A DNA stretch of 61,972 bases, filler included, from an uncultured bacterium (GCA_964637655.1; 7 parts of 7 records of this genome joined end to end with filler, not necessarily neighbours in it); one strand, 5' to 3'. Positions 1-61,972 are shown, numbered from the whole stretch's first letter. A program made the numbers and translations. The notes: generated by a model not told the origin, from the sequence alone.

Positions 1-59
1 CGCAGTTGTTCCCGGATTGCCTGTTCATCATCCACCAGCAAAATCCTGAACTGTTCCAT
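1..59 (-). CDS. Response regulator receiver-domain protein, N-terminus only (runs off contig end)
   Basis: Manual translation MEQFRILLVDDEQAIREQL with the receiver beta-1 motif ILLVDDE; GGGAG RBS upstream; not in ORF track. Confidence 0.75.
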   Translation of the reverse strand, partial: MEQFRILLVDDEQAIREQL

Positions 60-882
60 GGTCCGCTCCCTGCCCAACCCCTATTCCTCCTGCGAGGCTC
101 TGAGCGCCTCGTTGGCGGCCTGAACTTCCTCGTTCATGTCCGGCAGTTTCTCGTCTGCTGACGGTTTGCCGCTGACGTACGTTCCGGACCAGCGTGCCAA
201 TCCGTGCACGCCGCCGCCGCGCTGCCTGCCGCCACGCTTGTGGCGTTGTCATGGGCACGCGGCGTCCGCGTGAACAGTAGTCGACGCCTGTGCCCGGCGC
301 TGGCCGGTCCGTCCGCCTTCTGCAGTTGGCGCAGGGCGAACATCGCATCGCGCAGCTTCAACGCCGCCGCCACCGCGGTCGAAGCCGGTATCGGTATTAC
401 GGTCTCAGCGGAATCGGCGTCGGCTGACCCTTCGCGGCTGAGGATCTCCCCCCCCGGCATGGCATGGGGATCGCTGCCTGATATTCGATTTTTCCCGGTC
501 ACTGTCGACCTCCGCTGCGCTGGCTGCGCCTGCCGCTGTAATGAGCGCGCCGGCACGACTTCCCGTCCGGGATGCCGTTCACCACTGTCCGCAAACGCAA
601 TCCCCGCCCGATTTTCCGACGGGCATCTACCTGAACAGTATACCCGCAACGGTGCTCATCAACCATTGGCGATTTCCGCATTTGCCTGACGTATATTCGC
701 ATCAGACGGGTGACAGCGATTGGGACAGCGAATCGAGATCAGGACGCAAGATAAAGCCGCGGACCTGGTGTGTATCAACCATTCGCACCTCTGCATCCCG
801 ATCGGTACTCCCGGCGATTCCGCAAGAAAATAGCCGGCTGTACGCCACGGCCCATTGACACACCTGCAGCCGGCAGTTATGA

Positions 883-2175
883 TTGCCGCGACGGGAACAG
901 GAGCAGGCCATGCAGGCATTCGACCTTGACGCCTTTCGCGCGTGGTGCGCGAAGCGCGAACTCGGCTTTACCCCGCTGCAGGTGGAAGCGGTGCGCGACA
1001 TCATCGCCGCCGTGCGCGCGGAAGGTGATGCCGCGCTCTGCCGCTTCGGGCAGCAGTTCGACCGCTGCGATTTGCGCGGCAAACCGCTCCGTCTCCCCGC
1101 GTCCGCGTGGCAGGATGCTACCGTCGCGCCGGAACTCGACAGTGCGCTGCGCCTCGCTGCCGCGCATATCCGCGCCTACCACGAAAAGCAGCGCGAAACC
1201 TCATGGCACACCACCGCGGGCCCGCTCGGGCTCGGGCAGCGCGTGACGCCTCTCGACCGCGTCGGCATCTATGTGCCCGGCGGGAGCGCGCCGCTCGTCT
1301 CCACCCTGCTCATGGCCGCCATTCCCGCGCAGGTAGCGGGCGTGAAGGAAATCGTCGTCGCCACGCCGCCGCGCGCGGACGGGAAACTGCATCCCGCCAT
1401 CGCTGCCGCGGTGCGCCTGCTCGGACTGACCGAAATCTACCAGCTGGGCGGGGCGCAGGCGATTGCCGCGCTCGCCTACGGCACCGCCACGGTCAAGCCC
1501 GTGGACAAGATTGTCGGGCCGGGGAACGCCTACGTCGCCATTGCCAAGCAGTTCGTTTTCGGGCAGTGCGGCATCGACATGGTCGCGGGACCGAGTGAAG
1601 TGATGGTCATCGCCGACGGCAGCGTCAGTCCCGCCTGGGTGGCGGCTGACCTGCTCGCGCAGGCGGAACACGACCCGCAGGCGCGAGTCGCGGTCATCGC
1701 CTGGGAGCAGCCGGTGCTCGACGCCATCGCCGCCGAAACGGATCGGCAGCTCGCCGCGCTGCCGCGTCAGGAAATTGCCGCGCCGGCCATCGCCGCGAGC
1801 GTCAGCGTCCTCGTGCGTGACGCGCAGCAGGCCGCCGAGGCCGCCAATGCCATGGCCCCCGAGCATCTCGAACTGGCGGTGGCACAGCCCGCGCCGCTCC
1901 TCGCGCTGATCCGCCATGCCGGCGCCATTTTCGTCGGCGGTTTCGCCTGCGAGGCGCTCGGCGACTACATTGCCGGACCCAACCATACGCTGCCGACCGG
2001 GGGCACCGCGCGCTTCTTCTCGCCGCTCGGCTGGTACGATTTCGTCAAGCGCTCGTCCGTCATCAGCGCGACCGATTCCCCCGCGCTGCGCGACCTGGCG
2101 CGCGCCGCGGCTGCCATCGCGCGCGCCGAGGGGCTCGACGCGCACGCCCGCGCGCTCGACCTGCGCGGCGAATGA
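883..2175 (+). CDS. hisD: Histidinol dehydrogenase (start may be 910)
   Basis: GIYVPGG, DKIVGPGNAYV, DMVAGPSE, QAEHD, PEHLEL, GDYIAGPNHTLPT. Confidence 0.97.
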   Translation: MPRREQEQAMQAFDLDAFRAWCAKRELGFTPLQVEAVRDIIAAVRAEGDAALCRFGQQFDRCDLRGKPLRLPASAWQDATVAPELDSALRLAAAHIRAYHEKQRETSWHTTAGPLGLGQRVTPLDRVGIYVPGGSAPLVSTLLMAAIPAQVAGVKEIVVATPPRADGKLHPAIAAAVRLLGLTEIYQLGGAQAIAALAYGTATVKPVDKIVGPGNAYVAIAKQFVFGQCGIDMVAGPSEVMVIADGSVSPAWVAADLLAQAEHDPQARVAVIAWEQPVLDAIAAETDRQLAALPRQEIAAPAIAASVSVLVRDAQQAAEAANAMAPEHLELAVAQPAPLLALIRHAGAIFVGGFACEALGDYIAGPNHTLPTGGTARFFSPLGWYDFVKRSSVISATDSPALRDLARAAAAIARAEGLDAHARALDLRGE

Positions 2176-3203
2176 ATTTCGAACGTTTTCTCCGGCCCGG
2201 GGTCGCCACCGCGCGCCCCTACACCGTGACCGACATGGGCACCACCGCGCTGCGTCTCAAGGACAACGAGAGTCCGCTGACACTGTCGGCTGCGCAGCAG
2301 CAGGCGCTGCTCGCCCCGCTGCAGGGGCTGCAGTTCAACCGCTACCCCGACTCGCTGCGCGTCCTGCGCGAAAAACTTGCCGCGAAACATGACTGGCCGC
2401 TCGACGGCATCGCGCTCGGTAACGGCTCCGACGAACTCATCCTGCTCCTGCTGCTCACGCTCGGGCGCGGGCCCGTGGTGGTGCATCGCCCGACCTTTGT
2501 CATGTACGAACATATCGCGCGGGTGCTCGACCGTCCCGTGACCGTGCTCGACCTCGATCCGGAAACGTGGGAACTGCCGCTGAGCACCGCTGACGCGGCA
2601 AAGAATGCCGCGCTGGTCTTTCTCGCCACGCCCAACAGCCCGACGGGGAACGCCTACGCCCGCGAACGCATCGAGGCGGTGCTGCGCGTCGCCGGCGGAC
2701 TGGTGGTCATCGACGAAGCGTATGCCGACTACGCGGGCATTTCCTACCGCGACCTGCTCGTGCAGTACCATAACGCGGTCATCCTGCGCACCTTTTCCAA
2801 GGTCGGGCTGGCGGGATTGCGCCTCGGCTACCTGCTGGCACAGCCGCAGGTCATCGACTACCTCGTGCGGGTCAAATTGCCCTATAACGTCAATGCCGCG
2901 GTCGCCGCGATAGGGTGCGCCTACCTCGACACGGTGGACATCAATACGCTGGTTGCCCCGGTGGTGGCAGCGCGCGCGGAACTGGCGGCCGGGCTGCAGT
3001 CGCTCGGCTGGACGGTCTACCCGTCGCAGGCCAACCTGCTCTTCTGCCGGGTGGCAGGTGCGCGCGCCATCGTGGAACAACTGCGCGCGCACGATATCTG
3101 GATACGCGATTTCGACGGGGCCTTCGCTGACTATGTGCGCATCACCGTCGGCACCCGTGAAGAGAACGCGCGGCTCTTTGCCGCGCTCAAGGAACTCTGC
3201 TGA
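2172..3203 (+). CDS. hisC: Histidinol-phosphate aminotransferase
   Basis: NRYPD, GNGSDELI, PNSPTG, DEAY, RTFSK-x-GLAGLRLGY; ATGA overlap with hisD. Confidence 0.95.
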   Translation: MNFERFLRPGVATARPYTVTDMGTTALRLKDNESPLTLSAAQQQALLAPLQGLQFNRYPDSLRVLREKLAAKHDWPLDGIALGNGSDELILLLLLTLGRGPVVVHRPTFVMYEHIARVLDRPVTVLDLDPETWELPLSTADAAKNAALVFLATPNSPTGNAYARERIEAVLRVAGGLVVIDEAYADYAGISYRDLLVQYHNAVILRTFSKVGLAGLRLGYLLAQPQVIDYLVRVKLPYNVNAAVAAIGCAYLDTVDINTLVAPVVAARAELAAGLQSLGWTVYPSQANLLFCRVAGARAIVEQLRAHDIWIRDFDGAFADYVRITVGTREENARLFAALKELC

Positions 3204-3214
3204 GGACGGACACC

Positions 3215-3799
3215 ATGGCACGCACCGGCACGGTCAAGCGCGACACGAAGGAAACGAAGATCACGGCGATCATATCGCCGGACGGCGGCGCGGTGCAGGT
3301 CGGCACCGGCATGCCCTTCTGGGACCACATGCTGACGCTGCTCGGCACGCACAGCGCGTTCGCGCTGCAGGTGAGTGCGCTGGGCGACATCGAGATCGAC
3401 GATCACCACACGCTCGAGGATACGGGAATTGCGCTTGGGCAGGCGCTGAAGCAGGCACTCGGCGACTGCCGCGGCATCACCCGCTTCGCCGATGTGACGG
3501 TGCCGATGGACGAGGCGCTGGCACATTGCGTGCTCGACATCAGCAACCGCCCGCTGCTCGTCTACACCGTGCACAGCGGCACGCCCGCACCCGACACCCG
3601 CCTGCAGCTGGCGGAGGAATTCTTCCGCGCGTTTGCGCAGAACGCCGGACTGACGCTGCATCTGTCCATCACCGCCGGGGCCAACGAGCATCACATGCTC
3701 GAAGCGGCGTTCAAGGCGCTGGCGCGCGCGCTGCGCATCGCCTGCGCCATCGACCCGCAGCGCCCCGACACCGTCCCCTCCAGCAAGGGCGTGCTGTAA
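3215..3799 (+). CDS. hisB: Imidazoleglycerol-phosphate dehydratase
   Basis: RDTKET, DHML, DDHHTLED, PMDEAL, NEHHMLEAAFKA, PSSKGVL. Confidence 0.97.
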   Translation: MARTGTVKRDTKETKITAIISPDGGAVQVGTGMPFWDHMLTLLGTHSAFALQVSALGDIEIDDHHTLEDTGIALGQALKQALGDCRGITRFADVTVPMDEALAHCVLDISNRPLLVYTVHSGTPAPDTRLQLAEEFFRAFAQNAGLTLHLSITAGANEHHMLEAAFKALARALRIACAIDPQRPDTVPSSKGVL

Positions 3800-3980
3800 G
3801 CGTCCGGACAGATACTGTCGGGCGCGAGTAGCCATTACGTTTCGGGTCATCGGCCGGCAGCCCGTATTCCTCGTTCCCCTTGTGCATTGCCGTCCCATAC
3901 GTCCGGGTATGCCTTGCGTCCCCTTCGCCTGATGTGCTTCGTTGTCCCTTGCCCGTGTATGTCCGGTAAGGTTCCCGTAT

Positions 3981-4024
3981 TTCCCCTCTCCCATTGGTAG
4001 AGGGAGCCGCGAAGCGGCGAGGGC
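3981..4024 (-). repeat. REP-like palindromic element (CCCTC...CCCTCT.CC...GGGAGAGGGG family)
   Basis: Minus strand CCCTCGCCGCTTCGCGGCTCCCTCTACCAATGGGAGAGGGGA resembles the copy at 8720-8766. Confidence 0.6.
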
Positions 4025-4134
4025 ACACGTCGGTAGTATGCCCAACTTTCGACAGATTCCTGCAACGCGCCGGCGGCAGGCGCTGTAGATACCCACAGAG
4101 CGGCAGAAAAGCCGCCACCCGAAGGGAGATGGGT

Positions 4135-4707
4135 ATGCACAAGGTGGTGTGTGTCATCGGAGTTATCTGTCTGTTGGCCGGCGCGGTCAGCGCGGAGGAA
4201 CCCGCAGCGGTCAGTTCGCCGATGGCGGTCGGTTTCATCGGTGGTTTCAAGATGCTGGATGATGGTGATTGGAGTCCCGTGGAGAATCAGGCCGCCATCG
4301 GCGCGCGGGTCGATATCGGCACGCTGGACTGGCCCTGCTTTATTGCGGCCGATTATCTGCACAGCACCGATAACGGCGAGGTCAACGGCATCGGTGTCAC
4401 CGGTGAAACCTCCGAAATTTTCGTCGGCGTGCGCAAATACTTCCCCACCAGCGGGTTTCACCCATTTATCGGGGGCGGCGTCACCTTCGCCACTGCTGAG
4501 GCCTCCGCCCGGCTGGGCAATCTGTCCGTCAGTGCCAGCGAAAATGCTGTAGGCGGGTTTGTCACCGGCGGCATGGTGACGCCGGTTGCCGAGCATTTTT
4601 CCACCGCCATCGACCTGCGCTACTCGTGGGCCGAAACGGACATCGGCACCGTCTCCTTCAATGCCGGTGGTTTCACCGTCGCCGGGGTGCTCGGGTTCAG
4701 TTTCTGA
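4135..4707 (+). CDS. Outer-membrane beta-barrel protein (OmpA/OmpW-like)
   Basis: Signal peptide, alternating beta strands, HPFIGGG, DLRYSW, C-terminal Phe (GFSF). Confidence 0.8.
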   Translation: MHKVVCVIGVICLLAGAVSAEEPAAVSSPMAVGFIGGFKMLDDGDWSPVENQAAIGARVDIGTLDWPCFIAADYLHSTDNGEVNGIGVTGETSEIFVGVRKYFPTSGFHPFIGGGVTFATAEASARLGNLSVSASENAVGGFVTGGMVTPVAEHFSTAIDLRYSWAETDIGTVSFNAGGFTVAGVLGFSF

Positions 4708-4713
4708 AACCGT

Positions 4714-4742
4714 GGCCGCCCCGCCGTAATGCGGGGCGGCCG
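4714..4742 (+). terminator. GC-rich hairpin after the OMP gene
   Basis: GGCCGCCCCGC-cgtaat-GCGGGGCGGCC. Confidence 0.55.
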
Positions 4743-4743
4743 G

Positions 4744-4772
4744 TTGAATTCCCCGGCCGAATTCGGTATACT
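4744..4772 (+). promoter_or_regulatory. Sigma70-type promoter for the HicBA-like/R-M cluster
   Basis: TTGAAT-17bp-TATACT, then AAGGAGG RBS before ATG 4799. Confidence 0.6.
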
Positions 4773-4798
4773 GCATGTGTGGTAAAGGAGGGCCCGCA

Positions 4799-5251
4799 AT
4801 GAAAGAGCAACCGCGTGAACCGCAGCATCTGAGCGAAGTCCGTTTTGCGGCCGGCATCGCCGGGCCGTTCAAAAATCTGCAAACCGGCGAGGACGTTTCG
4901 CTGAGCATCCTGTTCGAAAAGGATATCGATACCGGTGTGTGGATCGGTTCATGCCTCGAGCACAGCGCGTATTATGAGGGCAATCCCGGTGATTCGCTGG
5001 GCGAGGTTTCCCGCCTGTTTCGCAACTATCTGCTGGAACTGCTGAACGGCGGCCTGCTGCACGATTTTCCGCCGGCCGATGCCGACTGCGTTGCGCTCTG
5101 GAACAGCATCCGCACCAATGGCCGGATGTCGTCCGCTTTCGGTGACCCCCGGCAGGTTATCGATTCACTGGCCGATGGGCGGACTGTGGCAACCCGGCAG
5201 ACGCCGGCACTGTTTGTCGATACGAAAGACGATCTCGAGTTGGCTGCCTGA
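4799..5251 (+). CDS. Divergent HicB-like protein (putative antitoxin)
   Basis: ILFEKDIDTGVWIGSCLEHSAYYEG resembles the HicB N-terminal pattern; precedes a HicA-like ORF. Confidence 0.45.
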   Translation: MKEQPREPQHLSEVRFAAGIAGPFKNLQTGEDVSLSILFEKDIDTGVWIGSCLEHSAYYEGNPGDSLGEVSRLFRNYLLELLNGGLLHDFPPADADCVALWNSIRTNGRMSSAFGDPRQVIDSLADGRTVATRQTPALFVDTKDDLELAA

Positions 5252-5254
5252 TCA

Positions 5255-5497
5255 GTGGGCAGCAAGGGCCTGCTGCTCACGGCCGAACAGGCGCGCCGGG
5301 CGCTGCTGTCACTCGGTTTCACTTACGATCGCGATTCCACGCACGATCACGTTTATCGTCTCCCCGGATCGGGTACGGCCTGTTCCTTTCCCAAGAAAGG
5401 GATTTATTCGCGCAATGTCCTTGCCAAATTGCTGCATCAGCTGCGCCAGGCGGGAGTAAACACCACGCAGGAGGCCTTCCTGCGTGCCGCCCGCTAA
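5255..5497 (+). CDS. HicA-like toxin (putative)
   Basis: 80 aa, basic; RRALLSLGFTYDRDSTHDHVY...FPKK...LAKLLHQ follows the HicA pattern. Confidence 0.5.
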   Translation: MGSKGLLLTAEQARRALLSLGFTYDRDSTHDHVYRLPGSGTACSFPKKGIYSRNVLAKLLHQLRQAGVNTTQEAFLRAAR

Positions 5498-5516
5498 CCG
5501 CGTGAGACCCGCATAA

Positions 5517-8267
5517 ATGCCGATCAGCTGGAACGAGATCCGCGACCGCGCGCTGCGCTTCAGCGCGGAGTTCAAGCACGACACCGCCGAGGATGCCGAG
5601 GCCAAATCGTTCTGGGACGCCTTTTTCAACATCTTCGGCGTGCCGCGTCGCCGTGTCGCCACCTTCGAAACGCCGGTCAAAAAGCAGGACGGGCGCGGCG
5701 GCTACATCGACCTGCTGTGGAAGGGGGTGCTGCTCGTCGAGCACAAGTCGCGCGGCAAGGACCTCGACCGCGCCTTCCGGCAGGCCGTCGACTACTTCCC
5801 CAATCTGCCGGACCGCGACCTGCCCAAATACGTGCTCGTCTCCGATTTCGCCCGCTTCCGCCTCTATAACCTCGAGGATGACACGCAGGACGAATTCCCG
5901 CTGGCCGACCTGCATAAGCAGGTGAAACTGTTCGGTTTCATGGCCGGTTACCAGACGCAAAAAATCACGCCCGAGGACCCCGCCAATATCAAGGCGGCGG
6001 AACTGATGGGGAAACTGCACGACCAGCTCAAGGCCTCGGGGTATGCCGGGCATCCCCTCGAAGTGTTTCTCGTCCGCCTCCTCTTCTGCCTCTTCGCCGA
6101 GGACACCGGCATTTTCGAGAAGCGCCAGTTCCAGGACTATCTCGAACTGCGCACTGCGCCCGACGGTCATGACCTGGGCGCGCACCTGAGCATGGTTTTC
6201 CATGTGCTCAACACCGACCTGCCGCAGCGCCAGCAGAAACTCGACGAACATCTTGCCGCGTTCCCCTACGTCAACGGCAAACTCTTCGCCGAGGTGCTGC
6301 CGCCCGCGTCATTCGACAGCGCCATGCGCACCGCCCTGCTCGACTGCTGCGCGCTCGACTGGAGCCGCATCAGTCCCGCCATCTTCGGTTCGCTCTTTCA
6401 GTCAGTGATGGACGCGAAGGCACGACGCAACCTCGGTGCGCATTACACGCGCGAGACCAACATCCTGCGCCTGATCAAGCCCCTCTTCCTCGATACCTTG
6501 TGGGCCGAGTTCGTCGCCGTACAGCGCAGCCGCCCGAAACTGCTGGCGCTGCAGCAGAAACTCGCGGGACTGAAGTTTCTCGATCCCGCCTGCGGTTGCG
6601 GCAATTTCCTCGTCATCGCCTACCGCGAATTGCGCCTGCTGGAACTGGCCATTCTCAAGGAACTGCACACCTCGGGGCAGTTGCACCTTGACATCCGCGC
6701 CATTGTGCACGTCAATGTCAACCAGTTTTCCGGCATCGAGTGCGAGGAGTTCCCCGCGCAGATTGCGCAGGTGGCGCTCTGGCTCACCGACCATCAGATG
6801 AACATGGAAATCACCCGGGAATTCGGGCCGTATCTCGATATGCTGCCGCTGACCAAGTCGGCCACCATCGTGCACGGCAATGCGCTGACGCTCGACTGGC
6901 GCACCGTCGTCGCACCTGCAGAACTGTCGTACCTCCTCGGCAATCCCCCGTTTGTCGGCGCCAAGTTCATGAGCGAGACGCAGCGCGCGGAAATGGCGGC
7001 GGTCTTTGGCGCCGTGCGCGGCGCGGGGGTCATCGATTATGTCGGCGCGTGGTACCGCAAGGCGGCCGACTACATGGCGGAAAACCGCGCCATTACGGCT
7101 GCGTTCGTCTCGGCCAACTCGATTACGCAGGGGGAACAGGTGACCGCGCTGTGGTGCGACCTGTTCGCGCGCGGCGTGCAGTTCCATTTCGCGCATCGCA
7201 CCTTCCAGTGGTCGAGTGAAGCGCGCGGTGCGGCCGCCGTGCATTGCGTCATTATCGGCTTTGCCCTGCGCGAGCCGCCGCAGCGCGTGCTCTTCGAATA
7301 CGCCACGCTGCAGGCGGAACCGCAGGCGCTCAATGTCGCCCGCATCAGCCCGTATCTGGTCGATGCGCCCGTGGTCTGGCTGGAAAACCGCAGCCAGCCG
7401 CTGTGTGACGTGCCGGCCATGGCCATCGGCAATCAACCGATCGACGGCGGCAATTACCTGTTCACGCCGGAAGAAAAGGCGCAATTCCTTGCCAGCGAAT
7501 CGGCAGCGGCAGCGCACTTTCGACGCTGGCTGGGGGCAGAGGAATTCATCAACGGCATCGAGCGCTGGTGCCTGTGGCTGGGTGACTGCCCGCCGGAACA
7601 GTTGCGCGCCATGCCTAAATGCCTGAAACGCATTGAGGCCGTACGCCAGTTCCGGCTCGCCTCGAAAAGAGCCGCCACACGCAAAATCGCCGCCACCCCA
7701 ACCCGTTTTCTCGTTGAAAATATGCCGACTGGTCATTCGCTGGTCGTACCTGAGGTATCAAGCGAACGGCGTCAGTTTATTCCCGTCGGCTTTATCGGGC
7801 CTGACATACTCTGCAGCAATTTGCTGAAGCTGGTGCCCGACGCCACGCTCTATCATTTCGGTGTCATTCAATCGACCATGCACATGGCGTGGACGCGCAT
7901 TGCCTGTGGTCGTCTGAAAAGCGATTACCGCTATTCCAGCGGCATCGTCTACAATAATTTTCCGTGGCCGACACCGACGGACAGGCAACGCGCCGCCATC
8001 GAAACCGCCGCGCAGGGCGTGCTCGATGCCCGCGCGCAATTCCCGCAGAGCACGCTTGCCGACCTCTATGACCCCGTCACCATGCCGCCCGCGCTCACCC
8101 GCGCGCATCAGGACCTCGACCGCGCCGTCGATGCCGCTTACGGCAAGACCAGTTTCGTCAACGAACTCGCCCGCATCACCTTGCTGTTCGAGCGCTATCA
8201 GGCCATCGTCAGCCCGCTCTTCTCTCCGCCCAAGCGTACCCGCGGCGGCCGCCGCAATCAGGTGTAG
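5517..8267 (+). CDS. MmeI-family Type IIL restriction endonuclease/N6-adenine methyltransferase
   Basis: MmeI-like start ISWNEIR; nuclease YIDLLWKG-VLLVEHKS; GAHYT, FLDPACGCGNF, GNPPF; TRD VSSERR, GRLKSDYRYS; TLADLYDP; 916 aa. Confidence 0.92.
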   Translation: MPISWNEIRDRALRFSAEFKHDTAEDAEAKSFWDAFFNIFGVPRRRVATFETPVKKQDGRGGYIDLLWKGVLLVEHKSRGKDLDRAFRQAVDYFPNLPDRDLPKYVLVSDFARFRLYNLEDDTQDEFPLADLHKQVKLFGFMAGYQTQKITPEDPANIKAAELMGKLHDQLKASGYAGHPLEVFLVRLLFCLFAEDTGIFEKRQFQDYLELRTAPDGHDLGAHLSMVFHVLNTDLPQRQQKLDEHLAAFPYVNGKLFAEVLPPASFDSAMRTALLDCCALDWSRISPAIFGSLFQSVMDAKARRNLGAHYTRETNILRLIKPLFLDTLWAEFVAVQRSRPKLLALQQKLAGLKFLDPACGCGNFLVIAYRELRLLELAILKELHTSGQLHLDIRAIVHVNVNQFSGIECEEFPAQIAQVALWLTDHQMNMEITREFGPYLDMLPLTKSATIVHGNALTLDWRTVVAPAELSYLLGNPPFVGAKFMSETQRAEMAAVFGAVRGAGVIDYVGAWYRKAADYMAENRAITAAFVSANSITQGEQVTALWCDLFARGVQFHFAHRTFQWSSEARGAAAVHCVIIGFALREPPQRVLFEYATLQAEPQALNVARISPYLVDAPVVWLENRSQPLCDVPAMAIGNQPIDGGNYLFTPEEKAQFLASESAAAAHFRRWLGAEEFINGIERWCLWLGDCPPEQLRAMPKCLKRIEAVRQFRLASKRAATRKIAATPTRFLVENMPTGHSLVVPEVSSERRQFIPVGFIGPDILCSNLLKLVPDATLYHFGVIQSTMHMAWTRIACGRLKSDYRYSSGIVYNNFPWPTPTDRQRAAIETAAQGVLDARAQFPQSTLADLYDPVTMPPALTRAHQDLDRAVDAAYGKTSFVNELARITLLFERYQAIVSPLFSPPKRTRGGRRNQV

Positions 8268-8290
8268 CCCCCTCGCCTCGCGACCAATCC

Positions 8291-8319
8291 TTGACCGATA
8301 GTATCACCTGTAGTATCAT
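8291..8319 (+). promoter_or_regulatory. Sigma70 promoter with repeated TAGTATCA operator-like motif
   Basis: TTGACC-17bp-TATCAT; TAGTATCA occurs twice within it. Confidence 0.65.
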
Positions 8320-8360
8320 CACAACGGTGCACAAACTGCGTGCCGGGAAAGGACACTGAC

Positions 8361-8681
8361 ATGCCGGACCGTTATGCGTATCGCGTCATCTGGTCGGAGG
8401 AGGACGGCGAGTATGTCGGCCTCTGCGCTGAATTTCCGTCACTGAGTCATCCGGCAAAATCGCCGGAAAAGGCACTGGCCGGCATCCGCAAACTCGTGGG
8501 GCATATCGTTGCCGATCTGCGCAAGAACGGCGAAGCCATTCCGGAGCCGCTCGGTCTGCTCCGCTACAGCGGTCGCTTTGTCGTACGCGTCTCCCCGGAA
8601 ATTCACCGTCGCCTGGCACTGGAAGCGGCGGAAGCGGGCGTGTCGCTCAATGCCTGCGTCGCCGCCCGTCTCGCCGGCTGA
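8361..8681 (+). CDS. HicB-family antitoxin with C-terminal RHH; no intact toxin partner
   Basis: YRVIWSEEDGEYVGLCAEFPSLS; YSGRFVVRVSPEIHRRLALEAAEAGVSLN. Confidence 0.88.
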   Translation: MPDRYAYRVIWSEEDGEYVGLCAEFPSLSHPAKSPEKALAGIRKLVGHIVADLRKNGEAIPEPLGLLRYSGRFVVRVSPEIHRRLALEAAEAGVSLNACVAARLAG

Positions 8682-8719
8682 TAGCGCCTCACCTGACACT
8701 ACATTTCGGCTTGACGTAG

Positions 8720-8891
8720 CCCCTCACCCGACGCTGCGCGTCGCCCTCTCCCTGAGGGAGAGGGGACGTACTGGCTGAACAGTTGCCTGGAAGAAGATTT
8801 TTCGTAGCTATTTACCCTCATCCAACCGTCCCCCTCAGAGAGGGGGTAGGCAACACCCTCTCCCGCCTGCGGCGGGAGAGGGAAGGGTGGC
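8720..8891. repeat. Cluster of REP-like palindromes at the contig end
   Basis: CCCTCACCCGACGCTGCGCGTCGCCCTCTCCCTGAGGGAGAGGGG; CCCCCTCAGAGAGGGGG; CCCTCTCCCGCCTGCGGCGGGAGAGGG. Confidence 0.7.
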
Positions 8892-8991
8892 NNNNNNNNN
8901 NNNNNNNNNNNNNNNNNNNNNNNNNNNNNNNNNNNTTAATTAATTAANNNNNNNNNNNNNNNNNNNNNNNNNNNNNNNNNNNNNNNNNNNN
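8892..8991. other. Artificial contig spacer; same at 17797-17896, 26689-26788, 35532-35631, 44362-44461, 53170-53269
   Basis: Identical 100-nt N blocks with TTAATTAATTAA linker. Confidence 0.99.
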
Positions 8992-9415
8992 TGCTGTGCT
9001 GGTGCTGCTGGGCTGGGTAGTGCTGCCGATGGGATTCTTCGGCATCAGCGAGCCGCGCGTACTGGACCGGGAGGCGGTGCGCGCATACGAGACATATTTT
9101 GGCGCCGCCTTCCCGGACTCGGTACAACTGCTCAGTTATCAGAAGTGGCGCGGCCTGGATGGCGGCAACGAAATCCTGAAACTGGCGATGCCGACGCAGG
9201 CGTACGCACAATTCGTCGCGTCGAGCGTGCTGGCAACTGCGGACAGCAGCGCCTACCCGCCGCACAACCTGAATTGCTACACGGTCGATTTGTCGGGCGT
9301 TGCCGGCATCAGGCGCACCCGCCTGTACACGCCGACGATGCTCGTGGAGGAAGTGGTGCTCACCAGCGACACGTGCGAACTGTCGATCACGGTCAACCCG
9401 ATACAGCCCCGATGA
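8992..9415 (+). CDS. Hypothetical membrane-anchored protein, 5'-truncated
   Basis: Open from the contig edge; hydrophobic N-terminal segment. Confidence 0.6.
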
Positions 9416-9505
9416 AGTGCATCATGACAGCATGGAGGCAGGAAGCGAACCGCGGGTTGTCCCCCTGGCTGCGGTGTGATATCATTCGAGTGCAGGAGGT
9501 GGCAT

Positions 9506-9709
9506 ATGGCGAGACAGTACAACGTGGTTATTGAGCGGGACGAGGACGGCTATTTTATTGCCTCGGTTCCGGAATTGCGGGGATGCCATACGCAGGCAAA
9601 GTCGCTTGATGTACTGATGAAGCGCATTGCCGAGGCCATCGCCGTTTGCGTGGAAGCCGGCGAAACGGTGCACAATGAATTTGTGGGTGTGCAGCGCATA
9701 GCGGTCTGA
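9506..9709 (+). CDS. hicB: HicB-family antitoxin (short)
   Basis: YNVVIERDEDGYFIASVPELRGCHTQAKSLD; GGAGG RBS. Confidence 0.9.
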   Translation: MARQYNVVIERDEDGYFIASVPELRGCHTQAKSLDVLMKRIAEAIAVCVEAGETVHNEFVGVQRIAV

Positions 9710-9711
9710 TC

Positions 9712-9936
9712 ATGCCAACCTTTCCGGCTCCCGGCGGACAGCGACTCATCAAGGCACTGGCACACTTCGGCTTTGAGGTTGTGCGTCAGCGGGGCAGCCA
9801 TCATTTTCTGCGCCATCCCGACGGCAGATGCACGGTTGTTCCAGTCCACCGTGGTGAAACCATCGGCCGCGGGTTGCTGGCGAAAATTCTCCGCGATTGC
9901 GATCTCAACAAAAACGAACTGCAAAAGCATCTCTGA
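9712..9936 (+). CDS. hicA: HicA-family toxin
   Basis: GFEVVRQRGSHHFLRHPDGRCTVVPVH...GLLAKIL. Confidence 0.92.
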   Translation: MPTFPAPGGQRLIKALAHFGFEVVRQRGSHHFLRHPDGRCTVVPVHRGETIGRGLLAKILRDCDLNKNELQKHL

Positions 9937-9980
9937 ATGCACAGGATACTCTCCGGGCAATGACTGCCGGACGTTGACCG

Positions 9981-10658
9981 ATGCTGAGAGCGCTTGCTGT
10001 CGCCATCGGCGTGGTGCTGGCACTGCTGCTGGGCGCGGGCGGCGGCATCACGTTCATTGTCGGGGTCTATCTGCGCCGGCGGAAGGTATGGCAGGGAGGG
10101 CTGTGGGCGATTGCCATCGGGTTCTGCCTGCTGGTGGTCAGCGGGCTGTACGGGGCGCAGTTGCTGGTGGATGCGGCGAGCCGGACTGACCCCGAGCAAC
10201 TGGTGGCCGGCATCATCGAAACGCTGCGCGACGACAGTGACCTTGCGCCCGACGACCCGGCGCAAGCGAAGCGGACGCTCGAAAGCATTCTCGGCGACAC
10301 GCAGGTGCTGCAGGGAACGACGGTGCAGGGGGTGAGCGTCCCCGGCGTGCTTTTTACGTATCACTATTTCCGCTATACGGCGGACGAGCAGCAACTGCTG
10401 CGGGCGGTGGAGCAGTCGCCCATCGATACGAGCTGGCATATCGCGTCGGATGCCTCCTGCCGGCCGGGCTGTGCGGCGGAAGTGACGCAGGCCATGACCG
10501 ACACCTACACCCCGCAGCGGAATATTCCCGGCTGGGCTGCCGAGGCGGTGACAGACAGTGACTGCTACTCCTGTTTTCGCGCCCCGTGGCAGCATCACCT
10601 GCTCATCGACCGCGCGACCGGCACGATCTACCATCACATCGGTGAGATTCGGGAGTAG
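9981..10658 (+). CDS. Hypothetical membrane protein (two TM helices plus soluble domain)
   Basis: Long ORF, host-like codon usage, operon-like spacing. Confidence 0.7.
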   Translation: MLRALAVAIGVVLALLLGAGGGITFIVGVYLRRRKVWQGGLWAIAIGFCLLVVSGLYGAQLLVDAASRTDPEQLVAGIIETLRDDSDLAPDDPAQAKRTLESILGDTQVLQGTTVQGVSVPGVLFTYHYFRYTADEQQLLRAVEQSPIDTSWHIASDASCRPGCAAEVTQAMTDTYTPQRNIPGWAAEAVTDSDCYSCFRAPWQHHLLIDRATGTIYHHIGEIRE

Positions 10659-10661
10659 TGC

Positions 10662-11441
10662 ATGCGGCTCTGCCTGCTATATCTGATGGCGATACCGGCG
10701 ACCTGGGTGGTACATGCATGCGCGTGCACTACTGCTACCGAGATCATGCTGTATATCGCGTTGTTCCTGCTGCTGGCGACGATGAACGCAATGCTGGCGT
10801 GGTGGGTGGCCGAACAACACGCATGGTGGCATCTGTTCAGCCAGATGGTTGTGCTGTTCGGCATGGCACTGGCTGGCGCCGAACATGCGTCGCGTCCGGA
10901 TGTTCCGGTGCAACTGGTACTGGCGGGAGTAGTGGCGATGACTGCGGCAGGCATTGCGGCGACGCTGGTGCGCTCGCAGTTGGGCTATGTCACGGCGCGC
11001 GGGGGCGCCGGCGGCTGCCTGCTGCCACTGCTCATTGCGGCGGTTGCCGGCATCTGCATACTGATGGACCCGGGCTGCTACCATCAGCGCCAGGCAATCG
11101 AGTATGCACAACTGACTGCCGCAGCAGAAGAGATGCTGCAACTGGCGGCAGCGCTGGAAAAGGCGCGAGCCGGCGACAGTGCGGCCTATCCCGGGTCGCT
11201 GGACGCAGTGCAGTCGCGTACGGCACCGCTGATGTTGCAGGATCCGTGGGACAACATGTACCAGTATCAGACGGACGGCACCGCCTACACGCTGCTCTCA
11301 GTGCATGACGGCGACTGGCTGCGCTGGGCGGAGACGTTGCGTTATACATCGGCGCAACGGGCGATTGCCTATTCCGCAGGAGACACCATACGCATGGCAA
11401 CGCCCGGCGAGAACCCATTTCCAGCGAAGGTGGGCGAATGA
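10662..11441 (+). CDS. Polytopic membrane protein with C-terminal GspG/pilin-like globular domain
   Basis: Several TM helices, then YPGSL...DPWDNMYQY...YTLLSVH...ETLRY, which aligns with the pilins at 24455 and 24939. Confidence 0.7.
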   Translation: MRLCLLYLMAIPATWVVHACACTTATEIMLYIALFLLLATMNAMLAWWVAEQHAWWHLFSQMVVLFGMALAGAEHASRPDVPVQLVLAGVVAMTAAGIAATLVRSQLGYVTARGGAGGCLLPLLIAAVAGICILMDPGCYHQRQAIEYAQLTAAAEEMLQLAAALEKARAGDSAAYPGSLDAVQSRTAPLMLQDPWDNMYQYQTDGTAYTLLSVHDGDWLRWAETLRYTSAQRAIAYSAGDTIRMATPGENPFPAKVGE

Positions 11442-12430
11442 TGGTGCGACGCGGCGGAGGGCTGCGCGCGGCGGCCATGCTGTCGGTCGCCGGGGTGCTG
11501 GCGGCGGTGCCCGGACCGGTGCTGGCCAATGCCATTGTTTTTTCAACTCCGTATGCCCATTCCTGGTTTACAGCGCTGACCGCGCTCGCCCTTGTCACGG
11601 TCATCGAGGCCGTAGCGGCCAGATGGATGCTCAGCCGCACCTGCCGGTTATCATTCCGGCGGCAGGCATGGTACTGGTTGCTGGCCAACTGCGGCTCGGC
11701 CGCGGTCGGCGCGCTGCTGGGGCTGCTCGATCGCGGAAGTATTGGACTGTATTTCATTATTGCGTTTGCGGCCACGGTTGCGGTCGAACTGCCGCTGCTC
11801 AAGGCACTGTACGGCACGGCGGAGCGCAGCGCGAATATCGTCCAGGTCGCGATTATCGTCAATCTGGTCACCTACGCCCTGCTGTTCGTGCTGACGCCCA
11901 TGCTGATGCTGGCGCAGACACTGCACACCGAGGCGGAGGCGTACCAGCACCTGCGCCGCGGCAACACGCAGGCGCTGTGGCAGGACTTCAGCCGACGCTG
12001 CACGCTCACCGTCAATGCCGAAGGCGAAGTTGCCGGTATAGCCGTACGCGGTGAGACGGCGGCTGACGTCACACCGCTGCTCTTCGCTGGCAGCGATGAC
12101 TCGCCGGCTGCGGCAGGCGCATGGACGGTGCACCTGCTGACGGACGGGTTGCAGGTGCAGAACAACCGAACGGGGGAGACCAGTGTGCTGGGGACGGGTC
12201 ACCGCTGGCTGGCGGCCATGCCGGTGCCGGGCGAGGATATCATCATTGCGCGTGAACTGCGCCGCGTCGCCATCTTTTATGCCCCGCGCTGCTGGCTGTT
12301 TCGTGCCGGGTCGCCGCAGCAGTATTACTGCTTCGACGAGAACGCGCCGGAGCAGCAGAACGAATATGCCGGGGCGATGACCCTCCCCGCGCCGCGGCCG
12401 GCGGCACCGGCAGGAACCATGACGCCATGA
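11438..12430 (+). CDS. Hypothetical membrane protein
   Basis: Signal peptide, about four TM helices (VIE, AVE, NLVTY), soluble C-terminus. Confidence 0.7.
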   Translation: MMVRRGGGLRAAAMLSVAGVLAAVPGPVLANAIVFSTPYAHSWFTALTALALVTVIEAVAARWMLSRTCRLSFRRQAWYWLLANCGSAAVGALLGLLDRGSIGLYFIIAFAATVAVELPLLKALYGTAERSANIVQVAIIVNLVTYALLFVLTPMLMLAQTLHTEAEAYQHLRRGNTQALWQDFSRRCTLTVNAEGEVAGIAVRGETAADVTPLLFAGSDDSPAAAGAWTVHLLTDGLQVQNNRTGETSVLGTGHRWLAAMPVPGEDIIIARELRRVAIFYAPRCWLFRAGSPQQYYCFDENAPEQQNEYAGAMTLPAPRPAAPAGTMTP

Positions 12431-12704
12431 CGTTCTGTATCAATCCTAACGGAGCGGCAGCGCTGCTGCCGTACTGGTCCTGTCCCTCGGGGCGGCGGCA
12501 TAGGCAGATTCCGCAAGGTTTGCTATACTTTCGCCTGGGTAGCCGGGAATGGAGGGGGCATGCTGATCATGCGCTGTCGTTCGAACGGAAGCACGCCGGC
12601 ATGAGCTACCGGTCCGGCCGCTCCCGGCTTTCCTGCCTGTTGCCACCAGTGCCATGCCAACTGTTGCAGTTCCCACCTTCGTTTCCTGCGGGAGGAGACT
12701 GTTG

Positions 12705-14961
12705 ATGGACGCGCGCTACTATGTGTATCACCATGAGCAGCAGACCGGTCCCCTCACTGCGGAGGAATTGCGGGCGCTGTTTGCACGTGAGGGACTGGGG
12801 GCGGATGTCTATGTGTGCCGGGAAGGGGATGCCGACTGGAGTCGTGCCGGTGACATGGCGGAACTCGGCGACTTCGTTGCCTCCCCGCCGCCCGCGGCGG
12901 CGGAAGAAGCGCCGTCAGCTGACGTGCATGCGGCAGTACCGGCGACGTCCGGCGAACCGGAAACAATCGCGGCTGCGGCGGACGGTACGGAACGGGCAGC
13001 GGCGGCGGAACCGCTACCGGCCGCTTCCGCTTCCGGTGCGGCAACTGCAGCCGGGGCGGTGAGCACGGCCCCGGCGTCGATGCGCGGGTTCCGGCGACGG
13101 CTGCTGAAGTGGGGTACGGTTGCGGCCGGCATCCTGCTGACGGTCGGGGCGGTCGGCGGGGCGGCTTTTTACTATCACACGCACCGCACAACTGATTTCG
13201 CGACACTGGTCGGCTTCGACACGAGCACCTACTACGAGTGCAATCTGAACAACATTACGGAAAGGGAAGTCCGCCAGATAAGCGAGGCGCTTGCGTATGC
13301 CGGGAAAAAGCTCGATTTTGCGCCTCCCGAACTGCTGGTGCACAAGCTGGGGATACGCTGCGCCTATGCGGCGTGCGGCCCGGCGCCGAGTACCGAGGAC
13401 AATCCGCCGCCGCTGCTGGTTGCGCTCGAGGTGCACAATCTGCAGGAAACGCTGAAACTGTTCCGACGCCTGCAGGAACGGGCGAAGAAGGAAACAGAGA
13501 GCAGAGGAGGAGACGCGGATAACGAACGCACCCAGCGCGAGTTTTCGGACTGGGAACTCGACGAGGGCAACAAACCGTGCTACATCGGCCTGGCCAACAA
13601 GGGCAATATCCTGCTGATCAGCACGGATGCGGACATCCTCGAAAATGCCATCAACCGCTACGAAGGAAATGACCGCAGCCCGTCGCTGGCGGACAACCCG
13701 CAGTACCGTGAAGCAGTGGCGGCCCGCCCGGCGCAAGCCGATTTCTTCAGCTATTCCGACCTGCCCCGCATGCTGAAAGAGCAGGAAGCGCGGCTGTCCG
13801 TGCTGTTCCGTGAACAGCCCGCCCTGCTGGAACTGAAAAAAAAGTATATCGATCCCCTGCGCACGTCATACGGTTACGGCATACGCGACGGGGAATATGC
13901 CTGCATGGAATCAGTGATGCTGCTGGCGGAGGACTGCCGCTGGGCGCAGACCCTCGCGGATGCGCGCTGTGAATTTCCCCCGCAGTCAGAGGCGCACAAC
14001 CTGTTCCGGCTGAGCGTGGCGCTGCCGCGCGGCTGGTCCCAGCCCGTCAGCACCAAGCTGCAGGAACTGGTCGACAACCGCCACCGGCAAAAACTGATGG
14101 AGTGTCAGGGAGCACTCGGCGCGCTGCACTCGGCGCTCTATCTCTATCAAACCGATGTCGGCCGCTTTCCTGACCGGCTGGAACAGCTGGAACGAGACCG
14201 TGCACCCGGCTGGAGCGGTCCCTATCTTGCCCGTCAGATTCTCGATCCGTGGGGCGGGACAATCAGCTATCAGAGCGACGGCTACGATTACGCTGCCGTG
14301 GTTCTCTACGCGGAAGAGCCCCTGGCCTGGTATGCGTCGGATGTGGACCGGCTGATCTTCGCCGAGGATGCGGAAGAGCGCATCAGGCGGGCGGACCAGC
14401 CGATCGATGTGGCGCAGCGGCTCGATCAGGTCAGGGAACTGGCATTTCATGCCGCACCTGCCGGTGAAGCACAAAGATCCGGATGCGCTGTTCCTGTTGC
14501 GCGCCGGCAATGCCGCCGCGGCCAGGCTGATGCTGAAGGATCTGTCACGCCTGCAGGAGATGCCCGGGGTCACCCGGCGGGTGCAGGGAAACTGGCTGCT
14601 GGCGGGCAATTCCCCGCCCCTGCTCGACAACACGGCCAGGGCGCTGCGTGCCGGGAACGCCGGCAGCGACACGCCAGTGCTGATGCGGATGAGTTATGCG
14701 CTGGCACTGCGCGACCTGCTGCCGGAGCAGCACCTGCCCAACATCAAGTTCAACGGTGAATACCTGATGCGAGTCGCGCCCGACCGGATACTCAGCAGCT
14801 ACCGCTGCACCCCGAGCCCGCTGGCGCTGGTCGACTTCCTGCTCGAACTGCTGATGGCTATGCCGCCGCAGCATGAACGCCAGACGGCGGGCGTTGCCTG
14901 TCCGCCTGCCGGGGGTGCACGCATGGTGCCGGTACAGCAGCCGGCTTCCGCCGGCGGCTGA
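12705..14961 (+). CDS. GYF_2 (DUF4339)-domain membrane protein with embedded pilin-like domain; apparent +1 frameshift near 14447
   Basis: YYVYHHEQQTGPLT...VCREGDADW; TM helix; ALYLYQTDVGRFP...WSGPY...DPWG; host-like codons continue in the +1 frame to 14961. Confidence 0.65.
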
Positions 14962-15092
14962 TGCCCGGCGCGGTGTTTCTGTGACCTTCTGCCTGAATCC
15001 CGGCATGTTTGCCGCTCTGCTGACGGCCGGTATATGCTATGTTGCCGGCGACCGGCTGACACGGCTGCACATCGAGCAGGACGGATGCTGAA

Positions 15093-15911
15093 ATGAGCCG
15101 GGGATCATGGCGGCGTGCCGGTCTGGCGGGCTTGTGCCTGGCGGCAGGCGTGGTACTGGTTGCCGGCTGGTATGGTCGCGACATCGTGCGGGCGCAATGG
15201 CGCGGACGGCAGGAATTGCCCGCCCTCAGCGAACAGGAAGCGGGGTGGCTGCTGCGCCTGGTCTCACTGAATTGCGCCGGGCATGGCGCGGCGATGCGCG
15301 CGGCGTTCGCCCGGGAGGCGGATATCGTGCTGCTGCAGGAAACCGGGAGCGACAGCAGCGAGGTGCCTGATGCTTACACCGCCTGGCGGCACGGGGATTT
15401 GCTGCTGGCGGTACGGCGGCAGCGCGGTGAACTGCTGCGGACGGATGCCGGTGAGGGATGGCAGTCAGGAGTACTCGCTCTGCCCGGCGGCGATGAACTG
15501 CAGCTCATCAATGTGCATCTCCACCCGCCCTGTACGCTGCCACGCTTCTGGCAGGCCGCAGACCGGGCGGCGCAGGCGCAGGCCGCACTGCAGCGGACGC
15601 AGCAACTGCGAACGGTACTGGCAGCAGTTCGACCGGGGACGACGAAAATTATCGGCGGCGATTTCAATGCCCTGCCCACGGCAGGCATGTTTGATCTGCT
15701 GCGCCCGGAATGGCAGGATGCCTATGCGGCGGCGGGCCGGGACTGGGGCGGTACGGTGGCCATGGGCCCGCCGCTGTTGCGTCTTGACCAGTTCTGGTGC
15801 GACCGCCGCCTGACGGTTAGGGAGCTGACAACCGTGGACGTGCCGGCCACTGATCATCGCGCGCTGTTTCTTGCTATACTTGTTCCGCAGGATGGTCGGG
15901 AGGCGACATGA
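15093..15911 (+). CDS. Endonuclease/exonuclease/phosphatase family protein
   Basis: SLN, DIVLLQE, NVHL, GGDFN, RLD, TDH. Confidence 0.88.
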   Translation: MSRGSWRRAGLAGLCLAAGVVLVAGWYGRDIVRAQWRGRQELPALSEQEAGWLLRLVSLNCAGHGAAMRAAFAREADIVLLQETGSDSSEVPDAYTAWRHGDLLLAVRRQRGELLRTDAGEGWQSGVLALPGGDELQLINVHLHPPCTLPRFWQAADRAAQAQAALQRTQQLRTVLAAVRPGTTKIIGGDFNALPTAGMFDLLRPEWQDAYAAAGRDWGGTVAMGPPLLRLDQFWCDRRLTVRELTTVDVPATDHRALFLAILVPQDGREAT

Positions 15912-15935
15912 TGACCGGCCGGCACGTACGGTGCG

Positions 15936-16814
15936 ATGCGGGCGCGGGAGGACGCTGACACGATGCTGATTGCGTTGACCGTAACAGCGGTCGATTTGCT
16001 TGCCTATCTGGTGACGGTGGCGGTGATGCTGACCTTCCGCCTGGCGCCTGATCCGTTACTCCCGATCGTTACCGGTGCTGCTGCCGGCGCCAGTTGCGGG
16101 GCGGCACTCTACACGGCGTATCGCCCGCACATGACTGCCGGAACGGTGAAAGGGGTGACCGGGACCGTGCTGGCGCTGCTGGCCGTGCTCTGCGCATTCC
16201 TGAGCGGACTGCTGTTTGGTGCACCACCGGCATGGGCGGTGACCTTGACGTTATCTGTCATCGGCTCTTTCCTGATGCCCTGGGCGGTGTACGGCACGAT
16301 GCGGCAGGCGGTAGGCGGCCTGCCCGCCGGCCGGCCGCTGCTCAGCCGTCGACAGACACGTGCCGGCGTCTCGCTGCTGGCACTCGGGCTCGTGGCGTCA
16401 GCAACCTGTCTGTACCTGACCTGGGTGCGCCCAAACCAACTGCTGTGGGATAGCGACTGGCTGGAACACGCGACGGCAGTCGAACAGCGGGAGGCGTGCC
16501 ACGCAATCATCCGCTATCCGTGGGGAAACAGTGTGCACGACGCGTTTCTCATACTCTGTACGGTCGGCAATCATGAATCGGTGCCACTGCTGGTGGAGGC
16601 ACTGCGCCTGCAGCCGGACGCACATGGTGGTCCGGGAGACTGCACTACAGGCCATTGCGCGGAGGCGCTGTGCTCACTGACCGGGGAAACCTACGGCACG
16701 CGCTGGCAGGACTGGCACGACTGGTGGGAACAGACCGGCCGGCACCTGCCGGCGGCACAGTTCCGGCCGCGCCGCACGGCGGCGACGGACACCGATACCG
16801 GGATGACACGGTGA
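15936..16814 (+). CDS. Membrane protein with C-terminal HEAT-like helical domain
   Basis: TM helices, then SVPLLVEAL...AEALCSLTGETYG...WHDWW. Confidence 0.6.
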   Translation: MRAREDADTMLIALTVTAVDLLAYLVTVAVMLTFRLAPDPLLPIVTGAAAGASCGAALYTAYRPHMTAGTVKGVTGTVLALLAVLCAFLSGLLFGAPPAWAVTLTLSVIGSFLMPWAVYGTMRQAVGGLPAGRPLLSRRQTRAGVSLLALGLVASATCLYLTWVRPNQLLWDSDWLEHATAVEQREACHAIIRYPWGNSVHDAFLILCTVGNHESVPLLVEALRLQPDAHGGPGDCTTGHCAEALCSLTGETYGTRWQDWHDWWEQTGRHLPAAQFRPRRTAATDTDTGMTR

Positions 16815-17796
16815 CCGCCGACCGCTGGGGGAACACGCTGCCGGTGCGGCTCGTTCGCGCGGGCAACTGGCTGCTGACGCATACCCTCTACCGCGTGCGG
16901 GCGGCGGGAGCGGCGCATGTGCCGGCGCACGGCGGCGCCCTGCTGGTCTGCAACCATGTGTCGCTGGTCGATGCCTTCCTGCTTACCGCTGCCGTGCCGC
17001 GCCCGGTGCGGTTCCTCATCTACCGGTCGCTGTTCCGGCAGCCGCTGCTCGGCCTGCTGGCCCGCAGCATGCGCGCCATTCCGATCGCACGCGACGACGA
17101 GGCGGCGGACATCACCGCCGCGCTGGAGACGGCGCGCCGGGGCGTGCGCGCCGGCGACCTCGTCTGCATTTTCGCCGAGGGGCATATCACGCGCACCGGC
17201 AACATGCTGCCGTTCCAGGAAAAATTCACGCGCATCATGGCGGGTCTTGACGCGCCCATCATCCCGGTCCATCTCGACCGGGTCTGGGGGAGCATTTTCA
17301 GTTTCGAGGAGGGGCGGTTCCTGTGGAAACTGCCGCGTTTCCCGGGCGCGCCGGTGCGGGTGACCTTCGGCGCGCCGCTGCCGGCCACGGCGACCGTGAC
17401 GGCGGTGCGCACGGCGGTGCTGGAACTCGGTGCGGAGGCGTTTCGCGCGCGCCAGCCGCAGCAACTGCTGCTGCAGCAGGCGTTCATCCGCGAAGTGAAG
17501 GCGCATCCGTTCCGTTTCTGCATGGCGGACGAACACCTGCGGCTGAACTACCTGCAGACGCTGGCCGGAGTGCTGGCGCTGCGGCGGCGGCTCTTTCCGC
17601 AGCCGCCCCGCGCGGCGGAGGAGAAGGTCGGGGTGCTGCTCCCCGCCTCGTGTGCTGCGGCGCTGGTCAACGGCGCCATCCTCTGCGCCGGACGGGTACC
17701 GGTGAATCTCAACTTCACGGCGGGCGCGGCCGGGGTTGATTTTGCCGTGCGCCAGTGCGGCATCACGATGATTGTCACGTCGCGGCAGTTTCTCGA
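16811..17796 (+). CDS. aas: Aas-like acyltransferase/acyl-ACP synthetase, 3'-truncated
   Basis: PlsC motifs NHVSLVD and FAEGHITRTG; WGSIFS; start of AMP-binding domain (PVNLNFT). Confidence 0.8.
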
Positions 17797-17896
17797 NNNN
17801 NNNNNNNNNNNNNNNNNNNNNNNNNNNNNNNNNNNNNNNNTTAATTAATTAANNNNNNNNNNNNNNNNNNNNNNNNNNNNNNNNNNNNNNNNNNNN

Positions 17897-18300
17897 AGGC
17901 GGCCGAGGAGACGGTCGGCGCGCCGCTGATGCAGCATGGCGAGTCGCCCCGCGGTATCGACCCGCACCGTCAGCCGCCGGGCCGCGCTGTCCACTTCCGG
18001 CGCCGCCAGGCGCAGCAGCCCGGCGAGTGCCGGATCGAGTTCCGCCAGCAGTTCCGGCCAGCGTTCCCCCACCACCCGCGGCAGGTCGTCCGCGGCCACC
18101 GTCTCCGGTTCGTGCACGGTGATGCCCGCCACCTGCGGCAGTTTCTCGCGCAGGCAGGCGCAGAGTGTTGCGCGCTGCGTCGCGCTGAGGGTATGCGCCG
18201 TGCGCACCGCCAGCGTCAGCGCGACATCGTCGAATTCCAGCCCGGCAACGGTGATACCCGTCACCGGGCAGGCCGACGGCTGCAGGCGGTGAACGGTCAC
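17897..18300 (-). CDS. Probable PolC-type DNA polymerase III alpha, N-terminus only (truncated)
   Basis: Overlaps the proS stop; ERWPELLAELDPALAGLL...PEVD...LTVRV...L resembles the PolC NII domain; proS-polC order as in Bacillota. Confidence 0.5.
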
Positions 18301-20015
18301 GGATGCTGCGCCATCAGCGCCAGCGCCACCGCCGGCGCGGGATTATCCACCGGGACCTCGGTGACGTTCCCCGAACGCCGCTCGCGCAGTTCGACAATGC
18401 CGCGCGCCAGACCCTTGGCGCCAACGGTGAGCCGCAGCGGGGAGCCGATGAGGTCGGCGTCGTTGAACTTCACCCCGGGGCGCTCATCGCGATCATCGAG
18501 CAGCACCGCCATCCCCGTGCGCGCCAGTTCGCGGTAGACGGTTTCCGCCGCCGCCATGGTCGCGTCCCCGGGCTTGCCGAGCGCCACGATCTGCACGCTG
18601 AACGGGGCCACCTCGCGCGGCCAGATAATCCCCTTGTCGTCGTGGTGCTGCTCGATGACCGCGGCAACCATGCGCGTGACGCCGATGCCGTAGCAGCCCA
18701 TGAGCATCGCGGCCGCCTCCCCCTGCTCGGTGAGGAAGGTGGCACCGAGTTTCTCGCTGTACTTCGTGCCGAGTTTGAACACATGCCCCATCTCGATGCC
18801 GCGCCGCGCCGCCAGCGGCTTGCCGCAGCGCGGGCACGGATCGTCCGCCGCCACGGTGAGCAGGTCGGCCCACGCGTCGACGGAAAAATCGCCCGGCTGC
18901 ACCCCGGTGAGATGGTAGTCGGCGCGGTTGGCACCGGTGGCGGCATTGACCATGCCGCGCACCGTCCAGTCGGCGAGCAGGCGCACGCCGCTGAGGCCGA
19001 CCGGGCCGGCAAAGCCCGTCGGCGCACCCGTCACCTTCGCCACCGTGGCGTCGTCCGCCAGCGCCAGGTCGTTGACGGCGAGGATATTCTTCAGCTTGAC
19101 CTCGTTGATGGCGCGGTCGCCGCGGATGAGCACCACCACCGGCGTGCCGTCGCCGACATAGACCATCGTCTTGATCAGGTCGCGCGATTGCAGCTTGAGG
19201 AAGGACGCCACCTCCTCCACCGCGTGGAGGTTCGGCGTATGCACCGCGGTGCCGCCCGTCGCCGCCGGCACCGTCGCCGGGGCGGGGACGTCCACGCCCT
19301 CGGCGCGTTCCACGTTGGCGCCGTAGCCGCAGGCCGTGCAGGCGATGACCAGATCCTCACCCGAGTCGGCGAGGATCATGAATTCGTGCGACTGCGCCCC
19401 GCCGATGGGGCCGCTGTCCGCCTCCACCGCCGCGTAGGTGCAGCCGCAGCGGCGGCAGATGTTGCCATAGGCGTCGTACATCGCCCGGTAGGTGGCGTCG
19501 AGCGAGGCGGCATCGGCATGGAACGAATAGCCGTCCTTCATCAGGAACTCGCGCCCGCGCATCACCCCGAAGCGGGGACGGATCTCGTCGCGGAACTTGG
19601 TGCCGATCTGGAACAGGTTTTTCGGCAGGTCGCGATACGAGCGGATCTCGTGGCGCACGAGATCAGTGATGACCTCCTCGTGGGTCGGCCCGAGCCCGAA
19701 CTCGCGCCCCGCGCGGTCCTTGAGTTTCATCATCGTCGGTCCGTAGACCGCCCAGCGCCCGCTCTCCTCCCACAGTTCGCGCGGCTGCATGATGGGGAGC
19801 AGCACTTCCTGCGCGCCCGCCGCGGTCATCTCCTCGCGCACGATGCGCTCGATGGCGCGCACCGCGCGCACCCCGAGCGGCAGCCACGAGAAGACCCCCG
19901 AGGTGAGTTTGCGGATGAGCCCGGCACGGAGCATCAGCTTATGGCTGATCAGTTCCGCCTCCGCGGGCGTCTCTTTCAACGTGGGCAGGTAGCACTGGGA
20001 CAGGCGCATGGTCAT
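18297..20015 (-). CDS. proS: Proline--tRNA ligase (bacterial type with INS editing domain)
   Basis: SHKLMLRAG, GPTHEE, FRDEIRPRFGVMRGREF, GIEMGHVFKLG, MGCYGIG, DDRDERPGVKF. Confidence 0.97.
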   Translation of the reverse strand: MTMRLSQCYLPTLKETPAEAELISHKLMLRAGLIRKLTSGVFSWLPLGVRAVRAIERIVREEMTAAGAQEVLLPIMQPRELWEESGRWAVYGPTMMKLKDRAGREFGLGPTHEEVITDLVRHEIRSYRDLPKNLFQIGTKFRDEIRPRFGVMRGREFLMKDGYSFHADAASLDATYRAMYDAYGNICRRCGCTYAAVEADSGPIGGAQSHEFMILADSGEDLVIACTACGYGANVERAEGVDVPAPATVPAATGGTAVHTPNLHAVEEVASFLKLQSRDLIKTMVYVGDGTPVVVLIRGDRAINEVKLKNILAVNDLALADDATVAKVTGAPTGFAGPVGLSGVRLLADWTVRGMVNAATGANRADYHLTGVQPGDFSVDAWADLLTVAADDPCPRCGKPLAARRGIEMGHVFKLGTKYSEKLGATFLTEQGEAAAMLMGCYGIGVTRMVAAVIEQHHDDKGIIWPREVAPFSVQIVALGKPGDATMAAAETVYRELARTGMAVLLDDRDERPGVKFNDADLIGSPLRLTVGAKGLARGIVELRERRSGNVTEVPVDNPAPAVALALMAQHP

Positions 20016-20308
20016 CGTCCGCCGCCCGCATGCGCGGGCGCGGTCCTTTCCGCAACAGGTCGGGAATACAGTCCTCGCCCGCCATGGCGGCGGCAGGTGC
20101 AGGTTCAGCAGGCGATACCGGAACGGTGCTGCGGCAGGGTTCCCCTCCCATGCCGCCACCATAGATACTACACCCCGCCCCCCTTGTCAAACCGCGTCCG
20201 GCCGCGGCATTTCCCGACGCTGCGGCGCGATTCAAGCCGTGCACGGCAACAGCCGATATACCAGTAGGCGGCGGCGGCAGTGTCGGCCGCGGAAAGGACG
20301 GGACGCAG

Positions 20309-20761
20309 ATGGGTATCGGGGCAGTCGGCGCCATCGGGGCACAGCCCAGCGCATTTATCTATCAGCCCTCCGCCCCGACCATGCGGCAGGAGCAACCCGC
20401 TCCGCTGCAGGCGCTTACCGGCGCCGTCCGCGCCACCCAGCAGGCGCAGGGGCAGGGTGGCGACTCGCTCTTCCTCTTTCAGGGCAACCTGACCGCTTCA
20501 CCCGTCTCATTGGAAAACAGTTCACTGGCCGCCATCAGCGGTGTGCCGCGCGAAAAGGCGTCGGCACTCGCTGCGGCGCTCGGGCAGTTGAGCGGCGAGC
20601 AGCGCAGTTCCCTCCCCGGCTTCGTCCCGGTTACCGCGGGCAATGTCGATGCCGTCACCGCGGCGGTGCAGCGCGGCCCGGCCGCCGTCGCGGCCATTCC
20701 GGGCGCGCAGCGCGGCACGCAGGGCGTCGGCAGCGGTCTCCTCCTCGACATCACCGGCTGA
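20309..20761 (+). CDS. Hypothetical protein
   Basis: Host-like codon usage; ends GSGLLLDITG. Confidence 0.6.
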   Translation: MGIGAVGAIGAQPSAFIYQPSAPTMRQEQPAPLQALTGAVRATQQAQGQGGDSLFLFQGNLTASPVSLENSSLAAISGVPREKASALAAALGQLSGEQRSSLPGFVPVTAGNVDAVTAAVQRGPAAVAAIPGAQRGTQGVGSGLLLDITG

Positions 20762-20807
20762 ACCGCACCGCTTGCGGCGACCGGTAGTGCGTGGTATAGG
20801 TGTCCGT

Positions 20808-21911
20808 ATGGATGATGCCGCGCGCACCGCGCTGGACGCCTACCTGCAGGACGGTTTTGCCGCGACCGCACCGGGTGCCCCGCCTGTGTTTCCCCTGCCT
20901 GACGAACCGCCTGTCGCCGACTGGCGCGCGACGTACTGCGCGGATAGTGACGCGCACGCGGCATTTGCCCGCCTGCGCGCCGCGCTGGCGCAGCTGCAGC
21001 TGCCGGTACGGGCCGGGCTGAAGGAGACCGACGCGTACCGTGCGGTGATGCGCCGCGGTGAGGCGGTGGACGCGGCGGCCGTCGGCGGCACGCTCGAGTT
21101 GCCCGGCGCGGAACGCCTCACACTGCAGCTGGCCAGTCATCCGCTGGCCGGTACGCTGCCGGTCATCACCGCCCCGACCCATGCCAGTTTCCGCGTGCTG
21201 GTGCAGGCGCTCGCCTGCCGGCATGAACCGGAACCGGTGCGCGACGCGGTGAACGCCATGCTCATCACCGGCATGCGCAACTGGGACCGCGTACACCGTT
21301 ACCGCGACGCGTGGCTGGCCGCGCAGCCCGATGGCGACTGGGGGACCGAGCTGCAGCGCGCGGCAGCGGCGGAGCCGTGGCGGCTTGGCGACACGGTGAT
21401 GCTGCTGACTGACGCACCCTACAGCGGCTGCACGGCGGCGGCGCTCGGGCTGCCGCTCAGCGACAGTGAATGGCGGGCGCAGTCGCTGGTCATCCGCCGC
21501 GAGCACGAATTCCACCATTACCTGACGCGCCGCCTGCACGGGCGGATGCGTAACCACCTGCTTGATGAACTGCTCGCTGACCGGGCCGGGCTGCTGGCCG
21601 CGCGCGGCGCCTATGACCCGTCGCTGGCGCGCGCCTTTCTCGGACTCGCAGCGGACGACAGCATCCGCCCGGAAGGCCGCTTCTTCACCTACTGCACCGG
21701 GCTGCCGCCGGCGGCACACCGGCCGCTGGCCGCGGCGGCCGGACGCGCCATCACCGCGCTCGCCGCGCTGCCGCACGACCCGGCCACCGCCGTGCGCGAC
21801 ACGCTGGCGCTCACGCTGCTGACGCTGGCGGAACTTGCGGCAGATGACGCAGGAACGCGCGTGGCCGCCGCGCAGCAGCGCGCCGCACACTGGTATGCCG
21901 TGAAAGGATGA
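20808..21911 (+). CDS. Hypothetical protein with HEXXH motif
   Basis: IRREHEFHHY...NHLLDELLAD; 3 nt upstream of galT. Confidence 0.65.
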   Translation: MDDAARTALDAYLQDGFAATAPGAPPVFPLPDEPPVADWRATYCADSDAHAAFARLRAALAQLQLPVRAGLKETDAYRAVMRRGEAVDAAAVGGTLELPGAERLTLQLASHPLAGTLPVITAPTHASFRVLVQALACRHEPEPVRDAVNAMLITGMRNWDRVHRYRDAWLAAQPDGDWGTELQRAAAAEPWRLGDTVMLLTDAPYSGCTAAALGLPLSDSEWRAQSLVIRREHEFHHYLTRRLHGRMRNHLLDELLADRAGLLAARGAYDPSLARAFLGLAADDSIRPEGRFFTYCTGLPPAAHRPLAAAAGRAITALAALPHDPATAVRDTLALTLLTLAELAADDAGTRVAAAQQRAAHWYAVKG

Positions 21912-21914
21912 CCC

Positions 21915-22904
21915 ATGTCTGAACTCCGGTTGAACACCGTTTCCAACGAGTGGGTGATCATCGCCCCGTCGCGGGCGCAGCGCCCGTACGATTTCGCCAC
22001 CGCCGCCGTGGCGCGCCCGCCGCGGCCGCAGCAGCGCGCCGACTGCCCCTTCTGCCCGGGAAACGAGCACCGGTCGGAGGAGACCTACCGCCACGGCAAC
22101 GGCGCTACCTGGCAGGTGCGGGTCGTGCGCAACAAGTTTCCCGCGCTGCTGCCCGACGGCATCCCGCAGCGGACGCAGGACGGGGTGTTCCGCGCGATAT
22201 CCGGCGTCGGCATCCACGAGGTGATTATCGAGCATCCGCGCCATGACGCGCAGCTCGCGCGGCTGCCGGTCGCGGACATCGCCGCGGTGCTCGACGTCTG
22301 CCGCCACCGCCACCGCACCGTCGCCGCCGACCCGCGCATCGCCGCGGTGGTGATTTTCAAGAACCACGGGCCGCGCGCGGGGACTTCGCTGGAACACGCG
22401 CACCTGCAGCTCATCGGCACCCCGGTGGTGCCGCCCCAGGTGCGCGTGCGCCACGAGCGGGCGCTGCGGTTCTATGACGAGTTCGGCGACTGCCTCTACT
22501 GCCGCATGCTGGCGCAGGAACTGGCGGCGGCGCAGCGCATCGTCGTCGCCACCGACTACTTCGTGACCTTCATCCCCTTCGCCGCGCTCTCCCCGTTCCA
22601 CACCTGGATTTTCCCGCGCCGCCACTGCAGTTCCTTCGCCGAACTGGCGGACGCGGAACTGCACGACCTGGCGGAAAACCTGCGGCAGTACCTCGGCAAA
22701 CTCGACCGCGGGCTGCACAACCCCGATTTCAACCTGAGCATCCGCTCGTTTCCCGCCGCCGGGCAGGCGGACCCCGCCCTGCACTGGTATGTCAGCGTCG
22801 TGCCGCGCGTCTCGCAGACCGCGGGCTTCGAACTCGGCTCAGGGATGTTCGTCAACGGGGCATGGCCCGAGGAGAGCGCGCGCTTCCTGCGGGAAACGGA
22901 CTGA
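21915..22904 (+). CDS. galT: Galactose-1-phosphate uridylyltransferase
   Basis: EWVIIAPSRAQRP, CPFCPGNE, NKFPAL, HEVIIE, GTSLEHAHLQ, AGFELGSG. Confidence 0.92.
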   Translation: MSELRLNTVSNEWVIIAPSRAQRPYDFATAAVARPPRPQQRADCPFCPGNEHRSEETYRHGNGATWQVRVVRNKFPALLPDGIPQRTQDGVFRAISGVGIHEVIIEHPRHDAQLARLPVADIAAVLDVCRHRHRTVAADPRIAAVVIFKNHGPRAGTSLEHAHLQLIGTPVVPPQVRVRHERALRFYDEFGDCLYCRMLAQELAAAQRIVVATDYFVTFIPFAALSPFHTWIFPRRHCSSFAELADAELHDLAENLRQYLGKLDRGLHNPDFNLSIRSFPAAGQADPALHWYVSVVPRVSQTAGFELGSGMFVNGAWPEESARFLRETD

Positions 22905-22905
22905 T

Positions 22906-24201
22906 TCAGCGCGGGGCGAAGAGGCGGGTGCGCACCGGCTGCCAGCACTGCCCGTCGCGGTCGGCAAAACGTCCCTGCCACGCCGCCGCGCCCGCCAGTC
23001 CGTACTTGCCGACCAGCGCCAGTTTCAGGTCGAGCGAGCGCACATTCTCGAACCAGATCTCGTGTTCGCCCCCCTGCACATCGGTGAATGACATATACAT
23101 GACGCTTTCGGTGTCCAGCCAGACCGGCGGCTGCTGCCAGGTCTGCACCGCCAGCGTGTCCCCGCGCCGCGTCGCGGTCACGCTGTCGCAGGCCAGATCC
23201 CACGTCTCGTCGAGCGTCAAGGCGCGGAACGCCGCGGGGCGGATATGCCGCGGCGCCGTGTCAGGCGACGCGGGATCGCGCAGGTGTTCCCAGTCGTACG
23301 CATAGAAGGGGACCGCCAGCAGCAGTTTGTCGGCGGGTACCTCGTCGAGGGTCTGCACCACGCCCTGCTCGACCCATTCCAGCGACGCCACCGGACCGTT
23401 CTGCGGGCTCATGCTCCAGTGCTGGTCGTACGCCATGAGAATGACGAAATCAGCGGCGCGGGCAAGGCCGGCACGGTCGTAGCGGTCGGCAGCAGTTGAC
23501 CAGCGCCGCGTGATGCAGACCGCCAGCGGAATGCCGCGCGCGCGCAGGTGCGCACCCAGCCGGGCGGTGAACGCCGTCAGCGCCGCGGCATCTTCGACCG
23601 GGTGGTTCTCCGCATCGAGCACGATACCGTCGGCAGCGCAGGTCTCCGCGAAAGCCACCACCGCCGCCACTGCCGCCGCCATGAGCGGTTCGCTGTTCAG
23701 CAGTACGTGTGCCGGGGCCGCCTGCAGCAGTTGCACCGTCGGCCAGACGCGGCAGCCGCGCGCCTGCGCGGCGGTGACATAGGCGCGGCTGGCGCGCCGC
23801 CGGTTGACCGTCAGTTCACCGTTCTCCACGCCCAGCGCCAACCAGACAGGTGAGAGGACCGAGACCGCATCGGTGGTAATCGTCACGGTCTCCGGGTTGT
23901 ATTCCCAGAGCAGCATGAGCGCGGGGCGGGCAGCAGGCGCGGCAATGACCGGTTCCACCGTGACCGACATGCCCGGGGTTGTCATCTCCGCCACAACCGC
24001 CGGAGCCGGCACGGGTGCAGACGCGGCCGGTAGTGCGGTCTGCGCGGCGGTCTCGGGGACAGCCAGGCGCAGGCGCATCCGGACCTCTTTGTCGAACACC
24101 CCGCTTATTTCCGTTGTCAATTCGTCCGCCCATGCGGCAGGTACGCACGGTAAAGCAATAATCAAAACCAGCAGAGCAGGAACGAAAACCATGTTCTTCA
24201 T
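22906..24201 (-). CDS. Secreted glycoside hydrolase family 18 protein
   Basis: Signal peptide; DGIVLDAE, MAYDQH, LAVPFY, EIWFEN, AAAW. Confidence 0.85.
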   Translation of the reverse strand: MKNMVFVPALLVLIIALPCVPAAWADELTTEISGVFDKEVRMRLRLAVPETAAQTALPAASAPVPAPAVVAEMTTPGMSVTVEPVIAAPAARPALMLLWEYNPETVTITTDAVSVLSPVWLALGVENGELTVNRRRASRAYVTAAQARGCRVWPTVQLLQAAPAHVLLNSEPLMAAAVAAVVAFAETCAADGIVLDAENHPVEDAAALTAFTARLGAHLRARGIPLAVCITRRWSTAADRYDRAGLARAADFVILMAYDQHWSMSPQNGPVASLEWVEQGVVQTLDEVPADKLLLAVPFYAYDWEHLRDPASPDTAPRHIRPAAFRALTLDETWDLACDSVTATRRGDTLAVQTWQQPPVWLDTESVMYMSFTDVQGGEHEIWFENVRSLDLKLALVGKYGLAGAAAWQGRFADRDGQCWQPVRTRLFAPR

Positions 24202-24268
24202 ACGTTGCAGCAGTGTACCTGCCGGCCAACTCCGCGTCAAGTTCAGTGTGCTATCCGCCTGATGAAAG

Positions 24269-24286
24269 GTGTCATTTTTATGACAC
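24269..24286. promoter_or_regulatory. Inverted repeat, candidate enhancer-binding protein site
   Basis: GTGTCAT-TTTT-ATGACAC about 100 bp upstream of a sigma54 motif. Confidence 0.5.
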
Positions 24287-24376
24287 ATCGGTCTTTGCCA
24301 TGTCAGAATATCAACGCATCAATTGTTAGGATAATTTCGTCTTTATAATTCAGGTGGTTATAAACAATAAAAATAC

Positions 24377-24405
24377 TTGACAAATGGCAGATCGTTTGCT
24401 AAAAT
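24377..24405 (+). promoter_or_regulatory. Overlapping sigma70 and sigma54 promoters of the pilin gene
   Basis: TTGACA-17bp-TAAAAT, with TGGCAG-ATCGT-TTGCT (24385-24400) inside it. Confidence 0.7.
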
Positions 24406-24454
24406 GATGGGCGTGGTACAAAGTGAAGCGAAAAACCTTGAAAGGAGAAGTAAT

Positions 24455-24868
24455 ATGAAGAAACAGTCAGGTTTCACCCTCATCGAGCTGCTGGTTGTCG
24501 TCGCGATCATCGGTATTCTCGCCGCGGTCGCGATCCCGAAGTTGCTGTCGGCCATTGAGAAGTCGAAGGTCGGCGCGTCGGCCGGTGACATCGGCGCCAT
24601 GAACTCGGCGCTGGCGCTGTATCAGGTCGACGTGACCTGCAAGAAGTTCCCGAGCACCACCCTGCTCCAGCTGTACAGCGACAATGCCGGTGGCTGGTCA
24701 GGCCCGTACATGGCGACCATCACCAGCGACCCGTGGGACAATGCCTACACGTTTACGTCCGCCGGTTCGTCCTACACGATTCAGTCGCTGCATAATTCCG
24801 ACTACAACAAGTCGGAGACCATCCGCTACTGTTCGAACAGCGGCGTGATGGAATCGCTGCCGGTCTAA
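24455..24868 (+). CDS. Type IV pilin / GspG-like major (pseudo)pilin
   Basis: KKQSG|FTLIELLVVVAIIGILAAVAIP; WSGPY, DPW; AAGGAG RBS. Confidence 0.92.
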   Translation: MKKQSGFTLIELLVVVAIIGILAAVAIPKLLSAIEKSKVGASAGDIGAMNSALALYQVDVTCKKFPSTTLLQLYSDNAGGWSGPYMATITSDPWDNAYTFTSAGSSYTIQSLHNSDYNKSETIRYCSNSGVMESLPV

Positions 24869-24880
24869 GTAGCACCCACA

Positions 24881-24915
24881 AACGGCAGGCGGAATATTCC
24901 GCCTGCCGTTTTTTT
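24881..24915 (+). terminator. Rho-independent terminator between the two pilin genes
   Basis: AACGGCAGGCGGAA-TA-TTCCGCCTGCCGTT followed by T tract. Confidence 0.9.
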
Positions 24916-24938
24916 ATGCCTTTTCTCCGGAGATTCGG

Positions 24939-25349
24939 ATGCGTCACCAGCGTGGCTTCACCCTTATCGAACTGCTTGTGGTCGTCGCCATCATCGGCGT
25001 TCTCGCCGCGGTAGCGATACCAAAATTACTGTCGGCCATCGAGAAATCGAGGATCGGGGCGGCAGCAGGTGACATCGGCGCGATGAATTCAGCTATGGCG
25101 CTCTATCAGGTCGATGCAACCTGCAAAAAATTTCCCGGCACCACCCTGATGCAATTGTACAGTGACAATGCCAGCGGCTGGGCAGGGCCCTACATGGCGA
25201 CCATCACCACAGATCCGTGGGAGAACAGCTACACCTATTCCAGTTCCGGCGGCAATTACACCATTCAGTCAGTGCACAATTCTGACTACCAGAAGGGCGA
25301 GACTGTCCGCTACATGTCCGATTACGGCAACATCGAATCACTCCCCTGA
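24939..25349 (+). CDS. Second pilin paralog
   Basis: QRG|FTLIELL...; about 80% identical to the upstream pilin by manual count. Confidence 0.9.
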   Translation: MRHQRGFTLIELLVVVAIIGVLAAVAIPKLLSAIEKSRIGAAAGDIGAMNSAMALYQVDATCKKFPGTTLMQLYSDNASGWAGPYMATITTDPWENSYTYSSSGGNYTIQSVHNSDYQKGETVRYMSDYGNIESLP

Positions 25350-25368
25350 CCCGGCGTTGCCATTCGTA

Positions 25369-25397
25369 TTGACACCTGTCGTCCGGTGCGCTATCGT
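25369..25397 (+). promoter_or_regulatory. Sigma70-type promoter
   Basis: TTGACA-17bp-TATCGT just before ATG 25406. Confidence 0.5.
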
Positions 25398-25405
25398 ATG
25401 ACCTG

Positions 25406-26688
25406 ATGAAACCATCCTTCCTGATGAACGGGCTCTGTCTCGTGGCCGTGTTCGTCATCCTCGCCACCGGCCTGCTGGAACCGCTGTTTGTCACGCTGGT
25501 TGCCACCCTGCTGCTCTTCCTGCTCGCCGCGTGCGGCCCGCTGCCGGCCCTGCTCGAGCATGACCGCCCGCTGCGTCTCCTGTTCGCTGTTTCCGTTGTT
25601 GCGGCACTGCTCCTGTTATCCCTGCCCGCCACCGGCAACCGCTTTGCCCCGCTTGCTGAAGGGTTGCGCCTGTTTACTGTCTGGCTGTACGGACTGCTGC
25701 TGCTTGCCTGCCTGCGTGCGTATCCGTGGACCGGGCCCGTCATCTTCCGCCGGTATTATGCTGCCGCCCTGCTCGCGGCCGGCTGGGGACTGGGCCACTA
25801 CCTTTTCAGCGGCGAATCACGCCTCACCGCGACCTGGGCCAATCCGTCGCTGACCGGGGCCATGCTGTTGCCCGCCCTGCTGTACACCCTGGTGCGTCAC
25901 CATGTGCCCTGGACACGCCAGCGACTGGGTGCCGCCCTGCTGTTGTCTGCCGCGCTCTACTGCACCCATTCGCGCGGGGTCATCGTCGCGCTGCTGCTGG
26001 CGCTCCCCGTGCTGCCATGGTGCGAGCGTCCAGCCACACGACGCGGCCTGCTGGTGGCTGCCGCCGCCATTCTGCTGCTCGCCGGCGCACACTTTTCCGG
26101 CGGTCTGGCGCGCTGGAGCACCGGCGCCGGGGGTGACCCGCAATCGTTCGGCCGGCTGGCCATCTGGCAGGCCACCGGCGGCATCATCACCGCCTCACCC
26201 TGGCGCGGGGTCGGGGCCGGTGCTTTTGCCGAGGCCATGCCGCCGCACAAGTTTCCCTCGCTGCGCGACCCGTTCCTGTACGGCCAGATCGCCCGCCACG
26301 CCCACAATTTCTACCTGCAGGTGGCCGCAGAATACGGCCTGCCGGCACTCATCGCGCTGCTCTACCTGCTCGCCCTGCTGCTCTACCGTCTGCCGCGCGC
26401 CGCCGCCGCACCTGCCGGTGTCCGGACCGCCCTGGTGGTCTGGCTGCTGCATGCCGGTGTCGAGAATCTGTCCACCTTCACCCCGACGCTGCTGCTCGGG
26501 ACTTTCCTCGCGGCCTTCATCCTGCCCCACCTCTTTCCGCCGGTGGCGCGGCTGATCCTGCCGCGACCGCTCCCCGGTGTATCGCTGCTGGCCGGCGGCA
26601 TGCTGCTGCTGCTGGCCCTGCCTCCCGTTGTCGGACAGTATCATTTCGGCCGCGGCACTGAGGCCGAACAGCAGAGCGATCTCACTGC
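25406..26688 (+). CDS. O-antigen ligase (Wzy_C) family protein, probable pilin O-oligosaccharyltransferase, 3'-truncated
   Basis: Polytopic; THSRG, GRLAIW, PWRGVGAGAF, HAHNFYLQVAAEYG; follows the pilins. Confidence 0.85.
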
Positions 26689-26788
26689 NNNNNNNNNNNN
26701 NNNNNNNNNNNNNNNNNNNNNNNNNNNNNNNNTTAATTAATTAANNNNNNNNNNNNNNNNNNNNNNNNNNNNNNNNNNNNNNNNNNNN

Positions 26789-28240
26789 ACGCGGCTGGCG
26801 GCGATGGATGCAGCCGCTGTCGCTGACCTCATCGCGCGCGACCGCCGCCAGCGGGATGCGACGGCAGCCGGGTGCAGGCAGGCGGTGGCGGCGCTGCAGG
26901 CGACGGGGGTGTGGGACGGCAATCCCGCGGACCTGAACCCGGAACAGCGTGCCGACCTGCTGGCGCGCTGGCGGGTGGTGCTCGACCACTGCCTCACGCT
27001 GGAAACGCTCAAGCAGCGGCACCGCACCTTCTGGCAGCTCAACTACCTGGCGCAGCCCGCGCTCAAGGCGCAATCGTTCCTGCTCGCGTACAGTGCGTTC
27101 ACGACGGTGTGCCGGACGTCGGCGGAACTGGCGCTGATGACGGATGACAGCCGGGAACTGGCGACGCTGCTCAACGAGGAACGCCGCGACCCGGGCATCC
27201 CGGGCAACGCGCTCTTCGCGCTGCAGCAGGGGCTGACGACACCCGAAACGCTGCTGCTGCTCAATGCCGGCTATGCCAATCTCGCCTTCCTCAAGGAACG
27301 CGGGCATTTTGCGGAGGCGCGGCTGCAGCAGCGGCACGCGCAGACGCTGGCGACGGCGGACGCGGTCTTCGCGGCCCTCGGCAAAAACCCGGAGCGCATC
27401 GTTACCAATCCGCTTGCCTTCTATGAGCAGACGAGCTTCACCCTCTGGTTCCCCTTCCAGAAGAACCTGGCGGAATGGATGGGCGACGTGCGGACGACGG
27501 GGCGGCCGCCACTCATCGCGCTGAGCGACCTGCAGGCGGTGCGCAGCATGCTCGAACCGGGCGACATCATGATCGAGCGGCGCAACTGGTACCTGAGCAA
27601 TCTCGGCCTGCCGGGCTTCTGGCCGCACGCGGCGCTCTACACCGGCGACCTGACGCAACTCGACGTGTATTTCGCGGAGCAGCGCGACCTGACCGGCGGC
27701 AAGCCGTTTTCTGAATATATCACGGCGGAGTTCCCGGCGGTGCGCGCGGCGTTCGACCAGCAGGTCGAGGGGTATCGCCCGAGCGTCATCGAGGCGGTGA
27801 GCGAAGGGGTCATCCTGCACCCGTTCGAGGTGAGCGCGCACGCGGATTACGTGGCGATGCTGCGCCCGCGTCTCGACCGCAAAGCGAAACTGCAGGCCAT
27901 TCTCGAATCATTCCGCCATTACGGCAAGCCGTACGATTTCAATTTCGACTTCATCACCGACAACGAGGTGGTCTGCTCGGAACTGGTGGCCAAGGCGTAT
28001 GAGCCGCGCGCGGGCAAAGACGGCATCCGCTTCGCGCTGGAGGTGTCAGCGGGGCGGCAGGTCGTCCCGCCCAACAGCATCATCGCGCGTTTCGACCGCG
28101 AGTACGGCACGCCGGAGGCGGCGCTCGACTTCGTCGCCTTTCTCGACGGCAGCGAGGCGGAAGGCCGCGCCCATCGCCGCGACGCGGAGGTGCTGCGCGC
28201 CTCGTGGCGCCGCCCGAAATGGGACGTGGCGCAGCACTAA
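26789..28240 (+). CDS. YiiX/YebB-like permuted NlpC/P60 cysteine hydrolase, 5'-truncated
   Basis: PGDI, GFWPHAALY, IEAVSEGV, GKPYDFNF, VCSELV (His before Cys). Confidence 0.85.
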   Translation, partial: TRLAAMDAAAVADLIARDRRQRDATAAGCRQAVAALQATGVWDGNPADLNPEQRADLLARWRVVLDHCLTLETLKQRHRTFWQLNYLAQPALKAQSFLLAYSAFTTVCRTSAELALMTDDSRELATLLNEERRDPGIPGNALFALQQGLTTPETLLLLNAGYANLAFLKERGHFAEARLQQRHAQTLATADAVFAALGKNPERIVTNPLAFYEQTSFTLWFPFQKNLAEWMGDVRTTGRPPLIALSDLQAVRSMLEPGDIMIERRNWYLSNLGLPGFWPHAALYTGDLTQLDVYFAEQRDLTGGKPFSEYITAEFPAVRAAFDQQVEGYRPSVIEAVSEGVILHPFEVSAHADYVAMLRPRLDRKAKLQAILESFRHYGKPYDFNFDFITDNEVVCSELVAKAYEPRAGKDGIRFALEVSAGRQVVPPNSIIARFDREYGTPEAALDFVAFLDGSEAEGRAHRRDAEVLRASWRRPKWDVAQH

Positions 28241-28311
28241 CGTCGTTGACGTGCGGACAGACAGGGTGATAGGATGCGGCGGCAAGCGGTGCAGGGCGCG
28301 GAGGCAAGGCG

Positions 28312-29469
28312 TTGCATCACGCAGAAACTTCGACACCGGCGCGGGCTGATTTCCGGCGCCGCCATTTCCCTGCTGCGTCGCGCGCGGACTGGGACGACTG
28401 GCGCTGGCAGTTGCGCCACCGGATCACGACGCTGCCGGCACTGGCGGCCATTCTCAAACTGACGCCGGCGGAACGGGCCTGGTTCACGCGGCCGCATCAG
28501 GCGCCCGGCGGCACGCTCCCGTTCGCCCTGACGCCCTACGTTGCCGCACTCCTCGCCGCCGCGCCGCGTTCACCGCTGCGTCGCACCGTCATTCCCACGC
28601 GGCATGAACTGCGCACCAGTCCGGGCGAAACTGATGATCCGCTGGCGGAGGAGCGGACCAGCCCGGTGCCGCAACTCGTGCATCGCTACCCTGACCGCGT
28701 GCTGCTGCTGGTCACGGATGCCTGTGCCGTCTACTGCCGCTTCTGCACCCGGGCGCGGCGTACGGGCCGGACAACGGCGCTGCCGCTCGCTGCGCGCCTG
28801 GCGCCCGCGCTCGACTACATCGCACGGCACCGCGCGGTGCGCGAGGTGGTCGTCTCGGGCGGCGATCCGCTCCTGCTCACCGACCGGGAACTGGGCGACC
28901 TGCTCCGGCGCCTGCGCGCGATGCCGCACGTCGAGATCATCCGCCTCGGCACGCGCGTGCCGGTAGCGCTCCCGCAGCGCATCACGCCCGGTCTCGTCCG
29001 GTGCCTCAGGCGTATGGCGCCGCTCATGGTCGCCATTCATGTGAACCACGCGGACGAACTGACGGCGGAGGCGGCCCTGGCCTGCCGGCGCCTGGCCGAG
29101 GCCGGGATCATGCTGACCGGCAACACCGTGCTCCTCAAGGGCGTGAATGACCGTGTCCCCGTTCTGCGCGACCTGCTGCGCGCGCAACTGCGCAACCGGA
29201 TCCGGCCCGGCAACCTCTACCGTTGCGATGAGCGTTGCGGCACGGCGCATTTCCGGACCCCGGTGCGCAGGGGTTGCGACCTGCTGCGCGGGCTGCACGG
29301 GTGGATTTCCGGCGGCGCGGTGCCGCACTATCTCGTCGATCTGAGCGGCGGCGGCGGCAAGGTGCCGCTGGTGCCCGATTACCTGCTCGGCCGCGAGGGT
29401 GACCACCTGCTGTTCCGCAATTACGCGGGCCGTCGCTTCCGCGCCTTCGACCCGGAAGCGGACGCATGA
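28312..29469 (+). CDS. KamA-family radical SAM enzyme (lysine 2,3-aminomutase-like)
   Basis: DWRWQL, DPLAEE, HRYPDRVL, CAVYCRFC, SGGDPL, GGGGKVP (PLP lysine). Confidence 0.92.
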   Translation: MHHAETSTPARADFRRRHFPAASRADWDDWRWQLRHRITTLPALAAILKLTPAERAWFTRPHQAPGGTLPFALTPYVAALLAAAPRSPLRRTVIPTRHELRTSPGETDDPLAEERTSPVPQLVHRYPDRVLLLVTDACAVYCRFCTRARRTGRTTALPLAARLAPALDYIARHRAVREVVVSGGDPLLLTDRELGDLLRRLRAMPHVEIIRLGTRVPVALPQRITPGLVRCLRRMAPLMVAIHVNHADELTAEAALACRRLAEAGIMLTGNTVLLKGVNDRVPVLRDLLRAQLRNRIRPGNLYRCDERCGTAHFRTPVRRGCDLLRGLHGWISGGAVPHYLVDLSGGGGKVPLVPDYLLGREGDHLLFRNYAGRRFRAFDPEADA

Positions 29470-30446
29470 ACATCGGCCTGGTCTTTGACCTGCGCGACGA
29501 GTATCTGGCTCGCGGCTGGAGTCCGGAGGCGGCGGCGGAGTTCGACGCGGAGGAGACAATTGCCGCGATAGCGGCGGGCATCGTGCAGTCGGGGCATGCC
29601 GTGGAGCGGATCGGCGGCCTCGCGGAACTCGTGCCGCGCCTTGCGGCGGGACAACGCTGGGACCTGGTCTTCAACCTCGCCGAGGGGTGTTGCGGCAGCA
29701 GTCGCGAGGCGCAGGTTCCGGCGTTGCTCGAGGCCTGGCAGATACCCTGCACTTTTTCTGACGCGACGGTCATGGCCCTCTGCCAGCGGAAATCGCTGGC
29801 CAAGCGCGTGCTGCGCGACCTGGGATTGCCGACCCCGGACTTTGCGGTGGTGGACGACCCGGGCGACGTGCAGCACGTCACGCTGCCGTATCCGCTCTTC
29901 GTCAAACCCGAGGCCGAGGGGAGCAGCAAGGGCATTGACAGCGCCAGCATCGTGCATGACCCCGCCGCGCTGGCGCGACGCTGCGCCGTACTCCGCGCGC
30001 GCTTCGCCCAGCCGGTGCTCGTCGAGACCTGCCTGCCGGGTCGTGAATTCACGGTGGGCCTGCTCGGTACCGGCATGGAGGCCGTTGCGGTCGGCGCGCT
30101 GGAAGTCGTGCCGCTGCCGGCGGCCGAGCCCGGGGCCTACACCTTCCGCAACAAGGAGGAGTGTCGCGACCGTATCGCCTACCGGCTGACGACCGGGCCG
30201 CTGGCGGAGGAACTCGCGGTGCTGGCGCTGGCGGCCTGGCGCGGTGTTGGCGGACGGGATGCCGGACGCATTGATTTCCGGCTCGACGCTGACGGCCGGC
30301 CGGCCATTCTCGAAATCAATCCGCTGCCCGGCCTGCGCCCCGGCTACTCCGATCTCCCGCTGCTCTGCGCGCAGCAGCATATCAGCCATGGCGAACTGAT
30401 CCGGCGCATCCTTGCGTCGGCGGCGGTCCGTTGCGGTGCTGTATGA
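29466..30446 (+). CDS. D-Ala-D-Ala ligase-like ATP-grasp enzyme 1
   Basis: VFNLAEG, KPEAEGSSKGI, GREFTV, GRIDFR, EINPLPG. Confidence 0.88.
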   Translation: MNIGLVFDLRDEYLARGWSPEAAAEFDAEETIAAIAAGIVQSGHAVERIGGLAELVPRLAAGQRWDLVFNLAEGCCGSSREAQVPALLEAWQIPCTFSDATVMALCQRKSLAKRVLRDLGLPTPDFAVVDDPGDVQHVTLPYPLFVKPEAEGSSKGIDSASIVHDPAALARRCAVLRARFAQPVLVETCLPGREFTVGLLGTGMEAVAVGALEVVPLPAAEPGAYTFRNKEECRDRIAYRLTTGPLAEELAVLALAAWRGVGGRDAGRIDFRLDADGRPAILEINPLPGLRPGYSDLPLLCAQQHISHGELIRRILASAAVRCGAV

Positions 30447-31417
30447 AACTCCTCATCGCGCATAACGCCGTGGCTGCGGATGCCGCGCCTGATTGCGCGG
30501 ATGTCCTCACGCAGGTGCACGCAATAGCGGAAGCTGCCGCAGCGGCGGGGCATGAGGCCGCGACGCTGGCGTGGCCGGACGACCCGGCAGCGGCGCGGCG
30601 CGCGCTGGCACAGGCCGTCCCGGACGCAGTCATCAACCTGGTCGAGGAGGTGGGTGGCGTCGAGGCGGATGCCTGCGTTGCGGCGGCGCTGCTGGAGGAG
30701 GCGGGAGTGCCGTTCACGGGGTGCGGGGCAAGCGCCCTGCAACTGACGGCGAACAAACTCACCGCCAAGGCAGTGCTCGCCGCGCAGCAGTTGCCGGTGC
30801 CGCGCTGGCGCAGCGCGGACGGTCGCGGCAACGCCGCCACGCCCGGCACCTTTCTCCTGAAGCCGGAGGCGACACACGGGTCGGCCGGGCTCGACGAGGA
30901 ACATCTCTATACAGCAGCGGACGACGTGACGCTGTGCGCGCGGCTCGCGGCGTACGCGGAGCCGCGATTTGCCGAGGAGTTTATGCCCGGGCGCGAGTTT
31001 GCCATCGCGCTGCTCGAACAGGAGATGCTGCCCGCGCCGCTGGCGCCGGCCGAAATCGTTTTTACCGGTGCGGCACGCATCGTCGGCTATGCGGCCAAGT
31101 GGCTGCCGGAGAGTTATGCCGGTGCGCATACCCTGCGGCGGCTTGATTTTCCCCCGGAGGACGGGCCGCTGCTCAGCGAGGTTGTGGCGCTGGCCCGACA
31201 GTGCTGGCGGATACTCGGTCTCGCGGGTTATGCGCGCATCGATCTCCGCTGCGGTGACGATGGCCGGCCGCGCGTGCTCGATGTCAACGCCAACCCCTGC
31301 CTTGCGTCCGACGCCGGTTTCCTTGCTTCCGCAGCCGCTTCCGGCCTGTCGCTGGCGCAGGTATTCGAATGCCTGCTCGCTGCGGCGTGCCGGCGGAGCG
31401 GGGTGCACCATGTCTGA
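30443..31417 (+). CDS. D-Ala-D-Ala ligase-like ATP-grasp enzyme 2
   Basis: INLVE, PFTG, KPEATHGSAG, GREF, YAAKW, YARIDLR, DVNANP. Confidence 0.85.
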   Translation: MKLLIAHNAVAADAAPDCADVLTQVHAIAEAAAAAGHEAATLAWPDDPAAARRALAQAVPDAVINLVEEVGGVEADACVAAALLEEAGVPFTGCGASALQLTANKLTAKAVLAAQQLPVPRWRSADGRGNAATPGTFLLKPEATHGSAGLDEEHLYTAADDVTLCARLAAYAEPRFAEEFMPGREFAIALLEQEMLPAPLAPAEIVFTGAARIVGYAAKWLPESYAGAHTLRRLDFPPEDGPLLSEVVALARQCWRILGLAGYARIDLRCGDDGRPRVLDVNANPCLASDAGFLASAAASGLSLAQVFECLLAAACRRSGVHHV

Positions 31418-31940
31418 ACGTATTTTCCGGACGGAGCCGGTCGCGGCCGACCGGGCCGCCATCGACGCACTGGTCGCAGCGACGGGCTTTTTCAGCGCGG
31501 CGGAGCGGGCGGTCGCGGTGGAACTGGTCGACGAGCGGCTGCGGCGCGGCGACGCGAGCGGCTACTGTTTCCTGCTCGCCGGCGAGGCGAGCGGCCGCCT
31601 GCACGGCTACTGCTGCTACGGGCGTGTGCCCTGTACCCGAGGTGCCCATGATCTCTACTGGATCGTCGTGGGCCCCGAACAGCAGCGGCAGGGACTGGGG
31701 CGTGAACTCGTGGCCCGCACCGCGGCGGCGGTCGTGCAGCAGGGCGGCTGCCGGCTCTACGCCGAGACCTCGGGGCGGCCGCAGTACGCGCCGACCCGGG
31801 CCTTTTATGCGCGGGCCGGTTTCCGGTGCGAAGCAACGCTTGCGGACTTCTACGCGCCGGGCGATGACAAGCTGATCTATGTGCTGGCGCCGCTGGTGCC
31901 TGATGCCGGCGTGCGGCGCATGGAACTGACGGACGCGTAG
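31410..31940 (+). CDS. GNAT N-acetyltransferase
   Basis: DLYWIVV, QRQGLGREL, ETSGRPQYAPTRAFY, DFYAPGDDK. Confidence 0.88.
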   Translation: MSERIFRTEPVAADRAAIDALVAATGFFSAAERAVAVELVDERLRRGDASGYCFLLAGEASGRLHGYCCYGRVPCTRGAHDLYWIVVGPEQQRQGLGRELVARTAAAVVQQGGCRLYAETSGRPQYAPTRAFYARAGFRCEATLADFYAPGDDKLIYVLAPLVPDAGVRRMELTDA

Positions 31941-31947
31941 CGCGCGT

Positions 31948-32490
31948 TCAATCGCCGGCGCCGTCCGCGGTATTCGCGCGGTAGATACGCCCGGCACGCA
32001 ACTCCGCATATAACTGCCGCCGCCACAACTCGGCCTGTTCGCGGCTGACTCCGAACGCGGCCGCCGCCTCGTCCATTCCCGCGAAACCGTCGAATGTTCC
32101 GGACGGGCAGTAGCCGGTATCGAGGCGGAGCAGCCCCTGTTCCGAGTAGTAGTACGGATGGATGCGGCAGATGAGCGGCCGGACGGCAACGGGCAGGAGG
32201 CAGCCGCCGGTACCGAGAAACCAGCAATCGCCGGCGGGACGGCGGCGGAGTGCCTGTCCCTTGCTGTCGCTTGCGCGGAAAACGAGGCGGTGCCAGTGCG
32301 GGTCCTCAGCGTCGGGCCAGTTGTCGGGCGCGTAGTAGTGGTCAGCGAGAAAGCGGAATTCGTGGAAATCATCACGCCCTGTGTGCAGGCGGATGCGGTC
32401 GAGGTCGGCGTCCGTGATGTTGATGTCGCAGATCTGGCAGCAGGTGCGGCGGGTCGCGGCGCAGGCCAGGCAGGGTGCGGGACTGGTCAT
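31948..32490 (-). CDS. YkgJ-family cysteine-cluster protein
   Basis: CLAC...TCC, CWFL...GC, RPLICRIHP. Confidence 0.85.
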   Translation of the reverse strand: MTSPAPCLACAATRRTCCQICDINITDADLDRIRLHTGRDDFHEFRFLADHYYAPDNWPDAEDPHWHRLVFRASDSKGQALRRRPAGDCWFLGTGGCLLPVAVRPLICRIHPYYYSEQGLLRLDTGYCPSGTFDGFAGMDEAAAAFGVSREQAELWRRQLYAELRAGRIYRANTADGAGD

Positions 32491-34220
32491 CCGTCGACCT
32501 GCTGCAGGTGCACGATCCGGTCCATGCGTGCGGCTACGCGTTCGGAATGGGTGAGGCAGATGACGGTCTGCGCTGCCGCCGCGGCAAGCAGATCGTCGAG
32601 GATGGCCTGCTCGGTCCCGGCATCGAGCCCGGAGGTGAACTCGTCGAGGATAAGCACCTGCGGCTCGCGGATGAGCGCGCGGCCGAGCGCCAGGCGCTGG
32701 CGCTGGCCGGTGGAAAGGTCGAGCCCGCCAACGCCAAGGATGGTGTCGAGACCGTCAGGCAGGGCGGCAACCGTGTCCGCGAGGCGCAACGTCGCGACGA
32801 GCCGGCACAGGGCGGTGTCATCGGCCATGGCCCAGCCGAGCGCGAGGTTCTCGCGGACACTCAGCTTGAAGAGATGCGTGGTCGGACCGACGAAGCCGAA
32901 GAAGGAAAGATAGAAATCGCGCGGATAGGTAGGGATAGCGCGGCCGCCAAAAAGAATCTCGCCGGCCTGCGGCTCCTCCTGCCGCATGACGAGCGCGGCC
33001 AGCGTGCTCTTGCCGCAGCCGCTCGGCGCCATGACGGCGACCTTCTCGCCCGCGGCGAATTGCAGTGTGAGGTCGCGGAAAACCGCCCGCCCGGCCGGCC
33101 GGGCAAAGGCGACCCGGCGCAGTTCCAGCGCGGCCCCGGCGGGGGTCAGGGTGAGGTCGCCGGCCGGCCCGGCGGGCATCGTGTCGGTTTCGAGGAGTGC
33201 GGTGAGCCGGGCCAGACTGGCCGTGGCCGAGGAATGGTTGAGCAGGGCGTAGCAGGTGTAGTTGATGTACTCAGAGCAGTAGAGCAGCACCTGGACGAAA
33301 GCGATGATGATGCCGGTGGTGATGGTCGTGTCGCCGCGCACGGCGAGGAAAGCGCCGACCGCAACGGGCGCCGCGGCGCCAAGCCGGGTGAGATGCTGCA
33401 AGGCGCTCCAGGTCCCGTCGATGCGAATCTGCTCCGCTGTCGCCGCCGCCTGATAGGTGCGGTACACGGCGCGGAAGCGGTCGGTGAAGAAGGCGCCGCG
33501 ATTGCAGACGCGGATATCGGCCACGCCGGCGATGGTGTCGATGGCCGTGTCGCTGTAGGCGGACTGCGCGGCCCGGGTGCGCAGCGCCCGGCGGGCGACC
33601 GGCGCGTAGGAGGCGAGCACGAGGGCGGCGGCGAGGCCGAAGAGCGCGAAGGAGGCGAACGTCAGCAGCGGATTGAGGAAGAGCAGCCAGACCGCGAGCG
33701 CGAGCGTGGCGATGACAAAGATGGCTGTGTAGAGCACATGGCTGTAGAAGAACGAGCCGACCTCATCCACGTCGGCGGTCAGGCGGGTCAGCAGGTCGCC
33801 GGTGGTGAACCGGCTGAAAAAGGCGGAACGCTTGGCGAGGAGCCGCGCCAGCAGTTTCTCCCGCACGCCGGCCTGCACGTCCTGGTTCAGGCGCACGGCA
33901 AAGCGGATGCAGAGCAGGTTCAGCAGGAAGGAGACGGCGCCCGCGAGCACCAGGCCCGCGGCATAGAGGAGCAGCAGGCGGCCATCACGCGCCGGCATGA
34001 CGACGTCGATGAGCTGTCCGGTGAGCCAGGGAACGAGAAACTGGACGGCGCTGGCAGCGACGGCAAAGAGGAGGAAGGCGGCGAGCAGGCGGCGGGAGCG
34101 GCGCAGTTCGCCGGCGAAGAAACTGACGGTCCGTGCCAGCGAACGCAGGAAATCAGGCAGGCCGTCCGCAGGCGCTGCGTCCGCCAGTTCGTCGTGCGCG
34201 ACAGGTTCCCGGTTCGCCAT
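32487..34220 (-). CDS. ABC exporter, fused permease/ATPase
   Basis: GDLLTR TM domain; APSGCGKST, LSTGQRQR, ILDEFTS, H-loop. Confidence 0.9.
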   Translation of the reverse strand: MANREPVAHDELADAAPADGLPDFLRSLARTVSFFAGELRRSRRLLAAFLLFAVAASAVQFLVPWLTGQLIDVVMPARDGRLLLLYAAGLVLAGAVSFLLNLLCIRFAVRLNQDVQAGVREKLLARLLAKRSAFFSRFTTGDLLTRLTADVDEVGSFFYSHVLYTAIFVIATLALAVWLLFLNPLLTFASFALFGLAAALVLASYAPVARRALRTRAAQSAYSDTAIDTIAGVADIRVCNRGAFFTDRFRAVYRTYQAAATAEQIRIDGTWSALQHLTRLGAAAPVAVGAFLAVRGDTTITTGIIIAFVQVLLYCSEYINYTCYALLNHSSATASLARLTALLETDTMPAGPAGDLTLTPAGAALELRRVAFARPAGRAVFRDLTLQFAAGEKVAVMAPSGCGKSTLAALVMRQEEPQAGEILFGGRAIPTYPRDFYLSFFGFVGPTTHLFKLSVRENLALGWAMADDTALCRLVATLRLADTVAALPDGLDTILGVGGLDLSTGQRQRLALGRALIREPQVLILDEFTSGLDAGTEQAILDDLLAAAAAQTVICLTHSERVAARMDRIVHLQQVDG

Positions 34221-34447
34221 GGCGCGATGGTAGCATGCAGGGAAAACCAGGGTCAAACGGGGTGCCGGTGACGCAACCTGATCCCGTTGACGGCGGACAG
34301 GGAGGGTGTTGTCATGTCAGTGGTGAATGTGCATAACCTTTGACAGGAAAAAAACGGTCACGTACTGGCAGTCAGCGGCGGCATACCATTCCGCAATAGT
34401 ACCACCGCAATGAGTCGGCGTACGCGACGGGTATTTCCGCCGGTGTG

Positions 34448-35531
34448 CTACAGCCAGCGGCTGATTTTGTCACGGAAGCGGGTGTAGAGGAACGAGACGG
34501 CGATGAGGCAGACGCCGAGCCCGAAGAAGGCGATGATGCGGTAGAGTGTTTCGAGCCGCCAGATATCGACGAGCAGCGCGCGCAGCAGGGCGAGGGCAAA
34601 GAGGGCGAGTCCCAGCCGGCGCCAGGATGCTGTTTCCCACCAGATGCCGAACCCGGCGAAGACAAACGCGGCGACCGCCCACCCGAGCGTGACGTAGGTG
34701 GTGTGGAATAGTTCTGCGCGGTAGATGACCCAGGCAGTAAAAAGCCCGGCGACCAGAGTCAACAGCGTGGTGAGGAACCGTTGTGCCCGGTCGTCGAGAA
34801 ATGACAGGACGGTGCGCGGCTGCAGCGCCAGCAGACGTTCGCACAGCAGGTAGCCGAAGGCGAAGCAGAGGCCTGACACGGCGTGCACGACGGGAGCGTC
34901 CACCACGACGAAACGCAGCGCCAGCCAGCCGGCAAAACCGAGCAGCACGATCTGCAGCAGGCCGAAACGGAACGGCATGGCGGCGAGCGCGAGCGCCAGT
35001 GCAAGCCCGAGGCAGACCGGCCCGAAGAGCAGCTCGTCGAGCAGCAGCTGACCGGTGAGTATGGCCACGGCAGCGGTCAGCGCGCCGAGCAGCAGCAGGT
35101 GGCAGTAGAGGACGCCCGCGGCGAGGAGGAGTGATTCACGCCCCGCCCGGCGCTGCTGCCAGTAATGCCATTCCGGCAGCACACCGCACACCAGCAGCAT
35201 ACTGGCGGCGGACACGGCGTAGAACGGCCAGAGTTCGCCGGCGGCCGCCTGCTGGTGCGCGGTCCAGACCGTGTGCAGGGCAAAGTAGCCGCCGGCGACC
35301 GCGAGCGACGGGCTGCGCAGCAGTCCGGCGCCCAGAGCGAAGGCGGCGAACATGGCGAGCAGCAGCCAGTCAGGGAGCGGCGCAATGAAGTGCGCGGCAG
35401 TGATGAGCCAGTGCAGCAGCACGGCGCCGGGGAGCGCAAACCCGCAGGCGACGCGCGTGGCAACAGAAGCAGCGGCAGGCGCGGCGCCGCGTTCCCGCAG
35501 AAATTCGTAGAGCTCCGCCTGCTTTTTCGCT
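34448..35531 (-). CDS. DUF2339-like polytopic membrane protein, 5'-truncated
   Basis: C-terminal RRLGLALF...VDIWRLETLYRIIAFFGLG...SFLY. Confidence 0.75.
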
Positions 35532-35631
35532 NNNNNNNNNNNNNNNNNNNNNNNNNNNNNNNNNNNNNNNNNNNNTTAATTAATTAANNNNNNNNNNNNN
35601 NNNNNNNNNNNNNNNNNNNNNNNNNNNNNNN

Positions 35632-35708
35632 TTGTGTTCAGCATGTACGAACCATTCGGCATAATCCGGAGTTCGGCATTATGACGATTATGCCGCATTC
35701 GGCATAAG
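35632..35708 (-). promoter_or_regulatory. attI-like region at the contig edge
   Basis: Repeated TTCGGCAT(A/T)A and inverted TTATGCCG boxes; minus strand ends GCTGAACACAA at the break, just upstream of an intI remnant. Confidence 0.45.
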
Positions 35709-35867
35709 CGGCATTCATTCGCCACGCATTTGCTGGAAAACGGCTACGATATCCGTTCCATCCAGAGTTTGCTCGGTCACACTGACATCAGGACGACAAT
35801 GATCTACACGCACGTCGCCGCCAAGAACCGACTGGGGGTCAAATCGCCGTTGGATGAAGCCACTTGA
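35709..35867 (+). pseudogene. intI: Integron integrase C-terminal remnant
   Basis: [49 protein letters not shown]; in-frame TGA at 35682, so the N-terminus is missing. Confidence 0.85.
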
Positions 35868-36168
35868 GTGTTCCATTCGTGCTACCGGTGCAAAAACGAT
35901 AGTCTCGGTTGACCTTCTCCCAAAATTACGTCCAAGTTGATATGGGAAATAGCCGCCCACTCCCCTCACGCGGGGGCGGGGAGATGTCGCCGGGCAAGCC
36001 GCGCGACAACTCCCCGCTGTCGTGGTGATGCCCTGGGCGTGCGCACAGATCGTGCGCGAGAAGAGCGCACGAACTGTGGCATCCGCTCCAGCGCCGGGCA
36101 TTCTGCCCGGCACTTTTGCGGACTTCGCGCCCGGGCACCACCCCGCCCCGCACCCCGGCACGGGCGGC

Positions 36169-36640
36169 CAATCTACTGGCTACCACTGAGATTCCTTAGC
36201 GTTTTCAGCGCCATATCACCCAACAATCCCACTTGCCTACTAGAACCAATGCCGCCTACACTCGCGCAGGCGATGGAAATAATAGTGGTTTCCTCATTAT
36301 TGCATAACAGGATCCTCATAAATGAGATGGAAAGAAAGAACCCCGGCATTTCTGCCGGGGCTTGTCTGCATACCTGAATCTGGCTCGAGGAATGAATCCT
36401 CGTCCACCGGTTTCCCTCACCCTCACCGCATACGGGCAAGGATCTCGATACAGGCGCATGCCGACGTAAACATTGTATCACGTTACTGATTTTTCTGCCA
36501 CGATATTATCACATATTATGCAATACATTATAAAAAAATATTTTCGGCATCATTTTGCTGGAGTGTTGTTTCAAACAATCTACTGATCACCACCATTGAG
36601 ATTCCCCTGCGTTTTTAACGCCCTTTTCTTTCAACAATCA
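36169..36640. repeat. Imperfect direct repeat of about 65 bp (36169-36230 and 36576-36640)
   Basis: CAATCTACTG...ACCA.TGAGATTCC...GCGTTTT.A.CGCC...CAACAATC in both copies. Confidence 0.7.
36339..36363 (-). terminator. Hairpin terminator with T-rich tail on the minus strand
   Basis: CCCCGGCA-GAAA-TGCCGGGG followed by TTCTTTCTTT. Confidence 0.6.
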
Positions 36641-36851
36641 CGCAATCAATAACATCCCCCAAGGTCTGAATCCCACGTTCTAGACTGGCACTATGCATTT
36701 GATATAGTGGGAAAATATGTCTAATAGAGCGGCAAAGTGGGATAAAAACGACATTATTCTTGACAAAAAAAGCCTATTGTGGTAATATACAGTAGGACAT
36801 GCACCAATGCACTAACCGCTAGCGCGGTTAGTACAGGAAAGGCGGGCGGAT

Positions 36852-39800
36852 ATGCTGAATTGTCGCAAGATAACATCCGGTAATGAAACCGCCGCCGCCG
36901 ACTACTATGCTACCGAAAACCGCTACTATTCCGATCAGGCCCAAGGTGGGCTGAGGATTCAGGGAACGCTGGCCGCTTACTTGGGGTTCCAACCCGGTGA
37001 ACAGATAACCGCCAACGAGCTGGCAGCGCTTCTTGCCGGTCGGGATCGCAGCGGGGAAGATGTTCTTGCTAAGCGTGAGAAACACCGGGTGTCGGCGTAT
37101 GACCTTACCTTTTCCCCGGACAAGTCTGTCTCTGTGGCTGTGCTCGATGATCAACGTCTGATCGATGCGCACCACCGAGCCGTATCGCTGGCTATGGCTG
37201 AGATCGAAGCGCGATACCTTCGCGGCCGGGATCGCAGCGGAACGAACCATGAAGGTGATGGCCGGGCGGCCTGGGCTACGGCTACGGACAACCTGTCGAG
37301 ATCTGGCGACCCACATCTGCACACGCATGCGATTGTTCTCAATATGAGCGAACGCGGGGGCAAAGTCGCGGCGCTTGATGGGAAAAAGCTCCTGCGCCGC
37401 GATGTGGTCATGTTGGGGGGAGAAATATATCGCCAAGTGCTCAGGCGGGAGGTATCTGCTCTCGGATACTCTACCTCAGAAACTAAAAACGGGTGGCGTT
37501 TGGATGCTGTCAGCATTGACCTCTGCCGGGAACTGTCAAGCAGGAGAAACGAAATCACTGCGGCGTTGGGACGGGCGGCGCTTAAAAAGGGCGATGGGGT
37601 AATTTTGTCGGCTCGTGAGCGCGAACGCATTGGGATCGCAGGGGGGACGGTTGAAGAAGTAGGGGAAAGGATTATTACGATAACCGCGGCGAATGGATGC
37701 CGTGCCGATATCCCGATCGCGGGGACGGATGCCGCGGCGTGGGCGATGACTCGTGTTGCTAAGGATAATTCTCCCGGTAGCGCGGAAGCAGTCCAGCACT
37801 GGCGCGCTGTTGCAGCAAAGTACAAGACCTCTGTCGAACACGAGCGCCAGCGCGCTGCAATCGAATACGCGCAATGGCGTGATGCCGCGGCATATTCATT
37901 GTGGGCGCAGCATGGGAGGGAAGGCAAAGCGGAAAGCGAACGTGAAGCATGGGGGCGTGCTGCTGTGCGCGCGACCGCAAGGCAAGCCTGGGCGAGCCGG
38001 GAAGCGATGCTGTATGAGTACTTGCGTGAACGCGGTGACGAATTGCTTACGATTGCGCAGGCGGAAGAGCGGCTTGAACAGGCAAAACAAACGGGTATTC
38101 TTGCGCACGACGGCGCCGGACGCTTTACGTCGTGGGATCTCGTTGAGGCGGACAGAAAGTGTGTGCTGGCGCTGGATCATGCGGTGTCGGCTGAATTGGT
38201 GCGTGCCGACGCCGATAAACTGCTTGCCCGGGTGACTGCCTGCGATAGTGGCAGAGTCCCGCTGGATAGCGAGCAGCAGGAGGCCGTGCGAGCAATCCTT
38301 GCCTCAGAGCGCGGTGTGGTGGCGATACAGGGAACGGCGGGTGCCGGTAAGTCGACTATGTGCCGTGCTTTGAAAAGCGCGGCCGATATCGCCGGGATAG
38401 AGGTTATCGGGGCAAGTGTGGCCGGCAAGGCTGCCGCGAACCTGCGTGATTCGTCAGGGATTCAGTCCTACACGATGGTTGGCTTGCTGAATAACTACGA
38501 TAAACAGCAACCGGGTAGCAGGAAGCCACGTGTTGTCGTCGTTGACGAAGCCAGTATGGTTGGGACACGGGCGATGGCGCGATTGCTTGAACGGGCCGCA
38601 GCTCATGGTGATAAGATTGTCCTGATGGGTGACCGTGCGCAGTTGTCTGCGATCAATGCCGGCAGACCCTTCGAGAGAATCCAGGAGCAGGCGGCTGTGC
38701 GCGGCGAACTGCTGACACTGACGAGCAACCACAGGCAGACCAATCCTGTGCTGCGCGAGGCGGTGGAATATGCCCGCAGGGGGCAGATGGCGGAAACGAT
38801 CAGGGTATTGGATGAAGCCGGTGCTGTGATCGAATACGATAGCGAAACGGACAAGAATACAGGGATCTCCCGCCATGAAGTGATTGCGGAAATTTTCAAA
38901 CGAGGGGACCTGGTACTGACCTGCACCCGAACCGATCGCGACAGGCTGAACGCCGCAATTCGCAGCCGGCAGGTGCTGTCAGGCGAGGTTGCCGCCGGGA
39001 GCGCGACGGTTGTTACCTATAAAGACGAAGATGGTATCGAGGTCGATAAGGGAATCTCTCTGGGTGCTGGGGATCGTGTTGTATTCAAGGAGAATGACCG
39101 CCGCTTTGGCATCTGCAATGGCGACACGGGAACTGTCGTCAGTATGTCGGGCGACGGTGCGCTGGATGTCCGCCATGATGACGGTCGCGAAATATCCATG
39201 GGTAATTATCGGGCGCTTGACCATGGATACGCCCTGACAACTGCATCAGCACAGGGACAGACATGCCAGCGCGTTATTATCGATGCGGCAACCGCGCATG
39301 GTGTCCATGACGCCCGTTCCGTGTACGTGCAAATATCTCGTGCACGTGAGCAGGCGCTTATATTCACGGACGACAAAGAACGCCTTCTGGAAAATGTTCA
39401 GGATATGGCCGTGCCCATGGATACACTCGGGTTTATTGCGACGACTATGGCGAGCGCGATAACACCGGAACATGAATTGCTTGCTGCAAACGGTAACCAT
39501 GTGGTGCACACACACTCACAGGCGACGCGGCGACCTGTCGTGAGTGCACAGACAAGTTCGTCGTCTGTTGCGGTGCCGACTTTCGAACAGTTCCGGAAAA
39601 TGCCGCTCAGGCAGCAGCGTGCCGAATGGATACGGCGCGAGCGGGACGCATACACCGACAGCTTGACCGGCGCTCGCAGTCGCGCATGGGCGGAACGTCA
39701 CTCCATTATGCGGATGGAAACCATCGATGTGCACGGTGGGAAAGTCGTCAGGCCGGTCATCGCCAACGGATTTCAGGGGATGATTGATATTGACAGATTC

Positions 39801-40883
39801 AAACTGATAAATGACACGTGGGGGCATGCATACGGGGATGCATTCCTCCGTCGCACCGTTGAATATTTGCAGGAGAAAATGGTCGGGAAGGCAGAAGTCA
39901 TTCGCTTTGGCGGGGAGGAAATTCTGATATGGCCAAGGCCAGGGGTTTCTAACCATGCGGTAGTCGCAGCAGTCGACAGTGCCCGGGAAGAGTTCCAGAG
40001 GACACTCATCAATACGCCCGATGGCAGACGCAGGTTTAGTTTCAGCGCGGGATTTGGATTGACACAGCAGGCGGCGGACGAGGCGTTATACAACGCAAAG
40101 CACGCGGGGCGCAACCGCGTGTACACAGAGGAGGGAATGTATGGAAGACAAAGACGGGCAGAAGTGTATCCGGAGAGATCATACCGGGAGCAGGAAAACG
40201 CCCCCACCTCGGGAATATCGTCCGACGTGGGAGGAACGATTGGAAACGGATTATTGGTATCGCCAGATAGGGAGGATCGCCGGCCTGAACAAGCTGAAGT
40301 AGCAACAGCAAGGCAGGCATTGAACGATGCGCGCGAAGTCGGCAGACGTGCTGATGCTGAGCATAGTGCACGGCGGATCGCACATCTGCAGGGGCGTACA
40401 TATCGTGTTGGGGATTCCATGACCCCAACGAAAGGTACGCGTCGTGCGGCGGAACAGCAACCGAGAAAATCTGTCTGGACGATAACGCGGGAGTCATATA
40501 TTGAGCAGGCAGGGAAGAATGGCGCTGATGTTGGTGCAGCCGGCAAGATGTATGACCGCCTCTGCTCTCGCATTGACATTAGTGCTGAGGACAAACATGA
40601 AATCGTGAAGGCAGCATTGGGGATGTACACGAACGACCGTGACAGCCGCAGAATGATGCGCACTAAGTATGTTTGCGAGGATTATCGTATCGATGATGCG
40701 GCGAGGCGTACGAAAGCGGCGCGCGCTCCCGTACCCAATGAAGCGCGCAATGCTCATGATGACTCCGTGCAGAAGATGGTGCAGAACAATCTGCCTAAGA
40801 GTATTCGCGCGGTGCAGCAACAGCAGGAGGGGGAAGATAATTACTCCAAACAGCACGTCAGTGAAAATGAGGCATCCCAGTAA
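36852..40883 (+). CDS. MOBF (TrwC/TraI-like) relaxase-SF1 helicase fused to a GGDEF domain
   Basis: DYY...RYY, YDLTFSPDKSVS, SRSGDPHLHTH; helicase GTAGAGKS, VDEASM, GDRAQL, HRQ, GYALT..AQGQT, YVQISRAR; GGDEF at about 39650-40125. Confidence 0.92.
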   Translation: MLNCRKITSGNETAAADYYATENRYYSDQAQGGLRIQGTLAAYLGFQPGEQITANELAALLAGRDRSGEDVLAKREKHRVSAYDLTFSPDKSVSVAVLDDQRLIDAHHRAVSLAMAEIEARYLRGRDRSGTNHEGDGRAAWATATDNLSRSGDPHLHTHAIVLNMSERGGKVAALDGKKLLRRDVVMLGGEIYRQVLRREVSALGYSTSETKNGWRLDAVSIDLCRELSSRRNEITAALGRAALKKGDGVILSARERERIGIAGGTVEEVGERIITITAANGCRADIPIAGTDAAAWAMTRVAKDNSPGSAEAVQHWRAVAAKYKTSVEHERQRAAIEYAQWRDAAAYSLWAQHGREGKAESEREAWGRAAVRATARQAWASREAMLYEYLRERGDELLTIAQAEERLEQAKQTGILAHDGAGRFTSWDLVEADRKCVLALDHAVSAELVRADADKLLARVTACDSGRVPLDSEQQEAVRAILASERGVVAIQGTAGAGKSTMCRALKSAADIAGIEVIGASVAGKAAANLRDSSGIQSYTMVGLLNNYDKQQPGSRKPRVVVVDEASMVGTRAMARLLERAAAHGDKIVLMGDRAQLSAINAGRPFERIQEQAAVRGELLTLTSNHRQTNPVLREAVEYARRGQMAETIRVLDEAGAVIEYDSETDKNTGISRHEVIAEIFKRGDLVLTCTRTDRDRLNAAIRSRQVLSGEVAAGSATVVTYKDEDGIEVDKGISLGAGDRVVFKENDRRFGICNGDTGTVVSMSGDGALDVRHDDGREISMGNYRALDHGYALTTASAQGQTCQRVIIDAATAHGVHDARSVYVQISRAREQALIFTDDKERLLENVQDMAVPMDTLGFIATTMASAITPEHELLAANGNHVVHTHSQATRRPVVSAQTSSSSVAVPTFEQFRKMPLRQQRAEWIRRERDAYTDSLTGARSRAWAERHSIMRMETIDVHGGKVVRPVIANGFQGMIDIDRFKLINDTWGHAYGDAFLRRTVEYLQEKMVGKAEVIRFGGEEILIWPRPGVSNHAVVAAVDSAREEFQRTLINTPDGRRRFSFSAGFGLTQQAADEALYNAKHAGRNRVYTEEGMYGRQRRAEVYPERSYREQENAPTSGISSDVGGTIGNGLLVSPDREDRRPEQAEVATARQALNDAREVGRRADAEHSARRIAHLQGRTYRVGDSMTPTKGTRRAAEQQPRKSVWTITRESYIEQAGKNGADVGAAGKMYDRLCSRIDISAEDKHEIVKAALGMYTNDRDSRRMMRTKYVCEDYRIDDAARRTKAARAPVPNEARNAHDDSVQKMVQNNLPKSIRAVQQQQEGEDNYSKQHVSENEASQ

Positions 40884-40913
40884 ACAACCAGGGGATGACG
40901 GGAGGAAAATTGA

Positions 40914-42893
40914 ATGAATACGTATGGTGGCGGGGATGGCATTGGTGGTACGATCATGATGGCGATGGCCGTGGGTTTGGTGATTTTGAGTATCGGTATT
41001 TACGGAGTATACCAGTCTACCGACATGCTTGATCATGGTGCAACGTGGTGGTCTGACTCCCTTGTGTACTCAGCCGGAGCGAGTTCTAGCGGAATCTTCC
41101 GTTTTGCCGCGCGGAGTGCCGATGCGGTCGGCCGAGTGTTCGCGGCGACAAATGAGTTTGCGGGGATCTGCTGGATATTGCTTGCGCTCATTTATTTGTC
41201 AATTACGGTGTATCACAGAATATATGGTACGGAACCACGCGAGACTGTCTCTGTAATATGCGGCATATCAGCAGTGTTGTCCGTATGTTGCGGGATATTG
41301 TTTATTGCCGGAATTTCTGGTGAAATAACTGAGTATACAATCGCGTTGTATGTTGCGGCAGCCGCGTTGCTCAATGCAGCGAATATGTATTTCGCGATAG
41401 ATACGTACGTATTCGCCCGGCCGATAACCAATCTGTATCGCATCATGCGAGGGAAGTCGATTATCGATATCGATGCGCCCAATGCCAACAAATTCGGGGG
41501 TATACTTATTGGGGAAAAGGATGATCAATTGCTACCGCGTATCATCAGGCGATTTGCTGCTCCNNNNNNNNNNGAAAGACTCGACTCCGGGGAGGAAATT
41601 CGTCTGCCTTACGAGAATCTCGCCAATGGAATATGTGTGGTGGGTGCGAAAAATGCCGGGAAGAGCAGAACGCTCTTCCAAATCATAGAGCAGGTTCGCG
41701 CACGTTGGCCGGATATTATTACAATCGTCGTTGATAAAAAGGGTGGCGAGTTTTGCAACCGCTATTACGACGAAGAGCGGGATCTCATTCTGGCCCCACA
41801 CGACAGACGGTCGGCATGGTGGGATATCATGGCCGACTTCGTAAGGTGGCCGCAATTGATCAACGTAGCGGTGATGGCGGCGCTGGAATCACGGATGTCG
41901 TCACATGGTGACAACAAGATCTGGCATAGTGCGTCCTTGCGGATCATTGGGTCAATATGTAAGCGTATCGTGGCAAAAGGAGCGATCACGAATGCGGCGG
42001 ATGAAATCGCCAGGAGTCTGCGGAACTACAAGGAGGAGGCAGAAGATAACAATAATAAAACGGCACAGTCGAAATACGAAACGCTTGTGGAAGGAATCGG
42101 AGACCTGATACGCTGGTGTCTGCCGCCCGCCAACGCCAAGACAGCATACGGCATTGACGAATTGTTGAAGCGAACCGGGTTTCTTTTCCTAATCGATCCT
42201 CCCGATGGGACCGCAGAGCAACAGGGGAGCATGAATGTCCTGCTCGCGTGCTTGCTCAGAAGGGCATTGTCAGGTCCGGATACCGACGCTCTGCATCCTA
42301 GGGTGTTGTTCGTAATCGACGAGATCAACACGATCAATATGGAACAGTCACTCGAAACCTCGTTGTACGCTACGGCGAGATCTAAGGGGATAATTATCGT
42401 CACGGCTGGGCAAGTCATACCCGATGACCAAGCGGAGCGAAAAGTACAGTGGTGGTCGCAGAGCGAATACCGCATTGTCATGAAACTCATTGATGAAGGC
42501 AGCCGCCGGCGGGCTACCGCGGCGATTGGCAAACAGTTGTATGACGAAAAGACGATCAGCAACTCCACGTTCGGATTCATCAGTGGCATGAGGAATACCA
42601 CTCAACTCCAGGAGCGATACCATTCTGCATTTGAGGAAAACTACTGGCATCGGCTGCAGCCAAGGGAGTTCGTACTCATTTGCAACACCATCTGCACCGG
42701 GCGTGCTATCGAGGTTCCCATTGTGCAGTCAGTCGCAGGTGGGAATTGTGGTCAGATGCAGTACGATATAAGGACCGATGTGCTCGATTGGCAGGACAAA
42801 TTGGACGGCAAAGGCCGCATTCATGCAGGAGTGGGAGCAGGGACTAATGACAGTACGGAGGAGGACAACAATGAGACTGATCGCGCAGACTGA
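40914..42893 (+). CDS. Type IV coupling protein (TrwB/TraD-like); spans a 10-N gap at 41564-41573
   Basis: N-terminal TM helices; VGAKNAGKS; VDKKGGEF...LILAPHDRRSAWWD; FVIDE; ARSKG...AGQ. Confidence 0.85.
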   Translation: MNTYGGGDGIGGTIMMAMAVGLVILSIGIYGVYQSTDMLDHGATWWSDSLVYSAGASSSGIFRFAARSADAVGRVFAATNEFAGICWILLALIYLSITVYHRIYGTEPRETVSVICGISAVLSVCCGILFIAGISGEITEYTIALYVAAAALLNAANMYFAIDTYVFARPITNLYRIMRGKSIIDIDAPNANKFGGILIGEKDDQLLPRIIRRFAAXXXXERLDSGEEIRLPYENLANGICVVGAKNAGKSRTLFQIIEQVRARWPDIITIVVDKKGGEFCNRYYDEERDLILAPHDRRSAWWDIMADFVRWPQLINVAVMAALESRMSSHGDNKIWHSASLRIIGSICKRIVAKGAITNAADEIARSLRNYKEEAEDNNNKTAQSKYETLVEGIGDLIRWCLPPANAKTAYGIDELLKRTGFLFLIDPPDGTAEQQGSMNVLLACLLRRALSGPDTDALHPRVLFVIDEINTINMEQSLETSLYATARSKGIIIVTAGQVIPDDQAERKVQWWSQSEYRIVMKLIDEGSRRRATAAIGKQLYDEKTISNSTFGFISGMRNTTQLQERYHSAFEENYWHRLQPREFVLICNTICTGRAIEVPIVQSVAGGNCGQMQYDIRTDVLDWQDKLDGKGRIHAGVGAGTNDSTEEDNNETDRAD

Positions 42894-43110
42894 CAAGCAG
42901 ATTGATATCCTTGAACGCGAACTCGAAAAGTTGCGGGAACGGCGTATGGCAAAAGTTGAGCAACTGACGATTCGCATCGAGCGGCTGAAGAAAACAAAGG
43001 ACGTTCTTCTTGGGCCTGACAACGACATTGACGTCAAGCACAGACTCAAAGCACTGCGTAAGGCGAGGGCAATTATGGCTGCGCTGACCGGGGAAAGCGC
43101 GCCGGCGTGA
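42871..43110 (+). CDS. Small coiled-coil protein
   Basis: GGAGG RBS; heptad-like charged sequence; overlaps the coupling protein end. Confidence 0.6.
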   Translation: MRLIAQTDKQIDILERELEKLRERRMAKVEQLTIRIERLKKTKDVLLGPDNDIDVKHRLKALRKARAIMAALTGESAPA

Positions 43111-43169
43111 TATTGTAGCGTATGTGCAATGACTTACGCGAAATTTACGCGAATATCACGGAAATGCCC

Positions 43170-43198
43170 TTGACAGAATCCTGAATTGCGGTAGAATA
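43170..43198 (+). promoter_or_regulatory. Sigma70 promoter preceded by a TTACGCGAA direct repeat
   Basis: TTGACA-17bp-TAGAAT; TTACGCGAA twice at 43134-43153. Confidence 0.7.
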
Positions 43199-43284
43199 CA
43201 CGTGTCACGCACGGAAGTCGCCCACCAATTACGTCACGGATACCACCCCGGCAACGTCACCCATCACATAGCCGAGGTGCGGGC

Positions 43285-44361
43285 ATGGCGACACTGGCGG
43301 CAGTAGCCAGGGCAGCGGGAGCAGTTGCAGCGGCACCGTCCGCCGTGTCCGCACCACCCCCTAACGACAAGACGACCACGCAGGACGCCCCCCGGCGCAA
43401 AGTCGGGGGGTGTCACCTTGCAGACAGCGCCGCGATCCGCGCCGCGCTGGCTGCGTCCCGGAGTTTCGCCCGGGCGGGGAAGCAGAAGCCCCGCCCGAAA
43501 TACCGCCAGGCGGACGTGATCGAACGAACAAAGGCCGGGATCCAACCCGAAACAACTAACGATCGTGTACGGCGATACGGCGCGACGATATACGTTGACC
43601 CATTTATGACCATCGCCACGATGTCCGCCCGCACCGGAATCCCTAGGGCGGCACTTTGCCGCTACCTGTCCTCGGCACGGAAAAAAGGGTATTTGCAGAC
43701 CGTCCGCAACCAGCAACACCACGGCGACAAGCGCGCAAAACGCTGTGGGATGTATGTCATGCACCCTCATTTTGTTGCCCTGCTTGGCCTGGACGCAAAA
43801 GCGTATCGCAAGCGCGTCCAGGCTGCGGCAGCCGTCTTGCGCAGTGTCCGGCACCTGGACGGGCGCAAAAACGCGGCGGCCTGGCGCGCGTTCTGCCGCA
43901 GATCGTCCCTGCTGTGCCTGTGGCTGGGGATCCCGTTTTTTTTGGCGGATGAAAAATCAAAATCTCATAGCATTGGGTGTAGACCAAATAAGGAAAAAAG
44001 CATACCCCTACGGGGTAATGCTTTTTATCCTTCCGCATCCACGACCGGCGGCGGTGGGGACGCCGCCTGCGTCGTGGGCGGCGGCGAGGCGGGGCGCGAC
44101 GGTGAAGCCGTCGCCCCGCCCGCCGGGAAAGGAGCAAGGGCGCCTGACACGGAGGCCGGCGCGCGCGCGGGGCGCGCGGGAATAACGTCAAAGGCACCGG
44201 CCGGCGGGATGAACGGAAAGCACCTGCGGGCTTTCCTGGGCGACAAGGACACACCCGGCGATCCGCTCGGCCTGCTGCGGGCTGCGGTCGGCATCAGGAC
44301 AAAAGCCGGACGCGACCGGATCCGTACGCGGCTTACCGACGACCATGCCGCTTTGCTGGCC
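43285..44361 (+). CDS. Basic winged-HTH protein, putative replication initiator, 3'-truncated
   Basis: TIATMSARTGIPRAALCRYLSSARKKGYL HTH-like segment; context in a mobile element. Confidence 0.45.
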
Positions 44362-44461
44362 NNNNNNNNNNNNNNNNNNNNNNNNNNNNNNNNNNNNNNN
44401 NNNNNTTAATTAATTAANNNNNNNNNNNNNNNNNNNNNNNNNNNNNNNNNNNNNNNNNNNN

Positions 44462-45931
44462 CTTCCTGCGCCTGCGCATCGTGCGGCCCTGAACCGCCGC
44501 GGCATCGGGCGCCACCTCGATTTCGTCCGTCGCCCCGTTGTGCCGCACGAGGTTTTCCACGAGCATGTCCTCGGCGATGACCGTGTATTCCCGGCGCATG
44601 TCCAGCGGCTGGCCGCGGAAGGTCAGTGCTTTGATACGCGCGCTGCGTCCCGTGCCGCTGTACGTGTATGCCAGCGTATAAGGGATGCTGATGTGGCGGT
44701 CGCCGCGCTGCAGGTAGTATTCGAGGAACTTCTTCACGTTCGCCCCGGTCATCGTTGCCCGGTGCAGGGTGCGGGTCCCGGTCATGGCGCTGCGCAGGTG
44801 GAATTCCGTCAATTCCGGACCGGGCACGTAGCGGCGCAACCCCTTGCTGTCGACGAAGGCGAGGTCGGCACGGAAGGCGTCGACGTAAGCATCGACGACG
44901 AAATTGCCCAGCGGGGTCTCCTCGAAGCGGCTGCTGTTCCAGAGCGGCGCGGAGAGCGTCGCCACCGGCGTCAGCTGCGCCTCGACTTCCTGCATTTCCG
45001 CCGCCAGCATCCTCTCCGCCTCCGCGTCACGCATGCCGTCGGCAAGCACCGGCTGCAGTTCGTAGGTCGTGACTTCGCAGGTATTGGCCGCCGCATCGAC
45101 TGCCAGCACCAGTTTCCCGAGGTATTCGCCGTTGGCGCCCGCCTGCACGATGGGGATGCCGTTGCTGATGACCGGCTCGGCCAGGGGGATATGCGTGTGC
45201 CCGCCGACGATGAGGTCGACCCCGAGGTCGGCCGGCAGTTTCTTCGCCAGCACCACGTCGTCGTCATCGCCAAGATGCGAGAGGATGACGGTCAGGTCGA
45301 TGTCGCCGGTCGCCGCCCGCACCGCTTTCGTCACCGCCGGCAGCGCGTCGCTGATCTCCACCCCGTGATCCTGCTCGTAGTAGCGCGCCCCGCTCTCGGG
45401 AAAGAGCCCGATGACGAGGATGCGCAGCCCGTTGCGCTCGATGACGGTCGACGTCCCGCAGAGCGGTCCCCCGCGGTAGTCGACATTGGCGGCGAGCAGC
45501 GGCCAGTTGATGCGTTCCATCAGTTCCTGCAGCCGCGGCCGCCCGTAATCGAGCTCGTGGTTGCCGAGCGCCGCGGCGTCGGGACCGATATGCCGCAGCA
45601 GTTCAACCGTCGCCGCCCCCTTCGTCCGCGCATCGATGCTGTTGGCGAGGAACATGTCCCCGGCAAAGAGCACGAGGCAGTTGGCATCGGCACTGCGTGC
45701 GCGCTGCAGCCGCGCCGCCAGCGCCACCGCCCCCGACCATTCCTCCGCACCGTCGCCGCCGGCGTCCGTCGGGCGCGTCAGCGGGTTCCATGCCGCGTGA
45801 AAATCGTTGAAGTGCCAGATGGTGAGCGCCACCGGTTCCGCCACCGGCGCGTTTTCCGTCACTTCCGCCGCAGGTTTGCCGCAGCCGCAGAGCAGCAGCA
45901 CCGCTGCCGTCAGTACCAGGAACGCACGCAT
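44462..45931 (-). CDS. Lipoprotein 5'-nucleotidase/metallophosphoesterase, 3'-truncated
   Basis: Lipobox-like LCGC; HFNDFH, AGDMF, GNHE, LSHLG, GGHTH, ETPLGNFVVDA. Confidence 0.9.
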
Positions 45932-45941
45932 CGTCCGCCTC

Positions 45942-47126
45942 CTACGCCAGCACTTGTGCCGCGCGTTCGCGGTAGAACGCCTCGCGTTCCTTCGCGTCCG
46001 GAATTTCCCGGCGCGGCACCACGGTAACCTGCCCCGTGGACGGCTTGTTGAACGACTGTTCGACAAACAGTTTGACGATGGCCGCGGGGACCGAGTAGAG
46101 GATGTCGTACGGGTCCTGCTGCCGCTGCCCGGCGCGGATTTCCGCCGTGCGCGCCATGGTCCGCTCGAAGTTGGTGCGGATCAGTTCCATGATCTTGCGC
46201 ACGTTCGGGGAGAGCGCGGCAAAGTCGACCGCTTCGAGTTTCGTCGCCCAGAGGTTGATCCCCGCCAGTTCCTTGCGCTCGTCGTCCGTCAGCGTCACCG
46301 GCGGCTCGAAGTAGACGAGGCGGATGTCATAGGTGTTCCCCGCGTAGAGCGAGTCGGGGTTCTCCATGGTGATGGGCGAGCGGTACTCGAGGTCGGTGTT
46401 GACCCCGTTGTAGAAGACATGATAGCCCGCGCGCAGGTAGTGATCGGTCAGCGCGTTGACCGTCCACCATGCCAGCGTGCTCTCCCACGGCTGGAAGCAG
46501 GGCCCGAAGGAACTGAAGAGCAGGTAGCGGACATTGTCGCAGGAGATATTGACCACGTTGGGCAATTCGCGGTAGAAAGTCGACTTGCCGCACCCGGCCG
46601 CGCCGATGGGGACCACGAGGCGCGGGCTCTTCGTCTTGAGGGTCTTCTCGTTCCACACCGGGTTGTTCTTCAGGGCGTCAGCGATCATCCCCTCGAGGTG
46701 CGCTTTGCCCTTCGCCACGCACTCCTGCAGGTTGTTGCCGGTGATCTGCGCCACAACGATAGCGAGCAGCGTGTTGACCTGCTGATAGGCATTGAGCTTG
46801 AAGCAGTAGTCGAATTGCTGCAGCGCACTGACCGCCGCGTCGAGGTCGGGGAGCGCCTTGACCACCGGGGCAGCCGCGTCCGCGGGTCCGAAGATCCCCC
46901 CCTTGTACATGTTCTTCGCCTCGTACAGCGCCGCCGGGCTCTTCCCCGCGAAGAACGCCTGCTCGATGATCCCGCTGAGGCAGATCCACAGATCGGTCTT
47001 GAGCAGCAGTGACCCGTCCCCCTTGTCGAGTTCACCCTGCAGCCGCGTCAGCCCGTACTTCGTCGCCGCCGCCTGCAGGAAATTGCGCGTCATTGCCACT
47101 GCCGTACCGCCCGTTACCGTTGCCAT
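45942..47126 (-). CDS. P-loop kinase-like (AAA_33-type) protein with unrecognised N-terminal domain
   Basis: VPIGAAGCGKST, ISCDNVR, NGVN...R; GGAGG RBS. Confidence 0.7.
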   Translation of the reverse strand: MATVTGGTAVAMTRNFLQAAATKYGLTRLQGELDKGDGSLLLKTDLWICLSGIIEQAFFAGKSPAALYEAKNMYKGGIFGPADAAAPVVKALPDLDAAVSALQQFDYCFKLNAYQQVNTLLAIVVAQITGNNLQECVAKGKAHLEGMIADALKNNPVWNEKTLKTKSPRLVVPIGAAGCGKSTFYRELPNVVNISCDNVRYLLFSSFGPCFQPWESTLAWWTVNALTDHYLRAGYHVFYNGVNTDLEYRSPITMENPDSLYAGNTYDIRLVYFEPPVTLTDDERKELAGINLWATKLEAVDFAALSPNVRKIMELIRTNFERTMARTAEIRAGQRQQDPYDILYSVPAAIVKLFVEQSFNKPSTGQVTVVPRREIPDAKEREAFYRERAAQVLA

Positions 47127-47151
47127 CGTTCTATCCTCCGTTGGTTGGTTT

Positions 47152-47466
47152 TTATTTCCAGATGCTGCGCAGGCGCCCCAGCGCCTCACCGAACAGTCCG
47201 CGTTTCGCCGCGACCAACTTGTCCAGTTCACCCGCATCGAGGTAGATGCCGCCGCATTCGGGGCAGACCTCGACCTCGATGCCGTCGAGGCGTGTCGTCG
47301 TCATCGTGTCGCCGCACTTGGCACAATGCATGTGGTGCAGCGCTTTGCGCCGTTCCCGCTCCGCCGTCGCGGTCTCGCGCAGATGCTGCGCGCGCAACGC
47401 GCTGATGCGCTCCTTTTCGCGCTCGGCAAAGTACTGTTCCTCGTTCTCGCTCGGCCTGACCGGCAT
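47152..47466 (-). CDS. zf-TFIIB zinc-ribbon protein
   Basis: ENEEQYF; CAKC...CPECGGIYLDAGEL. Confidence 0.85.
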   Translation of the reverse strand: MPVRPSENEEQYFAEREKERISALRAQHLRETATAERERRKALHHMHCAKCGDTMTTTRLDGIEVEVCPECGGIYLDAGELDKLVAAKRGLFGEALGRLRSIWK

Positions 47467-47487
47467 GTCGTTCTCCTCCGTCCCCCT

Positions 47488-48414
47488 TTACAGGGTGAGT
47501 GTCATTCCTTCGCGCGCGGCAAAGACCCGCGGGCCGTGTTCCCGTTTCGCCTTCTCCCGGTACTCCCGCTCGATGGCGCGCAGCGACGCATCGGTGCGGT
47601 TCGGGTCATGGTGGAAAAAGCAGAGCTGGCGTACGCGCGCCTGTTTCGCCAGCGCGTAGACATCCTCGAAGGTCGAATGCCCCCAGCCAAGCCCGTAGGC
47701 GCGGTATTCCGCGCGCGTGAAGAACGCATCGGTGATCAGCAGGTCGACATCCGCGACAAAGGCGCGCAGTTCCGCCAGCAGTTCCGCGTAGACCTGGCGG
47801 CCGCTGCGCACCACGTGCGGGCGGCGCGTGGTCAGCACGCGCCGGAAATAGTCGTCGTTGTAGAGTTCGTTATCGGTGACATAGGCGATACGCCTGCCGT
47901 CGACCGTGAACTTGTAGGCGAGGTCGATGACGGGGTGGTTGGTCACCATCGTCTCAACGTCGATCCCGTCGAGCAGGTGGGGGTAGCTGCCGATGGCCAG
48001 TTCGGTGAACGAGATGTCGGAATCGAGCTTGCGCAGGCGGATGGGAAAGTAGAAATGCTGCATCTGGGTCGAAATCAGCTCTTCGAGCGAGACGTGGAAC
48101 AGGCGCGGCCCGTAGACGCGGATGGTGTTCCCCTTGACGAAGGCGGAGGCAAAGAACGGCAGGCCCTGGATATGGTCCCAGTGGGTATGTGAGATGAACA
48201 GGTGCAGCGTGCGCCCCTTCACCTGCCCGGCCGCGCGCTGCGCCCTGCCCAGCAGGCGGATCCCCGAGCCCGCGTCGAGGATGATGAACTGCCCGTTGGC
48301 TTCGAGCGTCACGCAGGCGGTATTGCCGCCGTAATGCACCGTCTCGATGCCCGGGGCGGGAATCGACCCGCGCACGCCCCAGAAGGTGACCTTCGCCCGC
48401 GGCGCTGCCATCAC
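47488..48414 (-). CDS. MBL-fold metallohydrolase (putative phosphodiesterase)
   Basis: FWGVRGS, YGGNTAC, DAGSG, SHTHWDHIQG, TDNE, WGHS, FHHDP. Confidence 0.88.
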   Translation of the reverse strand: MMAAPRAKVTFWGVRGSIPAPGIETVHYGGNTACVTLEANGQFIILDAGSGIRLLGRAQRAAGQVKGRTLHLFISHTHWDHIQGLPFFASAFVKGNTIRVYGPRLFHVSLEELISTQMQHFYFPIRLRKLDSDISFTELAIGSYPHLLDGIDVETMVTNHPVIDLAYKFTVDGRRIAYVTDNELYNDDYFRRVLTTRRPHVVRSGRQVYAELLAELRAFVADVDLLITDAFFTRAEYRAYGLGWGHSTFEDVYALAKQARVRQLCFFHHDPNRTDASLRAIEREYREKAKREHGPRVFAAREGMTLTL

Positions 48415-49802
48415 TGCCTCCCCGCCCGCGCCAGTTTGCCGTTGAGCGCGCGCGCGAAACGCGGCTGCTTCAGTTCGCGCGCCAGCGCCAGCGCGCGACG
48501 GTAGGCATTGGCTGCCGTCGCCCAGCGGTGCAGCGTCGAGGCGAGGTCGCCGTAGAGTTCCTGCACCTGCATCTGCCCGAAGCGGTTGTTGAACTCGCGG
48601 GCGAGGCGCAGCGCGACATCAAGTGCCTCGCGACAGCGCAGCGCGTCACCGGTGACGAGGTGGTGGCGCGCCATCGCCAGCATGATGGCGTACTGGTCAT
48701 ACAGTTCGTTCTCCGCCACGGCAAAGTCCCAGGCGGCGGTGAACAGGCGTTCCGCGTCGGTGCGCCGCCCGAGCGCCGAGTAGGCGCTGGCAAGGCAGTT
48801 GTAAATCACCTGGATGCGCGAGAAGTAGCCGCTGCGCGCGGCAAAGAGCAGCGACTTCTTCTGGCAGTCGACCGCCGCCGCCGCGTCGCCGAGCTGCAGC
48901 AGCGCGGTGCCCATGGAGCTGTAGGTGACCGCCAGCGAGTAGTCGTTCTGGAACTCCTCGGCGATGGCCAGCGAGCGGGAGAATTCCGTCAGCGCTGCGC
49001 GGTAGCGCCCGAGGTCGATGAAGATGTTGCCGATGTTATTGTGCACCTTGACCAGGTTTTCGCGGTCGTCGACGCGTTCGAGCAGCCGCCGGCTCTGCTG
49101 GTAGGCAAGCAGCGCGCGCGGCAGCTGCCCCTGGCGCACGTAAACCATCCCGGCGCGGAAGTGAAGCAGGCCGAGCAGGCGCGGCTGGGTCAGCCGCCGC
49201 CGCTGGCGCAGCAGCTGGTCAAACAGGTCGTTGGCGCGGTTCCACTGCTTGGTGCGCACGGTCAGTTCGAGGATGAGGTAGAGCTGGTAGGCGAGCCGGT
49301 CGCGCAGCGGACGCCGCGCCCCGGCAAGGACCGCCGGGGGGAGCAGTTTGAAGACGAAGGCGAAGGAAAAGGTGCGTGACTCGTCGAGCAGGTTGTGGAT
49401 AACCAGCAGGGTGAGCAGGTCGCATTCGGACAGGTCGAGCACATCGACAAAGAGCAGCGTGCGCCGCAGGCGCGTGTTGAGCGCCGCGGTCACCGTGCGC
49501 GCCAGGTCACGCACCACGTCGTCGCGGTAGGAGAAATCGACCAGCCGGTCGTGCAGTTCCGCCGCCACCTGCGCCACGGCGACCGCTGCCGGGGCCGCCG
49601 CGCCTCCCAGCGCCGCCAGCAGGCGCGCCAGCAGGCAGCCGCTCTCCTGCCAGAGCAGGTCGCGGTCACGCAGGTACAGGGAGGCCGCGCCGCGCTGCAG
49701 GCGCGCCGCCGCGTCGGGGGCGGCGATGACCACGCATCCCCGGTCGTGCAGCGCGGAAACCCAGCGCTGGCGGCAGTGGGGCTGCCGGCGCACCGTTTTC
49801 AC
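48411..49802 (-). CDS. Tetratricopeptide-repeat protein
   Basis: Helical repeats such as HNNIGNIFIDLGRYRAAL and YSSMGTALLQLGD. Confidence 0.8.
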   Translation of the reverse strand: MKTVRRQPHCRQRWVSALHDRGCVVIAAPDAAARLQRGAASLYLRDRDLLWQESGCLLARLLAALGGAAAPAAVAVAQVAAELHDRLVDFSYRDDVVRDLARTVTAALNTRLRRTLLFVDVLDLSECDLLTLLVIHNLLDESRTFSFAFVFKLLPPAVLAGARRPLRDRLAYQLYLILELTVRTKQWNRANDLFDQLLRQRRRLTQPRLLGLLHFRAGMVYVRQGQLPRALLAYQQSRRLLERVDDRENLVKVHNNIGNIFIDLGRYRAALTEFSRSLAIAEEFQNDYSLAVTYSSMGTALLQLGDAAAAVDCQKKSLLFAARSGYFSRIQVIYNCLASAYSALGRRTDAERLFTAAWDFAVAENELYDQYAIMLAMARHHLVTGDALRCREALDVALRLAREFNNRFGQMQVQELYGDLASTLHRWATAANAYRRALALARELKQPRFARALNGKLARAGRQ

Positions 49803-50095
49803 CCGCGCGTCCGTTCAGGCATCCGGCTGCTGCCGCCGCTGGAGTTGTGCCGCCCGGCTGCGTCGCCCGGCAAAGTTGATGCGGTCACGCCAGTTGGCCG
49901 ACGTGTGCCCGCCCGCCGCCGGCGCCGACTCGGCCGCGGCGAAAAAGCCGCCCAGTTTGCCGCCGATATCGACTGCTGCAGCCGGTGCAGATTCGCCCTG
50001 GTCCCGGTCCATGTCTTCCCCCGTTGCGGATACCGCAGTATACATCATCCGCCCCCTGTCAACAAGCGGTACAAGTTTGCCGCATGCCGGTGACA

Positions 50096-50124
50096 TTGAC
50101 GCCACCGCACCACTTCACTATACT
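50096..50124 (+). promoter_or_regulatory. Sigma70 promoter upstream of nnr
   Basis: TTGACG-17bp-TATACT. Confidence 0.65.
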
Positions 50125-50220
50125 GCCCGCAGTGGAGGCCACCATGGCAACGTCTCGCGTATTCTCCGATAACAACCGCACCGGCAGCATCTGCCGCATC
50201 CTGTACCTGCAGGTGCGCGC

Positions 50221-51774
50221 ATGAACCCCGCCGTCACCACTGTCCCCGTGCTTACCGTGGCGCAGATGCGCGCGGCCGACGCACTGTGGCAGCAGCGCGG
50301 CATGCCCGGGCGACTGCTGATGGAGCATGCCGCCGCCGCGGTGGTCGACGCGTCACTGGCGCGCTGGCCGCAGGCCCGCAGCGCCGTCATCGTCTGCGGC
50401 ACCGGCAACAACGGCGGTGACGGGTTTGCCGTCGCCCGCCTGCTGGCGGCGCGCGGCGTACCGGCAACGGTCTGGCTCGCCGGCCCCGCAGCGAAACTGG
50501 CCGGCGACGCGCTCGCCAACTACGAACTGCTTACCGCCTGCAACGTGCCGGTCCGCGTCCTGGACGGGGACGAGTTCCCCGCTACCGACCTTGCCGCCGC
50601 CGGGTTGGTCGTTGATGCGCTTTGCGGCACCGGGTTTCAGGGCCGGCTCACCGGCCTGCCGGAACGTCTGGCCCTCGCGCTGAACGCCTGCGGACGTCCC
50701 GTGGTCAGCATCGATCTTCCGTCGGGGGTCAATGGAGACGAGGCCACGGTGCGCGGCCCGGCGGTGCAGGCGACCCTCACGGTCGCTCTCGGCGCACCGC
50801 AGCCGGCGCTGCTGCTGCATCCGGCCGCGGCGCAGGCGGGCGAGATCGTGGTCGCGCCGCTGGGTATGCCGCTCCCGCTCGACGACGACGAGGTCCGCCC
50901 GCGTCTCGCCTGGCTGACCGGGCCGGGCACGCCCGCGCTGCCGGCGCGCACGCTGACCGGACATAAACACAGCCACGGGCGCGTGCTGGTCATCGCCGGC
51001 AGTCCGGGCATGTGCGGAGCGGCGCAGTTCGCCTGCCGCGGCGCGCTCGCTACCGGGGCCGGCTTCGTCCGCCTCGCCGCGCCCGCCTCGCTGCTCCCCG
51101 TCTTCGCCGCGGCACTCCCGGAAGTGGTCGGCTGCGCGCTCCCCGAAGGGCCGCAGGGACTGACCAGGGACGCGGTTGATGTGCTGCTCAAGCAGGCGGA
51201 ACAGGCGGACTGTGTGCTGATCGGACCCGGGTTCGGTCGTACTCCGGCCGCCAGCCAGACGGTGACGTCCTTCTTCCGCTACTGGCGCGGACCGCTGGTG
51301 ATCGATGCCGATGCCCTCTTCGCCCTCAGCGAGGACAGCAACCTGTTCGCCGCGCACTCCGGCGAGGTGCTGCTCACCCCGCATTACGGGGAACTCGCAC
51401 GGTTGCAGCGCACCACCCCGGCGCAGATTGCCGACGACCCGGTGGCCGCCGCCCGTTGCACCGCACAGAGTACCCGCGCCACCGTCCTGCTCAAGGGTTC
51501 GCGCATGACGGTCACCGTGCCGGACGGGGAAACGCTGATCTGCACCACCGGTACCTCCGCGCTCGCCGCGGCCGGCACCGGCGACCTGCTCGCCGGGTTC
51601 GCTGCCGGCTGCCGCGCCCGGGGCGGCAGTTTCACGGAAGCCGCCGCCCGCGCCGCATGGTTTCTCGGCCTGGCCGGTCAGCGCGCCGCCGCCCGTTGCG
51701 ATGAGACGCTGGTCACCGCGCCCGCAGTCGCCGCGGAACTGCCGCTGCTGCTGCGCGACACCCTGTCCCCCTGA
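50221..51774 (+). CDS. nnr: Bifunctional NAD(P)H-hydrate epimerase/dehydratase
   Basis: LMEHA, GTGNNGGDG, VDALCGTG, IDLPSG, HK, GPGFG, DADAL, TPHYGE, GTGDLLAG. Confidence 0.93.
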   Translation: MNPAVTTVPVLTVAQMRAADALWQQRGMPGRLLMEHAAAAVVDASLARWPQARSAVIVCGTGNNGGDGFAVARLLAARGVPATVWLAGPAAKLAGDALANYELLTACNVPVRVLDGDEFPATDLAAAGLVVDALCGTGFQGRLTGLPERLALALNACGRPVVSIDLPSGVNGDEATVRGPAVQATLTVALGAPQPALLLHPAAAQAGEIVVAPLGMPLPLDDDEVRPRLAWLTGPGTPALPARTLTGHKHSHGRVLVIAGSPGMCGAAQFACRGALATGAGFVRLAAPASLLPVFAAALPEVVGCALPEGPQGLTRDAVDVLLKQAEQADCVLIGPGFGRTPAASQTVTSFFRYWRGPLVIDADALFALSEDSNLFAAHSGEVLLTPHYGELARLQRTTPAQIADDPVAAARCTAQSTRATVLLKGSRMTVTVPDGETLICTTGTSALAAAGTGDLLAGFAAGCRARGGSFTEAAARAAWFLGLAGQRAAARCDETLVTAPAVAAELPLLLRDTLSP

Positions 51775-51863
51775 CCGTTTCCGGCCCGTCAGGCAGCGTT
51801 GCATGGGGCCCGGTGTTCTGTGTGCCCGGCGCCAGGCCCGGTTTCCGGGCGCATGGGGGTGAG

Positions 51864-53169
51864 CTACCTGGCCGACACCAGTTCGTAGATGCGCACCGAG
51901 TTTTCTTTTCCCTTGACCGTCACGTCGTCGAGGTAGCGGGTGACAAACAGTTCCTGCACCCGCACCTGGGTCGATTCGCTGATGATGATGTGCGTGCCGT
52001 ACTGCTTGTTGATCCCCTCGAGGCGCGCCCCGAGATTGACGTTGTCGCCGATGACCGTGTAGTCGAACAGCTGCTGCGAGCCCATGTTGCCGACGAACAT
52101 CGGCCCGGTATTGATGCCGATCCCGATGTCGAAGGTCACCTTCCCCTCCGCCTGCCACCGTGCCTGCATCTCGCGCAGCGCGGCCATCATGTCGAGGGCG
52201 GTGCGGCAGGCACGCACCGCGTGATCCTCCATGCCCAGCGGCGCCCCGTACACCGCCATCACCGCGTCGCCGACGTACTTGTCGAGCATGCCGCGGTATT
52301 TGAGCACGATATCGGTCATCTCGGTCAGGTACTCGTTGAGGCGGGTCACCACCTCTTCGGGCTGCATCTGCTCCGAGATGGTGGTGAACGAGCGGATGTC
52401 CGAGAAGAGCACCGTCAGTTCGCGCCGCTCCCCGCCCAGTTTCAGCGCCTGACGATTGGCGAGCACGGCATCGACCACGTCGCGCGACAGGTAGTGCTGG
52501 AAGGCGTTGCGCACGAAGCGTTTTTCCTTCTCCTCGCTGATGAAGCGCTGCACCACGACCACGAGGTAGGTCAGCGCCGCGGTCAGCAGCGGCAGGAAGG
52601 TGTCGAGCCAGTAGTGCGCGCTGGCGAACAGCCACAACGACAGCGCGGCATACCCCGCCATCACCGGCAGCAGCCAGAGCGCGCCGGCCAGCGGTTTGCT
52701 CCGCCCGGTGAGCCAGCCGAGCCCGACGCCCAGCACCAGCAGAATGGCGACTGTCAGCAGGCGCGGGCCGCGCCGCAGGTAGCGGCCGTGCTGCAGCATG
52801 TCCAGCTGGTTGGCGTGCAGTTCCACCCCGGGATACAAGCTGTCAAACGGGCTGACCCGCAGATCCATCAACCCGCCGGCGGTGGAACCGACCAGCACAC
52901 GTTTCCCCTGCCAGTACGCGGGGTCGATGGGGGGCTGCTCGCCACGCGCCGCCGCCGCCGCGCTGAGAATGATTTTGGCCAGCGGCACGTACGTGTAGCT
53001 CGGGTAGCCGCCGGTGTAATCGACGGCGAGCGTGCCGTCAGGCTGCACCGGCACGAGCGCGTCGTCGATACGCAGCCCGTCAGCCGTCAGCTGCAGTTCC
53101 GGCGCGCGGCCCGTCTCCTGTTCGCGCAGCACCAGGTGCATGGCGAGCGCCAGTGACGGCAGGTGATAC
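51864..53169 (-). CDS. CHASE2-type membrane class III adenylate/guanylate cyclase, 5'-truncated
   Basis: VLVGSTA, PGVELHA, three TM; FSDIRSFT, DKYVGDAVMA, GIGIN, DYTVIGDNVNLGARLE (K and D point to ATP). Confidence 0.92.
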
Positions 53170-53269
53170 NNNNNNNNNNNNNNNNNNNNNNNNNNNNNNN
53201 NNNNNNNNNNNNNTTAATTAATTAANNNNNNNNNNNNNNNNNNNNNNNNNNNNNNNNNNNNNNNNNNNN

Positions 53270-53448
53270 AGCACCAGTGTGCAGGTATGCTCGCTGTCTT
53301 CGATGATGCGCACGGTCATGCCGGTGCGGACGGGCAAACCCTCCGCGCGCAGCACGGCGGCGGGGTCAGCCAGCAACTGCCGCTTGAACTCCTCATCCGC
53401 CCATGCTTTTGCCACTACTAACGCCCACTTCTTATCTGCTGCTGTCAT
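53270..53448 (-). CDS. NHLP (nitrile hydratase-like leader peptide) RiPP precursor; core lost at contig end
   Basis: VVAKAWADEEFKRQLLADPAAVLRAEG; GGAG RBS. Confidence 0.88.
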
Positions 53449-53472
53449 GCTGTTTTCTCCGCTGGTCAATCG

Positions 53473-55155
53473 CTACGATATTTTATAGGTCCGGTGCCGG
53501 TGCGCATGCAGTTGCATTGCCGCCTGTTGTGCGAAGCGCGCCAGCAGCAGAGCAATGATGACGATGCCCAGGGTCAACTGCCCGGAGAACCCCCGCGTCA
53601 GCAGCATCCTACCATAGTAATAGAACGGCAGCAAAATGAAACCGACCGATACCACCACCCCGAATATCCCGTACCAGAGAAAGATTCGCTTCGTGCGGGC
53701 GGTAAGTTCCCCGGTCGCCGGCTTTTGGCCGGTCCGCCCCAGCAGCGCATCACGCAGATAGCGGAACGACCGCTCGCGCAGGTTCGGGATTCCGGTCCAG
53801 TCCATGAGCAGGTAGTAGGCATCCATGCGAATGAAGGGATTGAAGCACATGATCAGGGCATACCCGGCGAGCAGGCAGGCCGTGATCCAGATCATGGCCA
53901 GTGCGGTGCCCGAGCCGGCCAGCGCCCCGGCGATCCACAACATCACCCCCAGCATGGCAAAGGAAATGAGCGGCCCGCCGAGCGAGACCAGCAGCCGCTG
54001 CCGTTTCTGCGGGAAGTTCCACGCCGATGAAACATCGCAATAGAAGATGAACATGGCAAGGTAGAACATGACGCCCAGCCGCTCCACGCGCCCGCCAAAA
54101 TGCTTGCACACGGTGCCATGCCCGAATTCGTGGACCGCGACAAAGACCAGCAACAGCAGGTATACCGCGAGCAGCGCGGCCGGGTGGGCATAATAAAAGC
54201 GATCGAGTTCGCCGAGCATCGCCAGCAGGGGCCCGGCATTGCCAAGCAGCGGAATCAGCCCGGAGAGGCCGAGCAGGATCAGGACGGTGACGGCGAACGG
54301 ATTGAACAGGAAACGGGAACACCGGTAAACCGCGGTCACCCAGCGGTCGGCATGCGGAATGGAAAAATCAGGATTGAGCAGCCGGTGCAGGAACGTGGCC
54401 AGCCGATTGTTCCGGGTCCGGTCCGGGGCGCACACCAGCAGGCCATTGGTCTCCAGCGTTTCAAAAATCATGGCCAGCCGCCGCGGAGCGATCAGGCCCA
54501 CCTGTTCGGTGTATTCCAGGTAGATTTCCTGAAATGTCCGCTTGCCGTCCAGCCGCTGCACGATGAAGGTGCTGCCCGCATCGAGTTGCAGCACGCGGCC
54601 GGTGCGCGCATCCTGAATCACGGCGCGCTCGCCCGCCTCCCCGTCCGTCCGGATTTCCACATGCAACTCGGGCCGCAGTTGCGGGGCCAGGCCCATGACC
54701 CAGAACTGGCGGGTTTTGCCTGCCGCCCGCCGGTACTTGATCATTTCCAGCACCCGGCGCTGCCCGTCGATTTTGAAGGACACGCGGTCCATGCGGGTTT
54801 TGATCAGGTGCAGCCATAGCGCGTCGGTGTTGAGGTCGGCAACCGCATCCGCATGTTCCGGGCGCGCGTAATTTCCGGTTTCGTGCGGATTGAGGGGCAC
54901 CCGGTCGCTGTAACTGATCCGCACTATCGCCGCTTCGTCCTGACTGGCAAACGCCACCTGATAGGGTTCCGTGATGCCCTGTACGCGGCAGATCCGCAGC
55001 AACTCCTCGCAGCTTTCCAGCAGGGCGCCGGCCATCATGTCGCGGACCGGTTCGGAAATGCCTGTCGCCTCGCCGTAACGGTGCAGCGCGGTCTCGAGCA
55101 GCGGCAGCCAGTGCGGGTCGGGCGCCAGCGTCAGGATTACCGGACTGGAATGCAT
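53473..55155 (-). CDS. Degenerate HATPase-like domain plus RRE/PqqD-like domain plus M50 site-2 protease
   Basis: LWLHLIKTRMDRVSF; VIQDARTGRVLQL...LDGKRTFQEI; HEFGH...GGP...NPFIRMDAY. Confidence 0.8.
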   Translation of the reverse strand: MHSSPVILTLAPDPHWLPLLETALHRYGEATGISEPVRDMMAGALLESCEELLRICRVQGITEPYQVAFASQDEAAIVRISYSDRVPLNPHETGNYARPEHADAVADLNTDALWLHLIKTRMDRVSFKIDGQRRVLEMIKYRRAAGKTRQFWVMGLAPQLRPELHVEIRTDGEAGERAVIQDARTGRVLQLDAGSTFIVQRLDGKRTFQEIYLEYTEQVGLIAPRRLAMIFETLETNGLLVCAPDRTRNNRLATFLHRLLNPDFSIPHADRWVTAVYRCSRFLFNPFAVTVLILLGLSGLIPLLGNAGPLLAMLGELDRFYYAHPAALLAVYLLLLVFVAVHEFGHGTVCKHFGGRVERLGVMFYLAMFIFYCDVSSAWNFPQKRQRLLVSLGGPLISFAMLGVMLWIAGALAGSGTALAMIWITACLLAGYALIMCFNPFIRMDAYYLLMDWTGIPNLRERSFRYLRDALLGRTGQKPATGELTARTKRIFLWYGIFGVVVSVGFILLPFYYYGRMLLTRGFSGQLTLGIVIIALLLARFAQQAAMQLHAHRHRTYKIS

Positions 55156-55266
55156 CAGGTCACCCGGTGCGGGACAGGGAACCGGGGGGAGGACTTTATC
55201 CCTGCCGGAGGTGGTGTGCCGGGTCGTGGTGGAAGCGGTGCGGGTGGCTGCATGGGGGCAAGCATA

Positions 55267-56652
55267 CTATATTTTTGGCGGGACGGTATGCCAGCGGGTG
55301 AGCATCAGCGCGCCGCCAAGCAGCGCCAGCACAATAAAGAGATTGAAGAAGAAGCCCCAGCCGTAGGTGTCGGCGAGCCAGCCGAGCAGCGGGCCCTGGA
55401 TCGCCGCCCCGACGGAGCCGAGGCCGTTGATGATCCCGGCCGCCGTGGCCGCGCCGCGCCGCGAACCGAAGTCCATGGCGCCCGCACCGGTCATGATGGT
55501 GTCCGGCCCGTAGATCATGAAATTGATCACGCACAGCCCGAGGACGAACCAGTACATGCCGTAGCCGATGAAATAGGACGAGACCACGGTGAACTTGCTC
55601 ACGGTGACGGTCCACCAGAACAGGGTGACGGTGGCGCTCTGCTGACCTTGCATGGTGACGTTCCACCAGAGATTGTTGCTGACGAAATAGTTCTGGGCCA
55701 GGCAGGCGGCGGCCAGGCCGAAGAACATCAGGGCGGCGATGGGCCCGCGGCGTGCCTGCATGTATTTGTCGGAAATGTACCCGGCGAAGATGGCGCCGAG
55801 AAAACCCGCGAGCAGCGGAATGGTGGACAGGTAGCCGGCGGTGGTGCCCTCGAGGTTGAGCACGTCGGTGAGATACTTCGGCATCCAGCTGATGAAACCG
55901 TAGCGGACGAATTTGAGGCAGAAATAGGCCAGCGCCATGATCCAGACCGTCGGTGAGGTCAGTACCCGCCGGATGATGGCGCCCATGTCGAGTTCGCGCT
56001 CGCGCGTCGCGGTGGCAACGGCGGCCGCTTTCCCCGCGGCGGTGCGGTGGTGATATTCCTCGACGGGCGGCAGCCCGACCTGCTCCGGCGAGGTTCTGTG
56101 GAAGAGCAGGAACACGACGGCGATGACCGCGAGCAGCGCGGCGGGCAGGAAGAACGAGTAACGCCAGCCGAGCCAGCCGAGCACGGCGGTGGCGAACAAT
56201 TTGGCGAGGAAATCACCCACCTGGTAACAGGTGCACCAGCAGCCCATGACCGTGCCGCGTTCGCGGGTGGAAAACCATTCGGCCATGCCCTTCACGCAGG
56301 CGGACCAGCCGGTGGATTGCGCGTAGCCGTTGAGGCCGTAGAAGAGAATGAAATAGAAGAGGCCGTGCGACAGGCCGAACATGCTGGACATCAGCACCGA
56401 GAGCAGCATCCCGACCCCGAGCATGACCTTGGGCCCGAGCCGGTCGCCGAGGATGCCGTTGCTGAATTGCCCGATGGCGTACAGCGACAGGTAGGCCAGA
56501 TCGATCCAGCCCAACTGGGTGTTGGTGAAGGAAAATTCTGCGGCGAGCGCGGGCTTGGTGACGGCATACGTGCGGCAGAGATAATAGCCGCCGTACACCA
56601 ACCAGAGCAGCGTAAAGGCGCGGACCCGGTATCGCTGGTAGGTTGCTTCCAT
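55267..56652 (-). CDS. MFS transporter, OPA (GlpT/UhpC) family
   Basis: YYLCR, YAIGQF, QSTGW, WFSTRERG, KFVRYG, ATAAGIING. Confidence 0.9.
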   Translation of the reverse strand: MEATYQRYRVRAFTLLWLVYGGYYLCRTYAVTKPALAAEFSFTNTQLGWIDLAYLSLYAIGQFSNGILGDRLGPKVMLGVGMLLSVLMSSMFGLSHGLFYFILFYGLNGYAQSTGWSACVKGMAEWFSTRERGTVMGCWCTCYQVGDFLAKLFATAVLGWLGWRYSFFLPAALLAVIAVVFLLFHRTSPEQVGLPPVEEYHHRTAAGKAAAVATATRERELDMGAIIRRVLTSPTVWIMALAYFCLKFVRYGFISWMPKYLTDVLNLEGTTAGYLSTIPLLAGFLGAIFAGYISDKYMQARRGPIAALMFFGLAAACLAQNYFVSNNLWWNVTMQGQQSATVTLFWWTVTVSKFTVVSSYFIGYGMYWFVLGLCVINFMIYGPDTIMTGAGAMDFGSRRGAATAAGIINGLGSVGAAIQGPLLGWLADTYGWGFFFNLFIVLALLGGALMLTRWHTVPPKI

Positions 56653-56968
56653 CGCGCCGGCTCCTGTCGTCTCGCGTTGCTGCCTGCGGCTTCGCGACTA
56701 TAGCATGCCGGTCCGCACCGGACAATGGGGCAGCGGCGTTTTTGCTGACGATCGTGCGCCCGGCAGCGGGCCGTGTCGTCGCCCGCAGGTCACCTGCAGC
56801 AGCGAACGGCTTCCCGCCGCGCCCGGCCGTGCGCTCGCGGCGGCGCGGCCGGAACCGCGGACGGGTTCGCGCGATGCCACCTGGAGCGTTTGCTGCGCGG
56901 GCAAGGCAACAACCTGACGCGCGCGGCAGCGGCCGCAGGTCTCAGCCGCCTCGCCCTGCGCGAGAAAA

Positions 56969-57033
56969 ATGCAACGATGAGCGTTCTGCGTTGAGCCGCG
57001 CCAGCGGCGAAGCGCAGCATCGCGAAGTTAGGC
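56969..57033 (-). repeat. attC site (distal, diverged)
   Basis: Minus strand GCCTAAC-TTCGCG...hairpin...CATC-GTTGCAT. Confidence 0.75.
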
Positions 57034-57044
57034 GGAACAGTACT

Positions 57045-57242
57045 TTATGCAATGGCGAGTTGGTAGGTAAATTCGCTGACGTCCATCTGTTCTTTGGCGT
57101 GTTCGACCGTCATTGATACCACGCGACCGAGTTTATCAACCTCGACCAGCATATTTTCGTTGATATCGTAGGTTTCAGCGATTTCAGCTTCGCTGAACTG
57201 AAGAAGCACGGTATCAGTGTCTGGGAAGTATTTCGCTTTCAT
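57045..57242 (-). CDS. DUF2283-family protein (putative antitoxin)
   Basis: KAKYFPDTDTVLL...EVDKLGRVVSMTVEHA. Confidence 0.85.
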   Translation of the reverse strand: MKAKYFPDTDTVLLQFSEAEIAETYDINENMLVEVDKLGRVVSMTVEHAKEQMDVSEFTYQLAIA

Positions 57243-57484
57243 GTTTTATCTCCTTTGTACCGTGAGTCGAAAAAAGCGTTGTGCACAGTTTCGCCGTCTT
57301 CCAGCAACACAACCCGCAACCATAACCCATTGGCGGCAAAAATCCGCTGCCATAATCTGATACGCCGGTCGGACTGAACCACACGCGCTTCAGGATTTTA
57401 CATGGTTTGTTCAATCCACGAATCCTGGATCCGTTGGCGATCCGGACGAAGCCGCGTATGCAGAAAGTATTTAGTCACTTTCAT
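57239..57484 (-). pseudogene. Putative toxin partner of DUF2283 with an internal nonsense codon
   Basis: MKVTKYF...EQTM*NPE...LRVVLLEDGETVHNAFFD; TAA at 57398-57400; ATGA overlap with DUF2283. Confidence 0.75.
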
Positions 57485-57490
57485 GTATCA

Positions 57491-57519
57491 ATGATACCCC
57501 ATATCGGGGATGCCGTCAA
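57491..57519 (-). promoter_or_regulatory. Cassette-internal sigma70 promoter with operator-like palindromes
   Basis: TTGACG-17bp-TATCAT, 6 nt before ATG; CCCCGATATGGGG and GTATCATTGATAC palindromes. Confidence 0.7.
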
Positions 57520-57540
57520 GCGGTATTATTAGTAATTCGC

Positions 57541-57601
57541 GCCCAACGATGAGCGCTCTGCGGGCGCTGCTGTTCATGCCCGCTGCGGCGCGAAGTTGGC
57601 C
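57541..57601 (-). repeat. attC site
   Basis: Minus strand GGCCAAC...GTTGGGC, 61 bp imperfect palindrome. Confidence 0.88.
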
Positions 57602-57610
57602 CGAATTAAA

Positions 57611-57901
57611 TTATAGTCGCTCTTGCCACTTCACGGGGTCACGTTTCAGGTGCATGATCGCCACGACAAGGATCGAATCCGTGCGGATTTGGTATAGAAC
57701 TCCATACGGGAATCGATTGATTATACACCGGCGGGCGCGGATAGAAAATGGTGGCCACGCGTTAGGGAAGGATATTATTCTGTTGCATGCCGCTTTCAGC
57801 TCAGCCGCAAACTCATAACCTAAGCCCGGGCACTGTTGATTATAGTAATTGACTGCTTCGACGAATTCCTTTTCCGCGCAGGAAAGGATTTCAATCCGCA
57901 T
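57611..57901 (-). CDS. RelE/ParE-family toxin
   Basis: AEKEFVEAVNYY, GLGYEF, RFPYGVLY, VAIMHLKRDP. Confidence 0.9.
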   Translation of the reverse strand: MRIEILSCAEKEFVEAVNYYNQQCPGLGYEFAAELKAACNRIISFPNAWPPFSIRARRCIINRFPYGVLYQIRTDSILVVAIMHLKRDPVKWQERL

Positions 57902-58122
57902 CAGCTGTTGATCCTTTTCAGCACCGCTTCAGCCGAATCGGCTGACAGTTTACCCTGTTCATAAGCGTCAATACGGGACTCAGCTTCGGCAGCCCAGAGC
58001 GTATCAATCCGGTGGTCGCCGTCCTTGTCAAAACTGCGGAAAAGCGCTTCGATCAGTTCCGCCCGCTCGACAGCGTCAAGGCCCAAAGCCCGCTGAAAAA
58101 CAGCCTGTGATTCTGAAGTCAT
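57901..58122 (-). CDS. Addiction-module antitoxin
   Basis: ALGLDAVERAELIEAL...WAAEAESR. Confidence 0.88.
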   Translation of the reverse strand: MTSESQAVFQRALGLDAVERAELIEALFRSFDKDGDHRIDTLWAAEAESRIDAYEQGKLSADSAEAVLKRINS

Positions 58123-58198
58123 CGCCGTTCCTCCCGTTCATTCCATCCGCCAACATTATACCATCGCTGCCAGATATTTGCCATCTTTTCCGCTCAGT

Positions 58199-59893
58199 TC
58201 AAAATTTCGCATCATCGATGGAGTCGAGCCATTCCCTGATCACGCCGGTGACCCGGGACAGGCAGCCGTCTGCAAACGGCGACTCGAGTCCGGCGATTCT
58301 GACCAGATCGAGGAATGAGGCGCTTCCTCCAGCGCTGCACAGGGTGGTGTAATCCCGCCATGCCTGCAGTCGGTTTGTCCTGAATTTCTTCCATAACTGG
58401 AACGCGCAAGTCTGGGCCAGGGCGTAATCGATGTAATAGAAGGGATACGTGTAGATATGGATCTGCCGCTGCCAGAATCCGCCGTTTTCGAGGTACTCGT
58501 TCCCGGCGTAGTCTTTATCCGGCAGGTATTTTTTCTCGAGCGTCCGCCAGACCCGGTGCCGTTCCTCCGGGCTCATCTCCGGTTCCGCGTAGATGGCATG
58601 CTGGAATTCGTCCACCAGGACGCCGTAGGGAAGGAATGTCAGCGCGTCCGTGAGATGCATATACCTGTACTTGTCCGCCTCCTCCTGGAAAAAAAGGTCC
58701 ATCCAGGGCCAGGTGATGAACTCCATGCTCATGGAATGGATTTCCGCCGAGTCCGCCGTCGGGCACGCATATTCCGGCAATCCGATCTTTCTGCTCTGAT
58801 AGCGCTGGAAGGCATGTCCGGCCTCGTGGGTGAGAACGTACACGTCGTCGGACGTACCGTTGAAATTTGAAAAGATGAACGGCACCTTGTAATTCGGCAG
58901 GGAGGAGCAGTATCCGCCAGGGGCTTTGCCGGGCTTGTTGACCAGGTCCATCAGGCCATTATCAATCATCAGGTCGATGAATGATCCGGTCTCTGGTGAA
59001 AGTTCGTGGTACATCCTGCGGCCGTTGGCGACGATCCAGTCGGGATCGCCCTTGGGTTTGGGATTGCCGGTTCTGAATTTAATCGGGATGTCGTAATGAT
59101 AAAACTTGTCCAAACCGAGCCGTTTTCTCTGGCGCTCCCGCAGTTCCACGGACTGGGGCACAATCAGTGAGTGGACCTGGTCGCGGAACTGCTTTACTTG
59201 CCGGGGACCGTAATCGGACCGCGCCAGCCTCAGGTAGGCGAGTTCGGTGAAACTGCCGAATCCGAGTTTCAGGGCGATGGCATGACGCGTTCTTACGAGT
59301 TCGTCGAAGAGCCGGTCCAGTTCTTTTTTGTTCCCAGCCATGAATCCGGAACTCGCCTCCGCCGCGTTCTTCCTGATCTCCCGGTCCGGCGATTCCATGA
59401 ACGGCACGAGTCCGGTAAGATTCCGCACCTCGCCGTCGAACATGATGCGGGCCGAGGCGAGGAGTTTCTCATAAGCGGTTGCAAGTTCATTCTCCGTTTT
59501 CAGGTCGTCCATGATCTCGGGCTTGAACGTCTGCAATGTCATATCTGCCAGTTTGAAGAGGAGGGCGCCGAATCTTTTTTCCAGTCCGGGTCGGTGCGGG
59601 GAAGTGACGAGGGCCTGATAAAACCGGTTATTCAATTCCTCGAACACCGGCGAATACCGGTCGAAGAAGGCGTTCTCGGCGTCATACACGGGGTCCCGAG
59701 TGTCAATGGTATGCCTGATCCGGGCGAGAGCAGCCATGGTGTTGAGATCGTCGCGCACGATATTGATGGCTTTGATGACTTTGGACTGCGTCGCCGCGGA
59801 GCCCGCGGACTGAAACTCGGAAAGCAGGACTTCGAACCGTTCCTGAATCGATTTCGGATCCGGTCTGGTATAAGGCATGTCGGTGAATTTCAT
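58199..59893 (-). CDS. M3-family oligoendopeptidase (PepF-like)
   Basis: MKFTDMPYTRPD; GKAPGGYC, HEAGHAFQ, EIHSMSME, PFYYIDY. Confidence 0.92.
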   Translation of the reverse strand: MKFTDMPYTRPDPKSIQERFEVLLSEFQSAGSAATQSKVIKAINIVRDDLNTMAALARIRHTIDTRDPVYDAENAFFDRYSPVFEELNNRFYQALVTSPHRPGLEKRFGALLFKLADMTLQTFKPEIMDDLKTENELATAYEKLLASARIMFDGEVRNLTGLVPFMESPDREIRKNAAEASSGFMAGNKKELDRLFDELVRTRHAIALKLGFGSFTELAYLRLARSDYGPRQVKQFRDQVHSLIVPQSVELRERQRKRLGLDKFYHYDIPIKFRTGNPKPKGDPDWIVANGRRMYHELSPETGSFIDLMIDNGLMDLVNKPGKAPGGYCSSLPNYKVPFIFSNFNGTSDDVYVLTHEAGHAFQRYQSRKIGLPEYACPTADSAEIHSMSMEFITWPWMDLFFQEEADKYRYMHLTDALTFLPYGVLVDEFQHAIYAEPEMSPEERHRVWRTLEKKYLPDKDYAGNEYLENGGFWQRQIHIYTYPFYYIDYALAQTCAFQLWKKFRTNRLQAWRDYTTLCSAGGSASFLDLVRIAGLESPFADGCLSRVTGVIREWLDSIDDAKF

Positions 59894-59948
59894 CGTCGTT
59901 TGACGCCTTCCCCACCCCGCGTAGCCTGCCTTGATATCATCGCTATAA

Positions 59949-60009
59949 GGCTAACGATTAGCGCTCTGCGGGCGCCGCTGTCTGCGTCCGCTGCGGCGCG
60001 AAGTTAGCC
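59949..60009 (-). repeat. attC site
   Basis: Minus strand GGCTAAC-TTCGCGCCGCAGCGG...CCGCAGAGCGCTAATC-GTTAGCC. Confidence 0.9.
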
Positions 60010-60107
60010 GTCATGACCTTTGATGTCTAATCCGAAAATATCTAGTTAACACGAATCTCGCGTGCGCCTCTAAATGTATTGTAATAGTTGCCGAATATCG
60101 TCAACAT

Positions 60108-61304
60108 TTATATCATTCTCGTTTCTCGAAATATTTCAGCAAAGAGCTCTCGTGAATACTCGATATTCACCTTAATACTGATATTTTTCGTTGCTAAGAA
60201 TTGCAGGGCAATCGTTCTCAATTTATCTTCTGTGATACCGCTTGTTACATCGCCAGTATCATTGTCCGCAATCCCAAACTTTCCTGCTATGTACGGCAAT
60301 AGGGAAGTGCCATTTCCGTTAAATTGCAATGCTCGCAGAGTGTTTAATGGAAGCGCCCCATATGCCATTTCAGCTCCACTTGCAATATTCTCTCCGTCAG
60401 CATCTGAATATTCATTATGTTTCGTGCGAATATAGTCATGTATCATTTCATGAATACAATAACTTCTGAAAATATCATTAGCGAGGGCGGTTTCTGCACC
60501 TTCCGTTTCTGAATTAGTTATGTAAGTATTCCCAATTGCCAAATACGCCCACGCTGTTAACTGTGACTGATTGCTTAATGCTGAGAATTTTTGATTTGCA
60601 GTCCCTTCGATCAGTTGATTAAAGGCTGCCTTGGGTGTAAGGTTATATAGTCGCAGTTCTTGACCCCATTTGATATAATTACCAGTTAATCCCTTTAGAC
60701 AGTATCCATCAATAGCAATAAGTTGTTCAGAAACTCTGGTCGCCGGAGTATTTGCAGGAATGAAATATTCCCTGATAATTCGACCAGTCGCAGTCGGGTC
60801 CTCGATATAGAAGAGTGCCGTAATTTCCTTCTTTGATGAGTCATTTCCAACAGATATTTCCGAATTGATACGGATGGTTTTGTAGTCGCCATACCACTGC
60901 CTTATGTAGCTTCTTTGTGGGCTGCCCTCCCGTGCTGGACAGAATAGAACATGTTTTCCTGTCGGCAAGACTTCCGATATTTTCTCAGATATCAAGACCC
61001 ATCTTGCTAACCAATTTTCGTTAGTAAGTATTTCAGTCGGTAGTGGCGCATTTATTAATCCGTATAGCTTTTTTTCTAATTCAATACACAATGAGGTTTC
61101 CGCTTCATAAGTATAATTTTCACCCAATCTAGCCCGAGCCTGAAGGTATTCAATGTATGTTTCGTTCATTCGGTTAGCCACATTCGCTGCCTTGTACGAA
61201 TTATGCTGATAGTAATAGTAGTATATACCCACCGATACTGTGATTGTGGCAGCAATAAGTATTCCAATATATATAAATATTCTTTTCAATTTGGACATAT
61301 TCAT
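60108..61304 (-). CDS. Low-GC cassette protein, membrane-anchored, with HEXXH motif
   Basis: N-terminal TM helix; CIHEMIHD...GENIA. Confidence 0.7.
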   Translation of the reverse strand: MNMSKLKRIFIYIGILIAATITVSVGIYYYYYQHNSYKAANVANRMNETYIEYLQARARLGENYTYEAETSLCIELEKKLYGLINAPLPTEILTNENWLARWVLISEKISEVLPTGKHVLFCPAREGSPQRSYIRQWYGDYKTIRINSEISVGNDSSKKEITALFYIEDPTATGRIIREYFIPANTPATRVSEQLIAIDGYCLKGLTGNYIKWGQELRLYNLTPKAAFNQLIEGTANQKFSALSNQSQLTAWAYLAIGNTYITNSETEGAETALANDIFRSYCIHEMIHDYIRTKHNEYSDADGENIASGAEMAYGALPLNTLRALQFNGNGTSLLPYIAGKFGIADNDTGDVTSGITEDKLRTIALQFLATKNISIKVNIEYSRELFAEIFRETRMI

Positions 61305-61402
61305 TTATCTTCTCCAATCATTTTTCTGATCGCAATAGCGTCTGAATCTTCTGGCAGTCGTATCAATGTGCTGTTCATTATCTCAGTATTTCATCGCCTT
61401 AA

Positions 61403-61466
61403 GGCTAACGATTAGCGCTCAGCGGGCGCTGTTGTTTGTCGCGCCCGCTGCCGCGCGAAGTTAGCC
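61403..61466 (-). repeat. attC site
   Basis: GGCTAAC...GTTAGCC, 64 bp. Confidence 0.9.
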
Positions 61467-61498
61467 TTCCTTCCTTTTGATTTCATTGGCCAATAACT

Positions 61499-61876
61499 TC
61501 AAACATTACGCTCCCGATAAGTCTTCAAGATGAATATATTCCAAAAGGCATTGAGTGGAAATATCGGCAGAATCGACAAGACTAACAGCCCTTTCGAGAA
61601 AAGGTTGGCTGTTGCCCATCCTTTCCGAATCAAGCCCGTCAGCAATGAACTGATTATTAGTAGGTAGTGCATCGGAAATATAATTACTATCCATGTAACC
61701 ATCCATCGTTCAAGGAACCTCAGTTTATCAAATTCGTTCACTCCTTCCATGAACCAAACAAACATCACGATGGACAATACACAATATGTGAGTATTACTC
61801 CCAAATCAACAATCGAAAACAACCTTAACCAGCGTTGTCTAGGGCATTGGGAATATATTTGTGTTTCGTGCATCAC
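61499..61876 (-). CDS. Low-GC cassette membrane protein (about three TM helices)
   Basis: Fills the space between two attC sites; GGGAGG RBS. Confidence 0.7.
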   Translation of the reverse strand: MMHETQIYSQCPRQRWLRLFSIVDLGVILTYCVLSIVMFVWFMEGVNEFDKLRFLERWMVTWIVIIFPMHYLLIISSLLTGLIRKGWATANLFSKGLLVLSILPIFPLNAFWNIFILKTYRERNV

Positions 61877-61918
61877 TTTGCCTCCCGAGTTTGACTATCT
61901 CAATATTCATCGTCGTAA

Positions 61919-61972
61919 GGCTAACGATTAGCGCTCAGCGGGCGCTGTTGTTTTCCGCGCCCGCTGCCGCGC
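61919..61972 (-). repeat. attC site truncated by window end
   Basis: Near-identical to 61403-61466. Confidence 0.88.

Follow-up and report, generated by a model that had tools for sequence, protein, structure and literature searches.

Why should a conjugative relaxase carry a GGDEF domain, and in which cell would such a domain act? The question is raised by a single gene of the window analysed here, a stretch of 61,972 nucleotides, filler included, in which seven contigs of about 8.8 kb are concatenated and separated by six 100-nt spacers (44 N, TTAATTAATTAA, 44 N). The gene lies on a scaffold of its own, hence only that scaffold represents real genomic context (Table 1). Its 8730 nt agree with the length recorded for the sole contig from which the protein (P0001) is known. 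The preliminary description had also drawn on flanking genes as context, an argument that had to be given up for everything beyond the scaffold ends, where other contigs begin. The GC content is 52-57% in the gene-bearing scaffold versus 64-70% in the other contigs of the window.

The relaxase-helicase gene and its scaffold

The gene is translated without interruption over its whole length, as originally described, and an HMM scan against Pfam matched all three of the domains TrwC, AAA_30 and GGDEF. The proposed MOBF relaxase and single SF1 helicase were both recovered by Pfam and NCBIfam matches, with their motifs intact. The relaxase domain scores 172 bits against Pfam TrwC (cut-off 25) and 160 bits against the NCBIfam MobF model NF041492 (cut-off 100). 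It contains the tyrosine pairs Y18/Y19 and Y25/Y26 and a histidine triad, HLHTH, at residues 155-159, and these columns are invariant in alignment A1. A phmmer search of the PDB retrieved F TraI (1p4d, 4.7e-23) and TrwC (1omh, 3e-17) with the tyrosine pairs and the HTH motif aligned: DYYATENRYY (residues 17-26) matches the YY...YY of F TraI and DPHLHTH (153-159) matches EPQLHTH. The helicase comprises an AAA_30 match (residues 471-662, 6.7e-48) and a UvrD_C_2 match (791-836), with the Walker A motif GTAGAGKST at 494-502 and the Walker B motif VVVDEASM at 562-569. TrwC from R388 and TraI from F and pCU1 are built in this way, with paired catalytic tyrosines and a histidine triad in a TrwC-type relaxase at the N-terminus and an SF1B helicase behind it; as in these systems, the gene adjoins a gene for a TrwB/TraD-type coupling protein. 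The identity to the plasmid relaxases of PLSDB is only 24-30%.

The product of the adjoining gene, a type IV coupling protein (T4CP), matches TrwB_AAD_bind (4.8e-23, 82 bits, cut-off 20.5) and TraG-D_C (24.4 bits, cut-off 22) and carries a Walker A-like GAKNAGKS in alignment A3; its match to TraD_Ftype (2e-14) is far under the model cut-off. A 10-N gap at 41564-41573 falls within this gene and is crossed in frame by a contig of run X4. The relaxase ORF contains no N. Further downstream, ORF-X has only a weak MarR_2 match in Pfam and NCBIfam, and its feature matches in a protein atlas (0.94) are to wHTH and Phage_P1_RepL clusters. A related element, L001, also has counterparts of the coupling protein (52% identity) and of ORF-X (62% identity over 222 aa). 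At the other end of the scaffold, the remnant of a tyrosine recombinase gene matches Pfam Phage_integrase (7.8e-15) at profile positions 133-170 of 172; it is preceded by an in-frame stop and truncated by the scaffold end, and contig depth is greater there than over the rest of the scaffold. Besides the relaxase-GGDEF gene, the scaffold carries the T4CP gene and the RepL-like ORF, and no T4SS gene was found on its 8.7 kb. It is best read as the putative transfer module (relaxase, coupling protein and, probably, Rep) of a mobile element that is small, plasmid-like and resident in a wastewater community.

Seven promoter-like sites were counted in the scaffold versus 6.1 by chance; there is no excess, so it is position alone that speaks for the site upstream of the relaxase gene. 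The inverted repeat that follows this site is possibly an operator or part of an oriT. A 45-nt direct repeat also lies upstream of the gene. No oriT or nic site could be assigned on the scaffold, the upstream repeats included.

Table 1. Features of the gene-bearing scaffold, with positions counted from the first letter of the window
Feature	Position (nt)	Strand	Basis or remark
Gene-bearing scaffold, 8730 nt	35632-44361	.	bounded at both ends by artificial 100-nt N/TTAATTAATTAA spacers
Tyrosine recombinase gene, 3' remnant	35685-35867	+	last ~40 residues of the catalytic domain
Promoter-like site TTGACA-17-TAATAT with TG extension	36760-36788	+	10/12; 64 nt upstream of the relaxase ATG
12-nt inverted repeat, 92% complementary, 4-nt loop	36808-36835	.	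between promoter-like site and start codon
Whole gene (relaxase-helicase-GGDEF-tail), 1343 aa	36852-40883	+	stop-free translation, Pfam, NCBIfam
MOBF (TrwC-type) relaxase domain, residues 14-322	36891-37817	+	Pfam TrwC 2e-50
Single SF1B (RecD-like) helicase, residues 471-836	38262-39359	+	AAA_30, UvrD_C_2, TraA_Ti and RecD2 alignments
Inserted GGDEF module, residues 916-1100	39597-40151	+	Pfam, NCBIfam, AF2, Foldseek, tree
C-terminal tail, residues 1213-1325	40488-40826	+	conserved, common to the GGDEF-less P0121
Type IV coupling protein (TrwB/TraD-like), 659 codons	40914-42893	+	directly after the relaxase gene; 10-N gap inside
Promoter-like site before ORF-X	43170-43197		11/12
ORF-X, at least 359 aa, truncated by scaffold end	43285-44361	+	winged-helix/RepL-like look-alike (lead only)

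An inserted GGDEF module of a divergent lineage

The closest relative, P0121, is 49% identical over relaxase and helicase and has the same tail (BLASTP, 39% identity over 118 aa, E 1e-19) but no GGDEF: it lacks the approximately 190 aa corresponding to the module and the alignment resumes over the tail. Because P0121 has relaxase, helicase and tail without GGDEF, the module is identified by sequence comparison as an insertion into the linker that joins the helicase to the conserved tail. The tail itself has no Pfam or NCBIfam match. Among the 119 homologues listed, none has the GGDEF module and one has the tail, whereas the query has both. No other protein combining TrwC and GGDEF was found in any sequence search, including PLSDB and 1.84 billion representatives, and the literature searched contains no description of a relaxase-GGDEF fusion, in agreement with the earlier statement that no characterised fusion of this kind was known. 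The fusion is a singleton (one cluster, one member, one scaffold), so conservation lends no support to selection for it.

The module consists of a leading helix, a beta-hairpin insert (residues ~953-970, nt 39708-39761) and a complete GGDEF fold. Pfam GGDEF is matched at residues 977-1089 (7.5e-18, 65.3 bits, cut-off 23.8), NCBIfam TIGR00254 (GGDEF) with 71.6 bits (cut-off 37.4), and the diguanylate cyclase model PRK09894 aligns to residues 934-1091. The motif set, previously placed at about 39650-40125, was located in full between nt 39654 and 40121: TDSLTG (935-940, nt 39654-39671), IDIDRFK (978-984), INDTWGHAYGD (986-996), RFGGEEI with GGEEI at 1020-1024, SAGFG (1065-1069) and ADEALYNAKHAGRNRV (1075-1090, ending at nt 40121). 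The DxD, N, GHxxGD, RxGGEE and KxxGR positions align with those of the solved active cyclases DosC, DgcZ, PleD and WspR. The role of each of these catalytic residues is known from work on PleD. In the active site GGEEI, Ile replaces the Phe of GGDEF. An AF2 model of the module reached a pLDDT of 92.6 and a pTM of 0.84, and the top Foldseek matches of this model were all diguanylate cyclases with probability 1.00 (DgcB, DgcZ, DgcR, PleD, DosC, WspR). The allosteric RxxD I-site is a common, non-defining trait of GGDEF cyclases; its reported absence before GGEEI is confirmed, VGKA occupying positions -9 to -6 from GG. The catalytic residue set is therefore complete as read from the alignments, lies in a confidently predicted GGDEF fold and is not accompanied by an I-site. 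From these predictions we infer that the module may function as a diguanylate cyclase that escapes product feedback.

The lineage of the domain was sought among the 150 best of 1.84 billion representatives, re-scored per domain, a sample that is biased to the nearest relatives of the query. After re-scoring, five of the eight best single domains belong to polyvalent giants, in which Pfam partners of GGDEF are LPD38 (P0247, P0292, P0360, P0368), InPase (P0246, P0286), SLT (P0273, P0368), SNF2 (P0246, P0368) and Zeta_toxin (P0348). A tree of 61 domains groups the query with all nine polyvalent domains and P0251 in one clade (UFBoot 97/SH-aLRT 94), five rows of which deviate in composition; a quick tree run recovered the same clade at SH-aLRT 86. 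Rare sequence characters point the same way. Between DxLT and DxD the query has a spacing of 43 and seven of the nine polyvalent domains one of 39-48, versus 35 in 176/239 others and at least 39 in only 4/239. From SxG to YxxK, the query and 8/9 polyvalent domains have a spacing of 15, against a median of 25 in the others (16 or less in 7/212). GGEEI occurs in the query, P0251 and 5/9 polyvalent domains, the Ile being common in this clade, versus one of 253 others, and RxxD, absent in the query, is found in none of the nine versus 118/253 others. By sequence, the domain is therefore assigned to a divergent GGDEF lineage of polyvalent proteins, unlike ordinary signalling GGDEFs. An inorganic pyrophosphatase domain follows GGDEF within ~100 residues in two clade members, which would fit a nucleotidyl transfer releasing PPi.

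Polyvalent proteins, large polypeptides of phages and conjugative elements that unite several unrelated enzymatic domains, were proposed to enter the host with the invading DNA (Iyer, Burroughs, Anand, de Souza, Aravind 2017; PMC5512222), a delivery that is predicted rather than observed, and their GGDEFs to act on invasion, perhaps interfering with host nucleotide signalling (PMC5512222). LPD38 and InPase are assigned there to virion-packaged polyvalent proteins and listed as phage-type only; the passages concerned name no relaxase-GGDEF fusion (PMC5512222). The query resembles these GGDEFs in sub-lineage, as judged from the tree and four rare characters, and in belonging to a polypeptide with several enzymes, encoded by an invasive element and expected to reach the target cell along with the DNA: it unites three enzymatic domains and is encoded on a conjugative or mobilisable element. 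It differs in its carrier, which is the relaxase itself and not a giant SLT/SNF2/LPD38/InPase protein; neither an LPD nor an MPTase domain was detected in the query protein.

Donor or recipient as the possible site of action

MOBF relaxases leave the donor covalently attached to the T-strand, and a cyclase fused to one would for this reason be carried along. The reading that we favour, tentatively but as a quite plausible one, is that an active and feedback-free diguanylate cyclase may ride into the recipient on the relaxase. A MOBF relaxase-helicase would have acquired a GGDEF module from a polyvalent-type lineage; the relaxase would leave the donor on the T-strand together with its cyclase and enter the recipient, where the cyclase would refold and raise c-di-GMP ahead of any expression of element genes. 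It would act as an early 'establishment' effector, analogous to injected polyvalent proteins. Synthesis of c-di-GMP takes place in a dimer of two GTP-loaded GGDEF domains. This pairing might be achieved via self-association of the relaxase or via the helix preceding the domain; the preliminary description had suggested relaxosome assembly as its source, and adhesion or arrested motility as possible effects. The relaxase is described as travelling with the DNA and having to unfold (PMC5826034), and Cas proteins fused to a relaxase as functional in recipients (PMC11513951). Membership in the polyvalent clade, by analogy with the proposal of entry with DNA (PMC5512222), indirectly strengthens the idea of delivery. 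A folded extra domain that has to be unfolded for passage could as well hinder transfer.

Precedents exist for parts of this scheme. The relaxase of RSF1010, MobA, is a relaxase-primase. Like it, the Cas fusions (PMC11513951) illustrate cargo on a relaxase, but the natural precedents serve DNA processing whereas the cargo here is a signalling enzyme, for which no description as relaxase cargo was found in the literature searched. DgcK and DgcL of SXT/R391 (PMC6416229) and an island cyclase (PMC10672970) likewise make c-di-GMP from a mobile element. They are encoded by genes of their own, come to expression once the element is established and have ordinary GGDEFs, in contrast to the query domain, which is a covalent part of the relaxase and belongs to another GGDEF lineage. 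A broader and somewhat unlikely extension is that this GGDEF lineage, free of feedback, is a dedicated and shared 'takeover' effector, injected by phages within polyvalent giants and by the conjugative element via its relaxase. Within seconds of DNA entry and before transcription, c-di-GMP, or else some related nucleotide, would swamp the recipient, which could freeze motility and promote aggregation, block competitors or jam cyclic-nucleotide immune signalling.

The cyclase could instead work in the donor, making c-di-GMP at the relaxosome and coupling protein upon assembly of the relaxase on oriT, and thereby tune transfer or favour mating through surface attachment or aggregation, recipient delivery being irrelevant. 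The T4CP gene located directly 3' of the fusion gene agrees with this, as do the stand-alone cyclases and c-di-GMP effectors that mobile elements are described as often carrying near conjugation genes (PMC6416229; PMC10672970); the protein is made in the donor and hence active there first, and a missing I-site equally suits a locally gated enzyme. Nevertheless, the domain clusters with polyvalent giants and not with the ordinary GGDEFs of stand-alone cyclases, no PilZ, EAL or HD-GYP partner was found within the 8.7 kb of scaffold open to inspection, and a cyclase acting in the donor would have no need to be fused covalently to the only protein exported from it. We regard a purely donor-side role as unlikely.

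Improbable to a greater degree is a GGDEF domain that does not make c-di-GMP but another product (a different cyclic dinucleotide, pppGpG or a linear oligonucleotide), or that only binds nucleotides, for example interfering with cyclic-nucleotide-based immunity of the invaded cell. The lineage is divergent (48-90 Pfam bits, where the canonical single-domain relatives scanned reach ~115-160), close to the active site it has a beta-hairpin insert and a loop that is shortened, the Cas10 palm is a distant fold relative (weak Pfam Cas10-Cmr2_palm2 matches on relatives), and interference of such domains with host nucleotide signalling was suggested (PMC5512222). Against it, the top fold-search matches are diguanylate cyclases only and every residue that contacts GTP or Mg in the cyclase structures is present, the Asp of GHxxGD among them. 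In cGAMP-making Hypr GGDEFs, this Asp is replaced.

Contigs assembled from single runs, four wastewater runs in all, belonging to a single study that may itself be the source of the window, are 100% identical to the scaffold across the helicase-GGDEF junction (X1, 39336-39800; X4, 39189-39752) and across the GGDEF-tail junction (X3, 39834-40331; X2, 40167-40563). The preliminary description had asked whether reads span the former junction, and single-run contigs do cross it. That the fusion is a chimeric assembly, or a recent, unselected and functionless accident in one low-abundance genome, is very unlikely: it is a singleton from one study with short contigs and low depth (2-6x contig depth), on a scaffold with repeats at its ends and a 10-N gap, but the separate assemblies of four runs agree over both junctions without any alternative joint or indel within the ORF, all 1343 codons are open, the domain borders are clean, both flanking parts are conserved, the GGDEF segment, with a GC of 0.56 and a GC3 of 0.63, is in line with the remainder of the gene (0.53-0.61 and 0.48-0.61, respectively) and the catalytic residues are all intact.

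If a relaxase-borne cyclase indeed acts in the recipient, it would represent a natural manipulation of the recipient at the protein level during conjugation, and would link conjugation with the poorly understood GGDEFs of injected polyvalent proteins. Engineers already use relaxases for the delivery of Cas proteins; should the less probable takeover reading be true, relaxases would be natural effector-delivery vehicles, beyond their role as DNA pilots. With its ~190 residues and a confident model, the module is a tractable test object for the whole GGDEF lineage.

The relaxase-helicase-GGDEF protein

The preliminary description had claimed a single uninterrupted reading frame for the relaxase gene, and one open frame of 1343 codons was found, with all the quoted motifs in place. 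The HMM scan proposed there, run with Pfam, recovered TrwC, AAA_30 and GGDEF (see the table of features). With the NCBIfam models, the protein scored 160 bits for MobF (cut-off 100) and 71.6 bits for the GGDEF model TIGR00254 (cut-off 37.4), one cyclase model covering residues 934-1091. Aligned with the solved structures of F TraI (4.7e-23) and TrwC (3e-17), the relaxase part has its two tyrosine pairs and its HLHTH triad in register, and Walker A and Walker B of the helicase are intact. The inhibitory RxxD site is indeed missing from the GGDEF domain, where VGKA occupies the I-site position. On the sequence tests run, the protein can be classified as a putative MOBF relaxase-helicase carrying a putative GGDEF cyclase domain.

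Features of the window, its relaxase-bearing scaffold and the encoded relaxase protein
Feature	Position	Strand	Remark
Artificial spacers	8892-8991, 17797-17896, 26689-26788, 35532-35631, 44362-44461, 53170-53269		100 nt each
Scaffold	35632-44361		8730 nt
Tyrosine recombinase 3' remnant	within 35632-35922		scaffold start; in-frame stop before it
Imperfect direct repeat, ~45 nt	36170-36212 and 36578-36622		410 nt apart, upstream of relaxase; 81% over 31-nt core
Terminator-like hairpin	36339-36362	-	strong; 10 pairs, 7 GC, T-rich tail
Promoter-like sites, divergent	36534-36505 and 36501-36472	-	hairpin downstream of both
Relaxase gene	36852-40883	+	1343 codons
TrwC relaxase domain	residues 14-322		Pfam 2e-50
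AAA_30 SF1 helicase core	residues 471-662		Pfam 7e-48
UvrD_C_2	residues 791-836		Pfam
GGDEF domain	residues 977-1089		Pfam 7.5e-18
Coupling protein (T4CP), TrwB/TraD type	40914-42893	+	30 nt downstream of relaxase
Scaffold gap, 10 N	41564-41573		inside coupling-protein gene
Promoter-like site of ORF-X	43170-43197		near-consensus, 11/12
ORF-X	43285-44361	+	cut by scaffold end

The closest relative among the homologues listed is P0121 (1159 aa), which is 49% identical over relaxase and helicase and realigns with the C-terminal tail (residues 1213-1325; 39% identity, E 1e-19). The stretch between helicase and tail measures ~170 residues in P0121, with no domain, versus ~360 in the fusion protein; judged from this alignment, the extra length is the GGDEF module. 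None of the 119 whole-protein homologues listed contained PF00990 or matched the GGDEF part by phmmer. The tail itself had no family match, and a search with the tail alone in a set of 5.8 billion proteins returned only the protein itself. A predicted complex of tail and coupling protein scored 0.00 in both runs, which is evidence neither way.

Other relaxase-GGDEF fusions were sought from both ends. The relaxase-side search gave GGDEF in 0 of 119 homologues listed and the GGDEF-side searches gave a relaxase in 0 of 119 and 0 of 148, while none of at least 5000 PLSDB records covered 80% or more of the protein by tblastn. GGDEF-like sequence was present in two of 160 related loci, on the opposite strand and unfused. 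With the module alone, tblastn yielded ordinary cyclase annotations among the matches listed (40 of 2320 in PLSDB, 25 of 54 in phage). The architecture search suggested in the preliminary description hence brought no second TrwC-GGDEF protein among the matches listed, which were partly word-filtered and leave absence unproven. No fusion of a relaxase with a GGDEF domain or diguanylate cyclase is described in the portions of the literature covered, and the supplements of PMC5512222 may list GGDEF architectures bearing on novelty. Nearly all of the nearest relatives of this relaxase subfamily that are borne on genomes (31-40% identity) come from Elusimicrobia MAGs (L081-L085, L087, L092, L102); one, L086, is in a Rhodospirillales MAG.

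Lineage and predicted activity of the GGDEF module

Residues 850-1343 were compared by HMMER with 1.84 billion representatives (E up to 0.001). This gave 102,486 matches, of which only the protein itself covered the entire query. Among the 150 best, the highest per-domain re-scores belonged to P0246, P0251, P0247, P0283, P0286, P0291, P0273 and P0292. Fourteen long proteins from these 150 were scanned with Pfam: nine were giants of 1661-4123 aa with a low-scoring GGDEF domain (48-90 bits), and five were ordinary PAS/GAF/EAL sensor proteins. The domains accompanying GGDEF in the giants were LPD38 (4), InPase (2), SLT (2), SNF2 (2) and Zeta_toxin (1); in P0347 it stands beside no recognisable domain. 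A large family of tandem-GGDEF proteins (P0240-P0245, P0002-P0004 and similar, ~700-830 aa, no other Pfam domain) owed its dominance in the whole-protein ranking solely to the summed scores of two domains.

In an IQ-TREE analysis of 61 domains, sampled from the matches closest to the query and with five clade rows of deviant composition, the module, the nine giants and the 293-aa protein P0251 formed one clade (UFBoot 97/SH-aLRT 94; SH-aLRT 86 in a quick run). The alignment characters show why: indels, GGEEI and the lack of RxxD are shared. In the spacing counts, P0273 is without the insert; in P0368 the anchor motif failed. No relatives of P0246 or P0247 were found on viral contigs, so the phage context of the clade rests on PMC5512222 and not on loci seen here.

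Alignment characters of the GGDEF module, the nine giants and other GGDEF domains
Character	Fusion protein	Clade	Other domains
DxLT-to-DxD spacing (insert before beta1)	43	39-48 in 7/9	35 in 176/239; >=39 in 4/239
SxG-to-YxxK spacing (~10 residues shorter)	15	15 in 8/9	median 25; <=16 in 7/212
GGEEI	yes	5/9 and P0251	1/253
RxxD I-site	no	0/9	118/253

Alignments of the module to active cyclases of solved structure (DosC, 4.4e-14, DgcZ, DgcR, PleD and WspR) show the DxD, N, GHxxGD, RxGGEE and KxxGR positions to be conserved. An AlphaFold2 model built from a 30-sequence alignment (mean pLDDT 92.6, pTM 0.84) has a complete GGDEF fold preceded by a leading helix, the insert forming a beta-hairpin. 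The top Foldseek matches of the module were all diguanylate cyclases (TM ~0.62-0.65, probability 1.00). In two giants an inorganic pyrophosphatase domain lies within ~100-130 residues after GGDEF (P0246: GGDEF 974-1087, InPase 1170-1304; P0286: GGDEF 826-980, InPase 1108-1244). Such a pairing would fit a cyclase that releases PPi, which the second domain would remove.

The scaffold and its genes

A repeat scan of the window revealed six 100-nt blocks, each made of 44 N, TTAATTAATTAA and 44 N, spaced ~8.8 kb apart. The window is consequently seven contigs of a fragmented assembly placed end to end, each ~8.7-8.9 kb and apparently ordered by length, and since the spacers are artificial, gene-neighbourhood findings across them are invalid. 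The ABC transporter, the DUF2339 half and the 5'-nucleotidase, considered as flanking genes, were discarded as they lie on other contigs past spacers, and the 'low-GC island' around the relaxase gene is simply a separate scaffold. Its 8730 nt agree exactly with the length of the sole contig recorded for the fusion protein. Because its GC content (52-57%) differs from that of the other contigs (64-70%), the scaffold could represent either a plasmid from the binned organism or a contig assigned to the wrong bin. A search of plasmids found no near-identical DNA.

The scaffold starts with a recombinase remnant whose segment has a contig depth of 5.4-11.4 versus roughly 0-6 elsewhere (~2-3x the rest). 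This suggests a repeat that other elements also contain; such a repeat would account for the break in the assembly at this point. The following ~1 kb up to the relaxase contains no convincing gene. On sequence grounds, the direct repeat lying there is a candidate for iterons or binding sites of relaxosome accessory proteins, and the minus-strand promoter-like sites and hairpin could produce a transcript of ~110-170 nt with no convincing ORF, e.g. a control RNA. No Rfam match was obtained on the scaffold with E up to 1.

Downstream, the gap inside the coupling-protein gene is bridged in frame by a contig from run X4, one of four sequencing runs (X1-X4). This contig has 3 bases fewer there, which keeps the frame; the homologue encoded by L001, the contig of P0121, is one residue shorter at this position. 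The language-model look-alikes of ORF-X in a protein atlas are winged-helix/RepL-type replication proteins (score 0.94), a lead that makes ORF-X a candidate replication initiator for a small plasmid. Upstream of 43084 and of 44157 the contigs of run X2 are divergent, and several single-base variants cluster at 44143-44327 near the 3' end (X1, X3, X4); in the wastewater samples, the ORF-X region seems to occur in more than one strain or context. No T4SS channel gene was found on the scaffold. Both the coupling protein (52%) and ORF-X (62%) have homologues encoded on L001, so that the sister element has the same backbone without the cyclase.

A proposed cyclase carried by a relaxase

MOBF relaxases cut oriT, keep a covalent bond to the 5' end and enter the recipient through the T4SS, which pumps them across. 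This passage needs unfolding (PMC5826034), and cargo fused to a relaxase can function in the recipient (PMC11513951). Iyer et al. 2017 (PMC5512222) report GGDEF domains in polyvalent proteins, place LPD38 and InPase among the phage-type ones and propose that such proteins come in together with the invading DNA. Combining this knowledge of MOBF transfer, cargo fusions and polyvalent proteins, the best reading is a feedback-free cyclase delivered by the relaxase, its activity, delivery, dimerisation and downstream effect all being inferred. A conjugative or mobilisable element would have moved a polyvalent-type effector module onto its own relaxase, and the cyclase would arrive in the recipient together with the DNA.

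The main rival explanation is a role of the cyclase in the donor, at the relaxosome. A lesser one is a nucleotide product other than the expected one. In cGAMP-making Hypr GGDEF variants the Asp of GHxxGD is replaced; it is retained in the module. Also less favored is an unselected or chimeric singleton: the fusion is a single low-coverage metagenomic instance. The four runs, all from one wastewater study, contained 34-49% of the sampled words of the scaffold, and no RNA run was among the sequencing runs listed. The single-run contigs, short and of depth 2-6, were 100% identical to the window, stretches left uncovered in single runs being uninformative. Two contigs (X1, 39336-39800; X4, 39189-39752) bridge the last helicase motifs and GGDEF, and others cover the passage from GGDEF through the linker to the tail (X3, 39834-40331; X4, 39945-40237; X2, 40167-40563). 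Among single-run contigs of the four runs, the relaxase ORF was free of reported joints, insertions and deletions. As these runs may include the source data of the window, they represent separate assemblies rather than independent samples. In GC and GC3, the GGDEF segment is in line with the other parts of the gene.

The protein is similar in logic to polyvalent proteins but misses their typical LPD and peptidase domains. The interest of the fusion is that it links conjugation with the biology of injected effectors.
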